Positions 1-64,000 of a DNA stretch of 64,000 bases are shown piece after piece. The position numbers were made by a program, and so were the translations under genes. This stretch comes from Acidimicrobiia bacterium (GTDB lineage Bacteria; Actinomycetota; Acidimicrobiia; Spongiisociales; ZC4RG35): positions 512,001-576,000 of the forward strand of contig OZ244034.1 in assembly GCA_965215185.1 (NCBI GenBank), given 5' to 3'. Within the stretch, counting starts at the first letter, position 1. Every line of letters begins with the position of its first letter. The notes below the pieces were generated by a model that saw only the letters and a program-made list of their open reading frames with translations, was not told the origin of the DNA and ran no database searches.

Positions 1-2
1 CG

Positions 3-694
3 TATGTCGCCGTCACCACCACCACAGCCGCGGTGGCGACCGACACTGTCACGACCACTACGTCTGCTCCAAGCGCCACGACAGCCGCCCCCACAACCAC
101 TAGGGCGGCAACTGCAACTACTGGGGCTCCTACTACTACCACGACGGCTGCCCCCACGACCACTACCCGACTACGACTGCTCCCACTACGACTACGACTG
201 CTCCCACTACGACTACGACTGCTCCCACTACGACTACGACTGCTCCCACGACCACCACGACCGAAGCTCACAATCGGCCTGCCGCTCCCGATTTCACCTT
301 GGAATTGGGTAACGGGGGGACATTTACTCTCTCTGCGGAGCCTCGTCCTGTTTTCATCGTGTTTTGGGCCGAGTGGTGACCGGCTTGTCAGCGGGAGTTG
401 CCCGTTATCGATGGTTTAGCCGCCGAGTACCAGGATCGGGTGGCGTTCGTGGCACCGGCCTGGAACGCCAACTTGAGACAAACGCGCCAGAGAGCCGATC
501 AGCTATTGCGTAGCGGGATAGTGATGTGGGGACTGGACGAGAGCCAGCGGATCTTTTCTGCCTTTAGAGTGCTTGGTCAACCGCAGACAGTCTTGATTGG
601 AGCCGACAAAACGATTGTCAACCATCTAAGAGGGGAACAGGGTCAATCAACCTTGAGGAACGCCATCGAAGAGCTGCTGGCGATTTCCGGGTAA
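3..694 (+). CDS. TlpA/thioredoxin-fold redoxin with Thr/Ala/Pro-rich linker; probable selenoprotein (UxxC). 5' end is outside the window; apparent 1-nt frameshift near 165-169
   Basis: Frame 2 from about 170 reads TTTAP repeats, then APDFTLELGNGGTFTLSAEPRPVFIVFWAEW[TGA 377-379]PACQRELPVIDGL, continuous with ORF 398..694 (…VLGQPQTVLI…). The Thr-rich part at 3-167 is in frame 3. Confidence 0.85.
170..253 (+). repeat. 21-bp tandem repeat ACTACGACTGCTCCCACTACG, about 4 copies (TTTAPTT)
   Basis: Units start at 170, 191, 212 and 233; the last is imperfect. Confidence 0.9.
378..416 (+). promoter_or_regulatory. Candidate bacterial SECIS hairpin
   Basis: AGCGGG (390-395) pairs with CCCGTT (401-406) around the loop AGUUG. 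The loop has G at position 2 and starts 16 nt after the UGA. A weak lower stem pairs 378-382 with 412-416. Confidence 0.6.
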
Positions 695-756
695 TCCCGT
701 CCCCGCCAAGTTTCTACCCAACGCGTTTGTCGATCTGACCGAGACATGATCGGGGT

Positions 757-2154
757 TTGATGAGACTCTGGGAATTGCTCCTGACAGGCGCATGCGTTCT
801 GGCCGTGTTGTGGCCGGCGCTGGAGGGTAGAAGACTGCGCCGAGGGGTTATGGCCGCGGTGCTCCTGGTCGTTCTCGGTCTTCAATTCCTAGTGGAAGGG
901 TTCCGTTGGCAATTGTGGGGTCTGTACGGCGTGGCGCTGGGAATGGTGTTGGGCGATGTGCTGGTGGGAGAGCGAGAATTGGTTTCGTATCAGCGTATTC
1001 GCAGGGTTGTACTGGGGCTGGTGGGAATCATCCTGGTGGTCGCTCCCGCCTGGGCTCTGCCGGTGGTGGAACTGCCTCCCCCCACCGGTCCCTATCAGAT
1101 CGCCACCGCCACCTTCGAGATTCGCAGTCCGGACCGCCTGGAGGTCTACGGCCCAAAACCGGGACAAGATCGTCGGCTGATGGCCCAGGTCTGGTACCCC
1201 GGCAGGGTCCCGGAAGGAGCCGAACTCCTGAGCCCATGGATAGCCGATCTGGAGGTGGTGGGGTCGGCTCTGTCGCAAACCATGGGCGTCCCCGGGTTCT
1301 TTCTGGACTACACCGCCTATACCTCCTCCCATAGCTATGAGCGAGCTGTCCCATATCAAGGGCAGATTCCGGTGGTCATCTATTCGCATGGCTGGCGGTT
1401 GTTTCGCAACTCGGCGCTGTACCAAATGGAATCACTGGCCAGCCACGGGTATCTGGTGATTGCTGTGGACCACACCTACGGGTCGGTGGCCACCGTTTTT
1501 CCAGATGGCGAAACCGCCCGGCTGGACCCCGAAGCTCTTCCCGATCCCGACGAGGTAGGAGACGAGGCTTTCGAGGAGGCGGCGGTACGGTTGTTGGAGA
1601 CTTACTCTGAGGATCTCCGCCTGATAATCAGGAGCCTGGAGCAGGGAACCAGTGGCCCCTTCGGATCGCTGGCCGCCATTGCCGATATGGACCGGTTGGG
1701 AATCTACGGTCATTCACTGGGGGGAGGAGCGGCTGTCCGAACCTGCCTGGTGGAGACCGTATGTGGGGTGGTGGCGGCGCTGGACGGTTGGGTGGAGCCC
1801 ATCGATTCTTCGGAACTCTCCGGAGAACTGAACATCCCTTCGATGTTCATCCGCTCCGACCCTTGGCGGGAGTTGGAAAACGATCAGGTGCTACGGGGAT
1901 TGGTGGAACGCAGCAACCGGCGAACCTATTGGATCGGCATACAGGACACTGTCCACAGCGATTTGACCATCGCCCCGGTGCTCACTCCTTTGGGTAGTCG
2001 GCTCGGACTAAGAGGGGCCATGCCCGCAGCCCAGGTGTTTGCGATCATCGACCGCTATTTGGTTTCCTTCTTCGATCGGCACTTGCTGGGAGTGGGCGGA
2101 CGAGATATAACTGAGGCGCCTCCACCGGGGGTCTTGTTCGAGTTGATCCCCTGA
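757..2154 (+). CDS. Membrane-anchored alpha/beta hydrolase (PAF-acetylhydrolase/esterase-like)
   Basis: N-terminal TM helices; PVVIYSHG, LASHGYLVIAVDHTYGS and GHSLGG nucleophile elbow. Confidence 0.85.
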   Translation: MMRLWELLLTGACVLAVLWPALEGRRLRRGVMAAVLLVVLGLQFLVEGFRWQLWGLYGVALGMVLGDVLVGERELVSYQRIRRVVLGLVGIILVVAPAWALPVVELPPPTGPYQIATATFEIRSPDRLEVYGPKPGQDRRLMAQVWYPGRVPEGAELLSPWIADLEVVGSALSQTMGVPGFFLDYTAYTSSHSYERAVPYQGQIPVVIYSHGWRLFRNSALYQMESLASHGYLVIAVDHTYGSVATVFPDGETARLDPEALPDPDEVGDEAFEEAAVRLLETYSEDLRLIIRSLEQGTSGPFGSLAAIADMDRLGIYGHSLGGGAAVRTCLVETVCGVVAALDGWVEPIDSSELSGELNIPSMFIRSDPWRELENDQVLRGLVERSNRRTYWIGIQDTVHSDLTIAPVLTPLGSRLGLRGAMPAAQVFAIIDRYLVSFFDRHLLGVGGRDITEAPPPGVLFELIP

Positions 2155-2176
2155 GGAGGCTGTCGGCGCTGCCCGG

Positions 2177-2737
2177 CTAGTTACCACCAAGGATCCGGTC
2201 GATCTCCCTGCCCAACATCAGAGCATTGGAAGGGCCGGCAATTCTCTGGGTGACCTTGCCGTCCGGCCCGATCACGTAGGTTTCAGGCACTCCGAACACC
2301 CCGAAAGAGATGGCGGCTCTGCTGTCAGGATCCGACAGATAGGCAACCCGAGGCGATACTCCCATCTCATTGAGGAAAGCGATGGCGTCATCGGTTCGAT
2401 CCTGGTAAGCGACTTGAATGAGGCGCACTCCCGAACCGAAGAAGGCATCGGCCACTGCCAGGAGGTCGGCGTGTTCCACCCGGCATTCCAGGCACCATGA
2501 GGCGAAGAAGTTGATCAACGTCACCTGCGCCTCCGGAGGCGGTATGGTTGTCTCGGCGGACCCGTCCAGAAGGGGAAGGGTCAAGACCGGAGCAGCAGCC
2601 CCGATCAGCGGAGAGGGGGAAGGCTGGGGGTCTCCTGAGAGGCGAGAAGCGAATACCCCGGCGATCACCGCGGTGGAGATCACGATCAGTGAAGCCAGAA
2701 TCAACCCGGCCCGGCCGCGACTTACTTTCATGAGCAT
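2177..2737 (-). CDS. ccmG: CcmG/DsbE-type thiol-disulfide oxidoreductase
   Basis: TM anchor, NFFASWCLEC, GVFGVPETY; last gene of the ccm operon. Confidence 0.8.
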   Translation of the reverse strand: MLMKVSRGRAGLILASLIVISTAVIAGVFASRLSGDPQPSPSPLIGAAAPVLTLPLLDGSAETTIPPPEAQVTLINFFASWCLECRVEHADLLAVADAFFGSGVRLIQVAYQDRTDDAIAFLNEMGVSPRVAYLSDPDSRAAISFGVFGVPETYVIGPDGKVTQRIAGPSNALMLGREIDRILGGN

Positions 2738-3519
2738 TCTTCCTCAGCTTGGGCGGCAGCCAATTCGGAGGCGACCGCGGTCTGAGTTGGCAGGGCTTCT
2801 ACCACTTTTTCCAACAGCGGAACGGCCAGACCGGGCTGGCCCGTCCCGCACCACAGCACTATGGCTTTGAAATACAGAACCTGGGGGTGATCGGGCGCCA
2901 CTCCCAGAGCGCGGTCCAGGGTTTCTATGGCCAGTTGAGCTTCTCCTGATCCCGCCCAGGCCATCCACCCCAAGTGGCCCAGGGCTTCCGCCTCCTCACC
3001 CGGGGTCGGATTACGTTCCAGCACTCCCCGGTATTCAGTGAAGGCCCCCGAGAAGTCCCCGGCCTGAAAGTAACGGGCGGCCAAGGCCAGACGCATCCCG
3101 TTTATCTGGGGGTGCTCGGCGTTGGCGGCGATGACCGCCTCCATGGTCTCGTTGGAATACTGCGAGGGATCGAAATCTTCGCCGTTGCCCACGGGCTGCT
3201 CATCTGGTTGGGTAAACCATTCCACCGTGACCACCAGCGTTAGGGCCGCGATTGCGAGCAGAGCGGCAATCACCGCCCTTCCCTGGGTCCAGAACGGTGT
3301 TGACTTTTGGTCCTCCTCGGTGGTCTCCGGGTTCCTCATGGCGGAGGAGGTTGTCTCGGACAGCCTCAGCCTGGCTCTTTCCATCTCTTCCAGGTACAGT
3401 TCACGCAGCCTCTGACCGGTATCGGGAGGGATTTCGTTCTCGTCCAGTTGCTGTTGCAGCTCTTCCAAGTCGCGGGCGGCTTGGGCAAGCCGGGCTTCCC
3501 ACTTTTCATACTCGTTCAC
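2728..3519 (-). CDS. TPR protein, CcmI/CycH-like
   Basis: N-terminal 'RDLEELQQQLDENEI…LRELY' segment, a TM helix and TPR-like helices; lies between ccmH and ccmG. Confidence 0.7.
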   Translation of the reverse strand: MNEYEKWEARLAQAARDLEELQQQLDENEIPPDTGQRLRELYLEEMERARLRLSETTSSAMRNPETTEEDQKSTPFWTQGRAVIAALLAIAALTLVVTVEWFTQPDEQPVGNGEDFDPSQYSNETMEAVIAANAEHPQINGMRLALAARYFQAGDFSGAFTEYRGVLERNPTPGEEAEALGHLGWMAWAGSGEAQLAIETLDRALGVAPDHPQVLYFKAIVLWCGTGQPGLAVPLLEKVVEALPTQTAVASELAAAQAEEECS

Positions 3520-3947
3520 GGCGACTCACCAGAATCTGCAGAGGAGGCGGGTCTTCTTAGACGGGAGAGGGCCAGGCCCACTCCCGTCAGCAAGGCCGCC
3601 AAGGGCAGGGCCCACAACAAGGCAGTGGTGGCGCTAAATGGGGGATCAAGCAACTGGGAGTTGGGGTAGGAGGCCATCAGCCGATCGAGGACCTGTTGCT
3701 CGGAGAGGCCCTGTGCCACCATCTCTCGCACATAGGCCATCATGTCGGCCGCATAGGAACTGGGCGACTCGGCGATTGATTCACCTTCGCACGCCGGGCA
3801 TCGTATCTGCTTGCCGATGTTTTCGGCGCGATCGGTCAGCGCCGGGTCAGCGTTGAGTAACGAAACCACCACGAATAAGCCGAGCGCGATGGTGATCAGG
3901 GGAGAGACCCAGCGGAGAGGGCGGGGCGTTTGCGACAGGTTAGACAC
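3516..3947 (-). CDS. ccmH: Cytochrome c biogenesis protein CcmH
   Basis: IRCPACEGESIAES motif; GTG start near the ccmF stop. Confidence 0.88.
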   Translation of the reverse strand: MSNLSQTPRPLRWVSPLITIALGLFVVVSLLNADPALTDRAENIGKQIRCPACEGESIAESPSSYAADMMAYVREMVAQGLSEQQVLDRLMASYPNSQLLDPPFSATTALLWALPLAALLTGVGLALSRLRRPASSADSGESP

Positions 3948-5997
3948 CTGCACGCGCCGTTTCCCTGGAGGACAGGGAGGATGATTTGCGGCGTCTTCTG
4001 CCCCGAAGGGAATACAGACCGCCAGCCGCACAGGTTAGCCCCCCCAACCACAGCACCCATTGCAAGGGAGCGGTGGCCACCCGCAAGGTGATGCCCTGTT
4101 GATCGATACGCGTCACGCTCAGATAGAGGTCTTCTTTCCAGGTACGGTGGATGCCGGGAGTGGCTATCGGCAATGCCAAGTTCTCAAATCGGCTAAGGGC
4201 CGGTTCCGCCCGTCCCCGTAATTCGTCGTTTCTCCAAATCTCCACGAGAGCGGAGCTTTCCAGTCGATTGGGGGTTCTGGCGGTGGACACGCCCGTATGG
4301 ACCAGTTCGTAGCCAGCGAATTCCACCCTATCTCCGGGCGCCATCTCCACCCGGTCGAGAGTCTGCCCCAGGTTCGAGGTGGCGGCGATTGCCACTGCCA
4401 CCAAAGCCACTCCGGCATGCGCCAACTGGCCGCCCCAATAGCCCCGATCAGATCTGATCACTCTTGCCACGGCGCTCCTGAGAGGGACGGTCCGCGCGGT
4501 TGCCACCCTTTGGGACTGCATCCAGAGACGGTTGCCCCCCACCGCCACCACCCAGGTGCCGGCTATCACGGCCAGCACCGCGTACCCCACCGAGGTGGTG
4601 GTGATGATCACCAGGGCTCCGGCCCCGAGCGCCAGTTGGAGAGGCAGACGAAGGCGAGGCCACACAACGCTGGGTCGGGCCACCCGCCAGGGCAGGGCGG
4701 GTCCCACACCCATCGCCAACAGCAGTGCAAAGCTGATCGGAACGGCCAAACGATCAAAGAAAGGCCGCCCAACTCCAACTTCGGAGCCGGTGAAGGCTTC
4801 CAGTACCAGCGGATAGAGGGTTCCCGTCAACACCACCAAGGCATAGACCGACAACAGCAGGTTGTTGACCAAAAAGCCTCCCTCCCGGCTGGAGAGCGAC
4901 TCCAGCCGAGGGGGTGAGGAGATCTGCGGGGAACGGACCGCAAACAAGACAAAAGATCCCACCACCACCACCACCAAAAAGCCCAGGAGCGCCGGGCCGA
5001 TAGGTGATTGGGTAAAGGAATGGACCGAGGCGATCACCCCCGATCGAGTCAGGAAGGTGCCCAGGATGGTCAGAGAGAAAGCTCCGATCACCAATACGAA
5101 ATTCCAAGCCTCCAACATTCCTCTTCGTTCTTGAACCAGGGAGGAGTGCAGGAAGGCGGTGGCCACCAACCAGGGCATGAAAGAGGCGTTTTCTACCGGA
5201 TCCCAGGCCCAAAACCCTCCCCAACCCAGCACCTCATAGGCCCACCAGGCGCCCAGGGTGATACCCGTAGTGAGAAACACCCAGCTCACTCTGGTCCACA
5301 GGCCGCTTCGGCGAAGCCACTGAGCACCCATCTGGCCAAGGGCCAAGGCTGAGATGCCGTAGGCAAACGGAACGGTCAACCCCACATAACCCAGATACAG
5401 CAGCGGGGGGTGGATGGCCATCAACAGATGGTTCTGCAGGAGCGGGTTTGGTCCCGCGCCATCTGCTGGACCCACGGCGGCAGAAAAGGGAAAGGGGCTG
5501 GAAGCGGCGCAGGAACGGGCGGCGGCCTCGACACACACTTCGAAGGGGTTGGCCACCGTTGCCATAAGTCCAAAGAAGAAGACCCCAACTGCCCCGATCA
5601 CCGCCAAGGCCCCCCAGTCGAGGGTGTCCGGTTCGGTCTTTCTGGTGGTTGCTCTTCGCCACACTGCGTAGGCGTAAGCGGCAAGTACCAGCCCCCACAA
5701 GACTATGGAGCCTTCCAGGGCCGCCCAGGCGGTGGCGATGTTAAAGGGAAACGGGGTGTAGCGAGAGTGGTGGTCGGCCACATAGGAGATGGTGAAGTCG
5801 TTGACCAACAGGGCAGTCTCCAAGATGACCATGGCGCCCAGAGCGGCGAAGACCATGCCATAAAGGGATCGTCGGATGGTGGCGGTGGAATGGGATGCAG
5901 ACGACCGGCTTCGAGCCGCCCGCCACGAGGTCACCGTCAGCCCGGCCGAGGCTGCCAACGCCCCCCACACCGCCAAGGTACCGGCGAGCGAAAGCAT
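3940..5997 (-). CDS. ccmF: Heme lyase CcmF
   Basis: WGGFWAWDPVENASFMPW, HPPLLYLGY, SVHSF. Confidence 0.95.
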   Translation of the reverse strand: MLSLAGTLAVWGALAASAGLTVTSWRAARSRSSASHSTATIRRSLYGMVFAALGAMVILETALLVNDFTISYVADHHSRYTPFPFNIATAWAALEGSIVLWGLVLAAYAYAVWRRATTRKTEPDTLDWGALAVIGAVGVFFFGLMATVANPFEVCVEAAARSCAASSPFPFSAAVGPADGAGPNPLLQNHLLMAIHPPLLYLGYVGLTVPFAYGISALALGQMGAQWLRRSGLWTRVSWVFLTTGITLGAWWAYEVLGWGGFWAWDPVENASFMPWLVATAFLHSSLVQERRGMLEAWNFVLVIGAFSLTILGTFLTRSGVIASVHSFTQSPIGPALLGFLVVVVVGSFVLFAVRSPQISSPPRLESLSSREGGFLVNNLLLSVYALVVLTGTLYPLVLEAFTGSEVGVGRPFFDRLAVPISFALLLAMGVGPALPWRVARPSVVWPRLRLPLQLALGAGALVIITTTSVGYAVLAVIAGTWVVAVGGNRLWMQSQRVATARTVPLRSAVARVIRSDRGYWGGQLAHAGVALVAVAIAATSNLGQTLDRVEMAPGDRVEFAGYELVHTGVSTARTPNRLESSALVEIWRNDELRGRAEPALSRFENLALPIATPGIHRTWKEDLYLSVTRIDQQGITLRVATAPLQWVLWLGGLTCAAGGLYSLRGRRRRKSSSLSSRETARAGV

Positions 5998-6407
5998 CAG
6001 GAGGAGGAGTTATCTGTGACTGACGGAGCCTGATAGTTCTCATCGTGGGAGATGAGAGCTCCATCGGCTCGGTAGTCATCACCCCGCCAGGCGCCGTCCA
6101 ATAGCACGTTGACGTCTTCGTCGAAGAGCAAAGGGGGAGTGTCGGTGAGAATCACCGGGATGGTGGAAGCGCCGTCGGTGATTTGGAATCGCAGCGGGTC
6201 GGCACCTTCCTGCAGGGAACCTTCAACCACGATTCCTGCCAGCCGGAAGCGTCGCCCGTCGGGGAAATCGGCCCGTTGGGCAACCGCTTCGCGAGGGGTT
6301 AGATAGTAGACAAGGTCACTTCCGATGTTTTGAAGCAGGAAAAACCCGGCTATGAGGATGGCCAGCCCTGCTGAGATCAGAAACGGCCAACGGCGTTGTT
6401 TCATCAC
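5997..6407 (-). CDS. ccmE: Heme chaperone CcmE
   Basis: LVYYLTP, RFRLAGIVVEGS, and HDENY (HxxxY heme motif). Confidence 0.9.
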   Translation of the reverse strand: MMKQRRWPFLISAGLAILIAGFFLLQNIGSDLVYYLTPREAVAQRADFPDGRRFRLAGIVVEGSLQEGADPLRFQITDGASTIPVILTDTPPLLFDEDVNVLLDGAWRGDDYRADGALISHDENYQAPSVTDNSSS

Positions 6408-6514
6408 TCTCGGGGGTCCGTTGCCCTCCGCCATCGCACCGCCAAGCGGAGGATGTAACCCGCCAGAATTACTCCCGTGGCCAGATAAGCCGCCCACACC
6501 CAGCCGATGCTCAA
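6404..6514 (-). CDS. ccmD: Heme exporter CcmD (36 aa, not in the ORF track)
   Basis: TTG start gives MSIGWVWAAYLATGVILAGYILRLAVRWRRATDPRE*. It has VWxAY plus a TM helix and basic tail, and overlaps the ccmC stop and ccmE start. Confidence 0.8.
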   Translation of the reverse strand: MSIGWVWAAYLATGVILAGYILRLAVRWRRATDPRE

Positions 6515-7215
6515 GCTTTTGCCTGTCCCAGTTGGGGAGCGGAGACCGGGCTATGGACGGTCAATTCCACAGTGCCAACTGCCTCTTCCAGGCGGGCGAG
6601 TTCCGTGCGGAAAGCCAGTAGCGTCACGTAGAGCAATGTGAAGGCTGCCAGGTTCACCAGCAGCGCCACGACCATTGCTCCTTCCATCTGGATACCGTCG
6701 GGGCGGATGGTCAGACCTTGATGGAGAGTGCGCCAGAGCTTCACCGAAAAATAGACGAGGGGGACCTGCACGACGGCCACCGCTCCCAACACCGCCGAGC
6801 GTCGCGCCCGCAGGTGTTGGTCGACAGTGGTGCGACGCAGGGCCAGGTAACCGATGTATACGAAGAACATCAGGGCGGTAGTGACCAGGCGGGCGTCGCC
6901 CCAGTCCCAGTAGGTGCCCCATACCGGCTTTCCCCAGATCATGCCGGTGGCCAGAGCCACCGCGGTGAACAGCACTCCCGTCTCGGCGGATGCCTCGGCC
7001 ACTCGATCCCAACTCATCCGCCTGAAAAACAGCCATCCGATGCTGGCCGCGGCTGTCACCCCGAAAGCCAGGAACGCAAGCCACGCCGAGGGAACATGGA
7101 TATAGAGGATGCGCACGAAATCGCCTTGGAAAGCATCGGGGGGCGAGGTGAAAGCAGTGACCAGTCCCCCTCCCAGAGCCGCGGCGGTCACTGTGACCAA
7201 CAGCCTCTTTTTCAC
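6511..7215 (-). CDS. ccmC: Heme exporter CcmC
   Basis: ILYIHVPSAW, WGKPVWGTYWDWGDARL, WRTLHQ; GTG start overlaps the ccmB stop. Confidence 0.93.
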   Translation of the reverse strand: MKKRLLVTVTAAALGGGLVTAFTSPPDAFQGDFVRILYIHVPSAWLAFLAFGVTAAASIGWLFFRRMSWDRVAEASAETGVLFTAVALATGMIWGKPVWGTYWDWGDARLVTTALMFFVYIGYLALRRTTVDQHLRARRSAVLGAVAVVQVPLVYFSVKLWRTLHQGLTIRPDGIQMEGAMVVALLVNLAAFTLLYVTLLAFRTELARLEEAVGTVELTVHSPVSAPQLGQAKA

Positions 7216-7886
7216 AGGGCGATTTCCTCCAGAGCCCGAGCCGACATGACTCCTGCGGCCGCCAGGCCAAGATCGGCGATAACCAACACCAGTACCCAAG
7301 CGATGATACTCCTGTCCGCAATCAAACTTTCCAGCGCCTGGGAAGCTCCCATTAGCAGGGGAGTGGCCAGCGGCGCCATCAGGAGGGGAGCGAGGCTGGT
7401 GCGGGCCCGCAGCCCGGTGGTCACATCCGCGGCTAGAGTGCCAAGCAGCGACAGTCCCACCGTGGCCAAGCCGATGACCGGCGCCATGAGCCATGCTCCG
7501 GTGGGCGCCCGGTAGTCGTAAAAGACGATCACCGGGATCAGCAGTGTTCCAGCCACTGTGGTCAGGATCAATGCGGAGGCGGCCGAACGGCCCGCGAAAC
7601 GGGCGGCCGGATCGAGGCCGGTGAGGGCCAGGACCCGTCGCTGGGTAGATGTCTCCAAAGCTGTCTGGCGGAAAACGATCATCATTCCAAACAGCAGGGT
7701 GATCAACCAGTACACAGGGGCGGCCAGATCACGAAGCAACATGGGAGATGCGTTCGTGGCCAGGGGCACCACCCAGGTGGCCACCACGGCGAAGGGAAAC
7801 ACCACTGAGTAGGCCTCGCCGCTTCTGACCTCAACCCGCAGGTCGCGGCAGGCGATGATTCTCGCTGACTTCCAGAACCCGGTCAT
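7212..7886 (-). CDS. ccmB: Heme exporter permease CcmB
   Basis: RDLRVEVRS N-terminus, about 6 TM helices, LAPLLMAPLATPLL. Confidence 0.85.
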   Translation of the reverse strand: MTGFWKSARIIACRDLRVEVRSGEAYSVVFPFAVVATWVVPLATNASPMLLRDLAAPVYWLITLLFGMMIVFRQTALETSTQRRVLALTGLDPAARFAGRSAASALILTTVAGTLLIPVIVFYDYRAPTGAWLMAPVIGLATVGLSLLGTLAADVTTGLRARTSLAPLLMAPLATPLLMGASQALESLIADRSIIAWVLVLVIADLGLAAAGVMSARALEEIAL

Positions 7887-8596
7887 GCAATTTGTCCATT
7901 CGAAATCTCCACCACTCGGTGCGTCCAAGACGACAGTCGGGCGGGATCGTGAGAGACGCACAGCGCTGCCCCTCCCCGGCTGGTGGTTGTTTGGATGAGA
8001 TGGTCGACGATCAAAGCCGCGTCTCGGTCCAGCCCGGCGTCGGGTTCGTCGAGCAGCAGGAGGCGGGGGGCGCCGATCAGCAGCCGGGCCAGGTCGGCTC
8101 GGCGTCTCATTCCGTTGGAGCAGCGTTCCGCTCGGATGCCCGTGGCGCCGGCCAAGCCCACCTTCTCCAGGGCCAGATGGCCCACCCCGGCGGGGTGTCC
8201 ACTCAACTGTGAGGTAAGGGCCAGATTTTCGCCGAGAGTCAGATCGGGATAGAGCGCCGGGAGATGTCCGGACCAGCCAATCTGCGAGCGCACCGCCGGA
8301 GTTTGGGAGGCGCCCAACGGAACCCCCAGCACGGTCCCCGAACCTGCGGTAGGAGCGATGAAGGTGGCTATCACAGCCAACAGCGTGGACTTGCCGGCGC
8401 CGTTCGGTCCGGCCACACCCAGCGACTCGCCGGGCTGGAGAGTGAGGTTGCAACGCGAAAGCACTCTGACGCCGCCCAAGGAAACGGAGAGATCAACCAA
8501 CTCGACCAGTGGGGCAACGGGGGACGGGGTTTGGGCAGCTGATAGGTGGGCCACTCGCTCTGAGTGTATGGGCTTTTGCTGTGCAGGCGCTCCCAT
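7883..8596 (-). CDS. ccmA: ABC ATPase CcmA (start uncertain)
   Basis: GPNGAGKST, SNGMRRR, LLLLDEP; first gene of the operon. Confidence 0.85.
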   Translation of the reverse strand: MGAPAQQKPIHSERVAHLSAAQTPSPVAPLVELVDLSVSLGGVRVLSRCNLTLQPGESLGVAGPNGAGKSTLLAVIATFIAPTAGSGTVLGVPLGASQTPAVRSQIGWSGHLPALYPDLTLGENLALTSQLSGHPAGVGHLALEKVGLAGATGIRAERCSNGMRRRADLARLLIGAPRLLLLDEPDAGLDRDAALIVDHLIQTTTSRGGAALCVSHDPARLSSWTHRVVEISNGQIA

Positions 8597-8794
8597 GCGA
8601 AATCTCCCTCTGTTCTCCGCTTGTCCTGCGGAGAACATCCCCGCTCTCTCCGTATCACTTACGACGAACAGAGACCGGAAATAACCGCTGCCGCGGATGC
8701 GCCTTAGGGCCGAGTGGTGATTGTGGGAGTGCGAGGGGAGGGCCAAGTCTGAAGTTTGCGGAGGGTCTATTTCAGCAATGCCAATCCCGAACAC

Positions 8795-8822
8795 TTGATC
8801 TGCACATTCCTGTGCAGATCAA
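8795..8822. repeat. Perfect 12-bp inverted repeat TTGATCTGCACA-ttcc-TGTGCAGATCAA
   Basis: Read directly in the intergenic region; function unknown. Confidence 0.7.
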
Positions 8823-8851
8823 CGGCCCAGGAAACACCACAAACGGGACCC

Positions 8852-8880
8852 TTGACACGGTATGTGAACCATGGTAAATT
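8852..8880 (+). promoter_or_regulatory. Sigma70-type promoter for the Gfo/Idh/MocA gene
   Basis: TTGACA, 17-nt spacer, TAAATT. Confidence 0.6.
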
Positions 8881-8977
8881 TGCGACTGATCGTCAGGATC
8901 AGGATAAGAAAAGGGTGTGATCGAATGACACAAATGGCCGCTCCAACATCATCTCTAAGCAAACGGCGGGGCGCACG

Positions 8978-10045
8978 ATGAAAAACGGAAAGATCGGCTT
9001 CGGTCTGGTGGGGATCGGGATGTCGGGTGACTTCATGGCCAAGGAACTCACCTTTGTCGAAGGCGGCGACCTTGTCGCGGTCTGCAGCCGGAACGAGGCC
9101 AACGTCCGGGGATTCGCCAAGACTCATGGTGCGAGACACTGGTTCACCGATTACCGCCGGCTGGTGGAACACGAAGACGTCGATGTTGTGGTCGTATCGG
9201 CTCCCACCGGACTGCACGCCGACGTCACGATCGCGGCGTCCAACGCCGGCAAGCACGCGCTGGTGGAAAAGCCACTCGAAACCACCTTGGAGAAGGCCGA
9301 CAAGGTGATCGGCGTTTGCCGGGCGAACAACACCAAGCTGGGGGTGGTGTTTCAGATGCGTTTCGGCGTGGTGGCCGCCACCCTTAAGGAGGCGGTGGAT
9401 TCAGGCCGCCTGGGACGAGTGTTTCTGGCCGACGCATTCGACAAATCAAGCCGGACTGCGGCCTATTACGCCTCCGCCGCGTGGCGCGGGACCAAGGTGC
9501 TCGAAGGTGGCGGTTGCATGATGACCCAGTCCATTCACATCATCGATCTCTTGCAATACCTGATGGGACCGGTGCGGTCGGTGATGGGACGGGTAGCCAC
9601 CCATGTACACGATATTGAGGTCGAGGACACCGCCACCGCGGTGGTGAACTTCGAAAGCGGAGCGACCGGGATCATTGAAAGCACCTCATCGGTCCGCACC
9701 GCCCTCAAGTCGCGGCTGGAACTTCACGGAGACAGCGGCACCGTCGTAGCCAACGCTCAGTACGACAAGTTCCTGCTCTGGGATGTGAAAGGTGACGAAG
9801 GCCGTGTCGAGGTGGAGAAAAACGTCGAGTTGACCGACATCGATGACCCTTGGGCCTTTCCCCAGACCCGCCACCGGATTCAACTCCAGGACATGGTGAA
9901 CGCAATCCATGAGGACCGCGATCCGGTTCTCACCGGCGAGGACGCCCGGGTTCCGATGGCGATCATCGCGGCAATCTACGATTCCTCGCGGAAGGGCAAG
10001 GAGATTTTCCTGGATGCCTACCGGCCGGCAGCCTCTAACCGCTGA
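8978..10045 (+). CDS. Gfo/Idh/MocA family oxidoreductase
   Basis: GLVGIG, AGKHALVEKP, GGGCMMTQSIHIID, EVEDTA. Confidence 0.92.
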   Translation: MKNGKIGFGLVGIGMSGDFMAKELTFVEGGDLVAVCSRNEANVRGFAKTHGARHWFTDYRRLVEHEDVDVVVVSAPTGLHADVTIAASNAGKHALVEKPLETTLEKADKVIGVCRANNTKLGVVFQMRFGVVAATLKEAVDSGRLGRVFLADAFDKSSRTAAYYASAAWRGTKVLEGGGCMMTQSIHIIDLLQYLMGPVRSVMGRVATHVHDIEVEDTATAVVNFESGATGIIESTSSVRTALKSRLELHGDSGTVVANAQYDKFLLWDVKGDEGRVEVEKNVELTDIDDPWAFPQTRHRIQLQDMVNAIHEDRDPVLTGEDARVPMAIIAAIYDSSRKGKEIFLDAYRPAASNR

Positions 10046-10088
10046 CTGCGGAATCGCCACGAGGCCTCATTAAAAGGACGCTGCAGAC

Positions 10089-10105
10089 CCGCCGGAAACC
10101 GGCGG
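10089..10105. terminator. GC hairpin between the convergent oxidoreductase and tRNA-Asn
   Basis: CCGCCGG-aaa-CCGGCGG. Confidence 0.5.
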
Positions 10106-10119
10106 TTAGCGATATGAGG

Positions 10120-10193
10120 CTCCGGGGGTGGGACTTGAACCCACAACCTTCGGGTTAACAGCCCGCCGCTCTGCCGAATTGAGCTACCCCGGA
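10120..10193 (-). tRNA. tRNA-Asn(GTT)
   Basis: Reverse complement TCCGGGGTAGCTCAATTCGGCAGAGCGGCGGGCTGTTAACCCGAAGGTTGTGGGTTCAAGTCCCACCCCCGGAG folds as a cloverleaf. Confidence 0.95.
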
Positions 10194-10346
10194 AAGGGAG
10201 TGGTTGGTGACTGGGATGGACACCGACCTGTCGGGGCAATTGTAGACCGTTCGACCAATGCCAAACACCTGCTTAGTTGGCACAGCGTGGTTTGTGAAGA
10301 AGATGGTCATGTATGAGATTTTGGGTGCATAACATCCTGATTGGCA

Positions 10347-10841
10347 ATGAATAGGAAAATGGCGGTCTTGGGTGTGCTGGTGGCCGTGTTGACGGCCAGT
10401 TGCGGTTCGGATCCGGGCGCAACCCTCGAAGCGGTGTCGGTCCCCGACAAATTGAATTGGATCACCCCCGAGGAGTTGTCGGAGGAGTTGGCCCTAGGCC
10501 CGGCGGCGGTGGTGAACTTCTGGGCTTCGTGGTGCGGCCCGTGCCGGGCGGAGGCGCCGGTACTGCGGAAGGCTCATCAAGATTACGGCGACAGGGTGCG
10601 GTTTATCGGGGTGGCGGTGGACGACACTGCTTCCGGAGCTTTCGACTTCATGGAGTCGTATGGGATCACCTTTGAGAACTATTTGGGGGATGGCGGTCCC
10701 ATGATGGCGCAATACGAGGCTTTTGGCATTCCTTTTACCGTGTTCACCGATACGGCCGGAGAGGCGCTTTACGTTCATCGCGGGATAATTGATGAGGACC
10801 TCCTCCTCCTGTGGACCGATGAACTTTCCCGTCTCGGTTGA
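10347..10841 (+). CDS. TlpA/ResA-like thiol-disulfide oxidoreductase lipoprotein
   Basis: Lipobox LTASC, NFWASWCGPC, GIPFT. Confidence 0.9.
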   Translation: MNRKMAVLGVLVAVLTASCGSDPGATLEAVSVPDKLNWITPEELSEELALGPAAVVNFWASWCGPCRAEAPVLRKAHQDYGDRVRFIGVAVDDTASGAFDFMESYGITFENYLGDGGPMMAQYEAFGIPFTVFTDTAGEALYVHRGIIDEDLLLLWTDELSRLG

Positions 10842-10935
10842 CGGTGGAAAGCTCAACGCCATCCTTGTAGTAGGGTGCCGTCGTCTCGTTAAGGATGCTT
10901 TGCGGCAAGAGTTTGACGGCCACACGGTGCTTTAG

Positions 10936-11610
10936 ATGGATCTGACGCTGCTGGGACGGGTGGTGGGCGCCATGCTCGCCGCGGCTTTGACTGTGCGGGC
11001 GCTCAGGGGAAGGCGGCCTCCGGAATTTTCGGAGCCGTTCAACGATTTGCTGGGTGCCGTGCTGGTGGGGATGGCGGCAGGGCGCCTGGCCTATGTGGTT
11101 GGAGAGGGAATCAACGTCATCGCTCATCCACTTGAGTTGGTACTGATACGCGGCGGCATTGTTCCTGTGCCTGCAGCTATGGCGGCCATTGGTTTCTTGG
11201 TTTGGGCCTGCCGCCGTGATCTGTGGAGCCGCTTGGATCATCTTGTTCCGGCGGCGCTGGTCGGGTTGGCGGTATGGGAGGCCGGGTGCTGGTGGCAGGG
11301 ATCTTGTCTGGGTTCGCCGTCCGGTCTGTGGTGGGCAATTGCCCTGCCGGGCAGCAACCTCACCCGTCACCCGGTGGGCATGTACGTAGCCGTGCTATTG
11401 GTTGCGGCGGCGATTTGGCTGTGGAGGCGCCCTCTGCCCTGGAGTGGGGGCAGTGCCGCGGCCGGGCTGGGATGGGCGTCGGCTGTCCGGTTGATGGTTC
11501 CCATTTGGTCGGTGGGGGGTTGGTCCAATTGGACATGGTGGTATCTGGTGGGCTTGGTCCTGGGTCTGGGTGGGGTGGTGGCGGCGCGGCACAGATCAAA
11601 GGGCCGATAA
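10936..11610 (+). CDS. Divergent Lgt-like membrane protein
   Basis: GRLAYV, IRGGI, GCWWQGSCLG…WWAI and RHPVGMY align with Lgt motifs, but key residues differ. Confidence 0.65.
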   Translation: MDLTLLGRVVGAMLAAALTVRALRGRRPPEFSEPFNDLLGAVLVGMAAGRLAYVVGEGINVIAHPLELVLIRGGIVPVPAAMAAIGFLVWACRRDLWSRLDHLVPAALVGLAVWEAGCWWQGSCLGSPSGLWWAIALPGSNLTRHPVGMYVAVLLVAAAIWLWRRPLPWSGGSAAAGLGWASAVRLMVPIWSVGGWSNWTWWYLVGLVLGLGGVVAARHRSKGR

Positions 11611-11876
11611 CCCTAATCCCGTCCCCGGTTAACAACCTTGCAAAGCTTTGTTAAGCGGGAGCGCTTTTGACTCTCCTTGCTGCTGTCGGGGGAAGGAAGC
11701 GAGGGGGGAAAGCAATCGCTGGGTTGGCAAAAGACACGATTTCTGCGAAAAGCCCAACTCCTGTTGGATTCCGCATATTGAAGCATAAAGCAGTAGGCGA
11801 CAATGGTTGAGTCCTTCTGAGAGACCCTGGCCGTGGCGGGTATCAGACCATTGTGGGATCTGATGAGGAGAGGAAA

Positions 11877-12724
11877 ATGAATGCAACCGTTGAACGCCAT
11901 CAAATCCACAGCACCCTGCGGAGAATGGGGACCGGGGTCGGCGCGGCCGCGCCGATGAATGTGAATGCCTCATCAGGGAAGGTGAACTTGGTGGCGGTCG
12001 GGAAAGAGTCGATCATGCACGCCGAGCTGGACGCATCGGTGAAGATGCCCGGATTCGCTGACGTCATGCTCCGACAGATCACGTCGGTGGTCAAGTCTTT
12101 ACCGAATGGGAAGGTGGTCTTGGAGTCCGGAGGGGAAGGGGTTGGGTGGTACCCGCGTGGTCCTGGCCGACCCGGCCGAGCTGTGCAACGCTGGTTTGCC
12201 GGAGCCGGAGAGTCCCGGTCAAAGGGTCGATGGAGGGCTATTGCGTGCGGCTCTCGACGCAGTGATTTCCTCAACAGCGACCGACAATCATCCCATTTTC
12301 GGATCTGTACGTTTCGACGCGTCGAATGATGATTTGCGGTTGGTTGCTTCCGACACCTTCAGATTGGAGGTTCGTATGTTCCCGCACACCCCTTGCGGAC
12401 CTGGCGAGCCGGGTGGTGGCCTTGGACCCTAAGGCGCCCGCTCCGATCAAGCTGATATTCTCGACGGAAGGGATCGAGTTTTCGGCCAAGTCGCCCGCAG
12501 GCTATGGTGAGTGGTTACCTGGAAGCCGATCATCAGGATTTGCCCGGGGAGGTTACGCTGCGGTTCAACTCTCGGTTTTTAACGGACGCTCTTTCCAATT
12601 TGATCTCTGACCGGGTGGAGACCGACTGGCCGAGGAGCCGCTGGCCCGGCCCAAGCCGGTTCGAATCGGCGACGCTGGCCATCCCGAGGTTTGGAATCTG
12701 GTAATGCCCATGCGGGCCGGATAG
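11877..12724 (+). pseudogene. Decayed DNA polymerase III beta-clamp (dnaN) paralog
   Basis: Pieces in shifting frames: VVKSLPNGKVVLE, LRLVASDTFRL, RFNSRFLTDALSNL, WNLVMPMRAG*. Strong RBS before the ATG at 11877; about 850 nt in total with an internal deletion. Confidence 0.75.
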
Positions 12725-12865
12725 GCGGGTATCCAAGACATTGGCCGCAGCCGGTCCGCCTATTCAAGTGGTCAGGCGGTAAAGTCGCATTACGAAGGAT
12801 CGCCAGGATGCCTTCGGCGATAACCCGAATGACGACTGGGCTTGTTGCCTTGAGGATGAGTGCTG

Positions 12866-13438
12866 ATGTCCCAAGAAATGAACATGTTCCCCGAATTTCC
12901 CGACGAGACATTTGAGATCATCTACGCCGATCCACCCTGGGATTATCGGGGCCAACTCCAGCACGCGGGGGTCGGTTCGGGCGATACCGGGGGAGCGGTT
13001 CGACACTACCCCACGGTAAAGCTCTCGGATTTGAAGATGCTCAGGGTTTCGACCATTGCTGCTGATGACTGTCTGCTGTTCATGTGGACCACCAATCCTC
13101 ACCTCGACCAGGCGGTGGAGCTGGGGAAAACGTGGGGATTCAAATGGGCGACTGTCGCCTTCGTGTGGGATAAGGAACGGGTCAACCCGGGGTTTTACAC
13201 CTTGAGCCAATGCGAATTGTGCCTGGTGTTCAAGAAAGGCCGGATTCCGACTCCCCGGGGAGCCAGAAATGTTCGGCAAATGGTGAGCAGCAGCAGGGGA
13301 GTGCATTCGGAGAAGCCCGATGAGGTGAGAAGAGGAATCGAAGAGATGTTTCCCTCACAAAGGAAAATCGAACTGTTTGCCCGAAGGAAGGCGCAGGGGT
13401 GGAGCAGTTGGGGATTGGACATCGCCGGGGATATGTAA
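12866..13438 (+). CDS. MT-A70 family N6-adenine methyltransferase (orphan)
   Basis: IIYADPPW, HYPT, LFMWTT, WGF, FVWDK, HSEKP, IELFAR. Confidence 0.92.
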   Translation: MSQEMNMFPEFPDETFEIIYADPPWDYRGQLQHAGVGSGDTGGAVRHYPTVKLSDLKMLRVSTIAADDCLLFMWTTNPHLDQAVELGKTWGFKWATVAFVWDKERVNPGFYTLSQCELCLVFKKGRIPTPRGARNVRQMVSSSRGVHSEKPDEVRRGIEEMFPSQRKIELFARRKAQGWSSWGLDIAGDM

Positions 13439-13465
13439 TACGTCAATGGTATGCGTTTTGATGGG

Positions 13466-13505
13466 GGGCGGTGTGCCAGGAACTTCTGCTACTGGCACAC
13501 CGCCC
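13466..13505. terminator. 14-bp perfect hairpin after the MT-A70 gene
   Basis: GGGCGGTGTGCCAG, 12-nt loop, CTGGCACACCGCCC. Confidence 0.55.
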
Positions 13506-13575
13506 TCGCGCCGTCTCCTGTGTTACTCTCAAGAAAGAGGTGCAGGTGGCTATCTGATGACAGGAGACGAGATAT

Positions 13576-14427
13576 ATGGCCAGTTTTTTGCTTTCGAATA
13601 GCAACTCCCCCCGTTACACCTCCAAGGGCAAGCTGGCACGCAAGTACTACGAGCGGGAGTTGCGGAGGCTGCAGGAAGAGCTGGCCATGCTGCAGCGATG
13701 GATAACCTCGCAGGGACTGAGGGTTTTGGTCATCTGCGAGGGCCGGGACGCCGCTGGGAAGGGGGGTGTGATCAAGCGCATAGTCGAGCGACTCAATCCC
13801 CGGGTCTGTCGGGTGGTGGCGCTGGGAGTGCCAACCGAACGGGAGCAGAACCAGTGGTATTTCCAGCGGTATGTGGCGCATCTTCCCGCTGCCGGGGAGA
13901 TGGTGCTCTTCGACCGGAGTTGGTACAACCGGGCAGGAGTCGAGCGGGTGATGGGGTTCTGCACCGAGCAGGAATATCAAGAGTTTCTAGTGTCCTGTCC
14001 CCAGTTTGAGCGCATGCTGATTCGCTCCGGCATTCAGATCATCAAGTACTGGTTTTCGGTCAGCGACGAAGAGCAGGAACGACGTTTTCAGGCCCGCCTC
14101 ACCGACCCCAGGCGACGGTGGAAACTTAGTCCCATGGATCTGGAGTCCCGTACTCATTGGGTTGACTATTCCAAAGCAAAAGATGAGATGTTCGCTCACA
14201 CCGACATCATCGGGTGCCGCTGGTATGTGGTGAATGCTGACGACAAGCGCCGGGCGAGGCTCAATTGCATAAATCACCTGCTGCGCAGCATTCCCTATCA
14301 CAATGTTGAGATTCCTGAATTGATACTGCCGAGTCGACAGAGCGGGGAAGAATATGTCCGTCCTCCCTTTACCGATCAGACGTTTGTGCCCGACCACTAC
14401 GTCCCCCCGGCGAAGAAGAAACCATAA
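13576..14427 (+). CDS. ppk2: Polyphosphate kinase 2
   Basis: EGRDAAGKGG, WYFQRY, FDRSWYNRAGVERVMGFC, WKLSPMD. Confidence 0.96.
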   Translation: MASFLLSNSNSPRYTSKGKLARKYYERELRRLQEELAMLQRWITSQGLRVLVICEGRDAAGKGGVIKRIVERLNPRVCRVVALGVPTEREQNQWYFQRYVAHLPAAGEMVLFDRSWYNRAGVERVMGFCTEQEYQEFLVSCPQFERMLIRSGIQIIKYWFSVSDEEQERRFQARLTDPRRRWKLSPMDLESRTHWVDYSKAKDEMFAHTDIIGCRWYVVNADDKRRARLNCINHLLRSIPYHNVEIPELILPSRQSGEEYVRPPFTDQTFVPDHYVPPAKKKP

Positions 14428-14688
14428 ACAGGTTGTTGAAGCGAAGAGGGATTCGTAGCTGTAGGGGCGAGGTGCCGAGCACTAAGTCGGTGGCCTGAAT
14501 TGCCATTCCAGACGGTGATGGTTTGACGCGGTGAAACCGGGTTTGGGCGTAAGTCCACAGGTTGCCAGGGGTCCGAAGCGGTTGAGGGACAGGGAGGGGG
14601 AGCTTGATCCGGGAGCACTGCAAGGTCAGGGTCGACTGGGGTGGACCACCTTGAGCGAGGGTGGCAATGTTGCAGGAGGTATGGACAG

Positions 14689-16194
14689 GTGACAGCTCTG
14701 GACCGCCTGGAAGGTCGGCCGGGCGGCCGCGATGGATACTGGTCTTCGGCATGGCCGGTTGAATGTGGAGGCAACCGACGACAGAAGGCTGCCACCGGGC
14801 GACTCGACGCCGCCTTGAAAACGGCGTCTGTGACTACCCGTCGCAACGGTCGCTGGAACGTGATGTTCGTGGAACGCGAACCAAACCAGTGGTATCTCGG
14901 TGGGACTATGCCCGCCTTCAGTGGCCCCGAGCCTTACGGCTGGGTGGAGCGGCTCGACCTAAGCGAAGGTGGCGCCGGTGCGAAGACCCTGGAGCCAGAG
15001 GTCCGATCACGGCGGCTGCCGTGCGGAAGCCATGTGTGGTGTGGTTCGATTTTGGCTCACGCCAACGGGGCTGTGTACAGCGTCAACGGCTCCTATCTTC
15101 ACAAGTTGGACGCGATTGACCTTTCGGTGCTGGCTGAGAGACGGCTGCCCGCTGATCGTTCGCACAACGGAATGCTGGCGCTTCGCGATGGCACCATCGT
15201 CACCAAGGATCTTCGCCTGGAGGGGCAGGGGGGAACCACCCTCACTCGCTTGGAGCCCGACTCTCTGGAGTTGGTGGGTGAGCCGCTGGTCCTGCCCGAG
15301 GGTTCCATGGGCCGCATCGCCGCCGACCTGATAACCATCGACGGGGCGCCGACGGAAGTGGTCTATGTTCCGGGCACTGAACATATTTGGCGTTTGATTG
15401 TTTCGCAGTTCCGTGGTCCCACCTCCGCTGGGTCGGGAATGGGCTGTGGTCTGGAGATCGATGCGAGTTGGTGGCCGCGTTACCGGGAGAAGAACGATAG
15501 ATACGGGCTGGCCTGGGATTGTTGCATCTCGGGTGGCCACTGTTGGATCATGGATTGTGGAGATGTGGGGTCGGTCAGGGCCATCCACCGCACCGAGCCC
15601 AACGGCCGCTTTGCCGAGCCACCGGGCGCAAGGCTCTCGTGGCGCCAGCCGGCGCCCTGGTCGGGCGCGCAGCGCCTTCTACGGGTAAGCCTTTCCGATG
15701 ACAGGGATATGGATGTTATTGAACCCTTCGGCATCCCGGGAGGCGGCATTATCGCTCCGCCGGTCCACATACCGGACGTCGCATCGGGTGTTGACATGGC
15801 GATTGCCTGGGACTCGATCAACGGTGGCTTGGCCGGGATCCAGATCCCGACCCATGCCGTGGGTTCACGAGTCTCAGCCAACGGCGAATCGCGCCCATTG
15901 GAGTCGGGCGTCGCCGGGCCGATGAGAGTGGCCTGGCATCTGGACGTGCGGCCAACCATGCAGCCCGTGGTGTATCCCGAATCTGGTGAGTTGGTCATAA
16001 ACGACTTCACGGTGGGCGCGGATGGCGGCCCGCCTTCTGACGATCTGGTTGTTGTGGAAATCGCCACCGGAAACTTGATTGATCGGGTCGCAACCGGTTC
16101 GCGGGTGGCAAACGGCATGTTTCTTAGCGCGGCGGGAGTCGGGAGGGTTCTCTACGCCACCACCACTGCGGTGGCGCTGGTCACCTGGTCCTAG
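14689..16194 (+). CDS. Hypothetical protein, possibly a beta-propeller
   Basis: About 500-aa ORF; AGGAGG RBS before GTG 14689; beta-rich repeats. Confidence 0.7.
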   Translation: MTALDRLEGRPGGRDGYWSSAWPVECGGNRRQKAATGRLDAALKTASVTTRRNGRWNVMFVEREPNQWYLGGTMPAFSGPEPYGWVERLDLSEGGAGAKTLEPEVRSRRLPCGSHVWCGSILAHANGAVYSVNGSYLHKLDAIDLSVLAERRLPADRSHNGMLALRDGTIVTKDLRLEGQGGTTLTRLEPDSLELVGEPLVLPEGSMGRIAADLITIDGAPTEVVYVPGTEHIWRLIVSQFRGPTSAGSGMGCGLEIDASWWPRYREKNDRYGLAWDCCISGGHCWIMDCGDVGSVRAIHRTEPNGRFAEPPGARLSWRQPAPWSGAQRLLRVSLSDDRDMDVIEPFGIPGGGIIAPPVHIPDVASGVDMAIAWDSINGGLAGIQIPTHAVGSRVSANGESRPLESGVAGPMRVAWHLDVRPTMQPVVYPESGELVINDFTVGADGGPPSDDLVVVEIATGNLIDRVATGSRVANGMFLSAAGVGRVLYATTTAVALVTWS

Positions 16195-16302
16195 ACCTCT
16201 GGAAGAACCTGACTCCGCAGTCGCCCGACGCCTGTGGAAGTTATGAGGGTGTTAGCGATAGACAACGGTATGTGGTCACACCCATGTGCCATTCTTGTAG
16301 AC

Positions 16303-17589
16303 ATGAAGGAAGAAGTTTTGAACGGGCAGGTGGTCAACCGGGTGCGGGTGGTGGCGCCCAATTTGCCCCTTGCCGAGGCGACTATGGAACAGTTGAAAGA
16401 ACGGATCCAGTCCACCATCTGCGCAGATAACCAAACCGCCGCCATCCGCGCAGAAGCCTTGGCAGAGACGCGCCGTCGGGAAGGAACCGAACGGTGGAAA
16501 CCGTGTTGAAAGAAGATGATCTCCTTTCACGCCGCAGGGCCCGTTCAGAAGTGGAAACCGCGGTAAAACTCAAGGAATTGCCAAACACCGCAGACGGTTT
16601 TGAGGAAAGGAGCGATCTCCTACGACAACGTCCGGATCAGCACCAAAGCGCTGCTGCTCGGCATGGTCCTAGCTGTCTACGAAGCATCGAACTGGCCGAC
16701 ATTGCCAAAACCCAGTCACCGGACAATTTTGCCGGAACGGTCCGCAAACACCAACAACAACGTTCCCAAGATGACGGCCTGTCACAGCTGGAGCATCAAC
16801 GGTCCCAGCGGTACGTCAAGATAAGCACCGACCTCACCGACGGGATGACAGTTCTCTACGGACGGTTCGATCCCATCACCGGTGCCCGGATCGAATCGGT
16901 GCTGTCGAAGAAGGTCAACGAACTATGGCGAGAAGAAAACCCCCAGGCCCGGTCCACCCGGGAACAGCGGATAGCCGATGCCCTAGAGATATTTCTCACC
17001 CGCCCGGAAAACAACTCCGGGGGCCGGTCGCAGGAGGCCAGGCTGTTGCTGATCGCCCAACACGAGGCCATCACCGGAAAACTGGGGCAGGTTCGCCTTC
17101 CCGACGGGACACCCATCCCCCTCCAAAAGCTCCGGGAGATAGCCTGCGAAGCCGAAGTGCTGCCCGCCATCTTCCAGGGGGCTTCCCAACCCCTTGACCT
17201 GGGAAGAGCCAGACGGGTAGCCAGCCCCGCCCAACGCATCCTCTGGTAGCCCGCGACCGAAACTGCATAGGCTGCGGAGCCTCAGCCAACTGGTGTCAGG
17301 CCCACCACATAATCCACTGGATAGACGGCGGCCCCACCAACCTCGACAACATGTGCCTACTATGCAACCGCTGCCACCACAAAGTACACGACGACGGATG
17401 GCAAGTAGGCGAGCCCCCCACCGGAAAGTACTCTCTCGGCCCACCACCCACGCACCATATGCCCCCACCCCGCCCGCGCAATCACCCCTACCGCGGTCGG
17501 AAGCAAAGAAAATAGGCCATACCCTTTCAGGTGCGAAGAGCCAGCAGTCGGGGAAAGCCTCCAGGCGAGTCTTGGCCGCGGCCCACTAG
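16303..17589 (+). pseudogene. DUF222/13E12-type HNH endonuclease element, multiply frameshifted
   Basis: GAISYDNVRI, QRIADAL and PLDLGRARRVASPAQR. From 17243, in another frame: LVARDRNCIGCG…CQAHHIIHWIDGGPTNLDNMCLLCNRCHHKVH. Confidence 0.88.
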
Positions 17590-17777
17590 ACCACACATCC
17601 GATGCACTGACATCGGAACCGTTGTTGCCGGACCGGTGTGGGTTATATTTGCTTGATGGGGAGCGAATCTTTACCGCGTCCACCGCTCATTTCGCCTGGC
17701 TCTCGCCCTTGGAGAACGAAGTGTTCCAGAGTTGCCGGGATGCTATCCGGTGATGTGATCAACTTAGTCTTTAGAAG

Positions 17778-18956
17778 ATGAACAGGCAACCGACGGTGCT
17801 GATTGTTGGGGCTGGTGTTTTCGGTTTGACCGGTGCGTTGACTTTACGCCGGCGGGGTTACCAGGTATCGGTGATCGACTTCGGGCCGGTACCCCACCCG
17901 ATGGCGGCGTCCAGCGATGTCAGTCGCATGGTGCGCATGGACTATGGAAGTGACCGGATGTACTGTCGGCTGGCGGGAGCAGCCATTGAGGGATGGCATC
18001 GATGGAACGCCCGCTGGGGGCAGGATCTATACCATGAGGTCGGCCTTCTGCTACTCAGCAGCCGACCTTTGGAAGAGGGCGGTTACGAAGGCGACTCCTA
18101 CCGGACCCTCACCGAAGAAGGGCGGCCGCTTCAGAGGTTGCGAGCCGGGGCACTTGCGTCGCGGTTTCCCGGATGGAACCGCGATTACTACATCGATGGT
18201 TACTTCAATCCCCGGGGTGGTTGGGCCGAAGCGGCGGCGGTCATATCCCGGTTGGCTTCGGAGGCGGAGGACAGTGGAATTGCCATTCGGACCGGGGTTG
18301 CAGTCGAATCGGTGCTGAAAAAAGGCGGTCGGGTGGTGGGATTGACCACCGCAGACGGGAAGACTTTGCGGGCTGACCGGGTGGTGGTGGCGGCCGGTGT
18401 GTGGACCTCTACTCTGCTGCCCGAACTGGATGGATTTCTAAGACTGTCGGGCCAGCCGATTCTCTACTTCAGACCGTCTGATCCAGGATTGTTCGCCGCT
18501 GAGCGTTTTCCGCCTTGGGGCACCGATCTGGCCCGTTCGGGTTGGTATGGCTTCCCAGCCACCCGGGAGGGGATAGTCAAAATCGGCAACCACGGCCCCG
18601 GATACGCCGTCTTTCCAGAATCTCCCCGAGTGATTCCGACCGAGGAAGACGAGATAAGTTGCCGGGAGTTCCTGTCTCACTCCCTATCCGAACTGGCTGA
18701 TGCCCCTCTGCATGCGTCGAAAATGTGCATCTACACCGACACCTGGGACGGCAACTTCCTGATCAGCCCCCACCCGGAAGTGAACGGTCTCACAGTAGCC
18801 ACCGGCGGCAGCGGCCACGGCTTCAAATTCGCACCCGTCCTGGGCGGAGTGATCGCCGACGCAGTGGAAGGGATCCCCAACCCCTATCTGGACCGTTTCA
18901 CCTGGAGACCCGTCGGAAACCTGTACTCTGAAGACGCTCGCTACACCGGCAAGTAA
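17778..18956 (+). CDS. FAD-dependent oxidoreductase (sarcosine/fructosyl-amino acid oxidase family)
   Basis: IVGAGVFG, AASSDVSRMVRMDYG, GGSGHGFKFAPVLG. Confidence 0.9.
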   Translation: MNRQPTVLIVGAGVFGLTGALTLRRRGYQVSVIDFGPVPHPMAASSDVSRMVRMDYGSDRMYCRLAGAAIEGWHRWNARWGQDLYHEVGLLLLSSRPLEEGGYEGDSYRTLTEEGRPLQRLRAGALASRFPGWNRDYYIDGYFNPRGGWAEAAAVISRLASEAEDSGIAIRTGVAVESVLKKGGRVVGLTTADGKTLRADRVVVAAGVWTSTLLPELDGFLRLSGQPILYFRPSDPGLFAAERFPPWGTDLARSGWYGFPATREGIVKIGNHGPGYAVFPESPRVIPTEEDEISCREFLSHSLSELADAPLHASKMCIYTDTWDGNFLISPHPEVNGLTVATGGSGHGFKFAPVLGGVIADAVEGIPNPYLDRFTWRPVGNLYSEDARYTGK

Positions 18957-18968
18957 GCGAGCGACGGA

Positions 18969-20326
18969 TTAGTTGTCGGAGGTTTGAACTACCAACTCGT
19001 CGGGTTCATAGCCGAAGGCGCTCAGAAATCTGTGAGCCCGCGGTATTCTCCCTGTGCCGCCGGCATATATCCAGTACTCGCCTACCAGACGCTTTGATTT
19101 CAAAGATCCAAGTTCATCTGGGTCTTTGCTAATTATCCACCTCTTGGTTCCTCGGAAAACCTTCTCGTTGTGTACCCGTTCGGCGAAGTCGTTCGGATGT
19201 CGGGTCTGCAATGCGGCTACCACCGAGGCCAGCATTTCCATGTAGTTCTTGGCACGGATGGATTCTCCGAACAACCAGGCCCCTTTGAGTTTGTAAGGCC
19301 CAGGGGGGGGGAATGGACTTCCAACTCCTTGGGCCTGTGACCGAAGGCGCTCAAGAATAGGTGGGAGCGGGCCACCGCGCGGCTGGCACTCAGGTTGACA
19401 TCGATGAAATATCCCCCAACCTGTCGTTTCTCGTGTGACGGGCTCAGATCCTTTTCGTTTTTGCTTATGTATTGCCAAGTCCTGTTGTGTTTCACAAAGG
19501 GCTCTTTTGATGTTCGTATGGCGAAGTCGTTCGGATGTCGGGTTTGCAACTCAGTAACTACCGAGATCAGAATCTGCCTGTATGTTTTTGTAGGGAGGGG
19601 ATTTTCGAACAGACTTGCCAGGACTGTTGGGGCTGGTGGAGGAGGGGGAGGTGGGGGCCTGCGGTCACGGACGAGGGCCTCTACGACGAGGGGTTTCAAG
19701 AACTCAAGGTGGGGTTTAGTAAGTGGCTTGACCCCGGCTTTCTTGCCAACCAGCCTCAGAAACTCTTGAGATGGGGAGTTCAACTCTTGGTCCACGATCT
19801 CGTTAACCCGAGTTCTATAATGCTCCCGCTGGGCCTGTTCACGAACGGCACTCGGCTGCACACGACTTCTGGTCAATGCCTCAAGATGGTGGATGTCGTT
19901 ATCGGTGAGGTTTCGGATACTGATCTTGCGGTACGGTTCGGAATCCATGACGTTCGTCTTGTCAAGATCGGTGAAGAGCCAGTAGTCGATGCCGTTGGTC
20001 AGGATGGCGGCAGCCGCTTCTGAAAAAGTGAAATATGACCGCAGTTGATTGGTTTCCTTCTGGCTCAGGTTGATGCCGGCCTTCTTGGCTTCTACTGCGA
20101 TTTTGACGTTTGCCTCGCCGGTAAGTACGTAGTCGATTTTTCCACCCAGCTCGGTAGCGACTTCCAGCATGACCTGTTGCGGATGGCTCGGGTCGTATCC
20201 AAGACACCGTAGAAAGGGTTCGATCAGGCTGTTCTTAGTTTGTGCTTCGCTGGTAGCGATTTCGGGAAATGCCTGGAGCCGTTCTCTCGCCCGTGTGGCC
20301 TGTATCTGGATCTCTTCCCGGAACAT
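18969..20326 (-). CDS. HsdR_N-type PD-(D/E)XK nuclease with poly-Pro linker and two tandem SeqA-C-like domains; split by a frameshift at a C9 tract
   Basis: EAQTKNSLIEPFLRCLGYD, KIDY, VEAK, QLRSYF, ILTNG, FTDLDKTNVMD. ORFs 19217..20326 and 18969..19478 join if C9 becomes C10. Confidence 0.8.
19303..19311 (-). repeat. C9 homopolymer (G9 on + strand) at the frameshift site
   Basis: + strand reads CAGGGGGGGGGAATGG. Confidence 0.9.
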
Positions 20327-20391
20327 GAGGCCATTGTAAACAACAGGACAGTATCCCGTTTATCCCGTATAACTCAGGAGCGGAATTTCCT

Positions 20392-21192
20392 CTAACCGGA
20401 TAAGGTGAGGCCCAGCTGGCGGGACATGGCTACCAGGTTTCCTTGGGAGTCCCAGATGTTGCAGTCTTCTTCGAAGGTCCCGTTGAGGAGGTGGCGGGAG
20501 ATCAGGTCAACCGTCAGCCAACCCGGGCACGGGCGAGCGCGGAAGTGGATGGTGAGTTCCAGGGTGGGCGCCCATCCGTAATGGCCGAGTTGGAAGATGG
20601 CGGGTGGGAACCCGTCGGCGATGGTTGGCATACATAGCAGGTCGGGTGGACGGCCATCTGTGAATCGCATCCGACCCCGCGCTTCGGCTTGGCCGGTGGG
20701 TTGATCGGCAGCCCCTCGGGCTATCTCGTGGGGCATTTCGTAATCGAACCTCTTGGTGAAGGTCGTGTCCAGTTTCATGTGAGGACCCCGGTGCATCTCC
20801 GCCTCCTCCGGGAGGTTGGGTGGATGCAGCAACGGTCCGCTGGGCCCGGTGAACCTGGAGAGATCTCCCCAGGTGATCAAAGAGGTAATGCATATCCGGT
20901 CGTTTTGGATGAGGTCAACGGCGGAAACCGAAAGGCTGCGACCTTTCTTGATCACCCGGCTTCGGATGCTCGCCTCGCCGGGCATGGTCCGGCCCACAAA
21001 GTGACTGTTCATCGACAGCGGATCCGGGTGGGGGATATCCTGTCCCGCCGCGATGAGACACAGGGCCATCAGGTATCCGCCGTTGGGGACCCCCTCCACG
21101 TTCCACATGGGGCTGACCATGACGGCCCATGTCCCCTCTCCATGCGGGGTCAAGGCATCGCGGGTGTCTCCGTCGAATATGTAATCGGTCAT
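20392..21192 (-). CDS. TesB-like double hot-dog thioesterase
   Basis: PNGGY, PHPDPLS, KKGRSLS, PTLELTIHFR, SRQL. Confidence 0.88.
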   Translation of the reverse strand: MTDYIFDGDTRDALTPHGEGTWAVMVSPMWNVEGVPNGGYLMALCLIAAGQDIPHPDPLSMNSHFVGRTMPGEASIRSRVIKKGRSLSVSAVDLIQNDRICITSLITWGDLSRFTGPSGPLLHPPNLPEEAEMHRGPHMKLDTTFTKRFDYEMPHEIARGAADQPTGQAEARGRMRFTDGRPPDLLCMPTIADGFPPAIFQLGHYGWAPTLELTIHFRARPCPGWLTVDLISRHLLNGTFEEDCNIWDSQGNLVAMSRQLGLTLSG

Positions 21193-21241
21193 GTCGCGTT
21201 CAGCCAGGTTCGGTTGCCGGATAATGGGGATCCGCCTGCGG

Positions 21242-21688
21242 TCAGCCTAGCCAAAGCTGAACGGTCCAGCCAACTGCCAGGCCGTACCCTCCAGCCACTA
21301 CGTCATCACCGGTGATTCCCCAGCCGCCTGGGAGCCGTTCCGCCCACCTCACACCGGGGAAACCCTTCTTTCGGATGTCTACGATGCGAAACATCACCCA
21401 TCCGGCCACCGCCCCTGCGGGGCCGAGTCCCATTACCGCCAGCGCGGCTCCGGCCGCCTCATCTATCACCACCCACCCGGGATCGTCAGAGAAAGGATGG
21501 GAAGCCCACACCGAGAGTGCCGCAACCAGTGTGGCCAGGATGAGCTGCGTCGGCCAGCCGAAACCCCCGGCCGCCATCGCCGCTGCCAGGCCCACCGCCG
21601 CGCCCAAGGTTCCCGAACCGGAGTCGGATCCTCTCATCTTGCCCAGAAGAAGGCCCAAACCAAACAGAGAGGCGAACCACCTACGCAT
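21242..21688 (-). CDS. pgpA: Phosphatidylglycerophosphatase A
   Basis: SGTLG, DPGWVVIDEAAG, FRIVDIRK, GGWGITGDDVVAG. Confidence 0.85.
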   Translation of the reverse strand: MRRWFASLFGLGLLLGKMRGSDSGSGTLGAAVGLAAAMAAGGFGWPTQLILATLVAALSVWASHPFSDDPGWVVIDEAAGAALAVMGLGPAGAVAGWVMFRIVDIRKKGFPGVRWAERLPGGWGITGDDVVAGGYGLAVGWTVQLWLG

Positions 21689-21783
21689 CAGTCGGAGGTT
21701 ATCGAAGACCACCATCGACGGGAGGGGTACAAAAATGCAAAGTTCGGATAAAAGGCGTGGCGAGCGTGCCAAACTAAAGGCGG

Positions 21784-22698
21784 ATGGAACCCTCACTGTA
21801 TATATGGATGGACGGGAAACTCGTCTCCTGGGATGACGCCACTGTCCATGTGCTTAGCAACGCCCTACATTACGGAACCGGGGTGTTCGAGGGGATCCGG
21901 GCTTACGAGACCAATGATGGGACGGCCGTCTTTCGGCTGACCGAGCACATCGAGCGGCTACACCGTTCTGCCCGGATCTACCGCGTTCCCCTGGAGTGGT
22001 CGGTGGAAGAGTTGGTAGACGCCTGCCGCACGGTAATGAGGGAAAACGGACTGGAGTCGGGTTACATTCGTCCACTGGCGTACTACGGGCTGGGGGCGAT
22101 CGGACTCAACCCGACCGGCGCCACCGCTCATACTGCGATTGCGGCGTGGAGATGGGGGGCTTATCTTGGCGAGGAGGGGGTATTGAATGGAATCAGGGTG
22201 GGAGTGTCCTCCTGGCGTCGGATCAGTCCGGCCGCCTTTGTCCCCGTGGCCAAAGGGTGCGGGCAGTACTTGAACAGTGTGATGGCCAAGATGGAGGCCA
22301 TCAGCAACGGATACGACGAAGCTCTGCTTCTGAACGCCGACGGGAACATCTCTGAGGGCAGCGGAGAGAACGTGTTTGTGGTGCGCGACGGGGTGGTATT
22401 CACTCCTCCGATCTCCTCGGGGATTCTGGATGGCATAACCCGGCACACAGTGATGACTTTGTTCGCTCGAGATGGGATTGATATTCGGGAGGCGACCTTA
22501 ACCCGGGGCGACCTCTTGAATGCTGATGAAGTGTTCTTCACTGGTACGGCAGCCGAAGTGACGCCGGTACGGGAGATCGACAGACGCCCGATTGGGAGCG
22601 GTCGTCCGGGGCTGATCACCCGACGCGCTCAGGAGTTGTTCCAGCGGCTCGTCTCGGGTGGCGATCCGGAGTTGTCGCACTGGCTCGAATATGTGTAA
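21784..22698 (+). CDS. ilvE: Branched-chain amino acid aminotransferase
   Basis: LHYGTGVFEGIRAY, EGSGEN, LDGITR, GTAAEVTPV. Confidence 0.96.
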   Translation: MEPSLYIWMDGKLVSWDDATVHVLSNALHYGTGVFEGIRAYETNDGTAVFRLTEHIERLHRSARIYRVPLEWSVEELVDACRTVMRENGLESGYIRPLAYYGLGAIGLNPTGATAHTAIAAWRWGAYLGEEGVLNGIRVGVSSWRRISPAAFVPVAKGCGQYLNSVMAKMEAISNGYDEALLLNADGNISEGSGENVFVVRDGVVFTPPISSGILDGITRHTVMTLFARDGIDIREATLTRGDLLNADEVFFTGTAAEVTPVREIDRRPIGSGRPGLITRRAQELFQRLVSGGDPELSHWLEYV

Positions 22699-22723
22699 GC
22701 GGTCCGCGTTCGCTTTGGTATAG

Positions 22724-23203
22724 ATGCCTCGCCAACCCAACATTGATCCCCCCGTTCAGGACTTGCCGCGTAGGGTTCTGACCCCCGCGGCCCCGGCGCG
22801 TTGGAGCCCCGACCGACCGGGAATGATTACCGCTCCCCACCAGGTATCGCCCGGTGGCCTGTTCGGGCGGCCCGGCCCCGATGCCGGCTGGGCGCTTCGG
22901 ATTATTCGCCAAGCTGGACTGGCCGCGGTGGAACTGGAGGCGGAGTTGATGCTGGCGACATTGATGTTGGCGCGCGCCTCTATTTTCGGGCGAGCGCCGG
23001 TACCCGAGGACCTGGAGGTTGCGCGGATCCTGATGGGATATGACCGGGAGTCTTCGGCGCCTGTTGCAGCCCGGCGACGCCGCTGGCTCAAGGAAAGCCG
23101 CCATGAGGTGGTCCCCGGAGCCGCCGCTGCCGAGGAGATCGGCGCCGAATGTCTGTCTCTAACGCCGGGGGCCCTGCAGCCTGTGATGGCAGACTTGGAC
23201 TGA
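22724..23203 (+). CDS. Hypothetical protein
   Basis: Co-oriented ORF between ilvE and the FAH gene; PGPDAGWAL and RASIFGRAPV motifs. Confidence 0.6.
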   Translation: MPRQPNIDPPVQDLPRRVLTPAAPARWSPDRPGMITAPHQVSPGGLFGRPGPDAGWALRIIRQAGLAAVELEAELMLATLMLARASIFGRAPVPEDLEVARILMGYDRESSAPVAARRRRWLKESRHEVVPGAAAAEEIGAECLSLTPGALQPVMADLD

Positions 23204-23210
23204 GTTCTCC

Positions 23211-23963
23211 TTGGCAAAGATTGTTAGGTTTCGTTACGGCGATCAGATTGCTTACGGCGTGGCAGAGACAGGGGGTGTCACCTTGTACGAGGGATCTCCT
23301 TTCGTGGTCTGGGAGCCGACCGAGATCATGTTGGGCTGGGGAGAGATAAAGGTGCTGGCGCCGGTCCTGCCCACCAAGGTGGTGGGTGTTGAGCGCAATC
23401 ACTGTGAGCCCGATGATTACTCGCCCCACCATCCCTATATCTATTTGAAACCAACTACCTCGGTGGTTGGCCCTGGAGCGGGGGTGGCTATGCCACCGGC
23501 GGCATCGGGAGTGATTTACGAGGCAGAGTTGGCGGTGATTATGGGGAGAGTTGCTCGCCACATACGGGTGGAGGATGCCGGGGCTTATATCTTCGGCTAC
23601 GCGGCTGTCAACGATGTGAGCGTCCCAGAACTACTCGGGAGCCCCGAACACGTGACCCGTGCCAAGGGATTCGATACTTTCTGCCCACTGGGACCCGTGA
23701 TTGAGACCGAATTCGATCCCCTCGAGCAGCACACGGTGGAATGTCTGATCGATGGCGACCTAAGACAGTCGGCTTTGACTTCCGAAATGATTTTTGGGCC
23801 CGGAGAACTCGTCTCTTATATTTCCTCGATGATGACACTGCTTCCCGGGGATGTGATTCTCACCGGTACCACCGCTGGAAAGGATGTTGCTTACCCGGGC
23901 GAGGTGATGGAAGTGCGAATTGAGGGAGTGGGAACGCTGGTGAACCCGGTGATGAGAGGATGA
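23211..23963 (+). CDS. Fumarylacetoacetate hydrolase family protein
   Basis: YEAELAVIMG, NDVS, RAKGFDTFCPLGP, LLPGDVILTGT; usual position upstream of gltX. Confidence 0.9.
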   Translation: MAKIVRFRYGDQIAYGVAETGGVTLYEGSPFVVWEPTEIMLGWGEIKVLAPVLPTKVVGVERNHCEPDDYSPHHPYIYLKPTTSVVGPGAGVAMPPAASGVIYEAELAVIMGRVARHIRVEDAGAYIFGYAAVNDVSVPELLGSPEHVTRAKGFDTFCPLGPVIETEFDPLEQHTVECLIDGDLRQSALTSEMIFGPGELVSYISSMMTLLPGDVILTGTTAGKDVAYPGEVMEVRIEGVGTLVNPVMRG

Positions 23964-25417
23964 CTCCCCGGCTGCGGGTGGCGCCCTCTCCGACTGGGCT
24001 TCTTCATGTGGGGACTGCCCGCGCTGCCTTGTTTAACTGGTTGTACGCCCGCCGCCATGGGGGTGTATTCATCGTCAGGGTGGATGACACGGACCAACAG
24101 CGCTCCAGATCAGAATTCGAGGAGGCGATTCTGGAGGGCCTCCGCTGGTTGGGGCTTGATTGGGATGAAGGGGTGGAGGTGGGTGGCTCGCACGGCGCCT
24201 ATCGCCAAAGCGGCCGTTTTGAACGCTACCGAGAGGTGGCGGCTCTGTTAGTCGATAGCGGCGCCGCCTACCCGTGCTTCTGCAGTCCCGAAGCGCTTGC
24301 CGAGCGGCGAATAGAAGCACAGAAGGCAAGCCGTCCACCGGGATATGACGGACGGTGCCGATCGATGGAGGCCGGACAGGCTGGGCGCCGTGTACAGGCG
24401 GGGGAGACCCATGTGGTGCGCTTCGCGATGCCCCGGCCGGGGGTTACGGTGGTAAACGACCTGGTGAGAGGAGAGGTGCGTTTTGATCACAGGGTGATTG
24501 ACGACTTCGTGATTCTGCGCAGCGACGGGTCTCCCACCTACCATCTCGCTTCCACGGTTGACGACGTGGACTATGAGATCACCCATGTCGCTCGCGGGGA
24601 GGATATTCTGCCCTCCACACCCAAGCATATTCAGATCACCCGGGCGCTGTCCGCCCCAGAACCCGTCTACGCCCATCTTCCTCTGCTTCATGGGCAGGAC
24701 GGGCGCAAGCTCTCCAAGCGTCACGGCGCCACCGATCTGGGGGAGTATCGCCAGCAGGGATTCCTTCCAGAGGCGCTATTCAATTATTTGGCGCTGCTGG
24801 GGTGGTCGATCGGTCCGGAGTCGACCATCTTCAGCCGGCAAGAGGCGGTGGCCTCCTTCGATCTGGCGGCTGTCTCTTCCAGCCCGGCGGTGTTCGATCC
24901 GGTGAAACTGGAGTGGATGAACGGCGAGTACATCCGCAACCACATTTCGACTGCCGAGTTCTCGGAACGAGCCCGTCCTTACGTGGAGGAATATCTGGGG
25001 GTTTCTCTATCCGATGTGGCGTGGGAGCGAGTTGTCCCGGTGCTTCCCCTCGTCCAGGAAAGAGTCAAGCTCCTGTCGCAGGTGGGTCCACAACTTTCAT
25101 TTCTTCTAACCCCGCAGATCGAGTACGAACCAGGGTCATGGCGCAAAGTGATGAAGCCCAAGGTGGTGGAAGGCGTGCTGCTCGAGGCGACCTCCGCTTT
25201 GAGGGATGTGGGGGAGTGGCGAACCGAGACGATCGAGCAGACATTGCGGGCGCTGGTAATCCGTTTGGAGATCAGTGCCGGACGGGTGTTTCAGCCGATT
25301 CGGGTGGCGGCCACCGGGTCTTCGATCAGCCCCCCTCTCTTCGAGTCCCTGGCGGCACTGGGGCGAGAGACTACCCTGCAAAGATTGAGGGATGCTCGTG
25401 AGAGGCTTTCTCTCTGA
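23960..25417 (+). CDS. gltX: Glutamate--tRNA ligase
   Basis: APSPTGLLHVG, KLSKR. Confidence 0.96.
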   Translation: MTPRLRVAPSPTGLLHVGTARAALFNWLYARRHGGVFIVRVDDTDQQRSRSEFEEAILEGLRWLGLDWDEGVEVGGSHGAYRQSGRFERYREVAALLVDSGAAYPCFCSPEALAERRIEAQKASRPPGYDGRCRSMEAGQAGRRVQAGETHVVRFAMPRPGVTVVNDLVRGEVRFDHRVIDDFVILRSDGSPTYHLASTVDDVDYEITHVARGEDILPSTPKHIQITRALSAPEPVYAHLPLLHGQDGRKLSKRHGATDLGEYRQQGFLPEALFNYLALLGWSIGPESTIFSRQEAVASFDLAAVSSSPAVFDPVKLEWMNGEYIRNHISTAEFSERARPYVEEYLGVSLSDVAWERVVPVLPLVQERVKLLSQVGPQLSFLLTPQIEYEPGSWRKVMKPKVVEGVLLEATSALRDVGEWRTETIEQTLRALVIRLEISAGRVFQPIRVAATGSSISPPLFESLAALGRETTLQRLRDARERLSL

Positions 25418-25501
25418 GTTGAGGGAGACGGGTGGGAAAGTGACAGGTCTGTACTCATATACCATTAATCAATTGACAGCAGCCAAAAAGGGGATATTTC
25501 C

Positions 25502-26488
25502 ATGAGCCGACCGCAACGGGTGACTGTAACGGGCGCCGCCGGACAGATCGGATACAGTTTGTTGTTCAGGATTGCCGCTGGAGAGATGCTCGGGCCGGAT
25601 CAGCCGGTGATCCTTCAACTCCTGGAGATCGTGCCGGGTTTTCCAGCTCTGGAGGGTGTGGCTATGGAACTGGAAGACTGTGCATTTCCTTTGTTGAAGG
25701 GGATGGTTTTGACCACCGATGTCGAGCAGGCCTTCGCCGACACCGATGTGGCTTTGCTGGTGGGCGCCATGCCGCGTCGGGCGCATATGAAGAGAGCCGA
25801 CCTTCTGGAGGCCAACGGACGGATATTCTCAGAGCAAGGCCGGGCCATTTCCGAGGGTGCTGATCCCGGTGTAAAGGTGCTGGTGGTGGGAAATCCGGCC
25901 AACACCAACGCCTACATCACGGCCGCCAACGCCAAGAACATCGATCCTTCCCAGATCACCGCCATGACCCGCCTGGATCACAACCGAGCTATCGCCAAGG
26001 TGGCGAACAAGGTGGGTCAGCCCTTCAATGTGGTCAAGAAGATGAGTGTATGGGGGAACCATTCAGCCACCCAGTATCCCGATCTCTTTCATGCCGAGAT
26101 CGGAGGGAGAAACGCCTATCAGGTGGTAGGCGACCATGACTGGGTGGAGAACAATTTCATTCCCACCGTGGCTGGGAGGGGGACAGCCATCATCAAAGCG
26201 AGAGGCAAGTCCTCCGCCGCCTCGGCGGCCAACGCCGCGGTGAGTCACATACATGATTGGGCGCTGGGCACCCCCGCGGACGACTGGGTGAGTATGGCGG
26301 TAATCTCAGATGGATCCTATGGGGTGCCGGAGGGTCTGTGCGCCTCTTTTCCCTGCGTAGCCCAGGATGGAAAATGGGAGATCGTGCAAGATTTGGAGCA
26401 TGACCAATTCTCCCAGGAAAGAATCGACCTGTCGATAGCTGAACTGGTCAGAGAGCGCGACGCCGTTATTGGAATGGGGTTCGTATAA
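25502..26488 (+). CDS. mdh: Malate dehydrogenase
   Basis: [33 protein letters not shown]. Confidence 0.97.
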
Positions 26489-26535
26489 CCCAGCGCCGGT
26501 TGAGATGAAGTTGTGGCCTCGGGTGCCGGCCGCCG

Positions 26536-26922
26536 CTAGTACTGGACCTCTATGTTGGCCACCGCCGCCAGCCACTCTTCCACTCCTCGGCGATGGACCA
26601 TCAGCTTGGCAAGATTGCCTGACACCTTGATTTTGCCGGTTATGAAGGCGGCCTGCACGTTCAGGTCTCCCCTCATGATGGCCGACGCGACTTCATAGTT
26701 CTGGCTGATGGTGATATCGAGATCGTCCCGCATGCCCAGGGAGATGGTGACGGCCTGAGGGGTGATCACCAGGTTGTAGCCGGTGTTGCCAAACGGCGCG
26801 TCGAGCACGTTGAACTGAATGCCCATGTCCACGCCCCGGACGGCTTCCTGGAACCCTTGATGGTTCTCCAACGCAGTGGTTATTTCGGCCAGCCATTCGG
26901 GGCTTAGGAATTTCACTGCCAT
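26536..26922 (-). CDS. SCP2 sterol-binding domain protein
   Basis: FLSPEW; AAFITGKIKVSGNLAKLM. Confidence 0.88.
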   Translation of the reverse strand: MAVKFLSPEWLAEITTALENHQGFQEAVRGVDMGIQFNVLDAPFGNTGYNLVITPQAVTISLGMRDDLDITISQNYEVASAIMRGDLNVQAAFITGKIKVSGNLAKLMVHRRGVEEWLAAVANIEVQY

Positions 26923-26987
26923 GACGGGTTTCCTTGCGATGAGTGCATGGGCAAGAGGCTAGTGGCAGGGTGGTCTTATGCCGACCA

Positions 26988-27563
26988 TTAGAGGATGGTG
27001 AGGCGGTTGTTGTCGATCGACTCGACGATGGCTGCCGACACGACTTCCCAACCATGGCTCTCCAACAGGGAGCGTCCTCCGGTGAAGGTCTTTTCGATTA
27101 CGAATCCGAATCCCGTCAACCGGTTGCCCGCCTCTTCGATCATGGATCCGAGCGCCTCAGCGGTGCGCCCTCGTGACAAGAAGTCGTCCACGACCGCGAC
27201 GTCCCTGCCCGTCCCGAACAGCTCCTTGCGGATGGTTATCCAAGTCGTGCCGCCCTTGGTGGGGGAGCTGATTTGCCGGAGGATGTGCAATTCGGGATCC
27301 AGCCGGCGGCTTTGCTTCTTGGCGTAGATAAGGTCCACTCCCGCTGCCTTGGCAGTTGCGAATGCGGCCGGAATGCCCGATGCTTCGGCTGTGATCACCA
27401 AGTCGAAATCTCCGAGGCGGCCTGCCAGCCATTCCCCTACCGTGGTCAAAAGCTGCGGGTCGGTCCGGTGATTCAAGAAGCTGTCCACGATCACCAATTG
27501 GGACTCGGCCCTCCCTTCTTCCAGGATTCTTTTTCGCAACTCTTCCAAACCGATGTCCTTCAC
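26988..27563 (-). CDS. xpt: Xanthine phosphoribosyltransferase
   Basis: VDSFLNH, TAEASGI, VVDDFL, VIEK. Confidence 0.88.
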   Translation of the reverse strand: MKDIGLEELRKRILEEGRAESQLVIVDSFLNHRTDPQLLTTVGEWLAGRLGDFDLVITAEASGIPAAFATAKAAGVDLIYAKKQSRRLDPELHILRQISSPTKGGTTWITIRKELFGTGRDVAVVDDFLSRGRTAEALGSMIEEAGNRLTGFGFVIEKTFTGGRSLLESHGWEVVSAAIVESIDNNRLTIL

Positions 27564-27817
27564 CTCGAGGTAGCTTCACTCTGAGGTTAGGCGATTGGAA
27601 ACTGCTCCAAGGCGGCGAAGTCGAGGTCGATACCATGTCCGGGTGGCTCCGGCGCTGGGGCCCAACCTGGCTCGACAACCATCGGATGCCTGAGAAGCGA
27701 TCAAGCGCGAAGCCGTGAACCAAGCCGCAGAGAGCAGCGGCGGTAAATCGTCAGATCGCAGTTGGTTAGAAATTGCGTTGGTCACGCCTTCCATACCAGT
27801 GGTACAGGCTGTGTCCT

Positions 27818-28435
27818 CTACCCAAGAGAGGGAAGATGGAGGGGGCGGGCCGACTCGAACACGTCGATGTCTCCGGTGTGCCTGAGAGTGAGCCCGATGT
27901 CGTCAAACCCGTTGAGCATCCGCCACTTGGTGAATGGGTCAATATCAAAGCGGGTGAAGACTCCTGACGCAGCCACTGTCTGCGCCTCCAAGTCGATGGC
28001 GATTTGGGTGTCGGGGCGGTTTTCCGCCAGTGCGGTCAGCTTGTCAACCTCCGAGGACGAAAGCTGAATCGGTAGCAATCCTATTTTTGTGCAGTTGGTG
28101 TGGAAGATGTCGGCCAGTGAAGGAGCGATGATCGCTTCCAAACCCCAGTCCTGCAAACCCCATGGAGCGTGTTCACGAGAGGACCCACTTCCGAAATTGG
28201 GTCCGGCCACCAGCACCTTGGCATTCCGGTACTGAGGCTGGTTGAGAGGGAAGGCAGGATCGAGTTCACCACTGGAGGTGCGTTTCCAGTCCCAGAACAG
28301 GTACTTTCCGTAGCCGGTCCGCTCCACGCGCTTGAGAAACTGCTTGGGCATTATCTGATCGGTGTCAACATTGGCCCGGGGAAGGGGAAGCATGGCCCCG
28401 TTTATCACCGTAACGGCTCTCAACTTTTTCCCCAT
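27818..28435 (-). CDS. leuD: 3-isopropylmalate dehydratase small subunit
   Basis: [22 protein letters not shown]. Confidence 0.96.
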
Positions 28436-29832
28436 TCCCTGATGTCTACGAATCGGCCGGAGACGGCCGCGGCTGCGGCCATCTCCGGAGAGACCAGGTG
28501 GGTTCGTCCGCCTTGGCCTTGACGACCCTCGAAGTTGCGGTTAGAAGTGGATGCACAGCGTTCTCCAGGCAACAGTATGTCGGGATTCATGCCCAGGCAC
28601 ATCGAGCAGCCAGCGTCGCGCCACTCGAATCCGGCCTGTTGAAAGACGGCGTCAAGGCCCTCCGTCTCGGCCTGCAGCTTGACCAGTCCCGATCCGGGAA
28701 CCACCATAGCCGAAACCGAAGGATGGACTTTGCGGCCCCGGATAACGGCGGCGGCGGCGCGCAGGTCTTCGATCCGGGCGTTGGTGCATGACCCCAAAAA
28801 GACCCGGTCAACGGTTATCTCGGTGATCGGCGTACCGGGTTCCAGATCCATGTAGGCAAGGGCCCGCATGGTGGAGTCGCGTTCCAGCGGATCATCGAAT
28901 TCGTCGGGAAATGGGATGTGATCGGTTACCGCCGCGGTCTGTCCCGGGTTGGTGCCCCACGACACATAGGGATGCAGATCCCGGGTCTCGATTCGCATTT
29001 CGGTGTCGAAGGTGGCGCCGGGGTCGGTGGGTAGCGCCCGCCACTCCTCCAGGGCCTGTTCCCAAAGGGATCCGCGGGGAGCATAGGGGCGTCCCTCCAG
29101 ATAGGAGAACGTAGTTTCATCGGGGGCGATCATTCCCGCCCGGGCGCCCGCTTCGATGGACATGTTGCACACCGTCATCCGCCCCTCCATGGATAATCCT
29201 TCGATAGCCGATCCTCGGTATTCGATCACATGTCCCTGTCCCCCTGCCGTTCCGATCCGGGCAATGATCCCCAGGATGATGTCCTTGGCGGTGACCCCGG
29301 TGGGAAGATCCCCCTCGATGGTGATGGCCATCGAACGAGGCTTGGGTTGGGGGAGGGTTTGGGTGGCGAGGACGTGCTCAACTTCCGAAGTGCCGATTCC
29401 GAACGCCAGGGCGCCGAACGCACCGTGAGTGGAGGTGTGGGAGTCGCCGCAAACTATGGTCATTCCCGGGTGGGTGACGCCCTGTTCGGGGCCGATTACA
29501 TGGACGATGCCCTGCCGGGGATCATCCAGTCCGTATAGGGTGATACCGAACTCGCCACAGTTGGTGACCAAAGCGTCGATTTGCTTCTTCGACAGAGGGT
29601 CACGGATGCCTAGTCCCCGACCGGTGGTGGGCACCCCGTGATCAATGGTCGCCAGAGTCAGATCCGGCCTTCTCACCGAGCGTCCGGCCACCCGCAGACT
29701 GGCGAAGGCCTGGGGGGAAGTGACCTCATGCACCAGATGCAAATCAATGTAGAGCAGGGCTGGCTCGCCTTCGGCCTCCCGCACCAAGTGGCGGTTCCAT
29801 ACCTTTTCAAAGAGGTTCTGCGAGGTGGTCAT
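28420..29832 (-). CDS. leuC: 3-isopropylmalate dehydratase large subunit
   Basis: [29 protein letters not shown]. Confidence 0.97.
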
Positions 29833-29970
29833 GTACTCCGGTGAAGAGGCGACAACCAAAGGATAGCGGAATAGGCGACATTCAAGGTGAACCGTCAAGT
29901 GGTGTTTGGAGAGGTAAGGTTGCTCCCATCGGTTAACCTTGGTGTCAAGCCACATTGAGGAGAGGAATTC

Positions 29971-31035
29971 TTGGCAACGAGCAAGATCGCCCATGTAGTG
30001 GGCACCGGCACGATTGGTGAGCCCCTAATCGGTCTGTTGGCCGACAATCGGGAGGCTTTCGGTCTTGACGAAGTGACTTTTCACAAACGAACTCCCGTGC
30101 TGTCCGAGCGCGGGAAGGTGGAGGAGTTGGTGCGCCGCGGCGCCATGCTGACGGTTGATGAAGGCCGTCGGCTCGAGTTTCACGCATTGGGGCACACTCC
30201 CAAATACGAGACGTGGGAAGCCTTGGAGCGGGCTTCAGTTGTTATCGACTGCACGCCCGCCGGCAATCAAAACAAAGTGGACTTCTATGAGAGGCTGTCG
30301 GGTCCGCGGGGCTTTCTGGCGCAGGGGTCGGAATTCGGGTTTGGGAAGATGTACGCCCGGGGTATCAACGACTCCGTTCTGGATGTCGACCGGGATCGCT
30401 ATCTGCACATCGTGTCCTGCAACACCCACAACATCTCCGCCATGATCCAGAGCCTGGCCATCGATCCGGATGGCTCCGATCACCTGGTTAACGGAGATTT
30501 TCTATGCATACGGAGGGCCAACGACATCAGCCAGGACCGCGGATTCGTTGCCAGTCCCACTGTCGATGCCCACAAGGACCCAAGATTCGGGACGCATCAC
30601 GCCCGAGACGCCCACCATCTCTTTGCCACGCTGGGTCTTGATCTGCCAGTCCACTCTTCGGCAATCAAGCTCAACACCCAGTACATGCACACCCTGCATT
30701 TCTCCCTGACCCTTGATCGAGAGATCACCAAAGAGGAAGTGGTGGATCGTTTTCATGCCAACACCCGGGTAGCGGTCACGTATCGGCGCTCCGCAAACCA
30801 AGTCTTTTCCTTCGGGAGGGACCACGGCTACTACGGAAGGATTCTCTCGCACTCGGTTGTGTCGGTCCCCTCCCTGACGGTGCGCAACGGCGTCCAGGTG
30901 GTGGGCTTCGCATTCACTCCTCAAGACGGGAACCCGCTCCTTTCCACTGTGGCTGCCATGCTTTGGTATTTGTATCCCCAGGAGATCGACAAACGTATTG
31001 ATGTCTTGCGGCCCTATCTTTTTCGAGAAGTGTGA
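29971..31035 (+). CDS. Archaeal-type (class II) GAPDH homolog
   Basis: [38 protein letters not shown]. Confidence 0.7.
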
Positions 31036-31313
31036 TGCAAAAATCAGGACGGTTGCAACGCCAGGCGCTCACCGCCGCCGAGCGGGCCATTGAGGCATTG
31101 GGGAGAGGCGATCCGGTGTCGGCTCGGATGGCGTTCTCCACCGCCTTGGACAAAGATCAGACTGGGATGTACTGGGGAGTGGCCGATGCCTTCGACTTAG
31201 TGGTCGGCATGTTGGAACGGAACGAAGGCATCGCCGAGCAGGCTTGGAGCCAACTCGCCGATGCAGTGGGGCCCGGGCCACTGCAGGCATTGGTGGAAGC
31301 TGTCCGAAATTAA
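31032..31313 (+). CDS. Small helical hypothetical protein
   Basis: Translationally coupled to the upstream gene (GTGA overlap). Confidence 0.6.
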   Translation: MMQKSGRLQRQALTAAERAIEALGRGDPVSARMAFSTALDKDQTGMYWGVADAFDLVVGMLERNEGIAEQAWSQLADAVGPGPLQALVEAVRN

Positions 31314-31339
31314 GGGGACTCTTTTGGGCAAGGTGCTCC

Positions 31340-32257
31340 ATGTCTGACTATCACATGCACCTTTATCCCCATCGTCAACATCCTTCCGATCCAATCCCCG
31401 AAGGTTTCCCGCCGGCGCTGATTGAGCGTTACTGCGAGATGGCCGAGGCCCGCGGCGTGCCCGATTTGGGGTTCACCGAGCATCTATATCGATTCAAGGA
31501 GTCTGAGCCGGTCCTGGGACGGTACTGGGAGGAGGACCGCCAAAAAGGACCCGCCTACGCGGCTCTGGCCGATTTCACCGCTCGGATGGTTGAACTCGAC
31601 CGGGTCTTTCAGATTGAGCAGTATGTGGAAGAGGTGTTGAAGGCCAAGGACAGGGGGCTGCCGGTGCTACTGGGACTGGAGATCGATTTCATACCGGGAA
31701 CCGAGGAGGCGGTGGCGGAGTTGCTGTCACCTTATCCCTGGGACTTCCTGCTGGGGGCGGTGCACTGGGTGGGAAGTTGGGCGATCGACACTTCCGAGTG
31801 CGCGGAAGAGTTCGAGCGGAGAGGGGTTCAAGAAAGCTGGGAGCAGTACTTCGGATTGGTGGTGGAGATGATCCAATCAGGCATGGCGGATGTGCTCGCC
31901 CATGTCGATGTTTGCAAGAAATACGGGTATCGGCCTCCCCAGGAGCCGCTTGGCCTATATAAACAGGTTGTGGAGGCCGCGGCTGCCCAAGGGGTGGCGG
32001 TGGAGGTGTCCAGCCAGGGTCTGCGCAACCCGGCCGGCGAGGTTTATCCTTCGCCAGCCTTTTTGAAGATGTTTGGGGAGGCCGGAATATCGATCACTCT
32101 GGCCAGTGACGGGCACACAGCTGCGGAGGTGGCATGGGGAAGAAGGCAAGTGGTGGAGGCCGCTCGCCACGCTGGATACCGCACTCATCTGCGTTTTGAT
32201 GGGCAGCCCCGTGAGGCGCCGCTTCCCGAGTCATTCCCGGGGGAGGACGGCGGATGA
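31340..32257 (+). CDS. PHP-domain histidinol-phosphatase (HisJ family)
   Basis: DYHMH, GFTEH, GLEIDF, GAVH, AHVD, SDGH. Confidence 0.85.
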   Translation: MSDYHMHLYPHRQHPSDPIPEGFPPALIERYCEMAEARGVPDLGFTEHLYRFKESEPVLGRYWEEDRQKGPAYAALADFTARMVELDRVFQIEQYVEEVLKAKDRGLPVLLGLEIDFIPGTEEAVAELLSPYPWDFLLGAVHWVGSWAIDTSECAEEFERRGVQESWEQYFGLVVEMIQSGMADVLAHVDVCKKYGYRPPQEPLGLYKQVVEAAAAQGVAVEVSSQGLRNPAGEVYPSPAFLKMFGEAGISITLASDGHTAAEVAWGRRQVVEAARHAGYRTHLRFDGQPREAPLPESFPGEDGG

Positions 32258-33498
32258 TCGTAGAGGTGATCACGGTGGGGACCGAATTGCTGTTGGGGCA
32301 GATCGTCAACGGAAACGCCGCCACCATCGGCCAGATCTTGGCCACGCAGGGATACGATGCCCACTTCCAGGTTACGGTGGGGGATAACCCGAAGCGGATG
32401 GAATCGGCGATCACGGCAGCCTTGGGAAGGGCGGACGCCGTGATCATCACCGGAGGTATCGGACCAACCCCCGATGATCTGACCAGGGAGGCGATTTGTG
32501 TGGTGGCCGGGCGGACCATGCTCTTCAGCGACGAATGGGCGAAGACTCTTCGGACGCGGTTTGCCGGGAGAGGATGGGTGATGCCGGTCAGCAATCTTCG
32601 TCAGGCCGAATATCCCGAAGGCGCAGAACTGATCGAAAACCCGAAGGGCACCGCTCCGGGTTTGGCTCTTGCTCACCAGGGCAAGTGGATATTTGCTTTG
32701 CCCGGGGTGCCCATGGAGATGGTGGAGATGCTCACCAATGATGTGATCCCCCGCCTCAGAAAGGCGTCAGGCGTCTCGCAGACGCTGGTGAGCAGGGTTA
32801 TCAGGACCTGGGGGCGGTCGGAATCGCGGACCGCAGAGTTGCTGGAGCACATTTACCAGCGTTCAGAGAATCCGAGCCTGGCCTATCTGGCCTCCTCCGG
32901 CGAGATCAAGGTGCGAATCACCGCCAAGGCGCCGGACCGTGCGACTGCGGAACGGATGATCGCTCCCATCTCTGAGCAGGTTTGCCAGCGTTTGGGATGG
33001 GCGGTGTTCGGTTTTGATGATCAGACCATCGAACGCAGGCTCCTGGAATTGCTGGAAGAGCGAGATTGGACGATCGGGACGGCTGAGTCCATGACTGCGG
33101 GGATGGTGGCGGCGCGAATTGCTTCCATGCCCGGTGCCTCCCGGGTGTTCCGGGGGTCGGTGGTGAGCTACGCGGCCGACCTCAAAGAAGAGATGCTCGG
33201 TGTGAAGGCTGAGACTCTGGAGAGCGGGGTGGTGTCGGCTCCTATCGCCCAGGAGATGGCGGAAGGCGCTCGGCGCGTCCTGGGGGTGGACGTGGGGGTG
33301 GGGATAACCGGCTCGGCCGGCCCGTCTCCCACCGAAGAGCCCGTTGGAGTGGTTTATGTTGGTGTGGCTACCCCCGAGGGGTCGGCCACCCGGCGGCTGC
33401 AGATGCCCGGCGACCGGGAACGGGTGCGTACCTACACAACCACCGCCGCGCTCCATCTGGCCCGGCTAGCCATCGGTGGAAGATGGTGGAATCAGTAG
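32254..33498 (+). CDS. cinA: Competence/damage-inducible protein CinA
   Basis: VGTELLLGQIVN, GGIGPTPDDLTRE, AESMTAG. Confidence 0.95.
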   Translation: MIVEVITVGTELLLGQIVNGNAATIGQILATQGYDAHFQVTVGDNPKRMESAITAALGRADAVIITGGIGPTPDDLTREAICVVAGRTMLFSDEWAKTLRTRFAGRGWVMPVSNLRQAEYPEGAELIENPKGTAPGLALAHQGKWIFALPGVPMEMVEMLTNDVIPRLRKASGVSQTLVSRVIRTWGRSESRTAELLEHIYQRSENPSLAYLASSGEIKVRITAKAPDRATAERMIAPISEQVCQRLGWAVFGFDDQTIERRLLELLEERDWTIGTAESMTAGMVAARIASMPGASRVFRGSVVSYAADLKEEMLGVKAETLESGVVSAPIAQEMAEGARRVLGVDVGVGITGSAGPSPTEEPVGVVYVGVATPEGSATRRLQMPGDRERVRTYTTTAALHLARLAIGGRWWNQ

Positions 33499-34043
33499 GC
33501 CGGATTTTTTTGGCGGTGGATCTCACACCGGATGCTCGCCAGGCGTTGAGCCACCGGGCTATGAACATGGCCGGGGACCGAGAGCTTCCCGGGCGGCTTG
33601 CCCTACCCCGAAATTGGCACATCACGCTTTGGTTTCTGGGCAATGTCTCTCAAGATAGGTTTGAGGTGATGCTGCATTTTCTGGCCGAGACGCCTCTAGG
33701 GCAGGCCTTCCGGTGCCGGTTCGGAAGGCTGGGGGCCTTTCCCCGGGCCGCCCGAGCTTCGGTGCTGTGGGTGGGTGTGTCCAAAGGAGCGAGGGAACTC
33801 GCTTCCTTGGCCGCCGGAGTGGGAGAAGTGGTGGAAGGGTCGGGGATACCAGTGTCGGAGCGTCCCTTTTCACCCCACCTCACCTTATCCCGGCTCCGCC
33901 CACCCCAAGATCTGCGGCCGCTGTTGGCCGCGGCTCCTGCGGCAGAGGTGGAGATGATGGTGAGGGAGGTTACGGTCTTTCGAAGCCATCTGGGAGGCGG
34001 GCCTCCCCGCTATGAGGTGATGGAACGGATCCCCCTCGGTTGA
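33483..34043 (+). CDS. thpR: RNA 2',3'-cyclic phosphodiesterase (2H family)
   Basis: Two HxT motifs: WHITLWFLG and PHLTLSR. Confidence 0.92.
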   Translation: MVESVGRIFLAVDLTPDARQALSHRAMNMAGDRELPGRLALPRNWHITLWFLGNVSQDRFEVMLHFLAETPLGQAFRCRFGRLGAFPRAARASVLWVGVSKGARELASLAAGVGEVVEGSGIPVSERPFSPHLTLSRLRPPQDLRPLLAAAPAAEVEMMVREVTVFRSHLGGGPPRYEVMERIPLG

Positions 34044-34085
34044 GGGGTGAGCGCCAGGTCGGCCAATAGGCGAAGATTTTTGGTA

Positions 34086-34101
34086 TCGAACGTGTGTTCG
34101 A
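34086..34101. promoter_or_regulatory. LexA SOS box upstream of recA
   Basis: TCGAAC-GTGT-GTTCGA, a perfect actinobacterial consensus. Confidence 0.9.
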
Positions 34102-34174
34102 TTATGATGTTGGTAAAACATTCGGCCACGATCACTTGACAAATGCTTCGCAGTCGAAGCACAATTATGTAGTT

Positions 34175-34197
34175 TTGTCACAGCGGTCCTGTAGCTT
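34175..34197 (+). promoter_or_regulatory. RecA-NDp/PafBC-type promoter motif
   Basis: TTGTCAcag-cggtcctg-TAgctT, compared with the mycobacterial tTGTCRgtg-N8-TAnnnT. Confidence 0.6.
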
Positions 34198-34230
34198 GTC
34201 TATGACCGTCCAAATAGAAAGGAACAACCG

Positions 34231-35283
34231 ATGGACAGGGATAAAGCCTTGGAGATGGTGTTAGGTCAGATCACCAAACAATATGGGAAAGGGGCGGTGA
34301 TGAGAATGGGCGCCGCTGCCCAAATAAGGAAAGAGGTAATCTCCACCGGTGCCTTGTCCTTGGATGTGGCTTTGGGAATCGGGGGTATGCCGCGGGGTAG
34401 GGTGGTAGAGATATATGGCCCGGAGAGTTCGGGAAAGACCACACTGGCGTTGCATGTAGTGGCCGAAGCCCAGCGCAACGGAGGAATAGCGGCTTTCATA
34501 GATGCCGAGCATTGCATGGATCCCGCTTACGCCAGTGTGTTGGGAGTGGATGTGGACGAACTGCTGATCTCTCAGCCGGACACCGGTGAACAGGCTCTGG
34601 AGATCGCCGATATGCTGATCCGCTCCGGTGCTTTGGATGTGTTGGTGATCGACTCGGTGGCGGCGTTGGTGCCCCGGGCGGAGATCGAAGGTGAGATGGG
34701 GGATACGCATATGGGTCTTCAGGCCCGATTGATGTCGCAGGCGTTGCGGAAGCTGGCCGGCTCATTGAATCGTTCCCGGACCACCGCCATCTTCATCAAT
34801 CAGTTGCGAGAAAAGATCGGAGTGATGTTCGGATCCCCGGAGACTACGCCTGGGGGTCGCGCTCTCAAGTTTTTTGCTTCGGTTCGGGTTGATGTGCGTC
34901 GCATCGGTTCAATCAAACACCGGGGCGAAGAGGTGGGAAACAGAATCAGGGCGAAGGTCGTGAAGAACAAGATGGCGCCCCCTTTCCGTAAAGCCGAGTT
35001 CGACATCATGTTCGGCAAGGGTATTTCTCGCGAGGGAAGTATTCTGGATGTCGCCCTGGACATGGGACTGGTGCAAAAGGCCGGTTCTTGGTTCTCTCTG
35101 GGCGATGATCAGCTTGGGCAGGGTAGGGAAAACGTCAAGCAGTTTCTTACTGAAAACCCCGAGATCGCCATGCAACTGCAGGCCAAGGTCTACGAAAAGG
35201 TTGGTTTCAATCTTCCCGGCCTGGATTCGGACCGAGAGGTGCGGGCAGTGTTGAACGTGATGGACAGTTCCGCGGCTCATTAA
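34231..35283 (+). CDS. recA: Recombinase RecA
   Basis: [19 protein letters not shown]; no intein. Confidence 0.99.
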
Positions 35284-35366
35284 TCCGATTGGCAGGATCA
35301 GTGGATAATCTTCCGTCGCCGGCGGGATGACCATCTACAATGGGTATTGGATCTTGCTAACGATGT

Positions 35367-35423
35367 AAACCGAGATACAGGACCTTCCGCTTAGCGGGAG
35401 GTCCTGTCCAATAGCTCGAGTTT
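35367..35423 (+). promoter_or_regulatory. Long hairpin between recA and rny (terminator or structured rny leader)
   Basis: ACAGGACCTTCCGC-tta-GCGGGAGGTCCTGT at 35377-35407, with flanking CGAG/CTCG pairing. Confidence 0.5.
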
Positions 35424-35437
35424 GGGAACATTCCAAC

Positions 35438-36976
35438 ATGGAAATAAGTCAATTTGCTTTGATCGTGGCCTTGGTGGTCATGGTGGTGGTGGTAATTGTG
35501 GGTTTGATCATCACCCTGATCCGAGGACGGGTAGGTGGTTCCTCCCCTGTGGAAGACAAGGTAGCCGAAGCCCGTTTGGAGGCGCAGCGGATTCTGGCCA
35601 GGGCTGAAGAGGAGGCGCGAGCGCGCGCCGAGGAGAGAAGGGTTGTTGAGGAGGAGACCTTGGCCCGCCAGAGGGAAATGGTGGAGGCCCGCGGTAGGCG
35701 GACCTTGCAAAGGGAGGAGAGGCTCGACGAGCAGGCCGGCAACCTGGAGAAACGGGAACGGCTCCTCATAGAACGGGAAGTGGAGGCCAAGAGACTGAGG
35801 CTGGAAGCCCAAGATGTGGAAGACAAGGCATGGGCCGATTTGACCCGGTTGGCCGGTCTCGAACGGGGTGAAGCCCGCAAGCAAATCATGGAAAAGGTCG
35901 AGCACGAAGCCCGCCGGGACGCCATGATGTTGATCCGCGACATCGAGATCCGCTCCCGAGAGGAAGCCGAGTGGCGGTCACGGCGAATACTGGCGGGTGT
36001 TGTGCAGCGTATGTCCCATCAGGTTGTGAAGGATGCCACTTCTACAGTGATCGTATTACCGAGCGAGCACATGAAAGGCCGGATAATCGGCCGGGAGGGT
36101 CGTAATATCCGGGCGTTCGAAGCCGCTTCCGGGGTCAGTTTGATCATCGATGACAAGTTGCCCGAGGCTGTAGTTCTTAACAGTTACGATCCGATTCGAC
36201 GGGAAGTGGCCCGTTTGGCGTTGGAGAAGTTGATACTTGATGGTCGTCTCAATCCCACTGCTATTGAAGAGGCGGTGGCGAAGGCCGAGTCGGAGGTTTC
36301 CCATTCCATCCAGGATGCCGGTGAGGGGGCGCTTTTGGAAGTCAACCTAAGCAAGATGCGCCCGGAATTGATTGAGCTTTTGGGGCAGCTTCGATACCGC
36401 ACTTCCTACGGTCAGAATGTCTTGGATCATTTAGTGGAGTCGGCTCATGCCGCAAGTCTTTTGGCCAGCGAGTTGGGAGTAGACCCCGTGCCGGTGAAAC
36501 GGGCGGCGTTGTTGCATGACATCGGTAAGGCGGTCAGCCACAAACTGGAAGGTTCCCATGCACACGTCGGCGCCGAGATTGCTCGCCGCCTGGGAGAAGA
36601 CCCCGAGGTGGTGCATGGCATCGAGGCGCATCATAACGAGGTGGCGCCCCGTACCGTCCTGGCGGTGCTGGTACAAGCCGCAGATGCGCTGTCGGCTGCC
36701 CGGCCTGGGGCTCGTCGTGAATCATTTGAGCAGTACACCCAGAAGCTGGAGAATCTGGAAAAGATTGCCGCTTCCTACGACGGCGTTGATAAGGCCTATG
36801 CATTTCAGGCGGGGAGGGAGGTGAGGGTGCTGGTCAACCCGCGGCACGTTGACGATCTAACCGCCGGAGCCCTGGCTCGACAGATCGCCCGCAGGGTGGA
36901 AAAGGAGATGCAGTATCCAGGCAAGATCGAAGTGACAGTTATCAGGGAAAGTCGCTATACGGATTTCGCCCGATGA
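35438..36976 (+). CDS. rny: Ribonuclease Y
   Basis: TM helix, coiled coil, KH domain (MKGRIIGREGRNIR), HD domain (LLHDIGKA). Confidence 0.97.
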   Translation: MEISQFALIVALVVMVVVVIVGLIITLIRGRVGGSSPVEDKVAEARLEAQRILARAEEEARARAEERRVVEEETLARQREMVEARGRRTLQREERLDEQAGNLEKRERLLIEREVEAKRLRLEAQDVEDKAWADLTRLAGLERGEARKQIMEKVEHEARRDAMMLIRDIEIRSREEAEWRSRRILAGVVQRMSHQVVKDATSTVIVLPSEHMKGRIIGREGRNIRAFEAASGVSLIIDDKLPEAVVLNSYDPIRREVARLALEKLILDGRLNPTAIEEAVAKAESEVSHSIQDAGEGALLEVNLSKMRPELIELLGQLRYRTSYGQNVLDHLVESAHAASLLASELGVDPVPVKRAALLHDIGKAVSHKLEGSHAHVGAEIARRLGEDPEVVHGIEAHHNEVAPRTVLAVLVQAADALSAARPGARRESFEQYTQKLENLEKIAASYDGVDKAYAFQAGREVRVLVNPRHVDDLTAGALARQIARRVEKEMQYPGKIEVTVIRESRYTDFAR

Positions 36977-38361
36977 GCACCGTATTGCTTTCCCGCCCGG
37001 TCCGTAAGGTCCGGGAGTCTGGTCGGACGCCGAAGAGAGAAGGGCAGACGTACTATTTGCGCACTTTCGGGTGCCAGATGAATGAGCATGATTCCGAGCG
37101 AATCGCTGGCTTGTTCGAGTTGGATGGTATGGCCCCCGCTGCCTCCCTGACTGAAGCTGATGTTGTTTTCCTCAACACCTGCACCATTCGCGAGAATGCC
37201 GATAACCGCCTGTACGGGAATCTGGGACAGTTGAAGCCTTTGAAGGATGAACGGCCGGACATGATGCTGGTGGTAGGAGGATGCGCCGCTCAGAAAGACC
37301 GTCAGTTGGTGAGAGAAAGAGCGCCCTGGGTGGATGTGGTGATGGGTACCCACAATCTGGGACGGGTGCTGGATCTTCTTGACTATGCCCAGGAATGGGG
37401 AGGCGTCACCGAGATATATGAATCGTTGCATGACATGCCGTCGCTACTGCCCACTCGGCGGGAGGCCGAACACACGGCATGGGTTACGGTGCAATTGGGA
37501 TGCAACAACACTTGCACATTCTGCATTGTGCCTGCCGTCCGGGGCCCTGAAGTGAGTCGTCGACCGGGCGAAATCGTGAGAGAAGTTGAGCAGTTGGTAT
37601 CCGAGGGAGTGGTGGAAATTACCCTGCTGGGCCAAAACATCGACACTTACGGGCGTGACTTGGCGTTGGGTGGACGCCGCCGGCCTATCTTCGCAGAGTT
37701 GCTGCGGCGCGTGGGGGACGTGGAGGGGGTTCGACGCATCCGTTTCACCAGCCCGCATCCCGCTGATTTCCGGGAGAACGTGGCAATGGCCATGGCTGAG
37801 ACCGAGGCGGTATGTGAGCAGTTGCATCTTCCTCTGCAAAGCGGCAGCGACCGTATCCTGGCCAAAATGCACCGGGGCTACAACGCTGAACGATTCCTGG
37901 GCCGTTTGGCAATGGCTAGAAGGATTGTTGCCGACCTGACGGTTTCAACCGATATCATCGTCGGCTTTCCGGGGGAGACCGACGCCGATTTCGAAAGGAC
38001 GTTGGAGGTGGTGGCAGAAGCCCGGTTTGATCAGGCTTTCATGTTCATTTTCTCCGCCCGGCCGGGAACGGCCGCGGCCGCGATGACAGACCAATTTGTT
38101 GATCCCGGCCTGGTAAAGCAGCGATTTCAGCGTCTGGTGGAACTTCAGAACCGCATCTCGGAGGAGATAAACGCCGAGATGGTCGGCAGCAAGGTGGAGG
38201 TGTTGGTGGAGGGACCTTCCCGCAAGGATCCTCAAGTAGTCAAGTCCCGCACTCGGGGAGGAAAGATCGTTCATATACCCGGGGAGTATCCCGTCGGATC
38301 TTTCCTAGAGGCCGAGATCACTTTAGCCAGGAGACATCACATGATGGGGAGGCTGTACTGA
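36973..38361 (+). CDS. miaB: tRNA methylthiotransferase MiaB
   Basis: TFGCQMNEHDSE, GCNNTCTFCIVP, TRAM domain. Confidence 0.97.
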   Translation: MSTVLLSRPVRKVRESGRTPKREGQTYYLRTFGCQMNEHDSERIAGLFELDGMAPAASLTEADVVFLNTCTIRENADNRLYGNLGQLKPLKDERPDMMLVVGGCAAQKDRQLVRERAPWVDVVMGTHNLGRVLDLLDYAQEWGGVTEIYESLHDMPSLLPTRREAEHTAWVTVQLGCNNTCTFCIVPAVRGPEVSRRPGEIVREVEQLVSEGVVEITLLGQNIDTYGRDLALGGRRRPIFAELLRRVGDVEGVRRIRFTSPHPADFRENVAMAMAETEAVCEQLHLPLQSGSDRILAKMHRGYNAERFLGRLAMARRIVADLTVSTDIIVGFPGETDADFERTLEVVAEARFDQAFMFIFSARPGTAAAAMTDQFVDPGLVKQRFQRLVELQNRISEEINAEMVGSKVEVLVEGPSRKDPQVVKSRTRGGKIVHIPGEYPVGSFLEAEITLARRHHMMGRLY

Positions 38362-38369
38362 GCCCACTG

Positions 38370-39263
38370 ATGGCGGTGGTGGGTCCCACCGCTTCCGCGA
38401 AAAGCGAGGTGGCGATGGGTTTGGCCGAAAGAACCGGCGGAGAAATCATCTCTGTGGATTCCGTGCAGGTTTATCGGGGAATGGATATCGGCGCGGCCAA
38501 GCCATCGCCGCTTATGCAGGCTCAGATTCGCCATCACCTGATCGATGTGGTTGATCCGCAAGAGCCCTTTACTGTTGCTGAGTTCCAAAAGACTGCGCGG
38601 AGGGTTATCGCCGAATCAAGTATCCCTCTGATCATCTGCGGTGGCTCCGGTCTGCACTTTCGGGCCGTGGTTGACCCTTTTACTTTTCCTCCCCATGACC
38701 CGGCGGTACGAGCCGGTCTGGATCTTTTGGCGCCTGCCATAGCCCGTGACCGGTTGCTTGCGGCGGATCCGGCCGCGGGCCTCCGTCTGGATTTGGCGAA
38801 TCCCCGGCGGGTGGCCCGCGCCTTGGAGGTGCTGACCCTGACCGGATCCACTCCTTCGCAGCGGGCGGAAGGACCCTTTCGTTCTGAGGTGAATAACTAC
38901 CAGGCGATGATCCCCTTCAGGGCAGTAGGGCTCGACCCGGGGGAGAACATCGGCGAGCGGGTTTCCGCCCGGTTGAAGGCAATGAGAAGGGAAGGGTTCT
39001 TGGACGAGGTGGCCTCTTTGGCCGACCGGATGGGCCCCACTGCTTCCCAGGCGGTGGGCTATCGCCAACTTCTGGACGTGGTGCGGGGCGAGATTACCGA
39101 AGAGGAGGGGTTTAGGCGGGCCGAGCGGGCTACATTGGCGTTAGTGAAAAGACAGCGGACCTTTTTTCGGCGGGATCCAAGGATTCGATGGCTGCCTTGG
39201 TCTCCGGATCCCGATGAGAGGCTGGCCGGGGCCTGGGAGGCGTTTTCGGGACAGTGGTCATGA
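38370..39263 (+). CDS. miaA: tRNA dimethylallyltransferase
   Basis: GPTASAKS, DSVQVYRGMDIG, KRQRTFF. Confidence 0.95.
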   Translation: MAVVGPTASAKSEVAMGLAERTGGEIISVDSVQVYRGMDIGAAKPSPLMQAQIRHHLIDVVDPQEPFTVAEFQKTARRVIAESSIPLIICGGSGLHFRAVVDPFTFPPHDPAVRAGLDLLAPAIARDRLLAADPAAGLRLDLANPRRVARALEVLTLTGSTPSQRAEGPFRSEVNNYQAMIPFRAVGLDPGENIGERVSARLKAMRREGFLDEVASLADRMGPTASQAVGYRQLLDVVRGEITEEEGFRRAERATLALVKRQRTFFRRDPRIRWLPWSPDPDERLAGAWEAFSGQWS

Positions 39264-40003
39264 AGTTTTGGAAAATGGAGGGTTTGGGAAACGATTTCGT
39301 TGTGATCGTAGGTCCCTGCTCGCTCTCGGCCCCGGAGGTGGCTGCTCTTTGTGATCGACGCCGGGGAGTGGGCGCTGACGGGGTGCTGGTGGTTACGGGG
39401 GATGGGGAGCGGGTTGGCATGTCTTACTTCAACGCAGACGGGTCGACGGCCGAGATGTGTGGAAACGGGCTGCGCTGTGTAGCCAGGCTGGCAGTGGACC
39501 AGGGGATGGTGCGGACTTCGGAGTTCGTAGTCGAAACGGCGGTCGGTGCCCGGATCGTCAAGGTTTCCGCTTCGGAAGTTACGGCTGAGCTCGGGAGGGT
39601 CACGGTGGGAGAGAGTCGGCGGATCGCGGACCGCGATTTCCAGTTGGTTTCGGTGGGCAACCCTCACGCGGTCACCTGGGTGGATGAACTGGATGGTATC
39701 CCGTTGGAAGCAACCGGGGAGGCGTTGCAGGAGCGGTTTAGCGCCGGGGTCAATGTGGAGATGGTGAGAGTGGCGTCCCCGCAGCGACTGTTGATGCGGG
39801 TTTGGGAAAGAGGTGTGGGGGAGACCAGGGCATGCGGTACGGGAGCGGTAGCGGCGGTGGCCGCTGGCTTGGCCCAGGGCCTCACGGCGCCGGAGGTGCA
39901 GGTGCGGTTGGCCGGAGGTGAAATCCAAGTCAAATTGGAAAGTGACACTTCGTGGATTACGGGCCCGGCTCGGTTGGTCTACCGAGGAGAGTGGCCGGAT
40001 TGA
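39260..40003 (+). CDS. dapF: Diaminopimelate epimerase
   Basis: GLGNDF, EMCGNGLRC, ERGVGETRACGTG. Confidence 0.96.
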   Translation: MKFWKMEGLGNDFVVIVGPCSLSAPEVAALCDRRRGVGADGVLVVTGDGERVGMSYFNADGSTAEMCGNGLRCVARLAVDQGMVRTSEFVVETAVGARIVKVSASEVTAELGRVTVGESRRIADRDFQLVSVGNPHAVTWVDELDGIPLEATGEALQERFSAGVNVEMVRVASPQRLLMRVWERGVGETRACGTGAVAAVAAGLAQGLTAPEVQVRLAGGEIQVKLESDTSWITGPARLVYRGEWPD

Positions 40004-40050
40004 TGCATTGCTCGCGCCAGTAGCCGGCGCGGAGCAATATCCGACACAGG

Positions 40051-40686
40051 TTACCTGAGGGAGCGGAACACCGTAACCACCTTGCCGAGGATGCGGGGCT
40101 GGTCGGGGGAGAACGGAGGGAAGTCGGGATTCTCCGAATGGAGTTCAATCCGCCCATCCGACCGAAAACGGACCCGTTTGACGGTGGCTTCGGTTTCGTC
40201 TACTAGGACAGCAGCTATCTCGCCGTTTTCCACGGTGGGTTGGCTTCTCACCACCACGATGTCACCAGGAAGAATCCCTGCCCCGGTCATAGATTCCCCA
40301 TTCACCTCCAACATGAACAGCTCCCCCTTTCCCACCAACTGAGTGGGAAGGCTCAGTACCTCTTCGACATGCTGGTCGGCCAGGGTTGGTTCCCCGGCGG
40401 CGATGGTTCCCAGCAGGGGGATCCGTTGGAATGAAGGCGGGCTTTGGGACCGTGATGGCGCCATTGGCGGACGCTCCTCCACCACCACCAGGGCGCGGGG
40501 CTTGGAGGGATCCCGGCGAAGCCTGCCGGCCCGGACCAAGGCCGAAATCTGGGCATGCACCGAAGATGGGGAAGCCAGACCCACTGCCTCCCCTATCTCC
40601 CGTACGGTGGGCGGATATCCGCGGTTTTCTATCCGACGCTTGATGAGGTCCAATATTTGGCGCTGGCGGGTGGTTAGGTGGGTCAT
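40051..40686 (-). CDS. lexA: SOS repressor LexA
   Basis: GYPPTVREIG, IAAGEP cleavage site, GESM, ATVK. Confidence 0.97.
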   Translation of the reverse strand: MTHLTTRQRQILDLIKRRIENRGYPPTVREIGEAVGLASPSSVHAQISALVRAGRLRRDPSKPRALVVVEERPPMAPSRSQSPPSFQRIPLLGTIAAGEPTLADQHVEEVLSLPTQLVGKGELFMLEVNGESMTGAGILPGDIVVVRSQPTVENGEIAAVLVDETEATVKRVRFRSDGRIELHSENPDFPPFSPDQPRILGKVVTVFRSLR

Positions 40687-40720
40687 AATGGGGAACCCTA
40701 GCCGAATCCGATCGCTAAAA

Positions 40721-40782
40721 CAAACATATGTTCGGTTTGGGACTCGAACATATGTTCTGTATAGTATCGAACATGCGTTCGA
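40721..40782. promoter_or_regulatory. Three SOS boxes in the lexA/LysM divergent promoter
   Basis: CAAACATATGTTCG (40721), TCGAACATATGTTCT (40744), TCGAACATGCGTTCGA (40767). Confidence 0.9.
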
Positions 40783-41078
40783 CACATACAGAATCACGGA
40801 CAGGCTGGCGAGCCATTGTTCTGGGGCTTTTGCTGGTGTTGATCATCGGGGCATTTTTGTTGTTGTTCGAAGAGGAAGCGGTGAGCGCGTCCGGTGGACC
40901 GCAGGTGACGTCGGTGGTGGTGGAGCCCGGGGACACCCTGTGGGAAATCGCCGACAGATTCGCACCGGAAAGCGCCGATCTTCGGGTAGTGATCAAGGAA
41001 CTGGTAGCGCTGAACGAGTTGCAATCAAAGGTGTTGAAACCTGGTCAGGTACTTCAGGTTCCTTCTGAAAGGCTTTGA
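40773..41078 (+). CDS. TM-LysM SOS cell-division inhibitor (YneA/DivS/ChiZ-like)
   Basis: TM helix plus LysM (VVVEPGDTLWEIA…LKPGQVLQVP); divergent from lexA. Confidence 0.88.
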   Translation: MRSTHTESRTGWRAIVLGLLLVLIIGAFLLLFEEEAVSASGGPQVTSVVVEPGDTLWEIADRFAPESADLRVVIKELVALNELQSKVLKPGQVLQVPSERL

Positions 41079-42223
41079 AGGTCCGAAGTCAGCGACCGGA
41101 TCTCGCGTTCGGTCATTTCGTTGATTTCGTTGAAGGCCCGCTCGAAGTCCTGCCTGACTGCCGTGAGCAACGAGGATATCTGTGACATTGCGACGGTAGC
41201 CTGTTCCGGCTGGCCGCTGCCGACGGCTTCGGAATAGGCTTGGCGATGCACTGCTACGTAGGGCAGGGTCGCTTCGATGGCCTGCTGGTTTTGTAGCAGT
41301 CGCGGCTGATTGGGTGGCGTTGCGATGGCTTGGTCGAGTCGGAATTGCCAATCGGTCAGCAGGGCTGCGTTCTCTGGAAGATTGGAAATCTCCAAAGGCC
41401 CGTTCAGGGAGGGCGGTGTCAGTAGGGGCTCCACTTGCCCTCTGTAGGAGAATGCGGCGCCGAAGGTTTCTCCTAGGCGGGACACACGACCGGCGAGGGC
41501 GGTGGCTGACATCCGCAGCGCGGCCAGGGAAGGTTCGTTGGTGGGAAGAGCTGCCGCGGATTCCACCAGACTACGAGAGGCGGCTCCCAGCGCGGAGATG
41601 GAGGAGACGTGTTCGGGTGTGAAAGAACTGCCCGCCCGGAGGGATTCTAGTGTGATGAGACTATCTTCCACGGACCCGACGGCGACCGAGGCGGCATTGG
41701 TCACCGCCGCCCGTATTTCGGTCTGGCCCGGCTCTGAATCGTTTAGGAACAACAGGACGCCGACGGTGATTGCGGCCGCTATGGCGACGAAGACAAGAGT
41801 GGTCCACAATCCGTTTCGCGATCGGTGGGTGGTTATCTGTCGCAGAGAGTGAAAGGAACTTGGTTGCAAGGGGGTGAGGGGGAGACCGGTTTCGGGTGCA
41901 TTCCACATTTGGTGGATGTCAGCCTCGGAGAGCTTGTGAGCCTGTTGGGGAGGTGGGGCTTGCACGGCTGTTGCCCCCAGCAACGAGGAGGTGGCGGTTC
42001 CGTTGGCGCTGCTCCGGTGGCCGTTGTTTCGAGGTGACGGGTGGTGTGTGCCCGAGGCAGGGCGCATGCCGTTGCCGTTGGTGGGCTCGACAGGGGGATG
42101 GGTGGCTGGGGCGGTAGGTTGATCGGCGGGACGCGGTGTTAATAAAGTGGAGTGACGACCAGGATTCGGTTCCGAGACATCCTCCCGCTGGCGGTGCGAG
42201 GGACTCCGCCGGTTACTGGGCAT
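41054..42223 (-). CDS. Hypothetical membrane protein (disordered N-terminus, one TM, helical C-terminus)
   Basis: About 390-aa ORF; TM segment WTTLVFVAIAAAITVGVLLFL. Confidence 0.6.
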   Translation of the reverse strand: MPSNRRSPSHRQREDVSEPNPGRHSTLLTPRPADQPTAPATHPPVEPTNGNGMRPASGTHHPSPRNNGHRSSANGTATSSLLGATAVQAPPPQQAHKLSEADIHQMWNAPETGLPLTPLQPSSFHSLRQITTHRSRNGLWTTLVFVAIAAAITVGVLLFLNDSEPGQTEIRAAVTNAASVAVGSVEDSLITLESLRAGSSFTPEHVSSISALGAASRSLVESAAALPTNEPSLAALRMSATALAGRVSRLGETFGAAFSYRGQVEPLLTPPSLNGPLEISNLPENAALLTDWQFRLDQAIATPPNQPRLLQNQQAIEATLPYVAVHRQAYSEAVGSGQPEQATVAMSQISSLLTAVRQDFERAFNEINEMTEREIRSLTSDLQSLSEGT

Positions 42224-42314
42224 GAGATGTCTACCACGCGGTTTGCCACGCCGGGCACTAAAGTCTGTATTGGGCAAGCACACCTGCTTTATGGGTGTCC
42301 GCCCGACTTCCACT

Positions 42315-42752
42315 ATGCAGAACCCGAAGGTTAGCGTCCGCAGACTCAATACAAAAGGTAATTTGCCGCGTGCTGCCTATCCGGGGGACGCCGCATTTGA
42401 TCTGCCCACCGCTATCGATGTTGAATTGTCGCCAGGTGAACGTAGGAAGATACCGACGGGTCTGGCCTTTGCCATTCCCGACGGATACGCCGGCTTGGTG
42501 TTGGCCCGCAGCGGTTTGGCCGATCGGTTGGGGGTCGGAATCGTCAACAGCCCAGGGTTGATAGATTCGGGGTACCGTGGAGAAGTCTCGGTTGTCCTGA
42601 TCAATTTTTCGCAAGAAACCGTTCGATTTGCCGAAGGCGATCGCATAGCCCAACTCATGGTGGTGGCGGTCCCTGCTGTCCGCTTGGAGGTAACCGACAA
42701 CCTGGATGAAACCGAACGCGGTGAGGCCGGATTCGGGTCGAGCGGGCGGTGA
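42315..42752 (+). CDS. dut: dUTP diphosphatase
   Basis: RSGLA, NSPGLIDSGYRGE, RGEAGFGSSG. Confidence 0.96.
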   Translation: MQNPKVSVRRLNTKGNLPRAAYPGDAAFDLPTAIDVELSPGERRKIPTGLAFAIPDGYAGLVLARSGLADRLGVGIVNSPGLIDSGYRGEVSVVLINFSQETVRFAEGDRIAQLMVVAVPAVRLEVTDNLDETERGEAGFGSSGR

Positions 42753-42779
42753 CCAGGCGTATATACTCATTCCCCAGGC

Positions 42780-42852
42780 GCGGAAGTAGCTCAGTTGGTA
42801 GAGCGCAACCTTGCCAAGGTTGAGGTCGCGGGTTCGAGCCCCGTCTTCCGCT
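42780..42852 (+). tRNA. tRNA-Gly(GCC)
   Basis: GCGGAAGTAGCTCAG…CAACC-TTGCCAA-GGTTG…GGTTCGAG…CTTCCGCT. Confidence 0.96.
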
Positions 42853-42894
42853 CGTTGTTAGAGTTAAAGTCTCTGCTTTAGTGCAGAGAAGCCC

Positions 42895-42966
42895 GGCGAC
42901 GTGGCCGAGTGGATTAGGCACGGGTCTGCAAAACCCGTTACTCCGGTTCGATTCCGGACGTCGCCT
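42895..42966 (+). tRNA. tRNA-Cys(GCA)
   Basis: GGCGACG…CGGGT-CTGCAAA-ACCCG…GGTTCGATT…CGTCGCCT. Confidence 0.95.
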
Positions 42967-42989
42967 CCGCGATTAGGTATTTTCCGATT

Positions 42990-43061
42990 GGGCCCTTAGC
43001 TCAGAGGGAGAGCGCTTCCTTGACACGGAAGAGGTCAGTGGTTCAATTCCACTAGGGCCCA
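42990..43061 (+). tRNA. tRNA-Val(GAC)
   Basis: GGGCCCT…CTTCC-TTGACAC-GGAAG…AGGGCCCA. Confidence 0.96.
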
Positions 43062-43541
43062 CCCTTTCCCTAACCTGCTCGCACTGCAAGCAATGTGAAG
43101 CTGTTGTGGGTGGCCGAGTAAATGACGGCCACGCCGGGCTGCGAACACCGCCTAACTGGGGTGAACATGGGTGGTTGAGCCGTGTGTCTCCGCTGCAGGC
43201 ATGATGCAAAGCCGGTTGCATTGCCGCACCAGGCTCCCCGTCCGACGTTACCGGCCGGCGTGGCTTACATTCTCTGCTATCGCTCTACTAGCGGGATAGC
43301 AGAACCCAGTCTTGGTCAATGGAATGGGGGATAATGGCTTTGGCGGTGGTCTTTTGGGACGGCAGTGTCGACGATCTACAAATGTACTAAATGTTAAATA
43401 CGTGGGCTGATACGCAGATGTGTAAAGAAAGATCAATGGCTGCATCCAGTGAATCTCTATCGATGTATCTCCTTTATGTCTTGGCGTTTCTATCCGCTAA
43501 TATCCTTCGGAACGGGATCCCAAAACAAAGGAGAGGATTGT

Positions 43542-43943
43542 ATGGATAAACGGAGAAACCTTTCGCCGGAAGTACGAGAGGCAAGAGCTGCGGCCCGTGC
43601 TGAAACCAGAGCCGTGCGGGGATACTTGGAAGGATTGCAAGCATCTGCAGGGCGTCGCGGGCGTCGCAGTTCTCCTCAGGAGGAACTGGCGGCAGTGCAG
43701 GCACAACTGGAATCGGAATCGGATCAAATCTTACGGTTGAACTTAATCCAAAAGCGGATTGATGCCGAGGGGCGTTTGGCGGAGCACCGCGATCCTGTTG
43801 ACATTGAAGCTCTGGAAGCGGAGTTTGTGAAAATAGCCAAGTCCTACTCGGATCGTAAGGGCATCTCCTACAAGGCGTGGAGGGAAATGGGAATTGCGGC
43901 ATCGGTTCTGAGCAAGAGCGGAATCGCCCGGACCCGTTCATAA
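43542..43943 (+). CDS. Basic hypothetical protein, possibly nucleic-acid binding
   Basis: Strong RBS AAGGAGAGG; RRGRR motif, coiled coil, GISYKAWREMGI. Confidence 0.7.
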   Translation: MDKRRNLSPEVREARAAARAETRAVRGYLEGLQASAGRRGRRSSPQEELAAVQAQLESESDQILRLNLIQKRIDAEGRLAEHRDPVDIEALEAEFVKIAKSYSDRKGISYKAWREMGIAASVLSKSGIARTRS

Positions 43944-43973
43944 AGGAACCCCGGGTACAATTCTCTCTTGAGA

Positions 43974-44045
43974 GGGCGCTTAGCTCAGCGGGAGAGCGCT
44001 GCCTTCACACGGCAGAGGTCACTGGTTCGATCCCAGTAGCGCCCA
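43974..44045 (+). tRNA. tRNA-Val(CAC)
   Basis: GGGCGCT…CTGCC-TTCACAC-GGCAG…AGCGCCCA; TACAAT upstream. Confidence 0.96.
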
Positions 44046-44122
44046 CTCCGCATGTGTGTCTGGTGTTGCTCAAGGGCTCTGGATAGGTCACTTGAGCGCC
44101 CTGCGCAGCTTCTTGAAGGTGG

Positions 44123-45082
44123 ATGGCAACTTTGAACCTCCGTAACGCTGATCTGCCGAACGATCTGGTCGGCTTGGAAAGTCTGATAGCTCACATCGAA
44201 AACCATGATCTGCATTCTGCTTTAGGGGAGCGCAAGTACTTTCATGTGGTCGATCATCTTCTGAACACCGATTCCACATCCCCCGGACTGGTGGCCGAGG
44301 ATGATGCTGGAATCATTGCGTATCTGGCGTTCATGGAGGAAAACGGGGGACTGTGGACGGTGGAGACTGTTGTTCATCCCAGCCATCGAACTGATGTGCA
44401 CCTGGATCGCTTCCTGGATGCTGTCTGCCGGGAAGCGAAAGACCGAGGCGGATGCCGTATTCGTCTTTGGGCGTATACGCCCAAGGTGATGCAGGCTGCG
44501 CAGAGAATCGGTTTCAGGTTGGAACGGGAACTTCATCATATGCGGGCGCCCCTTCCCCTTGCGGAAACACCGCGGTTTCCACCGGGAATGGAGATCCGCG
44601 GCTTTCGGTCGGGAGTTGATGAAGAGGCCTGGCTGGAGGGGAACAATCGGATATTCTCCGGGCACCCCGAGAACGGCAACTGGGAGATGGCCGACCTGGA
44701 TCGGCGCCGTCGTCGCCCCTGGTTCTCATCGGAGGGCTTGCGGATGGCATGGGACGGCGAGGAACTGGCTGGGTACTGCTGGACCAAAGTGCCGTCCCCT
44801 CGTGCGGGCGAAATCTATGTAATTGGCGTCCTCCCCGGCTACCAGGGAAGAGGCCTGGGCAAATCTTTACTTTTGGAGGGAATCCGTTACATGCATAGCT
44901 ATCAACAGGCCCGGACCTGCGTTCTTTATGTGGAGGCAAGCAACGTTCTGGCGTTGAACATGTATCGATCCATGGGTTTCGAGCATCATCACACGGACCG
45001 CTCTTATCTCTTTAGGCTGGAAAAGGACGATCAGAGGTTTGTGGAGGGTACCCTATCTGTCGAGTTGAGGAGAGAAGCTTGA
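44123..45082 (+). CDS. mshD: Mycothiol synthase (tandem GNAT)
   Basis: FSGHPENG.W, PWFS, GYCWTK, GEIYVIGV, QGRGLGK, LYVEASN. Confidence 0.85.
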   Translation: MATLNLRNADLPNDLVGLESLIAHIENHDLHSALGERKYFHVVDHLLNTDSTSPGLVAEDDAGIIAYLAFMEENGGLWTVETVVHPSHRTDVHLDRFLDAVCREAKDRGGCRIRLWAYTPKVMQAAQRIGFRLERELHHMRAPLPLAETPRFPPGMEIRGFRSGVDEEAWLEGNNRIFSGHPENGNWEMADLDRRRRRPWFSSEGLRMAWDGEELAGYCWTKVPSPRAGEIYVIGVLPGYQGRGLGKSLLLEGIRYMHSYQQARTCVLYVEASNVLALNMYRSMGFEHHHTDRSYLFRLEKDDQRFVEGTLSVELRREA

Positions 45083-47022
45083 TGTTGCAGTGGGAGTTGC
45101 CCGACGGGAGCCTTAGGACCGGCGAGTTGGGTGTTACCGGTAGAGACTTGGCCAGCCAAATCGGTCCTGGTCTGGCCAAAGCCGCGGTGGCGGTGCAGTT
45201 GGATGGGGAATTGTTGGACCTGACGCGTCCTCTGGAGAAGTCGGGGAAACTTCAGATCATCACCGATCGGACCGAAGAGGGTCGAGAGGTTCTCCGGCAC
45301 TCTGCGGCTCATGTGCTGGCCCAGGCGGTGTTGGATCTCTTCCCGGGGTCCACATTTGCGATCGGGCCTCCTATTGAAGACGGCTTTTATTACGACTTTG
45401 GGATTGAACGTCCCTTCTCTCCCGATGACTTGTCTCAACTGGAAGAGAGAATGGCCGCATTGATTGCCGCGGATCAGCCTTTTGTGCGCCGATCGATAAA
45501 TCGCGATGAGGCAATGGAGATGTTCCATTCACATCCGTTCAAACTGGAGATAATCGAGTCGGTGGATCCCTCCGAAGTGGCTGACGAAGAAGAAGTGACT
45601 ATCTACTCCAACAATGGATTTGTAGACCTGTGCCGTGGTCCACATGTGCCATCCACCGGGCGACTGAAAGCGGTTAAGCTGCTGCGCACCTCGGGCGCCT
45701 ATTGGAGGGGGAACGAAAACAATCCGCAGTTGCAGAGAATATACGGTACCGCCTGGGAATCTCCCCAGGCTCTCCGGGATTATCTTTATCGTTTGGAAGA
45801 GGCGGATCGGCGTGATCATCGAAAGCTCGGTCCCGCCTTGGACCTCTTTTCTTTCCCCCGACGATTGGGGGCCGGATTGATGGTTTGGCATCCCAAAGGT
45901 GGCATGGTCAGGAAATTGATAGAGGATCACAGCCGCAAACTCCATGAACACTTTGGATTTGAGTTCGTCTTTTCTCCGCACCTAGCACGTAGCCAGCTGT
46001 GGGAGACCTCCGGCCACCTTGATTTCTATTCAGAGAACATGTATCCGCCGATGGTGCTGGATGGAGGTGATGAATACCTGGTCAAACCGATGAACTGCCC
46101 GTTTCACGTGCTGATTTATGGTAGCCGGGGCCGTTCTTATCGAGACCTGCCGATTCGAATGTCGGAGTTGGGGTCGGTGTATCGCTATGAACGTTCGGGA
46201 GTGATTCATGGGGCGTTACGCGCCCGGGGTTTCACTCAGGATGATTCCCATACCTTCTGCACGCGCCAACAGTTGCCGGCCGAATTGGATATGCATCTTC
46301 TTTTTGTGTTGAGTTGGCTCAGGGACTTTGGATTCGAGGAATTCGAGGCCGATCTCTCTACTCGTCCCGACAAATTCGTAGGAGATCCACTCCTGTGGGA
46401 AGCGGCAGAGGAGGCTCTGTTGCAGTCACTGCTGAATGCAGGTGTCTCTCATCGGCAGGCAGAAGGGGAGGGAGCATTCTATGGGCCCAAGATCGACGTC
46501 CACGTTCGGGACGCCATCGGTAGGAGGTGGCAGATGTCCACCATTCAGGTTGACTTCGCCCTCCCGGAAAATTTTGGGCTGCAATACACCGATACAGACA
46601 ATGTCTTTCGTCGGCCCGTGATGATCCACAGCGCCAAAGCCGGATCGATAGAGCGCTTTTTCGGGGTGTTGGTGGAGCACTATGCGGGCGCGTTCCCCCT
46701 GTGGCTGGCGCCGGTGCAAGTGGTAGTGAATCCAGTGGCCGACCGTCACATCGACTATGCACATTTGGTGGGGGAGAGGCTGAAATCCGCGGGCCTGCGG
46801 ATCCAGGTGGATTCCTCGTCTGATCGGTTGGGAGAAAAGATCCGGCGAGCCATGACTGCCAAACACCCGGTGGTGATGGTGGTGGGGGACCAAGACGTCA
46901 AGAACGAAACGGTAGGAATGCGCCGCTTCGGAGAACAGCGAGAGAGAAGGGCGGTTCCTCTCGCTGACGCCATAGCCGCGCTGGCGGAGGAGGCCCTTAC
47001 TCCCTTCGACTTCTCCGATTGA
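45079..47022 (+). CDS. thrS: Threonine--tRNA ligase
   Basis: RHSAAH, DLCRGPH, KPMNCP, FYGPK. Confidence 0.97.
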   Translation: MMLQWELPDGSLRTGELGVTGRDLASQIGPGLAKAAVAVQLDGELLDLTRPLEKSGKLQIITDRTEEGREVLRHSAAHVLAQAVLDLFPGSTFAIGPPIEDGFYYDFGIERPFSPDDLSQLEERMAALIAADQPFVRRSINRDEAMEMFHSHPFKLEIIESVDPSEVADEEEVTIYSNNGFVDLCRGPHVPSTGRLKAVKLLRTSGAYWRGNENNPQLQRIYGTAWESPQALRDYLYRLEEADRRDHRKLGPALDLFSFPRRLGAGLMVWHPKGGMVRKLIEDHSRKLHEHFGFEFVFSPHLARSQLWETSGHLDFYSENMYPPMVLDGGDEYLVKPMNCPFHVLIYGSRGRSYRDLPIRMSELGSVYRYERSGVIHGALRARGFTQDDSHTFCTRQQLPAELDMHLLFVLSWLRDFGFEEFEADLSTRPDKFVGDPLLWEAAEEALLQSLLNAGVSHRQAEGEGAFYGPKIDVHVRDAIGRRWQMSTIQVDFALPENFGLQYTDTDNVFRRPVMIHSAKAGSIERFFGVLVEHYAGAFPLWLAPVQVVVNPVADRHIDYAHLVGERLKSAGLRIQVDSSSDRLGEKIRRAMTAKHPVVMVVGDQDVKNETVGMRRFGEQRERRAVPLADAIAALAEEALTPFDFSD

Positions 47023-47028
47023 TTGGCC

Positions 47029-47520
47029 ATGAGTAAAAAGGGACACGACGGGATACTCATTCCCGAGGACTTGGCCCGAGCCGAGGCGGTGCCCGATGAC
47101 CTCGATTCGGGGACGGTGGGCCCTTATCGATTCCCGGACCCTCTTCGTCGCCGGTGGGCGGGATGGGCGTATTTGGGCGGGGCGATCATTTTGGCCGGGT
47201 TGGCCCTTTCCACCCCCGGTCTGTGGATAACGGTTGCTCTCCTGGTGGCGATGGCCGCCTATCACCGGTGGGCGTCGTGGCCACTGTCGCTTGACCAGGC
47301 TGGAGCTTTGAAGGCCGCGGCAGCCGAGGTCCCCTTTGGGGTGGGGCATGCGTCGGTGGCGGTGAGTTTTGTGGGGGTGCGGTCTCGACCCCGTTGGCAG
47401 GTGATTCTCTATTCTTCCGAGAGCCCTCCTCGGCATCGGGCTTTGGTAGAGATCGACGCGGTGAGCGCCGCGTTATGTTCGCAGGTGTACATAGAGGAGC
47501 TGGAATCGCCCCTGCCCTGA
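47029..47520 (+). CDS. Hypothetical membrane protein
   Basis: Two TM helices; follows thrS; PDDLDSGTVGPYRFPD. Confidence 0.6.
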   Translation: MSKKGHDGILIPEDLARAEAVPDDLDSGTVGPYRFPDPLRRRWAGWAYLGGAIILAGLALSTPGLWITVALLVAMAAYHRWASWPLSLDQAGALKAAAAEVPFGVGHASVAVSFVGVRSRPRWQVILYSSESPPRHRALVEIDAVSAALCSQVYIEELESPLP

Positions 47521-47527
47521 GGGCGAG

Positions 47528-48811
47528 TCACTCAGGACGTTCTCCGAGCTTTCGTTCGGTCTTTCCCACAAACACCTGCCGAGGCCGGAAAATACGGCTC
47601 TTGGGGTCCGAAGCCATCTCCCTCCAGTGGGACAGCCAACCCGGCAGTCGCCCTATCGCGAAGAGCACGGTGAACATGTCGGTGGGAAAACCCAGCGCCC
47701 GGTAGAGGAATCCCGAATAGAAATCAACGTTGGGGAAGAGCCGCCGCTTGACAAAATACTGATCGGCCAGCGCCCCTGACTCCAGTTCTTTGGCCAGTTG
47801 CAGGAGGGGATCGTCCGTGCCCATACCGGATAACACATTTGCGGCAGCTTCCTTGATGATCTTGGCTCTCGGGTCGTAGTTGCGGTACACGCGATGGCCA
47901 AAGCCCATCAACCTGAACGGATCGGAGCGGTCTTTGGCTCGACGCAAAGCCAGCCCGATATCTCCACCCTCGGCCTCTATTTGTTCCAGCATCCCCAGAA
48001 CCCTCTGGTTGGCTCCACCATGAAGTGGTCCGGAGAGGGCGTTGATCCCCGCGGCGACAGATGCGAAAATGCTCGCTCGGCCGGATCCCACCAGTTGCAC
48101 GGCCGAAGATGAGCAGTTCTGGCCGTGGTCGCCGTGGATAAGCTCCAGCATTTCCAGGACTGCCAACTTTTCAGGGTCGGGAGGAGGGTCAGACTTGGAA
48201 ACGGCAAAGGCCGTGTGATAGAACCGGGAAGTGTATGGGAGGTCGATTCTGATGCGGATCGGCGGCAATCCCAGGCACCGGCGGTTGATGAGCGCAGCCA
48301 GCATGGGTACCCCGGCCAAGAGGATGCGAATCGCTCCTTCCCACGTCTCCGGCCGGGTGGATTGAGCTTCCCCGTGATGGCGGCCGCCCATGGCGAGGAC
48401 ACCCGCTGCCAGAGCGGTCATCGGATCGGTATTGGTCGGGAGGGCATCGAGAAAAGAATCCATGTAAGGCTGGACATCGGCATAAGCACGAATCTCTTCC
48501 TCGAAACGGTCGAGGTCCTCCGGGGAGGGAAGATCCCCGTAGAGAAGCAGCCAGGCGACGTCCAAAAAGCCCACCCGTCCAGCTAGTTCTTCGATCGGGT
48601 ATCCCCTGTAACTCAAGGTTCCCTGCTCACCATTCACATAGCTAATGGAACTGGGATTTTGGGAAGTGTTAGCAAACCCCCGATCTACCGTGATCAATCC
48701 CATGTCCGCCCTCAGTCTGGAGATGTCTATCCCCCAGTCGCCCACGGTCGGCTCCACAAGCGGGAGAACCAACTCGCGGCCTTCAAATAGGATTCGCGCC
48801 TGCTTGTCCAT
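47528..48811 (-). CDS. gltA: Citrate synthase
   Basis: GPLHGGAN, LMGFGHRVY, PNVDFYSG. Confidence 0.93.
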   Translation of the reverse strand: MDKQARILFEGRELVLPLVEPTVGDWGIDISRLRADMGLITVDRGFANTSQNPSSISYVNGEQGTLSYRGYPIEELAGRVGFLDVAWLLLYGDLPSPEDLDRFEEEIRAYADVQPYMDSFLDALPTNTDPMTALAAGVLAMGGRHHGEAQSTRPETWEGAIRILLAGVPMLAALINRRCLGLPPIRIRIDLPYTSRFYHTAFAVSKSDPPPDPEKLAVLEMLELIHGDHGQNCSSSAVQLVGSGRASIFASVAAGINALSGPLHGGANQRVLGMLEQIEAEGGDIGLALRRAKDRSDPFRLMGFGHRVYRNYDPRAKIIKEAAANVLSGMGTDDPLLQLAKELESGALADQYFVKRRLFPNVDFYSGFLYRALGFPTDMFTVLFAIGRLPGWLSHWREMASDPKSRIFRPRQVFVGKTERKLGERPE

Positions 48812-48814
48812 CTT

Positions 48815-50866
48815 CTAGCTGTCCTCTTGCCGGGCAGCGCTTATCACTTTTTGTGCTTCCTGGTGAGGGACTTCCGCATAGTGGTCGAAGGACACTTCAA
48901 AAGTACCGCGTCCGCTGGTCATCGAGCGCAGATCGACGGCGTACCGTTGGATTTCGGCCATTGGAACCTCGGCGGAAATGACCCGCAGTGATCCGTCGGT
49001 ATCCATGCCGTACACGCGTCCTCTTTTGGCATTTATGTCCCCGATTACGTCTCCGGTGTACTCTTCCGGCACCTTTACGGAAAGTCGGGTGATCGGCTCC
49101 AGAAGAATAGGCTGAAGGTCAGGGCCAGCAGTTCGCACGGCGGAGATGCCAGTCATGCGGAAAGACAATTCGTCGGAGTCCACGGAATGGTACTTACCGT
49201 CGTAAACCTCAGCGGACACGTCGATAACCGGGAAACCTGCCAGAATTCCACGGGCGAATGCTTCTTGGACTCCCTTGTCTACCGCCGATATGTACTGGCG
49301 AGGTATGGAGCCTCCCTTGATGGAGTCGATGAACTCATAGCCCTCTCCCTGTGGTTTGGGGGCAAACCGCACGAAAGCTACGCCATACTGTCCCCGTCCT
49401 CCGGTCTGCTTCTTGTGTTTCCCTTCTGCTGCGGCCCGGCCTTTGATGGTCTCCCGATAAGCGATCTTGGGAAGGGCCGTGTCCACTTCCACCCCGTATT
49501 TACGTTTGATGCGGGCCAAAGTTACGTCCAGGTGGACGTCTCCTAAACCAGCCAGAATGGTCTGCCCGGTTTCGGGCCGACGCTCCACCGCCAGAGTCGG
49601 GTCTTCCTCGACTGCTCGCTGCAGCGCGGTGGAGAGTTTTTCTTCGTCCTGGGTGGAATGTGGGAAGATTGCCAGTTCCATGACCGGCCTGGGGTAGACC
49701 ACCGGGAGCACCACTGCGGTTTCCCCTGGGGAACGGAGAGTGGAACCGGTGGTGGCCTTGTCGACCTTGGCCACGGCTGCCACGTCTCCACAGAGAACCT
49801 GATTGGTTGTGACGGGATTGCGGCCTTGGAGGTAGAACAAGTTGCTGATTCGTATCGTCGAACCGTCTGCCAACTCCAAGTGGTCGTCGGTCTTGAAAGA
49901 CCCTCTGAACAGCCTCAAAATGGAAATGCGGCCCACGTAGGGGTCGCCGATGGTTTTGAAGACATACGCCACGGCGCCGCCATCCGCCGCTATTTCCAAG
50001 CCGCCCTCCGAAAGCGGAGGGGCGGGACGCTCCAAAGGTGTCGGAGCGAAGACCTTGAGAAAGTCGGCAAGGACGTCAATGCCTATCAATTGAGTGGACG
50101 AACCGGCCAACACCGGGAAAATCTCCCCGGCCACCATGGCTTCTCTGAGCACCGATACGATCACTTTCTGATCGGGTTCCTCTCCTTCGAAGTAAGCATC
50201 CATCAGATCGTCATCGGTTTCCACGACCGACTCAACCAACTCGGTGTGGGCCTGCTCCAATAAGGACGCCACTTCGGGGGGCGCCTCGGGGGAAACCTTT
50301 CCGCGAGGATTGCCATCTTCGTAGAGCTCTGCCTGGCCGGAACTGACTCTGGCTACCCCTCGAAGATTGGATTCCTCTCCGATGTTTATCACCAAGGGGG
50401 CGATCCGGGTCCCGAACGCCTGCCGTAGTTCACCGAGAGTGCGACTCAGAGATGAGCGGTCCCGGTCGAGCTTGGTGACGAATATCGCCCTGGGAGTTCC
50501 TTCCTCGGCGGCCCTTTTCCACATCAATTCGGTCTGCACCTCCACGCCGTCCACTCCTGAAACCACGAACAGCGCCAAGTCTGCCACCCGGATGGCGGAG
50601 CGGGCGTCGCCTGAGAAATCTGCGTATCCCGGGGTGTCGATCAGGTTTATCTTGCAGCCGTCCCACTCGAAAGATGCCACGGACAGGTTTAAGGATTGTT
50701 TTCGTTCCTCCTCCTCCGCCTCGTGGTCCAGCAAGGTGGTTCCCCTGTCCACCGAGCCCAGGCGGGTAGTGACTCCCGCGGTGTACAAGAGGGCCTCAGC
50801 CAGGGAAGTCTTGCCGCTTCCGCCGTGGCCAATCAGGGCAATAGTGCGAATCGAATCGGGTGACAA
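48815..50866 (-). CDS. Elongation factor G-like protein (EF-G2)
   Basis: GHGGSGKT, DTPGYADF, TKLD, KKQTGGRGQY; lacks the canonical RGITI/DTPGH. Confidence 0.92.
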   Translation of the reverse strand: MSPDSIRTIALIGHGGSGKTSLAEALLYTAGVTTRLGSVDRGTTLLDHEAEEEERKQSLNLSVASFEWDGCKINLIDTPGYADFSGDARSAIRVADLALFVVSGVDGVEVQTELMWKRAAEEGTPRAIFVTKLDRDRSSLSRTLGELRQAFGTRIAPLVINIGEESNLRGVARVSSGQAELYEDGNPRGKVSPEAPPEVASLLEQAHTELVESVVETDDDLMDAYFEGEEPDQKVIVSVLREAMVAGEIFPVLAGSSTQLIGIDVLADFLKVFAPTPLERPAPPLSEGGLEIAADGGAVAYVFKTIGDPYVGRISILRLFRGSFKTDDHLELADGSTIRISNLFYLQGRNPVTTNQVLCGDVAAVAKVDKATTGSTLRSPGETAVVLPVVYPRPVMELAIFPHSTQDEEKLSTALQRAVEEDPTLAVERRPETGQTILAGLGDVHLDVTLARIKRKYGVEVDTALPKIAYRETIKGRAAAEGKHKKQTGGRGQYGVAFVRFAPKPQGEGYEFIDSIKGGSIPRQYISAVDKGVQEAFARGILAGFPVIDVSAEVYDGKYHSVDSDELSFRMTGISAVRTAGPDLQPILLEPITRLSVKVPEEYTGDVIGDINAKRGRVYGMDTDGSLRVISAEVPMAEIQRYAVDLRSMTSGRGTFEVSFDHYAEVPHQEAQKVISAARQEDS

Positions 50867-51343
50867 ACGGTTTCCTCCGAGTTTTTAACAGGTGTTTTCA
50901 GGATAGCGGAATCAATAGTGTTCAACTCTTTCCGCGGTTCGCGGTTGGGCAGCCCAGGTCCGTGCATTCGCCGCATGGCGCCCCTCCCAGATCCAACGTG
51001 CCCTCTCTCGTGTAGCCCCATGTTCAGTAGCGGCGTACATTGAGTCTCATGCCACAGACTGGGTGGGGTGCGGCGCCAGCCAAGGTTTCGGTGGGCGGTC
51101 GGAAGGCTGAGAATGTGTCATGCCATCTAGAAAGAAGCAGCCCATTCAACCGATTCTGTGTGAAGAGTCGTCTAACTCTTTGAAGGAGAACAGCGTCACG
51201 ATGGCCCAGTGCCATCGTGAATCCACTTTAATCCCCGCGCAACTCTATTTGGGCGGACAGCCTAAATTCAGTGGTGTGAACAAACCTTGTTTGGTTGAAG
51301 CGAACGATGCTTGTGTTTCGGAGATTGCTAGTGTGGTGAAACC

Positions 51344-51916
51344 GTGATCGATATTTGGGTCCGCCCTCGTGTAAGAATGGTGCTAGATCCGATTGGCCGG
51401 TTTTTGCACCGTCGGCGGATCAGTCCTGCCGCCCTCACCTTTTTCGGTTTGGGGGTCACCATTGTGGGGGCAGTGGTGATTTCACTGGAATTCCTGATCA
51501 CGGGGTCGCTGATCGCTCTGGCGGGGTCGGCTCTCGACGGTCTGGACGGGACCTTGGCCCGGGCGGCGGACAAGGTGACCAAGAGGGGCGCCTTCTTGGA
51601 CGCTTCGGTGGATCGGCTGGGAGAGGTGGCATGCTTCTCCGGGCTGGCGGTGGCCCGCGCCGGAGAACCGCGGATGCTGATGTTGATCGTGCTTTCGGTG
51701 AGTGGCGCTCTGATGATCCCCTATTTGCGGGCCCGAGCAGAGGCGGAGGGACTCAAAGGTACCGGTGGCTTCATTGGTCGGGCGGAGAGGGTGATCCTCT
51801 TTGGCTTGGGATTGCTCACGGGTTGGGTCGAGCCGATGTTGTGGGCGATGACGGTCTTATGTTGGATATCGGCTCTTCATAGGTTCGCGGTTGCATATAG
51901 AGAACTGAAACGGTGA
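51344..51916 (+). CDS. pgsA: Phosphatidylinositol phosphate synthase (CDP-alcohol phosphatidyltransferase)
   Basis: DGLDGTLAR…GAFLDASVDR; context with patA and pimA. Confidence 0.88.
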   Translation: MIDIWVRPRVRMVLDPIGRFLHRRRISPAALTFFGLGVTIVGAVVISLEFLITGSLIALAGSALDGLDGTLARAADKVTKRGAFLDASVDRLGEVACFSGLAVARAGEPRMLMLIVLSVSGALMIPYLRARAEAEGLKGTGGFIGRAERVILFGLGLLTGWVEPMLWAMTVLCWISALHRFAVAYRELKR

Positions 51917-52791
51917 AAGCCCGTCTTACCTACTGGGGTGTGAGAGCGGCGTCGGGTTTTATGCACATGTGGCCGTTGACGGTTGCGCAAAAGGTTGGCT
52001 CCGCTGCCGGGTTGTTGGCCTATCTTTTGCTTCCCGGTCGCCGGCGGATGGCAGGGCGCCATGTCCAACGCACCGGGCTGGACGTCACTGTGGGTAGCCG
52101 CGCCGGGGCGGTGAGGAGGGTGTTCGCCAGCTACGGGCGTTATTGGGGGGAGGTGCTGTGGGCGGGACCTACAAATGTGCGGAGAGTGGTTGACCGCTTT
52201 GACGTGGAGAGATTGGACTTGCTGGCCGACGTTATCGACGAGGGCCGAGGGGTGGTGGTGGTTTTGCCCCACCTAGGCAATTGGGAAATGGCCGGGGTGG
52301 CGGTGTGGGATCTGAATGTGGAGGTGGTGGCTGTCGCCGAGAATCTGCCCAACTCCTACATCAGAGACTGGTTCGCGAGGGTCAGAGGGTTATCGGGGAT
52401 AAAGGTGGTTTTCGCCCGCAAGGGTGTTATCAATGAGTTGGAGGAGATGTTGAAGACCCGGACCGCGGTCTGCCTCCCCGCCGACCGGGATCTAAGCGGC
52501 AGGGGCATCCCTGTTCGTTTTTTCGGTGAGGAGACCACTGTCCCTGCCGGCCCCCTGCTGCTGGGGATTCGCTCCGGCCGGCCGGTTGTTCCGGTGGCGG
52601 TCTACAGTGAGAAAAAGGGTCGTTACCGGGTTGTCCTAAAGCCGCCACTGCTGATTCCCCAGGAGGGGAGTCTTTCCAAAAGGCTTCGCTGCGGGGCGCA
52701 ATTGATGGCCGATGTCTTCGAGGAGTTGATTCGCGCAGCTCCCGAGCAGTGGCATCTTCTCCAGCCCAACTGGCCTTCCGATCGGGCTTGA
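51913..52791 (+). CDS. PIM acyltransferase PatA-like
   Basis: SYGRYW, PHLGNWEM, ADRDL, PEQWHLLQPNW. Confidence 0.88.
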   Translation: MKARLTYWGVRAASGFMHMWPLTVAQKVGSAAGLLAYLLLPGRRRMAGRHVQRTGLDVTVGSRAGAVRRVFASYGRYWGEVLWAGPTNVRRVVDRFDVERLDLLADVIDEGRGVVVVLPHLGNWEMAGVAVWDLNVEVVAVAENLPNSYIRDWFARVRGLSGIKVVFARKGVINELEEMLKTRTAVCLPADRDLSGRGIPVRFFGEETTVPAGPLLLGIRSGRPVVPVAVYSEKKGRYRVVLKPPLLIPQEGSLSKRLRCGAQLMADVFEELIRAAPEQWHLLQPNWPSDRA

Positions 52792-52801
52792 AACTGCTCA
52801 G

Positions 52802-53845
52802 ATGAGGGTCTGCCTGGTTTCCCCTTACGATATGACCGCGGAGGGGGGAGTTCAAGCGCAGGTGCGGGGACTGGCCTCGTGGTTGAGGGGGGAAGGTGAC
52901 GAGGTTCAGATGATCGCCCCGGCCTTGCCCATTGGCCATCCGGGTGCGGCGGTGGGAGGAGTGACACGCATACGGGCTAACCGGTCGGTGGCGCCTATCT
53001 CTTTGTCGCCGATGGTGGGTGCCCGCATAAGGGGGACCATCCGTTGGGCAGATGTCATACATGTCCATGAGCCATTGATGCCCAGGTTGGGAGTGGCGGC
53101 TTTGCGTTCGCCGGGTCCCAAGGTGGTCACCTTCCACGCTGATCCACCGGGTTGGGTCAGGACCATGTACCGTGGTTTGCGCCCCTGGGTGCGATCCTTG
53201 TCCGATTCCCGGACCATGGTCACCGCCGTGAGCAACCAGGCGGCAGAGGCTCTGCCGGCCGGATGGGAACCCGAACGGATAATCCCCAACGGGGTGGAGA
53301 TGAAGGTCTGGACCCAGGACGTGGAGCGCCGCAGGGGCAGGGTGGTTTTCCTGGGTCGGGATGAACCACGCAAGGGCCTGAGTGTGTTATTAAAGGCTTG
53401 GCCCCGTATCAGGGCGCGTTTTGCTCATGCGCAACTCGTGGTGATGGGCACCGAATGCTCGGATTCACTGCGGGAAATCACCTTTTTGGGCAGGGTTAGT
53501 GAGGAAGTGAAAGAACGAACTCTCAGATCGGCAGAGATCTACGTTGCGCCCCACCTGGGTGGGGAGAGCTTTGGCATAGTGCTAGTGGAAGCGATGACCG
53601 CAGGTTGCGCGGTGATCGCCTCCGACCTTCGGTCTTTTCGGGATGTGGCAGGTTCGGCGGCGAGGTTCTTTGAGAAGGGAAGTGTTGAGGGGCTGGTGGA
53701 TCAAATCTCGCTGGTGTTGGCTGACCCTTCGCTGTCAGAACGGCTGTCGGCGTCTGGAACCAGGAGGGCTGATAGGTTTTCTTGGGACAAGGTGGGACCG
53801 GCCTATCGGGAGTGCTATGAGCAGGTAATGCGACAGATCGGTTGA
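52802..53845 (+). CDS. pimA: GT4 phosphatidylinositol mannosyltransferase
   Basis: SPYD…GGVQAQV, HVHEP, DEPRKG, GGESFGIVLVEAM. Confidence 0.88.
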   Translation: MRVCLVSPYDMTAEGGVQAQVRGLASWLRGEGDEVQMIAPALPIGHPGAAVGGVTRIRANRSVAPISLSPMVGARIRGTIRWADVIHVHEPLMPRLGVAALRSPGPKVVTFHADPPGWVRTMYRGLRPWVRSLSDSRTMVTAVSNQAAEALPAGWEPERIIPNGVEMKVWTQDVERRRGRVVFLGRDEPRKGLSVLLKAWPRIRARFAHAQLVVMGTECSDSLREITFLGRVSEEVKERTLRSAEIYVAPHLGGESFGIVLVEAMTAGCAVIASDLRSFRDVAGSAARFFEKGSVEGLVDQISLVLADPSLSERLSASGTRRADRFSWDKVGPAYRECYEQVMRQIG

Positions 53846-53913
53846 ATCTCGGGTTCGATTGAGCGGCTCTTTTTGTGGACGGGGCCGGGCGTTACGTTGG
53901 TACGATTAGGGCG

Positions 53914-54813
53914 ATGGAGCAGAGCAACGGTATGAAGACCGGCACCGAACTGGTCAAGCGGGGCCTCGCAGACATGCTCAAAGGCGGAGTGATCATGGAT
54001 GTGGTCACCGCCGATCAGGCACGCATTGCAGAGGAAGCCGGAGCTGTAGCGGTGATGGCCTTGGAGCGAGTCCCGTCCGATATCCGCAAGGATGGCGGGG
54101 TTGCTCGGATGGCTAACCCCGGCAAAGTGACCGAGATAATGAAGGCGGTGACCATTCCCGTAATGGCCAAGTGCCGGATCGGCCACTTTCTGGAAGCCAG
54201 AGTCCTGGAATCTCTGGGGGTGGACTACATCGATGAATCTGAGGTACTTACTCCCGCCGACGAGGAGTACCACGTTGACAAGTGGCCGTTCACTACCCCG
54301 TTCGTATGCGGGGCACGCGATTTGGGGGAGGGACTGCGACGACTTGCGGAGGGAGCGGCCATGATCCGCACTAAAGGTGAGGCCGGCACCGGCAATGTGG
54401 TGGAGGCGGTGCGTCACATTCGGGCCATCAACAGCCAGATCGAGGCTTTGAGAGACCTATCCGACGAGCAGATGGCTCAACAGGCTCAAGCAATGAGGGT
54501 CTCCACCGATCTGGTGAAGGAAGTGGCTGAGTTGGGGCATCTGCCGGTGGTCAACTTCGCGGCGGGCGGCATCGCCACCCCGGCCGACACGGCCCTGATG
54601 ATGGCGCTTGGTTGTGATGGAGTGTTCGTGGGCAGCGGCATCTTCAAGAGCTCCGACCCGGCCGCCTACGCCGCCGCCATTGTGGAGGCGACCACTTTTT
54701 GGGACCGTCCTGAGGTGGTGGCCGAGGCCTCGAGGGGCCTGGGAGCGCCCATGGCGGGCATCGAGATAGGAACACTGGAACCAGCGGAGCGTTTGGCCTC
54801 CCGGGGCTGGTGA
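53914..54813 (+). CDS. pdxS: PLP synthase lyase subunit
   Basis: [22 protein letters not shown]. Confidence 0.97.
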
Positions 54814-55388
54814 ACATGCCGCCCACCATCGGGGTGTTGGCTCTCCAGGGCGACGTGCGGGAGCACCGGTGGTCTCTTGAAAGTCTTGGTGCCGCTTGCC
54901 GAGCAGTAAGACTCCCCGAAGATCTGGAGGGGCTGGACGGTTTGGTGATCCCCGGTGGTGAGTCCACCACTATGGGTCGTCTCGCTGAGCGGTTTGGAAT
55001 GCTGCGGCCCCTGCGCGCCGCCCTGGTCGAGGGTCTTCCCACTCTGGCCACCTGTGCAGGGATGATCCTGGTGGCGTCATCGATCGTTGAGGGAGCCCAG
55101 CCACTGCTGGGAGTGCTGGATGTGGTGGTGCGTCGCAACGCCTTTGGAAGGCAGAACGAGTCGTTCGAGATGGATTTGGATGTCAAGGGTCTGGACAGGC
55201 CATTCCACGGAGTGTTCATCCGGGCTCCGTGGGTGGAGAAAGTCGGTGGTGATGTCGAGGTCTTGGCCCAGGTGGGGAACCGGCCGGTCATGGTGCGCTC
55301 CGGCAATCTGATGGCCGCCTCCTTTCACCCGGAGTTGACTGAGGACTCCCGAATCCACCGTTTGTGGTTGGAGGGGGAAACAGAGTAG
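54810..55388 (+). CDS. pdxT: PLP synthase glutaminase subunit
   Basis: GVLALQG, PGGEST, TCAG, FHPEL. Confidence 0.97.
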
Positions 55389-55391
55389 ACC

Positions 55392-56132
55392 ATGGCGGGA
55401 CACTCCAAGTGGGCCAACATCAAGCACCGCAAAGGTCGTCGGGATGCCGTCCGTGGGCAGTTGTTCGCAAAACTGGCGCGGGCCATCGAATCCGAGGCGC
55501 GCAAAGGTGGGGGGGATCCCGAGGCCAACTATTCGCTGGCCGCGGCGGTGGCCAAGGCCAAGGCGGCTTCCATGCCCAACGACAACATCACGCGAGCCAT
55601 CAAACGAGGTACCGGCGAATCTGGCGGGGTGTCCTACGAGGAACTGTGGTACGAGGGATATGCGCCGGGGGGTGTGGCGGTGTACGTGCAGGTATTGACC
55701 GATAACCGCAGGCGGGCCGCTTCTGATGTAAGGACAGCTTTTACCCGCAACGGAGGGAGTCTGGGAGAGCCTGGATCGGTTGGCTATCTGTTCCAGCCCA
55801 AGGGCTTGATCACCGCCTCCGGCGACGAGGACGAGGTCCTGTTGACGGCGCTGGAAGCGGGCGCCGACGACATGCGGGAAGCGGGCGACTCTTGGGAGGT
55901 GATCACCTCACCCGAGGCCATGGCCGGGGTGCGGGACGCTTTGGAGGAGTCAGGTTTGGCGGTGGAGTCGGCCGAAGTGACGCAACTGCCCATGTCCGAA
56001 GTGGCAGTGGACCAGCGCACCGCCCCGCGGGTACTGCGGTTGGTGGATGCTCTGGAAGACTTGGATGATGTGCAGAGCGTTTTCTCCAACTTCGAGATCA
56101 ACGATGAGGTGATGGCGGCCTTGGCGGACTAG
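55392..56132 (+). CDS. yebC: YebC/PmpR family protein
   Basis: MAGHSKWANIKHRKG. Confidence 0.96.
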   Translation: MAGHSKWANIKHRKGRRDAVRGQLFAKLARAIESEARKGGGDPEANYSLAAAVAKAKAASMPNDNITRAIKRGTGESGGVSYEELWYEGYAPGGVAVYVQVLTDNRRRAASDVRTAFTRNGGSLGEPGSVGYLFQPKGLITASGDEDEVLLTALEAGADDMREAGDSWEVITSPEAMAGVRDALEESGLAVESAEVTQLPMSEVAVDQRTAPRVLRLVDALEDLDDVQSVFSNFEINDEVMAALAD

Positions 56133-56207
56133 CCATGGGGTGATGTGGAAGGGGCGGGGACCTGAAAGGCCAGGATGAGAGTTCTTCCTTCTTTACACTT
56201 TCTCTAG

Positions 56208-56690
56208 GTGTTGGTATTGGGAGTAGATCCTGGATTGGCCCGCACCGGTTATGCGGTGGTAAGCCGAGGCAGCCCCCATCGGGTGATTGTGATGGGAGTG
56301 ATTAACACACCGGTGAAGTGGCCGACCGAAAACCGTCTGCACGAACTGTCCAACGATATTTCGCAAGTGATCAGTCGGTTCCGGCCGGGCGCTCTGGCTT
56401 TGGAGAAGGTCTACATCAAGGGAAACCGCTCAGCCGCATCGGCGGTGGAGAGAGCCACCGGAGTGGTTATGCTGACCGCCGCCGAGGCTGGGATGCCGGT
56501 TCGCGAATACACCCCCAGCACCATCAAGAAGATCGTGACCGGAGACGGAGCGGCCACCAAGGAGGCTGTCAAGAGGTCGTTGCGAAAGACGCTCAGCCTA
56601 TCCGAGGAAGGTTTGCCGTATGATGCTTTCGATGCAGTGGCGGTGGCGATTTGCCATCTCCAGCACCTGCATCTGGAACTGGTGTTGTGA
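56208..56690 (+). CDS. ruvC: Holliday junction resolvase
   Basis: GVDPG, DAFDAVAVAICH. Confidence 0.93.
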   Translation: MLVLGVDPGLARTGYAVVSRGSPHRVIVMGVINTPVKWPTENRLHELSNDISQVISRFRPGALALEKVYIKGNRSAASAVERATGVVMLTAAEAGMPVREYTPSTIKKIVTGDGAATKEAVKRSLRKTLSLSEEGLPYDAFDAVAVAICHLQHLHLELVL

Positions 56691-57256
56691 TAGGCTCTTT
56701 GAGGGGAACGCTCATAGAGAGGAGCCCGGAGGGGATCATCGTTGATGTGGGAGGTGTGGGATACGAGGTCATGATGGCGCCATCGGCGGTGGACAGTCTT
56801 CCTACGAACCGGGGGGAGATACTGATCAGCACCCATCTGCAGGTATGGAGTGAAGGCATGAGGCTCTACGGATTCGTCCATTCCGAGGAACGCGATCTGT
56901 TCCGGTTGCTGATCTCCGCCCAGGGGGTGGGGCCGAAAGTGGGCTTGGCGATTCTGTCCACTCTGGGGTCACAATCGGTACGAGAGGCGGTGCGTCAAGA
57001 GGACGTGAACACCCTTGTCAGGGTGAACGGGGTTGGGAAAAAGACCGCTCAAAGGTTGATTCTGGATATGAAAGGGAAGCTGGAAGCCTCGGAAGCCAAC
57101 GTGATAAAGGGCGCCGCTCGCTCCTCCGATCTGTGGGCGGCCCTGTCAGGTTTGGGCTATCGCAGCCACGAGATCCGCCAGGTAGCGGCTATGGTCGATC
57201 CCGGCGCCCCTATTGAGGAGCAAATACGTTCGGCGCTTCGGGAACTGGCGAAGTGA
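56687..57256 (+). CDS. ruvA: Holliday junction helicase subunit A
   Basis: DVGGVGYEV, GVGPK, GVGKKTAQR. Confidence 0.95.
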   Translation: MIGSLRGTLIERSPEGIIVDVGGVGYEVMMAPSAVDSLPTNRGEILISTHLQVWSEGMRLYGFVHSEERDLFRLLISAQGVGPKVGLAILSTLGSQSVREAVRQEDVNTLVRVNGVGKKTAQRLILDMKGKLEASEANVIKGAARSSDLWAALSGLGYRSHEIRQVAAMVDPGAPIEEQIRSALRELAK

Positions 57257-58275
57257 GGGAGGAGCGGGTGGTGGCCCAGCAGCCGACCACGGATGAATCC
57301 GCACTGGAAACCTCGCTACGGCCCCGTTTTCTTGGGGAATTCATCGGACAACCACTCCTGCAGGAGAGGTTGCTGATTTCTATCGAGGCGGCCGCCAAGA
57401 TGGGGGTTCCCATGGGGCACGTGCTCTTCTCGGGACCTCCGGGGCTGGGCAAAACCTCGATGGCGAGCGTGATCGCCAATGAGTTGGGGGTGAGAATGCG
57501 AAGAACCTCCGGTCCTGCCCTGGACCGACCCGGAGACCTGGCTTCCATTCTCTCCGGCCTGGAAAAAGGGGAGGTCTTTTTTGTGGATGAGCTTCACCGA
57601 CTGTCTCGGATGGTGGAGGAAGTTCTCTATCCGGCGATGGAGGACTTCGAGTTGGACATCGTCGTGGGAAGGGGTGTGGGGGCAACCACCTATCGGCTAA
57701 ACCTGGAGCCCTTTACTTTGGTGGGCGCCACCACCCGTCTGGGTATGATCTCTTCCCCGCTGCGTGATCGATTCCAGATCATCGAGCGGTTCGACTATTA
57801 CACCACTGAAGAGCTGCGACGGATAGTGGTCCGCTCGGCAGGGATTCTGGGAGTGAAGATCAGCGGCGCCGGGGCGGAGACCATCGCCGCGCGCAGTCGA
57901 GGCACCGCCCGGGTGGGCAACCGGCTCTTGGCCCGGGTGCGGGACTATGCCATTGCCCGCGCCGATGGCTCGGTGACAGCTGAGGTGGCTCGCCAAGCGC
58001 TCTCCCTGTTGGAGGTGGACGAGTTGGGTCTGGACAAGGTGGATCGGGCCATCCTGGAATCGGTGGTGCACAAGTTCGGGGGTGGTCCGGTGGGTCTAGG
58101 CACTCTGGCTATTTCGGTTGGAGAGGAACCGGATACCGTGGAGGAGGCGTATGAGCCCTATCTACTTCAGGCGGGACTGTTGCAGAGAACTCCGCGGGGA
58201 AGGATGGCCACCGAAGGAACCTATCTGCATCTGGGGTTACCGCCTCCGTCCGACCCTCAGCTTCGATTGGTCTGA
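57253..58275 (+). CDS. ruvB: Holliday junction helicase subunit B
   Basis: GPPGLGKT, YPAMED, GATTR, RTPRGR. Confidence 0.97.
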   Translation: MREERVVAQQPTTDESALETSLRPRFLGEFIGQPLLQERLLISIEAAAKMGVPMGHVLFSGPPGLGKTSMASVIANELGVRMRRTSGPALDRPGDLASILSGLEKGEVFFVDELHRLSRMVEEVLYPAMEDFELDIVVGRGVGATTYRLNLEPFTLVGATTRLGMISSPLRDRFQIIERFDYYTTEELRRIVVRSAGILGVKISGAGAETIAARSRGTARVGNRLLARVRDYAIARADGSVTAEVARQALSLLEVDELGLDKVDRAILESVVHKFGGGPVGLGTLAISVGEEPDTVEEAYEPYLLQAGLLQRTPRGRMATEGTYLHLGLPPPSDPQLRLV

Positions 58276-58289
58276 CTTTCTCACCGCCA

Positions 58290-59318
58290 ATGCGCACTGT
58301 CGAGTTGGACTACTTCCTTCCTCCCCAAGCGGTGGCGCAGACCCCAGTGGAGCCCCGCCACTCTTCGCGCCTGCTTGATACCCGCACTTTCGGTGACCGG
58401 ACCTTTTCGGATTTGCCTGACCTTTTGGAAGAGGGGGACCTGTTGGTGGTCAACCGGACCAGGGTGCGGGCCGCCCGGCTTCTGGGCCGGAAAGCCGGAA
58501 CGGGAGGGAAGGTGGAGGCGTTATTGGCCCGCCGTCTCTCCCCACACCGGTGGGAGGCGCTGGTGCGCCCGGCCCGTCGGCTTCGCGCCGGATTGATATT
58601 GGATTTTGGCCCGCTTCGGGGGCAGTTGTTAGCAGGCCCCGTCGACGGAGTGGCGGAATTGATGTTGAGCGGAGACGGGGATGTGGAGGAACTGGTGGAA
58701 GAGGCGGGAAAGGTGCCGCTTCCACCTTACATAACCCGTGATCTACCGGATCCGGAGCGGTATCAGACTGTTTTTGCCTCCCGGTTGGGATCGGCCGCCG
58801 CCCCGACTGCTGGTCTCCATTTCACTTCCCCATTGTTGGAGGCTCTCGCCCGAAGAGGTGTGGAGCGTGCCGAGATCGACCTGGAGGTGAGCTGGGCGAC
58901 CTTTCGTCCGATTGGTGTGGAGCGCCTTGAGGATCATCCCATGGGTTTGGAGCGCTTTCGGCTCTCGGAGGAGACGGCAGAGGCGGTGACCCGATGTCGG
59001 GCGAGGGGGGGACGGGTTGTGGCGGTGGGCACCACAGTAGTAAGGACCTTGGAGACCTGCGCCGTCCAGGACGGTCTGGTGACCGCCCGAGAGGGGGAGA
59101 CCGACTTGTACCTGACGCCGGGCTGCCGTTTGCAGGTGGTTGATTTGCTGATCACCAACTTCCATGCCCCCCGATCAAGCCTCTTGGCGCTGGTGTGGGC
59201 CTTCATGGGCGAAGAGTGGCGGGAGGCGTATCGCATCGCCTTGGAACGGGGATATCGCTTCCTCTCCTTCGGGGATGCCATGTTGGCCGAACGCCACTGC
59301 GGCAAGGCCCGATTGTGA
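58290..59318 (+). CDS. queA: tRNA preQ1 ribosyltransferase-isomerase
   Basis: PLPPYI, YQTVFA, AAPTAGLHF, TNFH, FLSFGDAM. Confidence 0.95.
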   Translation: MRTVELDYFLPPQAVAQTPVEPRHSSRLLDTRTFGDRTFSDLPDLLEEGDLLVVNRTRVRAARLLGRKAGTGGKVEALLARRLSPHRWEALVRPARRLRAGLILDFGPLRGQLLAGPVDGVAELMLSGDGDVEELVEEAGKVPLPPYITRDLPDPERYQTVFASRLGSAAAPTAGLHFTSPLLEALARRGVERAEIDLEVSWATFRPIGVERLEDHPMGLERFRLSEETAEAVTRCRARGGRVVAVGTTVVRTLETCAVQDGLVTAREGETDLYLTPGCRLQVVDLLITNFHAPRSSLLALVWAFMGEEWREAYRIALERGYRFLSFGDAMLAERHCGKARL

Positions 59319-60433
59319 ACGCGGTCTCCTGGACGCAACAGGCCACCGAGGGCGCCGCCCGGGCGGGCATGCTTCACACTCCCCATGGCGAGGTTCCTAC
59401 TCCGGTGTTCATGCCGGTGGGGACCCGTGCTTCGGTAAAGGGGTTGGACGCCGCTGATCTGGAGGAGATCGGCGTCCCGATCATGCTGGGCAACACCTAT
59501 CACCTGATGCTGCGGCCCGGCTCGGAACTGATCGAGGAGATGGGAGGGCTGCACGGGTTCATGTCCTGGCGGCGCCCGGTGCTGAGCGATTCAGGGGGCT
59601 ACCAGGTTTTCTCTCTCAATCCGCGCATCACCGAGGAGGGAGCGGTCTTTCGTTCCATATACGACGGTTCGAAGGTGAGCCTCACTCCCGAGGAGGCGGT
59701 TCTCCACCAGGAGCGGTTGGGCGCCGACATTGCCATGGTGCTCGACATCTGTCTGGGCCTGCCCTCGCCACTGCCTGAACTCGAGGAGGCGATGCACCGG
59801 ACTTTGCGCTGGTCGGAACGGGCCTTGGCGGCCCATCGCCGCGATGACCAGGCGCTGTTTGGAATAGTGCAGGGGGGAGTCTGTCCACAACTACGCCGCC
59901 AAAGCGCCCGGGCCACCGCCCAACTGGGGTTTCCAGGATTTGGTATCGGGGGATTGTCGGTGGGGGAGTCGGCTGCCGAACGCAACATAGCGCTGGAGGC
60001 CAGCGTGGGGGAGCTTCCGTCCGATCGTCCCCGCTATTTAATGGGCGTGGGGGATTCTTTGGGCATGCTTGACGCCATAGCCAGGGGAGTGGACATGTTC
60101 GACTGTGTTTGGCCCACCCGTCTGGCTCGACACGGGAAGGTGCTCGGTTGGAATGGCGATTACAACTTACGCTCCGCCGCTCACACGCGGGATGAGGCGC
60201 CCCTCGATCCGGACTGCGAATGCCTTGCGTGTAGCCGCTACTCACGGTCCTACCTGCGTCACCTGCTGCGGGTGGGGGAGACAACTTCCCAGCGCCTCAT
60301 CTCCATTCACAATCTCACCTATGCAACCGAGTTGATGGGATCGGCTCGACGGGCGATTCTGGCGGGGGAGTTTGCCGGGTTCCTTGACCGGTTCCATGGA
60401 GGGGAGTTTCCCAAGAAGAGCGCAATCCACTAG
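59315..60433 (+). CDS. tgt: tRNA-guanine transglycosylase
   Basis: TPVFMPVGT, NTYHL, DSGGYQVFSL, GGLSVGE, CECLAC. Confidence 0.96.
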   Translation: MNAVSWTQQATEGAARAGMLHTPHGEVPTPVFMPVGTRASVKGLDAADLEEIGVPIMLGNTYHLMLRPGSELIEEMGGLHGFMSWRRPVLSDSGGYQVFSLNPRITEEGAVFRSIYDGSKVSLTPEEAVLHQERLGADIAMVLDICLGLPSPLPELEEAMHRTLRWSERALAAHRRDDQALFGIVQGGVCPQLRRQSARATAQLGFPGFGIGGLSVGESAAERNIALEASVGELPSDRPRYLMGVGDSLGMLDAIARGVDMFDCVWPTRLARHGKVLGWNGDYNLRSAAHTRDEAPLDPDCECLACSRYSRSYLRHLLRVGETTSQRLISIHNLTYATELMGSARRAILAGEFAGFLDRFHGGEFPKKSAIH

Positions 60434-60473
60434 TCTGATATCTTTCGGCGGACCAAGCAGGAGTTGTCTATAT

Positions 60474-60761
60474 ATGATTTTCGCTCAAGAGTCGGCGGGA
60501 AGCCCAGTCTTTACTTGGTTGGTTCTCGGCGGGTTTCTTTTGTTCTTCTATTTCCTACTCATCAGGCCGCAGCGAAAGCGCGCTCGCCAGCAGCAGGATC
60601 TGGTGGCGCATCTGATGTTGGGGGACCAGATCCAGACCATCGGGGGTATCATGGGACAGGTCCGCAGTGTGGAGGATGACGCGGTGATAATCGAGTTGGA
60701 ATACGGGTCGATGCGAATTGCCAAAAAGGCCATAGCTTCCAAACGAGCCTCGGAAGGCTGA
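60474..60761 (+). CDS. yajC: Preprotein translocase YajC
   Basis: FYFLLIRPQRKR, TIGGIMG. Confidence 0.93.
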   Translation: MIFAQESAGSPVFTWLVLGGFLLFFYFLLIRPQRKRARQQQDLVAHLMLGDQIQTIGGIMGQVRSVEDDAVIIELEYGSMRIAKKAIASKRASEG

Positions 60762-60764
60762 TCT

Positions 60765-62276
60765 GTGCTTCGGCGGGTCATCGGCCTGCTGATTGTCGCC
60801 GGGATTGCCTGGGGAGGTCTGATCGCCGTCTATCTGCTGGAGATCGAGCCTAAGCTGGGCCTGGATCTTCAAGGCGGGACGTCAGTGGTGCTAACCGCTC
60901 CGGATGATACCGACCCTGACGTAATGGAATATGCCGTGGACATAATGCGCCGCCGCATAGAAGATGTGGGGGGAGTACAGGAACCGGAGATCTCCATCTC
61001 GGGGGGGACAACCGTCTTGGTGCAGCTGCCCGGTGTTCAAAACGAACAACAGGCCCTGGACGCCATTGGGCGAACCGGACGTCTCTCGTTCCGTCCGGTG
61101 CTGGAGTCCACTCCCGGTTTTGAGGGGCCGCTGGTCACAACCACCAACACTGCGTCGTCCGAACCCGGAGAGGATGCAGCCGATTCCGAAGAAACCGTGG
61201 TCATCACCACTACTACCACCACCCTCCCCGATGTCCCCGAAGGAGTGGATCCGGTGACCGGGCACACCATCGATGAAGACCCGGACAAGATCGCCTATCT
61301 GCCGAGCTTCAGCTTGTTCGGAGTTGAGGTTCTCACCCTCGGGCCGACCTCGATGACCGGTTCGGACGTCTCCCAGGCTCTTCCCGGATTCAGCAACACC
61401 TCTGCACAATGGGTGGTGAACCTTTCTCTGACTTCTCAAGGGTCTGACTTATTTGCCCACCTCACCGGCGTAGCAGCGTCCTATCCGATTGGCGATCCCC
61501 GTCGCCAGATCGCCATTGTGTTGGACGGACAGATCATCGCTTCTCCCCAGGTGGCTGAGGATGTGACTGCCGGCGTGGGAATCACCGGTGGTGACGCAGT
61601 GATCACTTTGGGTACCGACCCCACCGCCGAGGAGCAGGCCCAAAACCTGGCAGTAGTTCTTCGATACGGTTCGCTGCCGGTGGCATTCGAAAGGAGTCAG
61701 GTAGAGAAGGTCTCGGCGACTTTGGGGTCGGATTCGCTACGGATCGGCTTGGTGTCAGGTATAGCGGGATTGATCCTGGTGGCGGTGGTGCTGCTGCTCT
61801 ATTACCGAGCGTTGGGACTGGTGGCGGTTTTGGGGATCGGGGTCTTCGGGTCCCTGCTGATCGCTATCTATGCGCTGTTGGGACACTTCCAGGGTGTGAC
61901 GCTGACGTTGGCGGGGATAACGGGGATAATCGTGGCGGTAGGGATCACCGCCGACTCCTATATCGTCTATTTTGAACGGATCAAGGACGAACTGCGCGCT
62001 GGCAGAACCGTCCCGTCGGCCACAACTCAGGGTTTCCGCACCGCTTTTCGCACCATTCTCACCGCTGACACCGTCTCCATTCTGGGGGCCACTCTTCTGT
62101 GGATATTGACGGTGGGAGCGGTGAAAGGGTTTGCCTTGTCGTTGGGCATCGCCACTGTGCTTGACATCTTCGTGGCCCGGGCCTTTACCCGCCGGGCGGC
62201 CTGGGTGTTGGCTCACACTCCCGTGGGCCGTTCCGGTTGGTTCTCCATCCCAGCCGCCGCCGGAGAAAAGCAATGA
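60765..62276 (+). CDS. secD: Protein translocase SecD
   Basis: LGLDLQGG, ADSYIVYFERIKDE, VKGFA. Confidence 0.96.
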   Translation: MLRRVIGLLIVAGIAWGGLIAVYLLEIEPKLGLDLQGGTSVVLTAPDDTDPDVMEYAVDIMRRRIEDVGGVQEPEISISGGTTVLVQLPGVQNEQQALDAIGRTGRLSFRPVLESTPGFEGPLVTTTNTASSEPGEDAADSEETVVITTTTTTLPDVPEGVDPVTGHTIDEDPDKIAYLPSFSLFGVEVLTLGPTSMTGSDVSQALPGFSNTSAQWVVNLSLTSQGSDLFAHLTGVAASYPIGDPRRQIAIVLDGQIIASPQVAEDVTAGVGITGGDAVITLGTDPTAEEQAQNLAVVLRYGSLPVAFERSQVEKVSATLGSDSLRIGLVSGIAGLILVAVVLLLYYRALGLVAVLGIGVFGSLLIAIYALLGHFQGVTLTLAGITGIIVAVGITADSYIVYFERIKDELRAGRTVPSATTQGFRTAFRTILTADTVSILGATLLWILTVGAVKGFALSLGIATVLDIFVARAFTRRAAWVLAHTPVGRSGWFSIPAAAGEKQ

Positions 62277-63358
62277 ACGCCTGGCAGAAGATCTCTCGGG
62301 GTGAGACACAGATCGACTTCGTCGGTCTGCGCCGCCGCTGGTTCTATCTCTCGGCGGTTCTGCTGGCGATCTCCGTGATCATGTCCACGGTGTTCGGACT
62401 CAACCTGGGTTTGGAGTTCACGGGAGGCGTGCAGGTGCAGACCGACAATCGCAGCGGGGCAAGCGTGGCAGAACTAGAAGCCGCTTTGAGCGTTTTAGGG
62501 GTGGTGGATTATCGTATCCAGGAGATTGACGAAGGGCAGGGAGTCCGGGTGCAGACCGGACCCATTCCTCCCTCGGTCGAAGACGAGATGGTGGCTACCC
62601 TGGCTAATTTGGTGGGAGCGCCGCCTGAGGACGTAAACCGACAAGCGGTGGGGCCGACCTTCGGAGCCCTGGTGGCTCGGCGAGCATTGTGGGCCTTGGG
62701 GGTGTTTTTGGGGGCGGTGGTGATTTTCATCTCGATCCGCCTCCAATGGAAGATGGCTCTTTCGGGAATCGTTGCTCTGCTACACGATCTCATGATCACC
62801 GTCGGAATATATGCCATAACCCGTTTCGAGGTAACCCCCGCCACGGTGGTGGCGGCCCTCACCGTGTTGGGTTATTCGCTCTACGACACAGTGGTGGTTT
62901 TTGATCGGGTCAGGGAATTGGAAGGCGATTACTCCGATGTCCTGACCTATTCGCAGATTGTCAATCGGTCGATGAACATGGTGCTGGCCCGTTCCATAAA
63001 CACCTCGCTCACCTCGCTGATCCCGGTGGGAAGCATCCTGTTCGTAGGGTCTTTGATTCTCGGAGCCGCCCCCCTGCGCGACTTCTCCCTGGCGCTGTTC
63101 GTGGGAATAGCGGCGGGGACCTACTCGTCTATCTTCGTAGCTTCTCCTCTATTGGCGCTGTGGAAGGAGAGGGAGGTCACCTGGAGGAATCAAAGGCGCA
63201 GAGTGGACAGAAGGCGCCCCGAGATTGATCCTGATTTACCCGCGGAGATCGAAGAGCCGCTCCAGCAGGCACCCATCACTTCTGGTGTCCTGCCCATAGA
63301 TGGAATGGGAACCCCTCGTCCGCCCCGGCGCCGTCGAAGTCGCCGTAGGGCCCGATAG
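62273..63358 (+). CDS. secF: Protein translocase SecF
   Basis: LGLEFTGG, GYSLYDTVVVFDRVRE, GTYSSIFVA. Confidence 0.96.
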   Translation: MNAWQKISRGETQIDFVGLRRRWFYLSAVLLAISVIMSTVFGLNLGLEFTGGVQVQTDNRSGASVAELEAALSVLGVVDYRIQEIDEGQGVRVQTGPIPPSVEDEMVATLANLVGAPPEDVNRQAVGPTFGALVARRALWALGVFLGAVVIFISIRLQWKMALSGIVALLHDLMITVGIYAITRFEVTPATVVAALTVLGYSLYDTVVVFDRVRELEGDYSDVLTYSQIVNRSMNMVLARSINTSLTSLIPVGSILFVGSLILGAAPLRDFSLALFVGIAAGTYSSIFVASPLLALWKEREVTWRNQRRRVDRRRPEIDPDLPAEIEEPLQQAPITSGVLPIDGMGTPRPPRRRRSRRRAR

Positions 63359-63396
63359 AACTCCTGAGAGAGGGCCGTTCAGTTAGACTGACGAGC

Positions 63397-64000
63397 GTGG
63401 CCGACAGCTTAGAGCGGCGCCCTGCTACCAGTGATCTCAACGGGTCGGATGATCCGTTAGCCGGGGTGGTGTCGCGCTTTTTAAGCCATCACCCCGCGGG
63501 CGACACGGACTTGTTGTATCGGGCTTACCAGGTGGCTGAGGAGGCACATCGGGGGCAGTTTCGCAAGTCAGGGGATCCCTACATCGTGCACCCGGTGACG
63601 GTGACCCGGATTCTGGCCGATCTGGGGATGGACGGATCCACTTTGGCGGCGGGCCTGCTGCATGACACCTTGGAGGACACCGATCTCAAATACAAGGATG
63701 TGAAAAAGCTATTCGGCGTGCAGATAGCTGATCTCATCGATGGGGTCACCAAGCTGGACCGAATCTCCTATCCCAACCGCGAGGAGGCGCAGGCGGCCAC
63801 CATCCGCAAAATGGTGGTGGCCATGGCCCGGGACGTGCGGGTGCTGGTCATCAAACTGTGTGACCGTTTGCACAACATGCGCACGGTGAGCGCTCTCCGT
63901 CTTCCCAAGCAGCGAGCGGTGGCCACCGAGACCTTGGATGTGTACGCACCGCTGGCCCACCGGCTGGGAATCCAGGAGATCAAGCATGAGTTGGAAGATC
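63397..64000 (+). CDS. relA: Bifunctional (p)ppGpp synthetase/hydrolase RelA/SpoT; runs off the window (not in the ORF track)
   Basis: AHRGQFRKSGDPYIVHP, LLHDTLED, IKLCDRLHNMRT, YAPLAHRLGI. Confidence 0.95.
   Translation, partial: MADSLERRPATSDLNGSDDPLAGVVSRFLSHHPAGDTDLLYRAYQVAEEAHRGQFRKSGDPYIVHPVTVTRILADLGMDGSTLAAGLLHDTLEDTDLKYKDVKKLFGVQIADLIDGVTKLDRISYPNREEAQAATIRKMVVAMARDVRVLVIKLCDRLHNMRTVSALRLPKQRAVATETLDVYAPLAHRLGIQEIKHELED

Follow-up and report, generated by a model that had tools for sequence, protein, structure and literature searches.

The question raised by this locus is whether a TGA triplet that interrupts a thioredoxin-like reading frame, close to the beginning of a 64,000-nucleotide stretch of DNA from an Acidimicrobiia bacterium (the window, taken at its full length), is a stop codon or a codon for selenocysteine (Sec), and what protein results in the latter case. 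An earlier reading of the letters of the window (the sequence-only reading) had proposed a hidden selenoprotein of the TlpA/ResA type with a U-P-A-C active site, a SECIS hairpin and a stalk, split by gene callers, and the core of that reading is supported by the present analysis. The in-frame TGA is almost certainly a Sec codon at the active site of a thioredoxin-like enzyme, the gene for which was split in two by gene callers. Furthermore, positions 1–694 of the window can be read with high confidence as the last two-thirds of one gene (gene B, ~354 codons), the predicted product of which is an extracytoplasmic Sec thiol-disulfide oxidoreductase.

Extent and parts of the gene

The TGA is located at 377–379 in window frame 2 (...APDFTLELGNGGTFTLSAEPRPVFIVFWAEW-TGA-PAC-QRELPVIDG...), and the frame continues to the TAA stop of gene B at 692–694. 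The 5' end of the gene is outside the window, with the ATG 369 nt before it at G000:C1:511631 (L020:3631), where G000 is the genome to which the window belongs. On the forward strand, positions 1–167 (frame 3) encode the middle part of a Thr/Pro/Ala-rich stalk and positions 168–280 (frame 2) encode the remainder of it (PTTTAPTTTTTAP...EAHNRP), with a one-base assembly gap at 167–168 that is apparent from the contigs of sequencing runs X1 and X5. A domain of 137 residues with a thioredoxin fold of the ResA/TlpA/CcmG type, containing W-U-P-A-C, then occupies positions 281–691, as assigned from Pfam, AlphaFold2, Foldseek and PDB sequence matches. In addition to the UGA, this domain contains the resolving Cys of the U-x-x-C centre (TGT, 386–388), which is invariant across the alignment.

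The Thr/Pro stalk noted previously is real; it is ~190 residues long, contains 40% Thr and bears a 21-nt tandem repeat at 168–261 (4.5 copies, 95% matches). Stalk length differs widely among the orthologues, and the G011 copy also appears to be frame-shifted within its stalk. The N-terminus of gene B (MSRTRLSKPAGRVMMAVWILSGLVWGSCGS) has a lipobox-like ...GSC, and the same N-terminus is found in orthologues (P0075 and P0076). As judged by eye rather than by a predictor, hydrophobic N-termini closing in a lipobox-like L/V-x-[AGS]-C are present in gene B and in essentially all of the full-length orthologues.

Directly upstream lies a second Sec-type paralogue, gene A (G000:C1:510942-511631), which has the same architecture and a U-P-S-C centre. 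The ATG of gene B overlaps the TGA stop of gene A (ATGA), and gene B is the second member of a tandem, translationally coupled pair. Since gene A terminates in TGA, this triplet also serves as a true stop in G000. The upstream paralogue, the start of gene B before the window and the frame shift near 167 had not been seen in the sequence-only reading. The two Cys paralogues that it listed are present in the window, FFASWCLEC at 2177–2737 on the reverse strand and NFWASWCGPC at 10341–10841 on the forward strand.

Conservation of the UGA and the thioredoxin fold

Reads and orthologues were checked for TGC or TGT in place of TGA. The contigs of four public runs (X1, X5, X8 and X9) show TGA, with no difference at either TGA; close and distant orthologues likewise carry it. 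Orthologues with exactly one in-frame TGA at this site occur in 33 of 41 related genomes (the genome itself, 16/16 congeners, 6/8 from other genera of the family and 10/16 from the order). In a class-wide sample, matches at E ≤ 1e-20 were obtained in 39 of 201 genomes, all within the order of the window, and 40 of the 43 matches contain one TGA. All 55 distinct copies collected from 33 genomes contain W-TGA-x-x-C, with identities down to 38%. The median dN/dS among 17 congeneric orthologues is 0.06 over 32 codons upstream of the TGA (114 pairs) and 0.17 over 104 codons downstream (136 pairs). Furthermore, where PDB homologues and the Cys forms P0001, P0003, P0004 and L060 have the first Cys of WCxxC, the aligned residue of the family is U. 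Three true relatives, from MAGs labelled 'bacterium' or 'Acidimicrobiia bacterium', were obtained in a contig search for related loci; a methanogen match of 26 residues in this search was spurious. Because the TGA is present in the contigs of four runs, in the orthologues of 33 of 41 genomes and in 55 copies, with low dN/dS on both sides and a covarying hairpin (described below), it is neither a private mutation nor a read error.

The domain that spans the TGA scores 39.9 bits against Pfam Redoxin (cut-off 26.6) and 45.2 bits against AhpC-TSA, and its AlphaFold2 model has a pLDDT of 96.4. The best Foldseek matches of the model are to ResA (TM 0.88–0.90, r.m.s.d. 1.4 Å), and ResA, CcmG and DsbF superpose on the predicted structure with TM values of 0.83–0.90 over 132–146 columns. 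The top fold matches in the PDB are ResA, Mycobacterium tuberculosis DsbF and DsbE, CcmG and the pneumococcal lipoprotein thioredoxins Etrx1 and Etrx2. The model has the extra N-terminal hairpin and the central insert of the TlpA/ResA/CcmG-like thioredoxin fold (cd02966). Residues Trp32, Sec33, Cys36 and Pro101 are invariant in 36 sequences, and Pro101 is at the cis-proline position of the family.

No NCBIfam model, including two Sec-specific thioredoxin-like models, reaches its cut-off. Membership of the ResA subfamily NF002854 was rejected at 51.3 bits for the gene B domain and 49.6 bits for gene A, against a cut-off of 170, as were NF041054 ('ResA-like WAxxUGC motif-containing protein', WAxxUGC_long; 21.9–24.7 bits against 300) and NF041057 ('Rcas_1661 family thioredoxin-like (seleno)lipoprotein'; 17.9 bits against 190, gene A only).

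The hairpin downstream of the UGA

A small hairpin (6–7 bp) at 390–406 overlies the codons for (Q)-R-E-L-P-(V). Its 6-bp stem pairs 390–395 with 401–406 (A-U, G-U, C-G, G-C, G-C and G-C) around an AGUUG loop at 396–400, the first base of which is 16 nt past the UGA, exactly as had been claimed from the window; the second loop base is the G. As quoted in the legend to Fig. 2 of PMC13188914, the bSECIS model has a loop of 3–9 nt, a stem of 4–16 bp, a G among the first two bases of the loop, 16–37 nt from the UGA to the loop and an MFE of ≤ −7.5. The gene B hairpin agrees with the model as given there, having a loop of 5 nt, a stem of 6 bp and a spacing of 16 nt, which is the lower limit; its MFE is −8.0 over 19 nt and −7.3 over the 17 nt of stem and loop alone.

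The folding of single sequences was no better than that of shuffled sequences (z = −0.15 and +0.17 for 64 nt, −1.49 for 101 nt, and +1.08) and was uninformative, and comparative data were therefore relied upon. The hairpin energy is ≤ −7.5 kcal/mol in 50 of the 55 Sec copies (median −10.1), whereas the matching span in four Cys-type genes gives only −0.1 to −1.5 kcal/mol. The codons within the hairpin are nearly fixed (CGG 51/55, GAG 51/55, TTG 47/55 and CCC 48/55), while Glu, Leu and Arg codons elsewhere in these genes vary (GAG 28 and GAA 13 at +16; TTG 21 and CTG 15 at +13). Across the stem alignment, 94.7% of 318 cells are paired, compared with 43–63% in slid controls, and compensatory changes are found in four of the six stem pairs (for example, AU 32, GC 14 and CG 2 at 14-30, and AU 21 and GC 21 at 15-29). 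The observed covariation score was reached by none of 500 shuffles, although these controls are imperfect in that the sequences share ancestry and one of their number served as the source of the structure. The identical stem was recovered independently by RNAalifold. When L020:2800-4800 was compared with Rfam (E ≤ 1), no model for the hairpin emerged; the only two matches, to a plant microRNA model and to isrG, are at chance level and far below their gathering scores. Taken together, the comparative data indicate that the SECIS-like hairpin is under selection.

Proposed function and the ccm neighbourhood

The adjacency to a cytochrome c maturation (ccm) operon described in the sequence-only reading is real. 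Gene B and the ccm genes are convergent (tail-to-tail) and are not co-transcribed, and a PAF-acetylhydrolase-like gene sits between them in G000. The adjacency recurs in three of the four distant relatives examined, with synteny in G000, G035, G026 and G033; in G025, no ccm genes are present within 6.5 kb downstream.

In the mechanism proposed here, SelB loaded with Sec-tRNA(Sec) would bind the hairpin and insert Sec at the UGA. The precursor would then be exported, lipidated at the lipobox Cys (..GSC..) and thereby anchored on the outer surface of the membrane, with the Thr/Pro stalk keeping the redoxin domain off the membrane. The U-x-x-C centre would cycle between the selenol/thiol and selenylsulfide forms, reducing the disulfides of exported proteins. 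The electron source would probably be a membrane protein of the CcdA/DsbD type, and there is one CcdA/DsbD_TM homologue in the genome. The clients are most likely to be components or substrates of System I cytochrome c maturation, given as the weakest point of the explanation; in several families of the order, gene B and the ccm operon meet tail to tail.

There is indeed an even chance that the protein is unrelated to cytochrome c maturation and is either a general antioxidant or repair reductase of the cell surface, feeding exported methionine sulfoxide reductases, or a disulfide-forming oxidase. Etrx1/2 and DsbE/DsbF are among its structural matches (TM 0.81–0.87), and a stalk of this length points to a site of action well away from the membrane, the place where Ccm operates. 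The ccm genes, moreover, are convergent with gene B, the operon is already closed by a dedicated Cys-type CcmG-like gene and G025 lacks ccm genes within the 6.5 kb. Against this reading, gene B lies tail-to-tail with the ccmG-like gene in four families of the order, and it is ResA that it matches best in both sequence and fold.

A fuller form of the proposed link to cytochrome c maturation can be outlined, although it is unlikely to be correct as a whole. The tandem Sec-redoxin lipoproteins, carried on a long, probably glycosylated stalk, would form a branch of System I cytochrome c maturation, or of a pathway repairing its components, that depends on selenium, and would have been retained at the 3' end of the operon throughout an order of Acidimicrobiia; the hairpin would be a minimal SECIS with the shortest allowed spacing (16 nt), placed on the conserved R-E-L-P codons. 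If this is true, the respiration of these abundant uncultured bacteria would hinge on the supply of selenium.

Continuity of the reading frame

In the assembly, gene B passes from frame 3 into frame 2 near 167, which bears on whether this copy is intact. An extra base behind window position 167 is present in the contigs of X1 (depth 17.7 of 17.7) and X5 (7.7 of 20.7), and X8 and X9 have no coverage there. With this base, gene B is a single frame of 354 codons with one TGA (codon 250) and a TAA at codon 355. The frameshift is a base missing from the assembly and supplied by the contigs of two runs, which places at least one single-base error, within a repeat, in the single-contig assembly.

It is accordingly improbable that gene B is a pseudogene copy within a real selenoprotein family, in which a one-base deletion in the stalk disconnects the redoxin domain from its signal peptide. 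The sequence as assembled does have this appearance: no start codon precedes the stalk in frame 2, the open frame spans 196 aa compared with 256–531 aa in most orthologues, and the G011 stalk likewise looks shifted. However, the extra base that restores the 354-codon frame is found in runs from two studies, the contigs of both runs match the rest of the locus exactly (in X1, 0 other letters over 1297 bases) and the domain downstream of the shift is free of further damage.

Decoding of the UGA

A search of G000 for the Sec machinery, which had been suggested as a check, gave all four components: selA (405.3 bits), selB (309.8 bits), selD (387.7 bits) and tRNA-Sec (78.2 bits; identified by ARAGORN as tRNA-SeC(tca), 93 nt). 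The selD gene itself contains one in-frame TGA (SHGAG-U-GCK) and is of the Sec type. The earlier statement that selenium use is uncommon is unsupported for this lineage, in which selA is present in 39 of 41 genomes of the order; furthermore, Actinobacteria are named among three selenoprotein-rich phyla in the available text of a 2006 survey (PMC1794560). In G035, which has two TGA copies, selA was not found in the assembly (98% complete, 120 contigs), but tRNA-Sec (80 bits) and a Sec-type selD are present.

A natural control is provided by G024, the orthologue from which has TGC instead of TGA and synonymous codons that abolish the stem. No selA, no selD and no selB above the level of EF-Tu were found in this genome, and its tRNA-Sec match is borderline (50 bits). 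Sec with the hairpin in most genomes and Cys without the hairpin or sel genes in one genus amount to a natural experiment, which can be used to study why an exported thiol-disulfide enzyme retains Sec.

These observations leave little room for the UGA being read through as something other than Sec, whether as Cys or Trp via a near-cognate or mis-charged tRNA or through a lineage-specific reassignment of UGA. In some systems, the tRNA for Sec is able to carry Cys when selenium is limiting. However, UGA serves as a true stop within this operon, as it does in many orthologues, the genome encodes all of the Sec machinery, including a Sec-type SelD, the hairpin bears the marks of selection and TGC has replaced TGA in the relative that lacks the sel genes. 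Least credible of all is an ordinary stop, arising from a nonsense mutation or separating a stalk protein that ends in ...FWAEW from an unrelated small downstream ORF: although the annotation of gene callers agrees with it ('hypothetical protein' fragments of 81–104 aa at the C-terminus, and N-terminal ones ending in FWAEW) and TGA does end gene A, a single thioredoxin fold extends across the TGA (pLDDT 96.4), the same codon is TGA in 55/55 copies, including those with as little as 38% identity, and dN/dS is low on either side of it, a nonsense mutation is not expected to persist across an order, and the hairpin covaries and vanishes where TGC replaces TGA.

Comparison with known systems

In the public records, only N- and C-terminal fragments of the gene B family were found, under the name 'hypothetical protein', in line with the split by gene callers of the sequence-only reading. 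Because every public record encountered cuts the gene in this way, the redox equipment and selenium dependence of a whole uncultured order of Acidimicrobiia are under-annotated.

ResA, CcmG/DsbE and TlpA are extracytoplasmic reductants of cytochrome c maturation, and ResA of Bacillus subtilis is the best fold match, as well as the best NCBIfam and PDB sequence match, of the gene B domain. These proteins and gene B have in common a centre of the W-C-x-x-C type followed by conserved Glu and Pro, a site predicted to be outside the membrane and ccm neighbours. Gene B differs from ResA in having Sec at the first Cys and a predicted lipid anchor with a long stalk in place of a membrane helix, and the two are ~24% identical. 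Etrx1 and Etrx2 of Streptococcus pneumoniae (PDB entries 4hqs and 2yp6/4hqz; TM 0.82–0.84) are surface-exposed, lipoprotein-anchored extracytoplasmic TlpA-like thioredoxins, as is predicted of the gene B product, and act with exported Msr; unlike gene B, they are Cys enzymes without a Thr/Pro stalk. M. tuberculosis DsbE (MPT53; 1lu4) and DsbF (3ios) are secreted actinobacterial TlpA-like proteins (TM 0.81–0.87) and are proposed oxidases; again unlike gene B, they are Cys enzymes and have no stalk.

Among Sec-containing families, NF041057 and NF041054 are thioredoxin-like exported Sec proteins, as is predicted of genes A and B. A motif that begins with W-A-x-x-U is common to gene B and NF041054, going by the name of the latter, whereas its motif is U-G-C and those of genes A and B are U-x-x-C. 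UxxC selenoproteins of the TlpA/redoxin type have already been listed, in the rows 'Thiol-disulfide isomerase-like' and 'Redoxin family' (MGB1650493.1 and HEU0032618.1) in Table 1 of a review, and 'Prx-like' UxxC families appear in a table of the GOS survey (PMC2398784). A search of the literature for the gene B family specifically gave only such generic rows. In the main texts available for PMC12013277 (deep-Sep) and PMC13326102 (BSepDB), the terms redoxin, TlpA, Actinomycetota and Acidimicrob occur 0 times, and the supplements or BSepDB itself may list the family. The UxxC rows of the review have in common with gene B a thioredoxin-fold domain of the TlpA/redoxin type with Sec first in UxxC, and were likewise predicted from an in-frame TGA, Cys homologues and a bSECIS. 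These rows make no mention of a lipoprotein signal, a Thr/Pro stalk, a tandem pair, restriction to one order or a ccm neighbourhood; the comparison with them is by motif and Pfam domain alone, and gene B may or may not belong to the same family. The gene B family adds a member to the known UxxC selenoproteins and leaves general knowledge of selenoproteins unchanged.

Gene structure and active site

Gene B is a genuine selenoprotein gene that forms a coupled pair with gene A, the tandem paralogue directly before it. In frame 2 of the window, gene B reads ...EAHNRPAAPDFTLELGNGGTFTLSAEPRPVFIVFWAEW, followed by TGA at 377–379, then PACQRELPVIDGLAAEY... and a TAA stop at 692–694, the TGA occupying the position of the first Cys in W-C-x-x-C thioredoxins. 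A hairpin on the forward strand starts 10 bases past the TGA and consists of a 6-bp stem (390–395/401–406) enclosing the loop AGUUG (396–400), in which G is the second base; the spacing from the UGA to the loop is 16 nt. The sequence-only reading, which had described a hidden TlpA-type selenoprotein with this hairpin, was exact in its observations because the frame, the TGA position and the hairpin geometry all read as described. The hairpin agrees in each of four constraints with the bacterial SECIS model summarized in the Fig. 2 legend of a 2026 review (PMC13188914), with its spacing at the lower limit of that model. When folded as a single sequence, the region is unremarkable relative to shuffles (z of −0.15 for 64 nt and −1.49 for 101 nt).

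The genome under study (G000) is a single contig of 3.12 Mb with 60.7% G+C, on which the window occupies G000:C1:512001–576000. Gene B starts upstream of the window in frame 3, with an ATG at G000:C1:511631, and its N-terminus (MSRTRLSKPAGRVMMAVWILSGLVWGSCGS) comprises a hydrophobic stretch with a lipobox-like GSC at its end, followed by a Thr/Ala/Pro-rich stalk. Gene A (G000:C1:510942–511631; L020:2942–3631 in the locus spanning both genes) lies outside the window and encodes a Sec-type redoxin lipoprotein of 229 codons with TGA at codon 126. It is built like gene B, with MKRGGRWSKIAGLLLVAMVASSCGGG, a stalk and ...FFWAEW-TGA-PSC-KRELP... (U-P-S-C), and has a hairpin of its own (AGCGGG-AGUUG-CCCGCU, −10.7 kcal/mol). 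The TGA stop of gene A overlaps the ATG of gene B (ATGA), an arrangement that is the usual sign of translational coupling and from which coupling would be predicted. A third, stalk-less paralogue occurs in some congeners, with its hairpin shifted by one base (CGGC-AGUU-GCCG; loci L046, L050, L051 and L054).

Integrity of the reading frame

Logan contigs from four public sequencing runs of four studies (X1, X5, X8 and X9) were compared over L020:2900–4750. A read error at the TGA is excluded, since none of these contigs, including diverged ones with 11–12 other letters, differs at the TGA of either gene, and no TGC or TGT appears there. The assembled gene B passes from frame 3 to frame 2 near window position 167, within the Thr/Pro repeat of the stalk, where the evidence comes from X1 and X5, X8 and X9 having no coverage. 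Both carry one extra base behind position 167, at a depth of 17.7 of 17.7 in X1 (a 2498-nt contig with 0 other letters) and 7.7 of 20.7 in X5. With this base, gene B becomes one frame of 354 codons with a single TGA at codon 250, so that the shift most likely arose in assembly and would otherwise be no more than a strain variant. The orthologue in the related genome G011 likewise appears to be shifted within its stalk (L023, before 1498), as would be consistent with errors in repeats; more such one-base errors may be present in the repeats of these low-contig assemblies.

Selenocysteine machinery

A search of the genome for selA, selB, selD and tRNA-Sec recovered all four. selA (405.3 bits) adjoins selB (309.8 bits), and the tRNA-Sec scores 78.2 bits and was identified by ARAGORN as tRNA-SeC(tca) of 93 nt. 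The selD gene (G000:C1:1864217–1865137, L001, reverse strand; 387.7 bits) itself encodes a selenoprotein, with one in-frame TGA in SHGAG-U-GCK. Its hairpin has a 7-bp stem and a 5-nt loop (AUCGG) 14 nt past the UGA, neither of the first two loop bases being G; it falls slightly outside the published bSECIS model and resembles the hairpins of the redoxin genes in geometry.

Conservation of the TGA

The redoxin domain was searched for in G000 and 40 relatives. A match with exactly one TGA was found in 33 of the 41 genomes, namely G000, all 16 congeners (every one of which has the gene in two or three tandem copies), six of eight other genera of the family and ten of 16 others of the order; the eight genomes without one include the unpublished G027 and G038, on which no result rests. 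Among 201 genomes sampled evenly across the class, 39 matched at E ≤ 1e-20, all within the order of the window, and 40 of the 43 matches contained one TGA. The three without it were from G024 and G219 (one genus) and G098, with the residue at that position inspected for G024.

The Sec-type set comprised 55 distinct copies from 33 genomes (L021–L059), in which G007 and G009 are represented without their third paralogues and G001 without a fragment at a contig end. W-A-E/D-W-TGA-x-x-C was present in all 55. Coding is conserved on both sides of the TGA, the median dN/dS among 17 congeneric gene B orthologues being 0.06 over the 32 preceding codons and 0.17 over the 104 that follow.

Selection on the hairpin

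The codons of the R-E-L-P core show almost no nucleotide variation (CGG 51/55, GAG 51/55, TTG 47/55 and CCC 48/55), whereas Glu, Leu and Arg codons elsewhere in these Sec genes vary freely. The outer two stem pairs covary (AU 32, GC 14, GU 3 and CG 2; AU 21, GC 21 and GU 7), and RNAalifold recovers the same stem. In the hairpin alignment 94.7% of 318 cells are paired, against 43–63% in slid controls, with compensatory changes in four of six pairs and a covariation score reached by 0 of 500 shuffles, for related sequences and a structure taken from one of them. Independent of these two caveats, the 19-nt span folds at or below −7.5 kcal/mol in 50 of the 55 Sec copies (median −10.1), compared with −0.1 to −1.5 in four Cys-type genes, and the one Cys orthologue inspected, from G024 (L060), reads TGC ... 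AAC AAG GAG CTG CCG GTG, keeping E-L-P with codons that destroy the stem. The comparative evidence indicates that the hairpin is selected as RNA.

In the G024 genome, selA and selD were not found, any selB match scored no higher than other GTPases, and the only tRNA-Sec match (50 bits) was close to the scores of ordinary tRNAs in G000. G035, however, is a counter-example, having two TGA redoxin copies, a tRNA-Sec (80 bits) and a Sec-type selD; in its 120-contig assembly selA was not found and the selB-like match covered only 267 residues (205.6 bits). The missing selA probably reflects a gap in the assembly where the selAB operon would lie.

Domain, fold and anchoring

Three Pfam models score above their cut-offs (AhpC-TSA 45.2 bits, Redoxin 39.9 and Thioredoxin 38.4). 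The best NCBIfam model, the ResA subfamily, reached 51.3 bits versus a cut-off of 170, and the Sec-specific NF041054 and NF041057 about 18–25 bits versus 300 and 190; on these scores the protein belongs to none of the three curated families. AlphaFold2 gave a pLDDT of 96.4 from a 36-sequence alignment, in which the invariant residues include W32, U33, C36, P41 and P101, the last at the usual cis-proline position. The top Foldseek match was ResA (TM 0.88–0.90, r.m.s.d. 1.4 Å, 24% identity), and next came Mycobacterium tuberculosis DsbF/DsbE, CcmG and the lipoprotein thioredoxins Etrx1/2 of the pneumococcus. A lipoprotein-like signal is present at the N-terminus of nearly every full-length orthologue, and the Thr/Pro stalk of these proteins can be as short as a few residues or exceed 200. 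The UGA at the catalytic position, the selected hairpin, the sel machinery and the thioredoxin fold bear out the selenoprotein reading made from the sequence alone.

Neighbourhood and proposed role

Between gene B and the cytochrome c maturation (ccm) operon lies a gene for a membrane-anchored PAF-acetylhydrolase (isoform II)-like α/β hydrolase (757–2154, forward strand); G035, G026 and G037 lack it there, and the two redoxin genes that flank the gap, the Sec gene and the CcmG-like gene, are ∼100 bp apart. The complete System I ccm operon (2177–8794, reverse strand) is convergent with the Sec genes and contains ccmA (ABC ATPase), a ccmC-like gene, ccmE, ccmF, ccmH, a TPR CcmH/I-like gene and a Cys-type CcmG-like redoxin (FFASWCLEC). 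In G035, G026 and G033, from three other families, the Sec gene and a CcmG-like gene meet tail-to-tail, and ccmF and ccmC lie on the far side of the latter. No ccm genes were present in the 6.5 kb downstream of the Sec gene of G025, which holds lgt and histidine genes instead. At 10341–11610 (forward strand) the window encodes a third TlpA-like Cys redoxin (NFWASWCGPC) and then a short Lgt-like (prolipoprotein diacylglyceryl transferase) gene. An Lgt-domain gene also adjoins the Sec redoxin of G025 (L068:129–1577).

Selenocysteine would be inserted at the gene B UGA in a SelB-dependent manner, and the product would be exported and lipidated. The stalk probably serves as a spacer and is possibly O-glycosylated, a modification found in other actinobacterial linkers. 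Cycling between the selenol/thiol and selenylsulfide forms would reduce disulfides outside the membrane, with electrons presumably supplied by CcdA; G000 has a gene for a CcdA/DsbD-type membrane protein at another locus. As to the client, the chances are about even between a ccm-linked role and a general surface reductase or oxidase.

Relation to known selenoproteins

Database fragments of the family comprise 74 C-terminal pieces (81–104 amino acids) and four N-terminal pieces ending in FWAEW; those named (HUG32928.1, HUG07688.1, HUO46109.1, MDE0233158.1 and MDE0601616.1) are recorded as 'hypothetical protein', and none of the records found for the family is annotated as a selenoprotein. Thioredoxin-fold UxxC selenoproteins have been predicted since 2005–2008. 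Table 1 of the 2026 review lists a 'Thiol:disulfide interchange protein', a 'Redoxin family protein (PF08534, UxxC)' and a 'UGC-containing TlpA' family (PMC13188914), and the GOS survey describes Prx-like UxxC families (PMC2398784). Within Acidimicrobiia, a preprint (10.64898/2026.04.03.716425) reports selenocysteine use by Actinomarina, in passages that do not name the present redoxin family. Compared by description, the listed UxxC families may or may not be the same as the Acidimicrobiia family, and gene B is an unannotated representative of an already known sort of selenoprotein.
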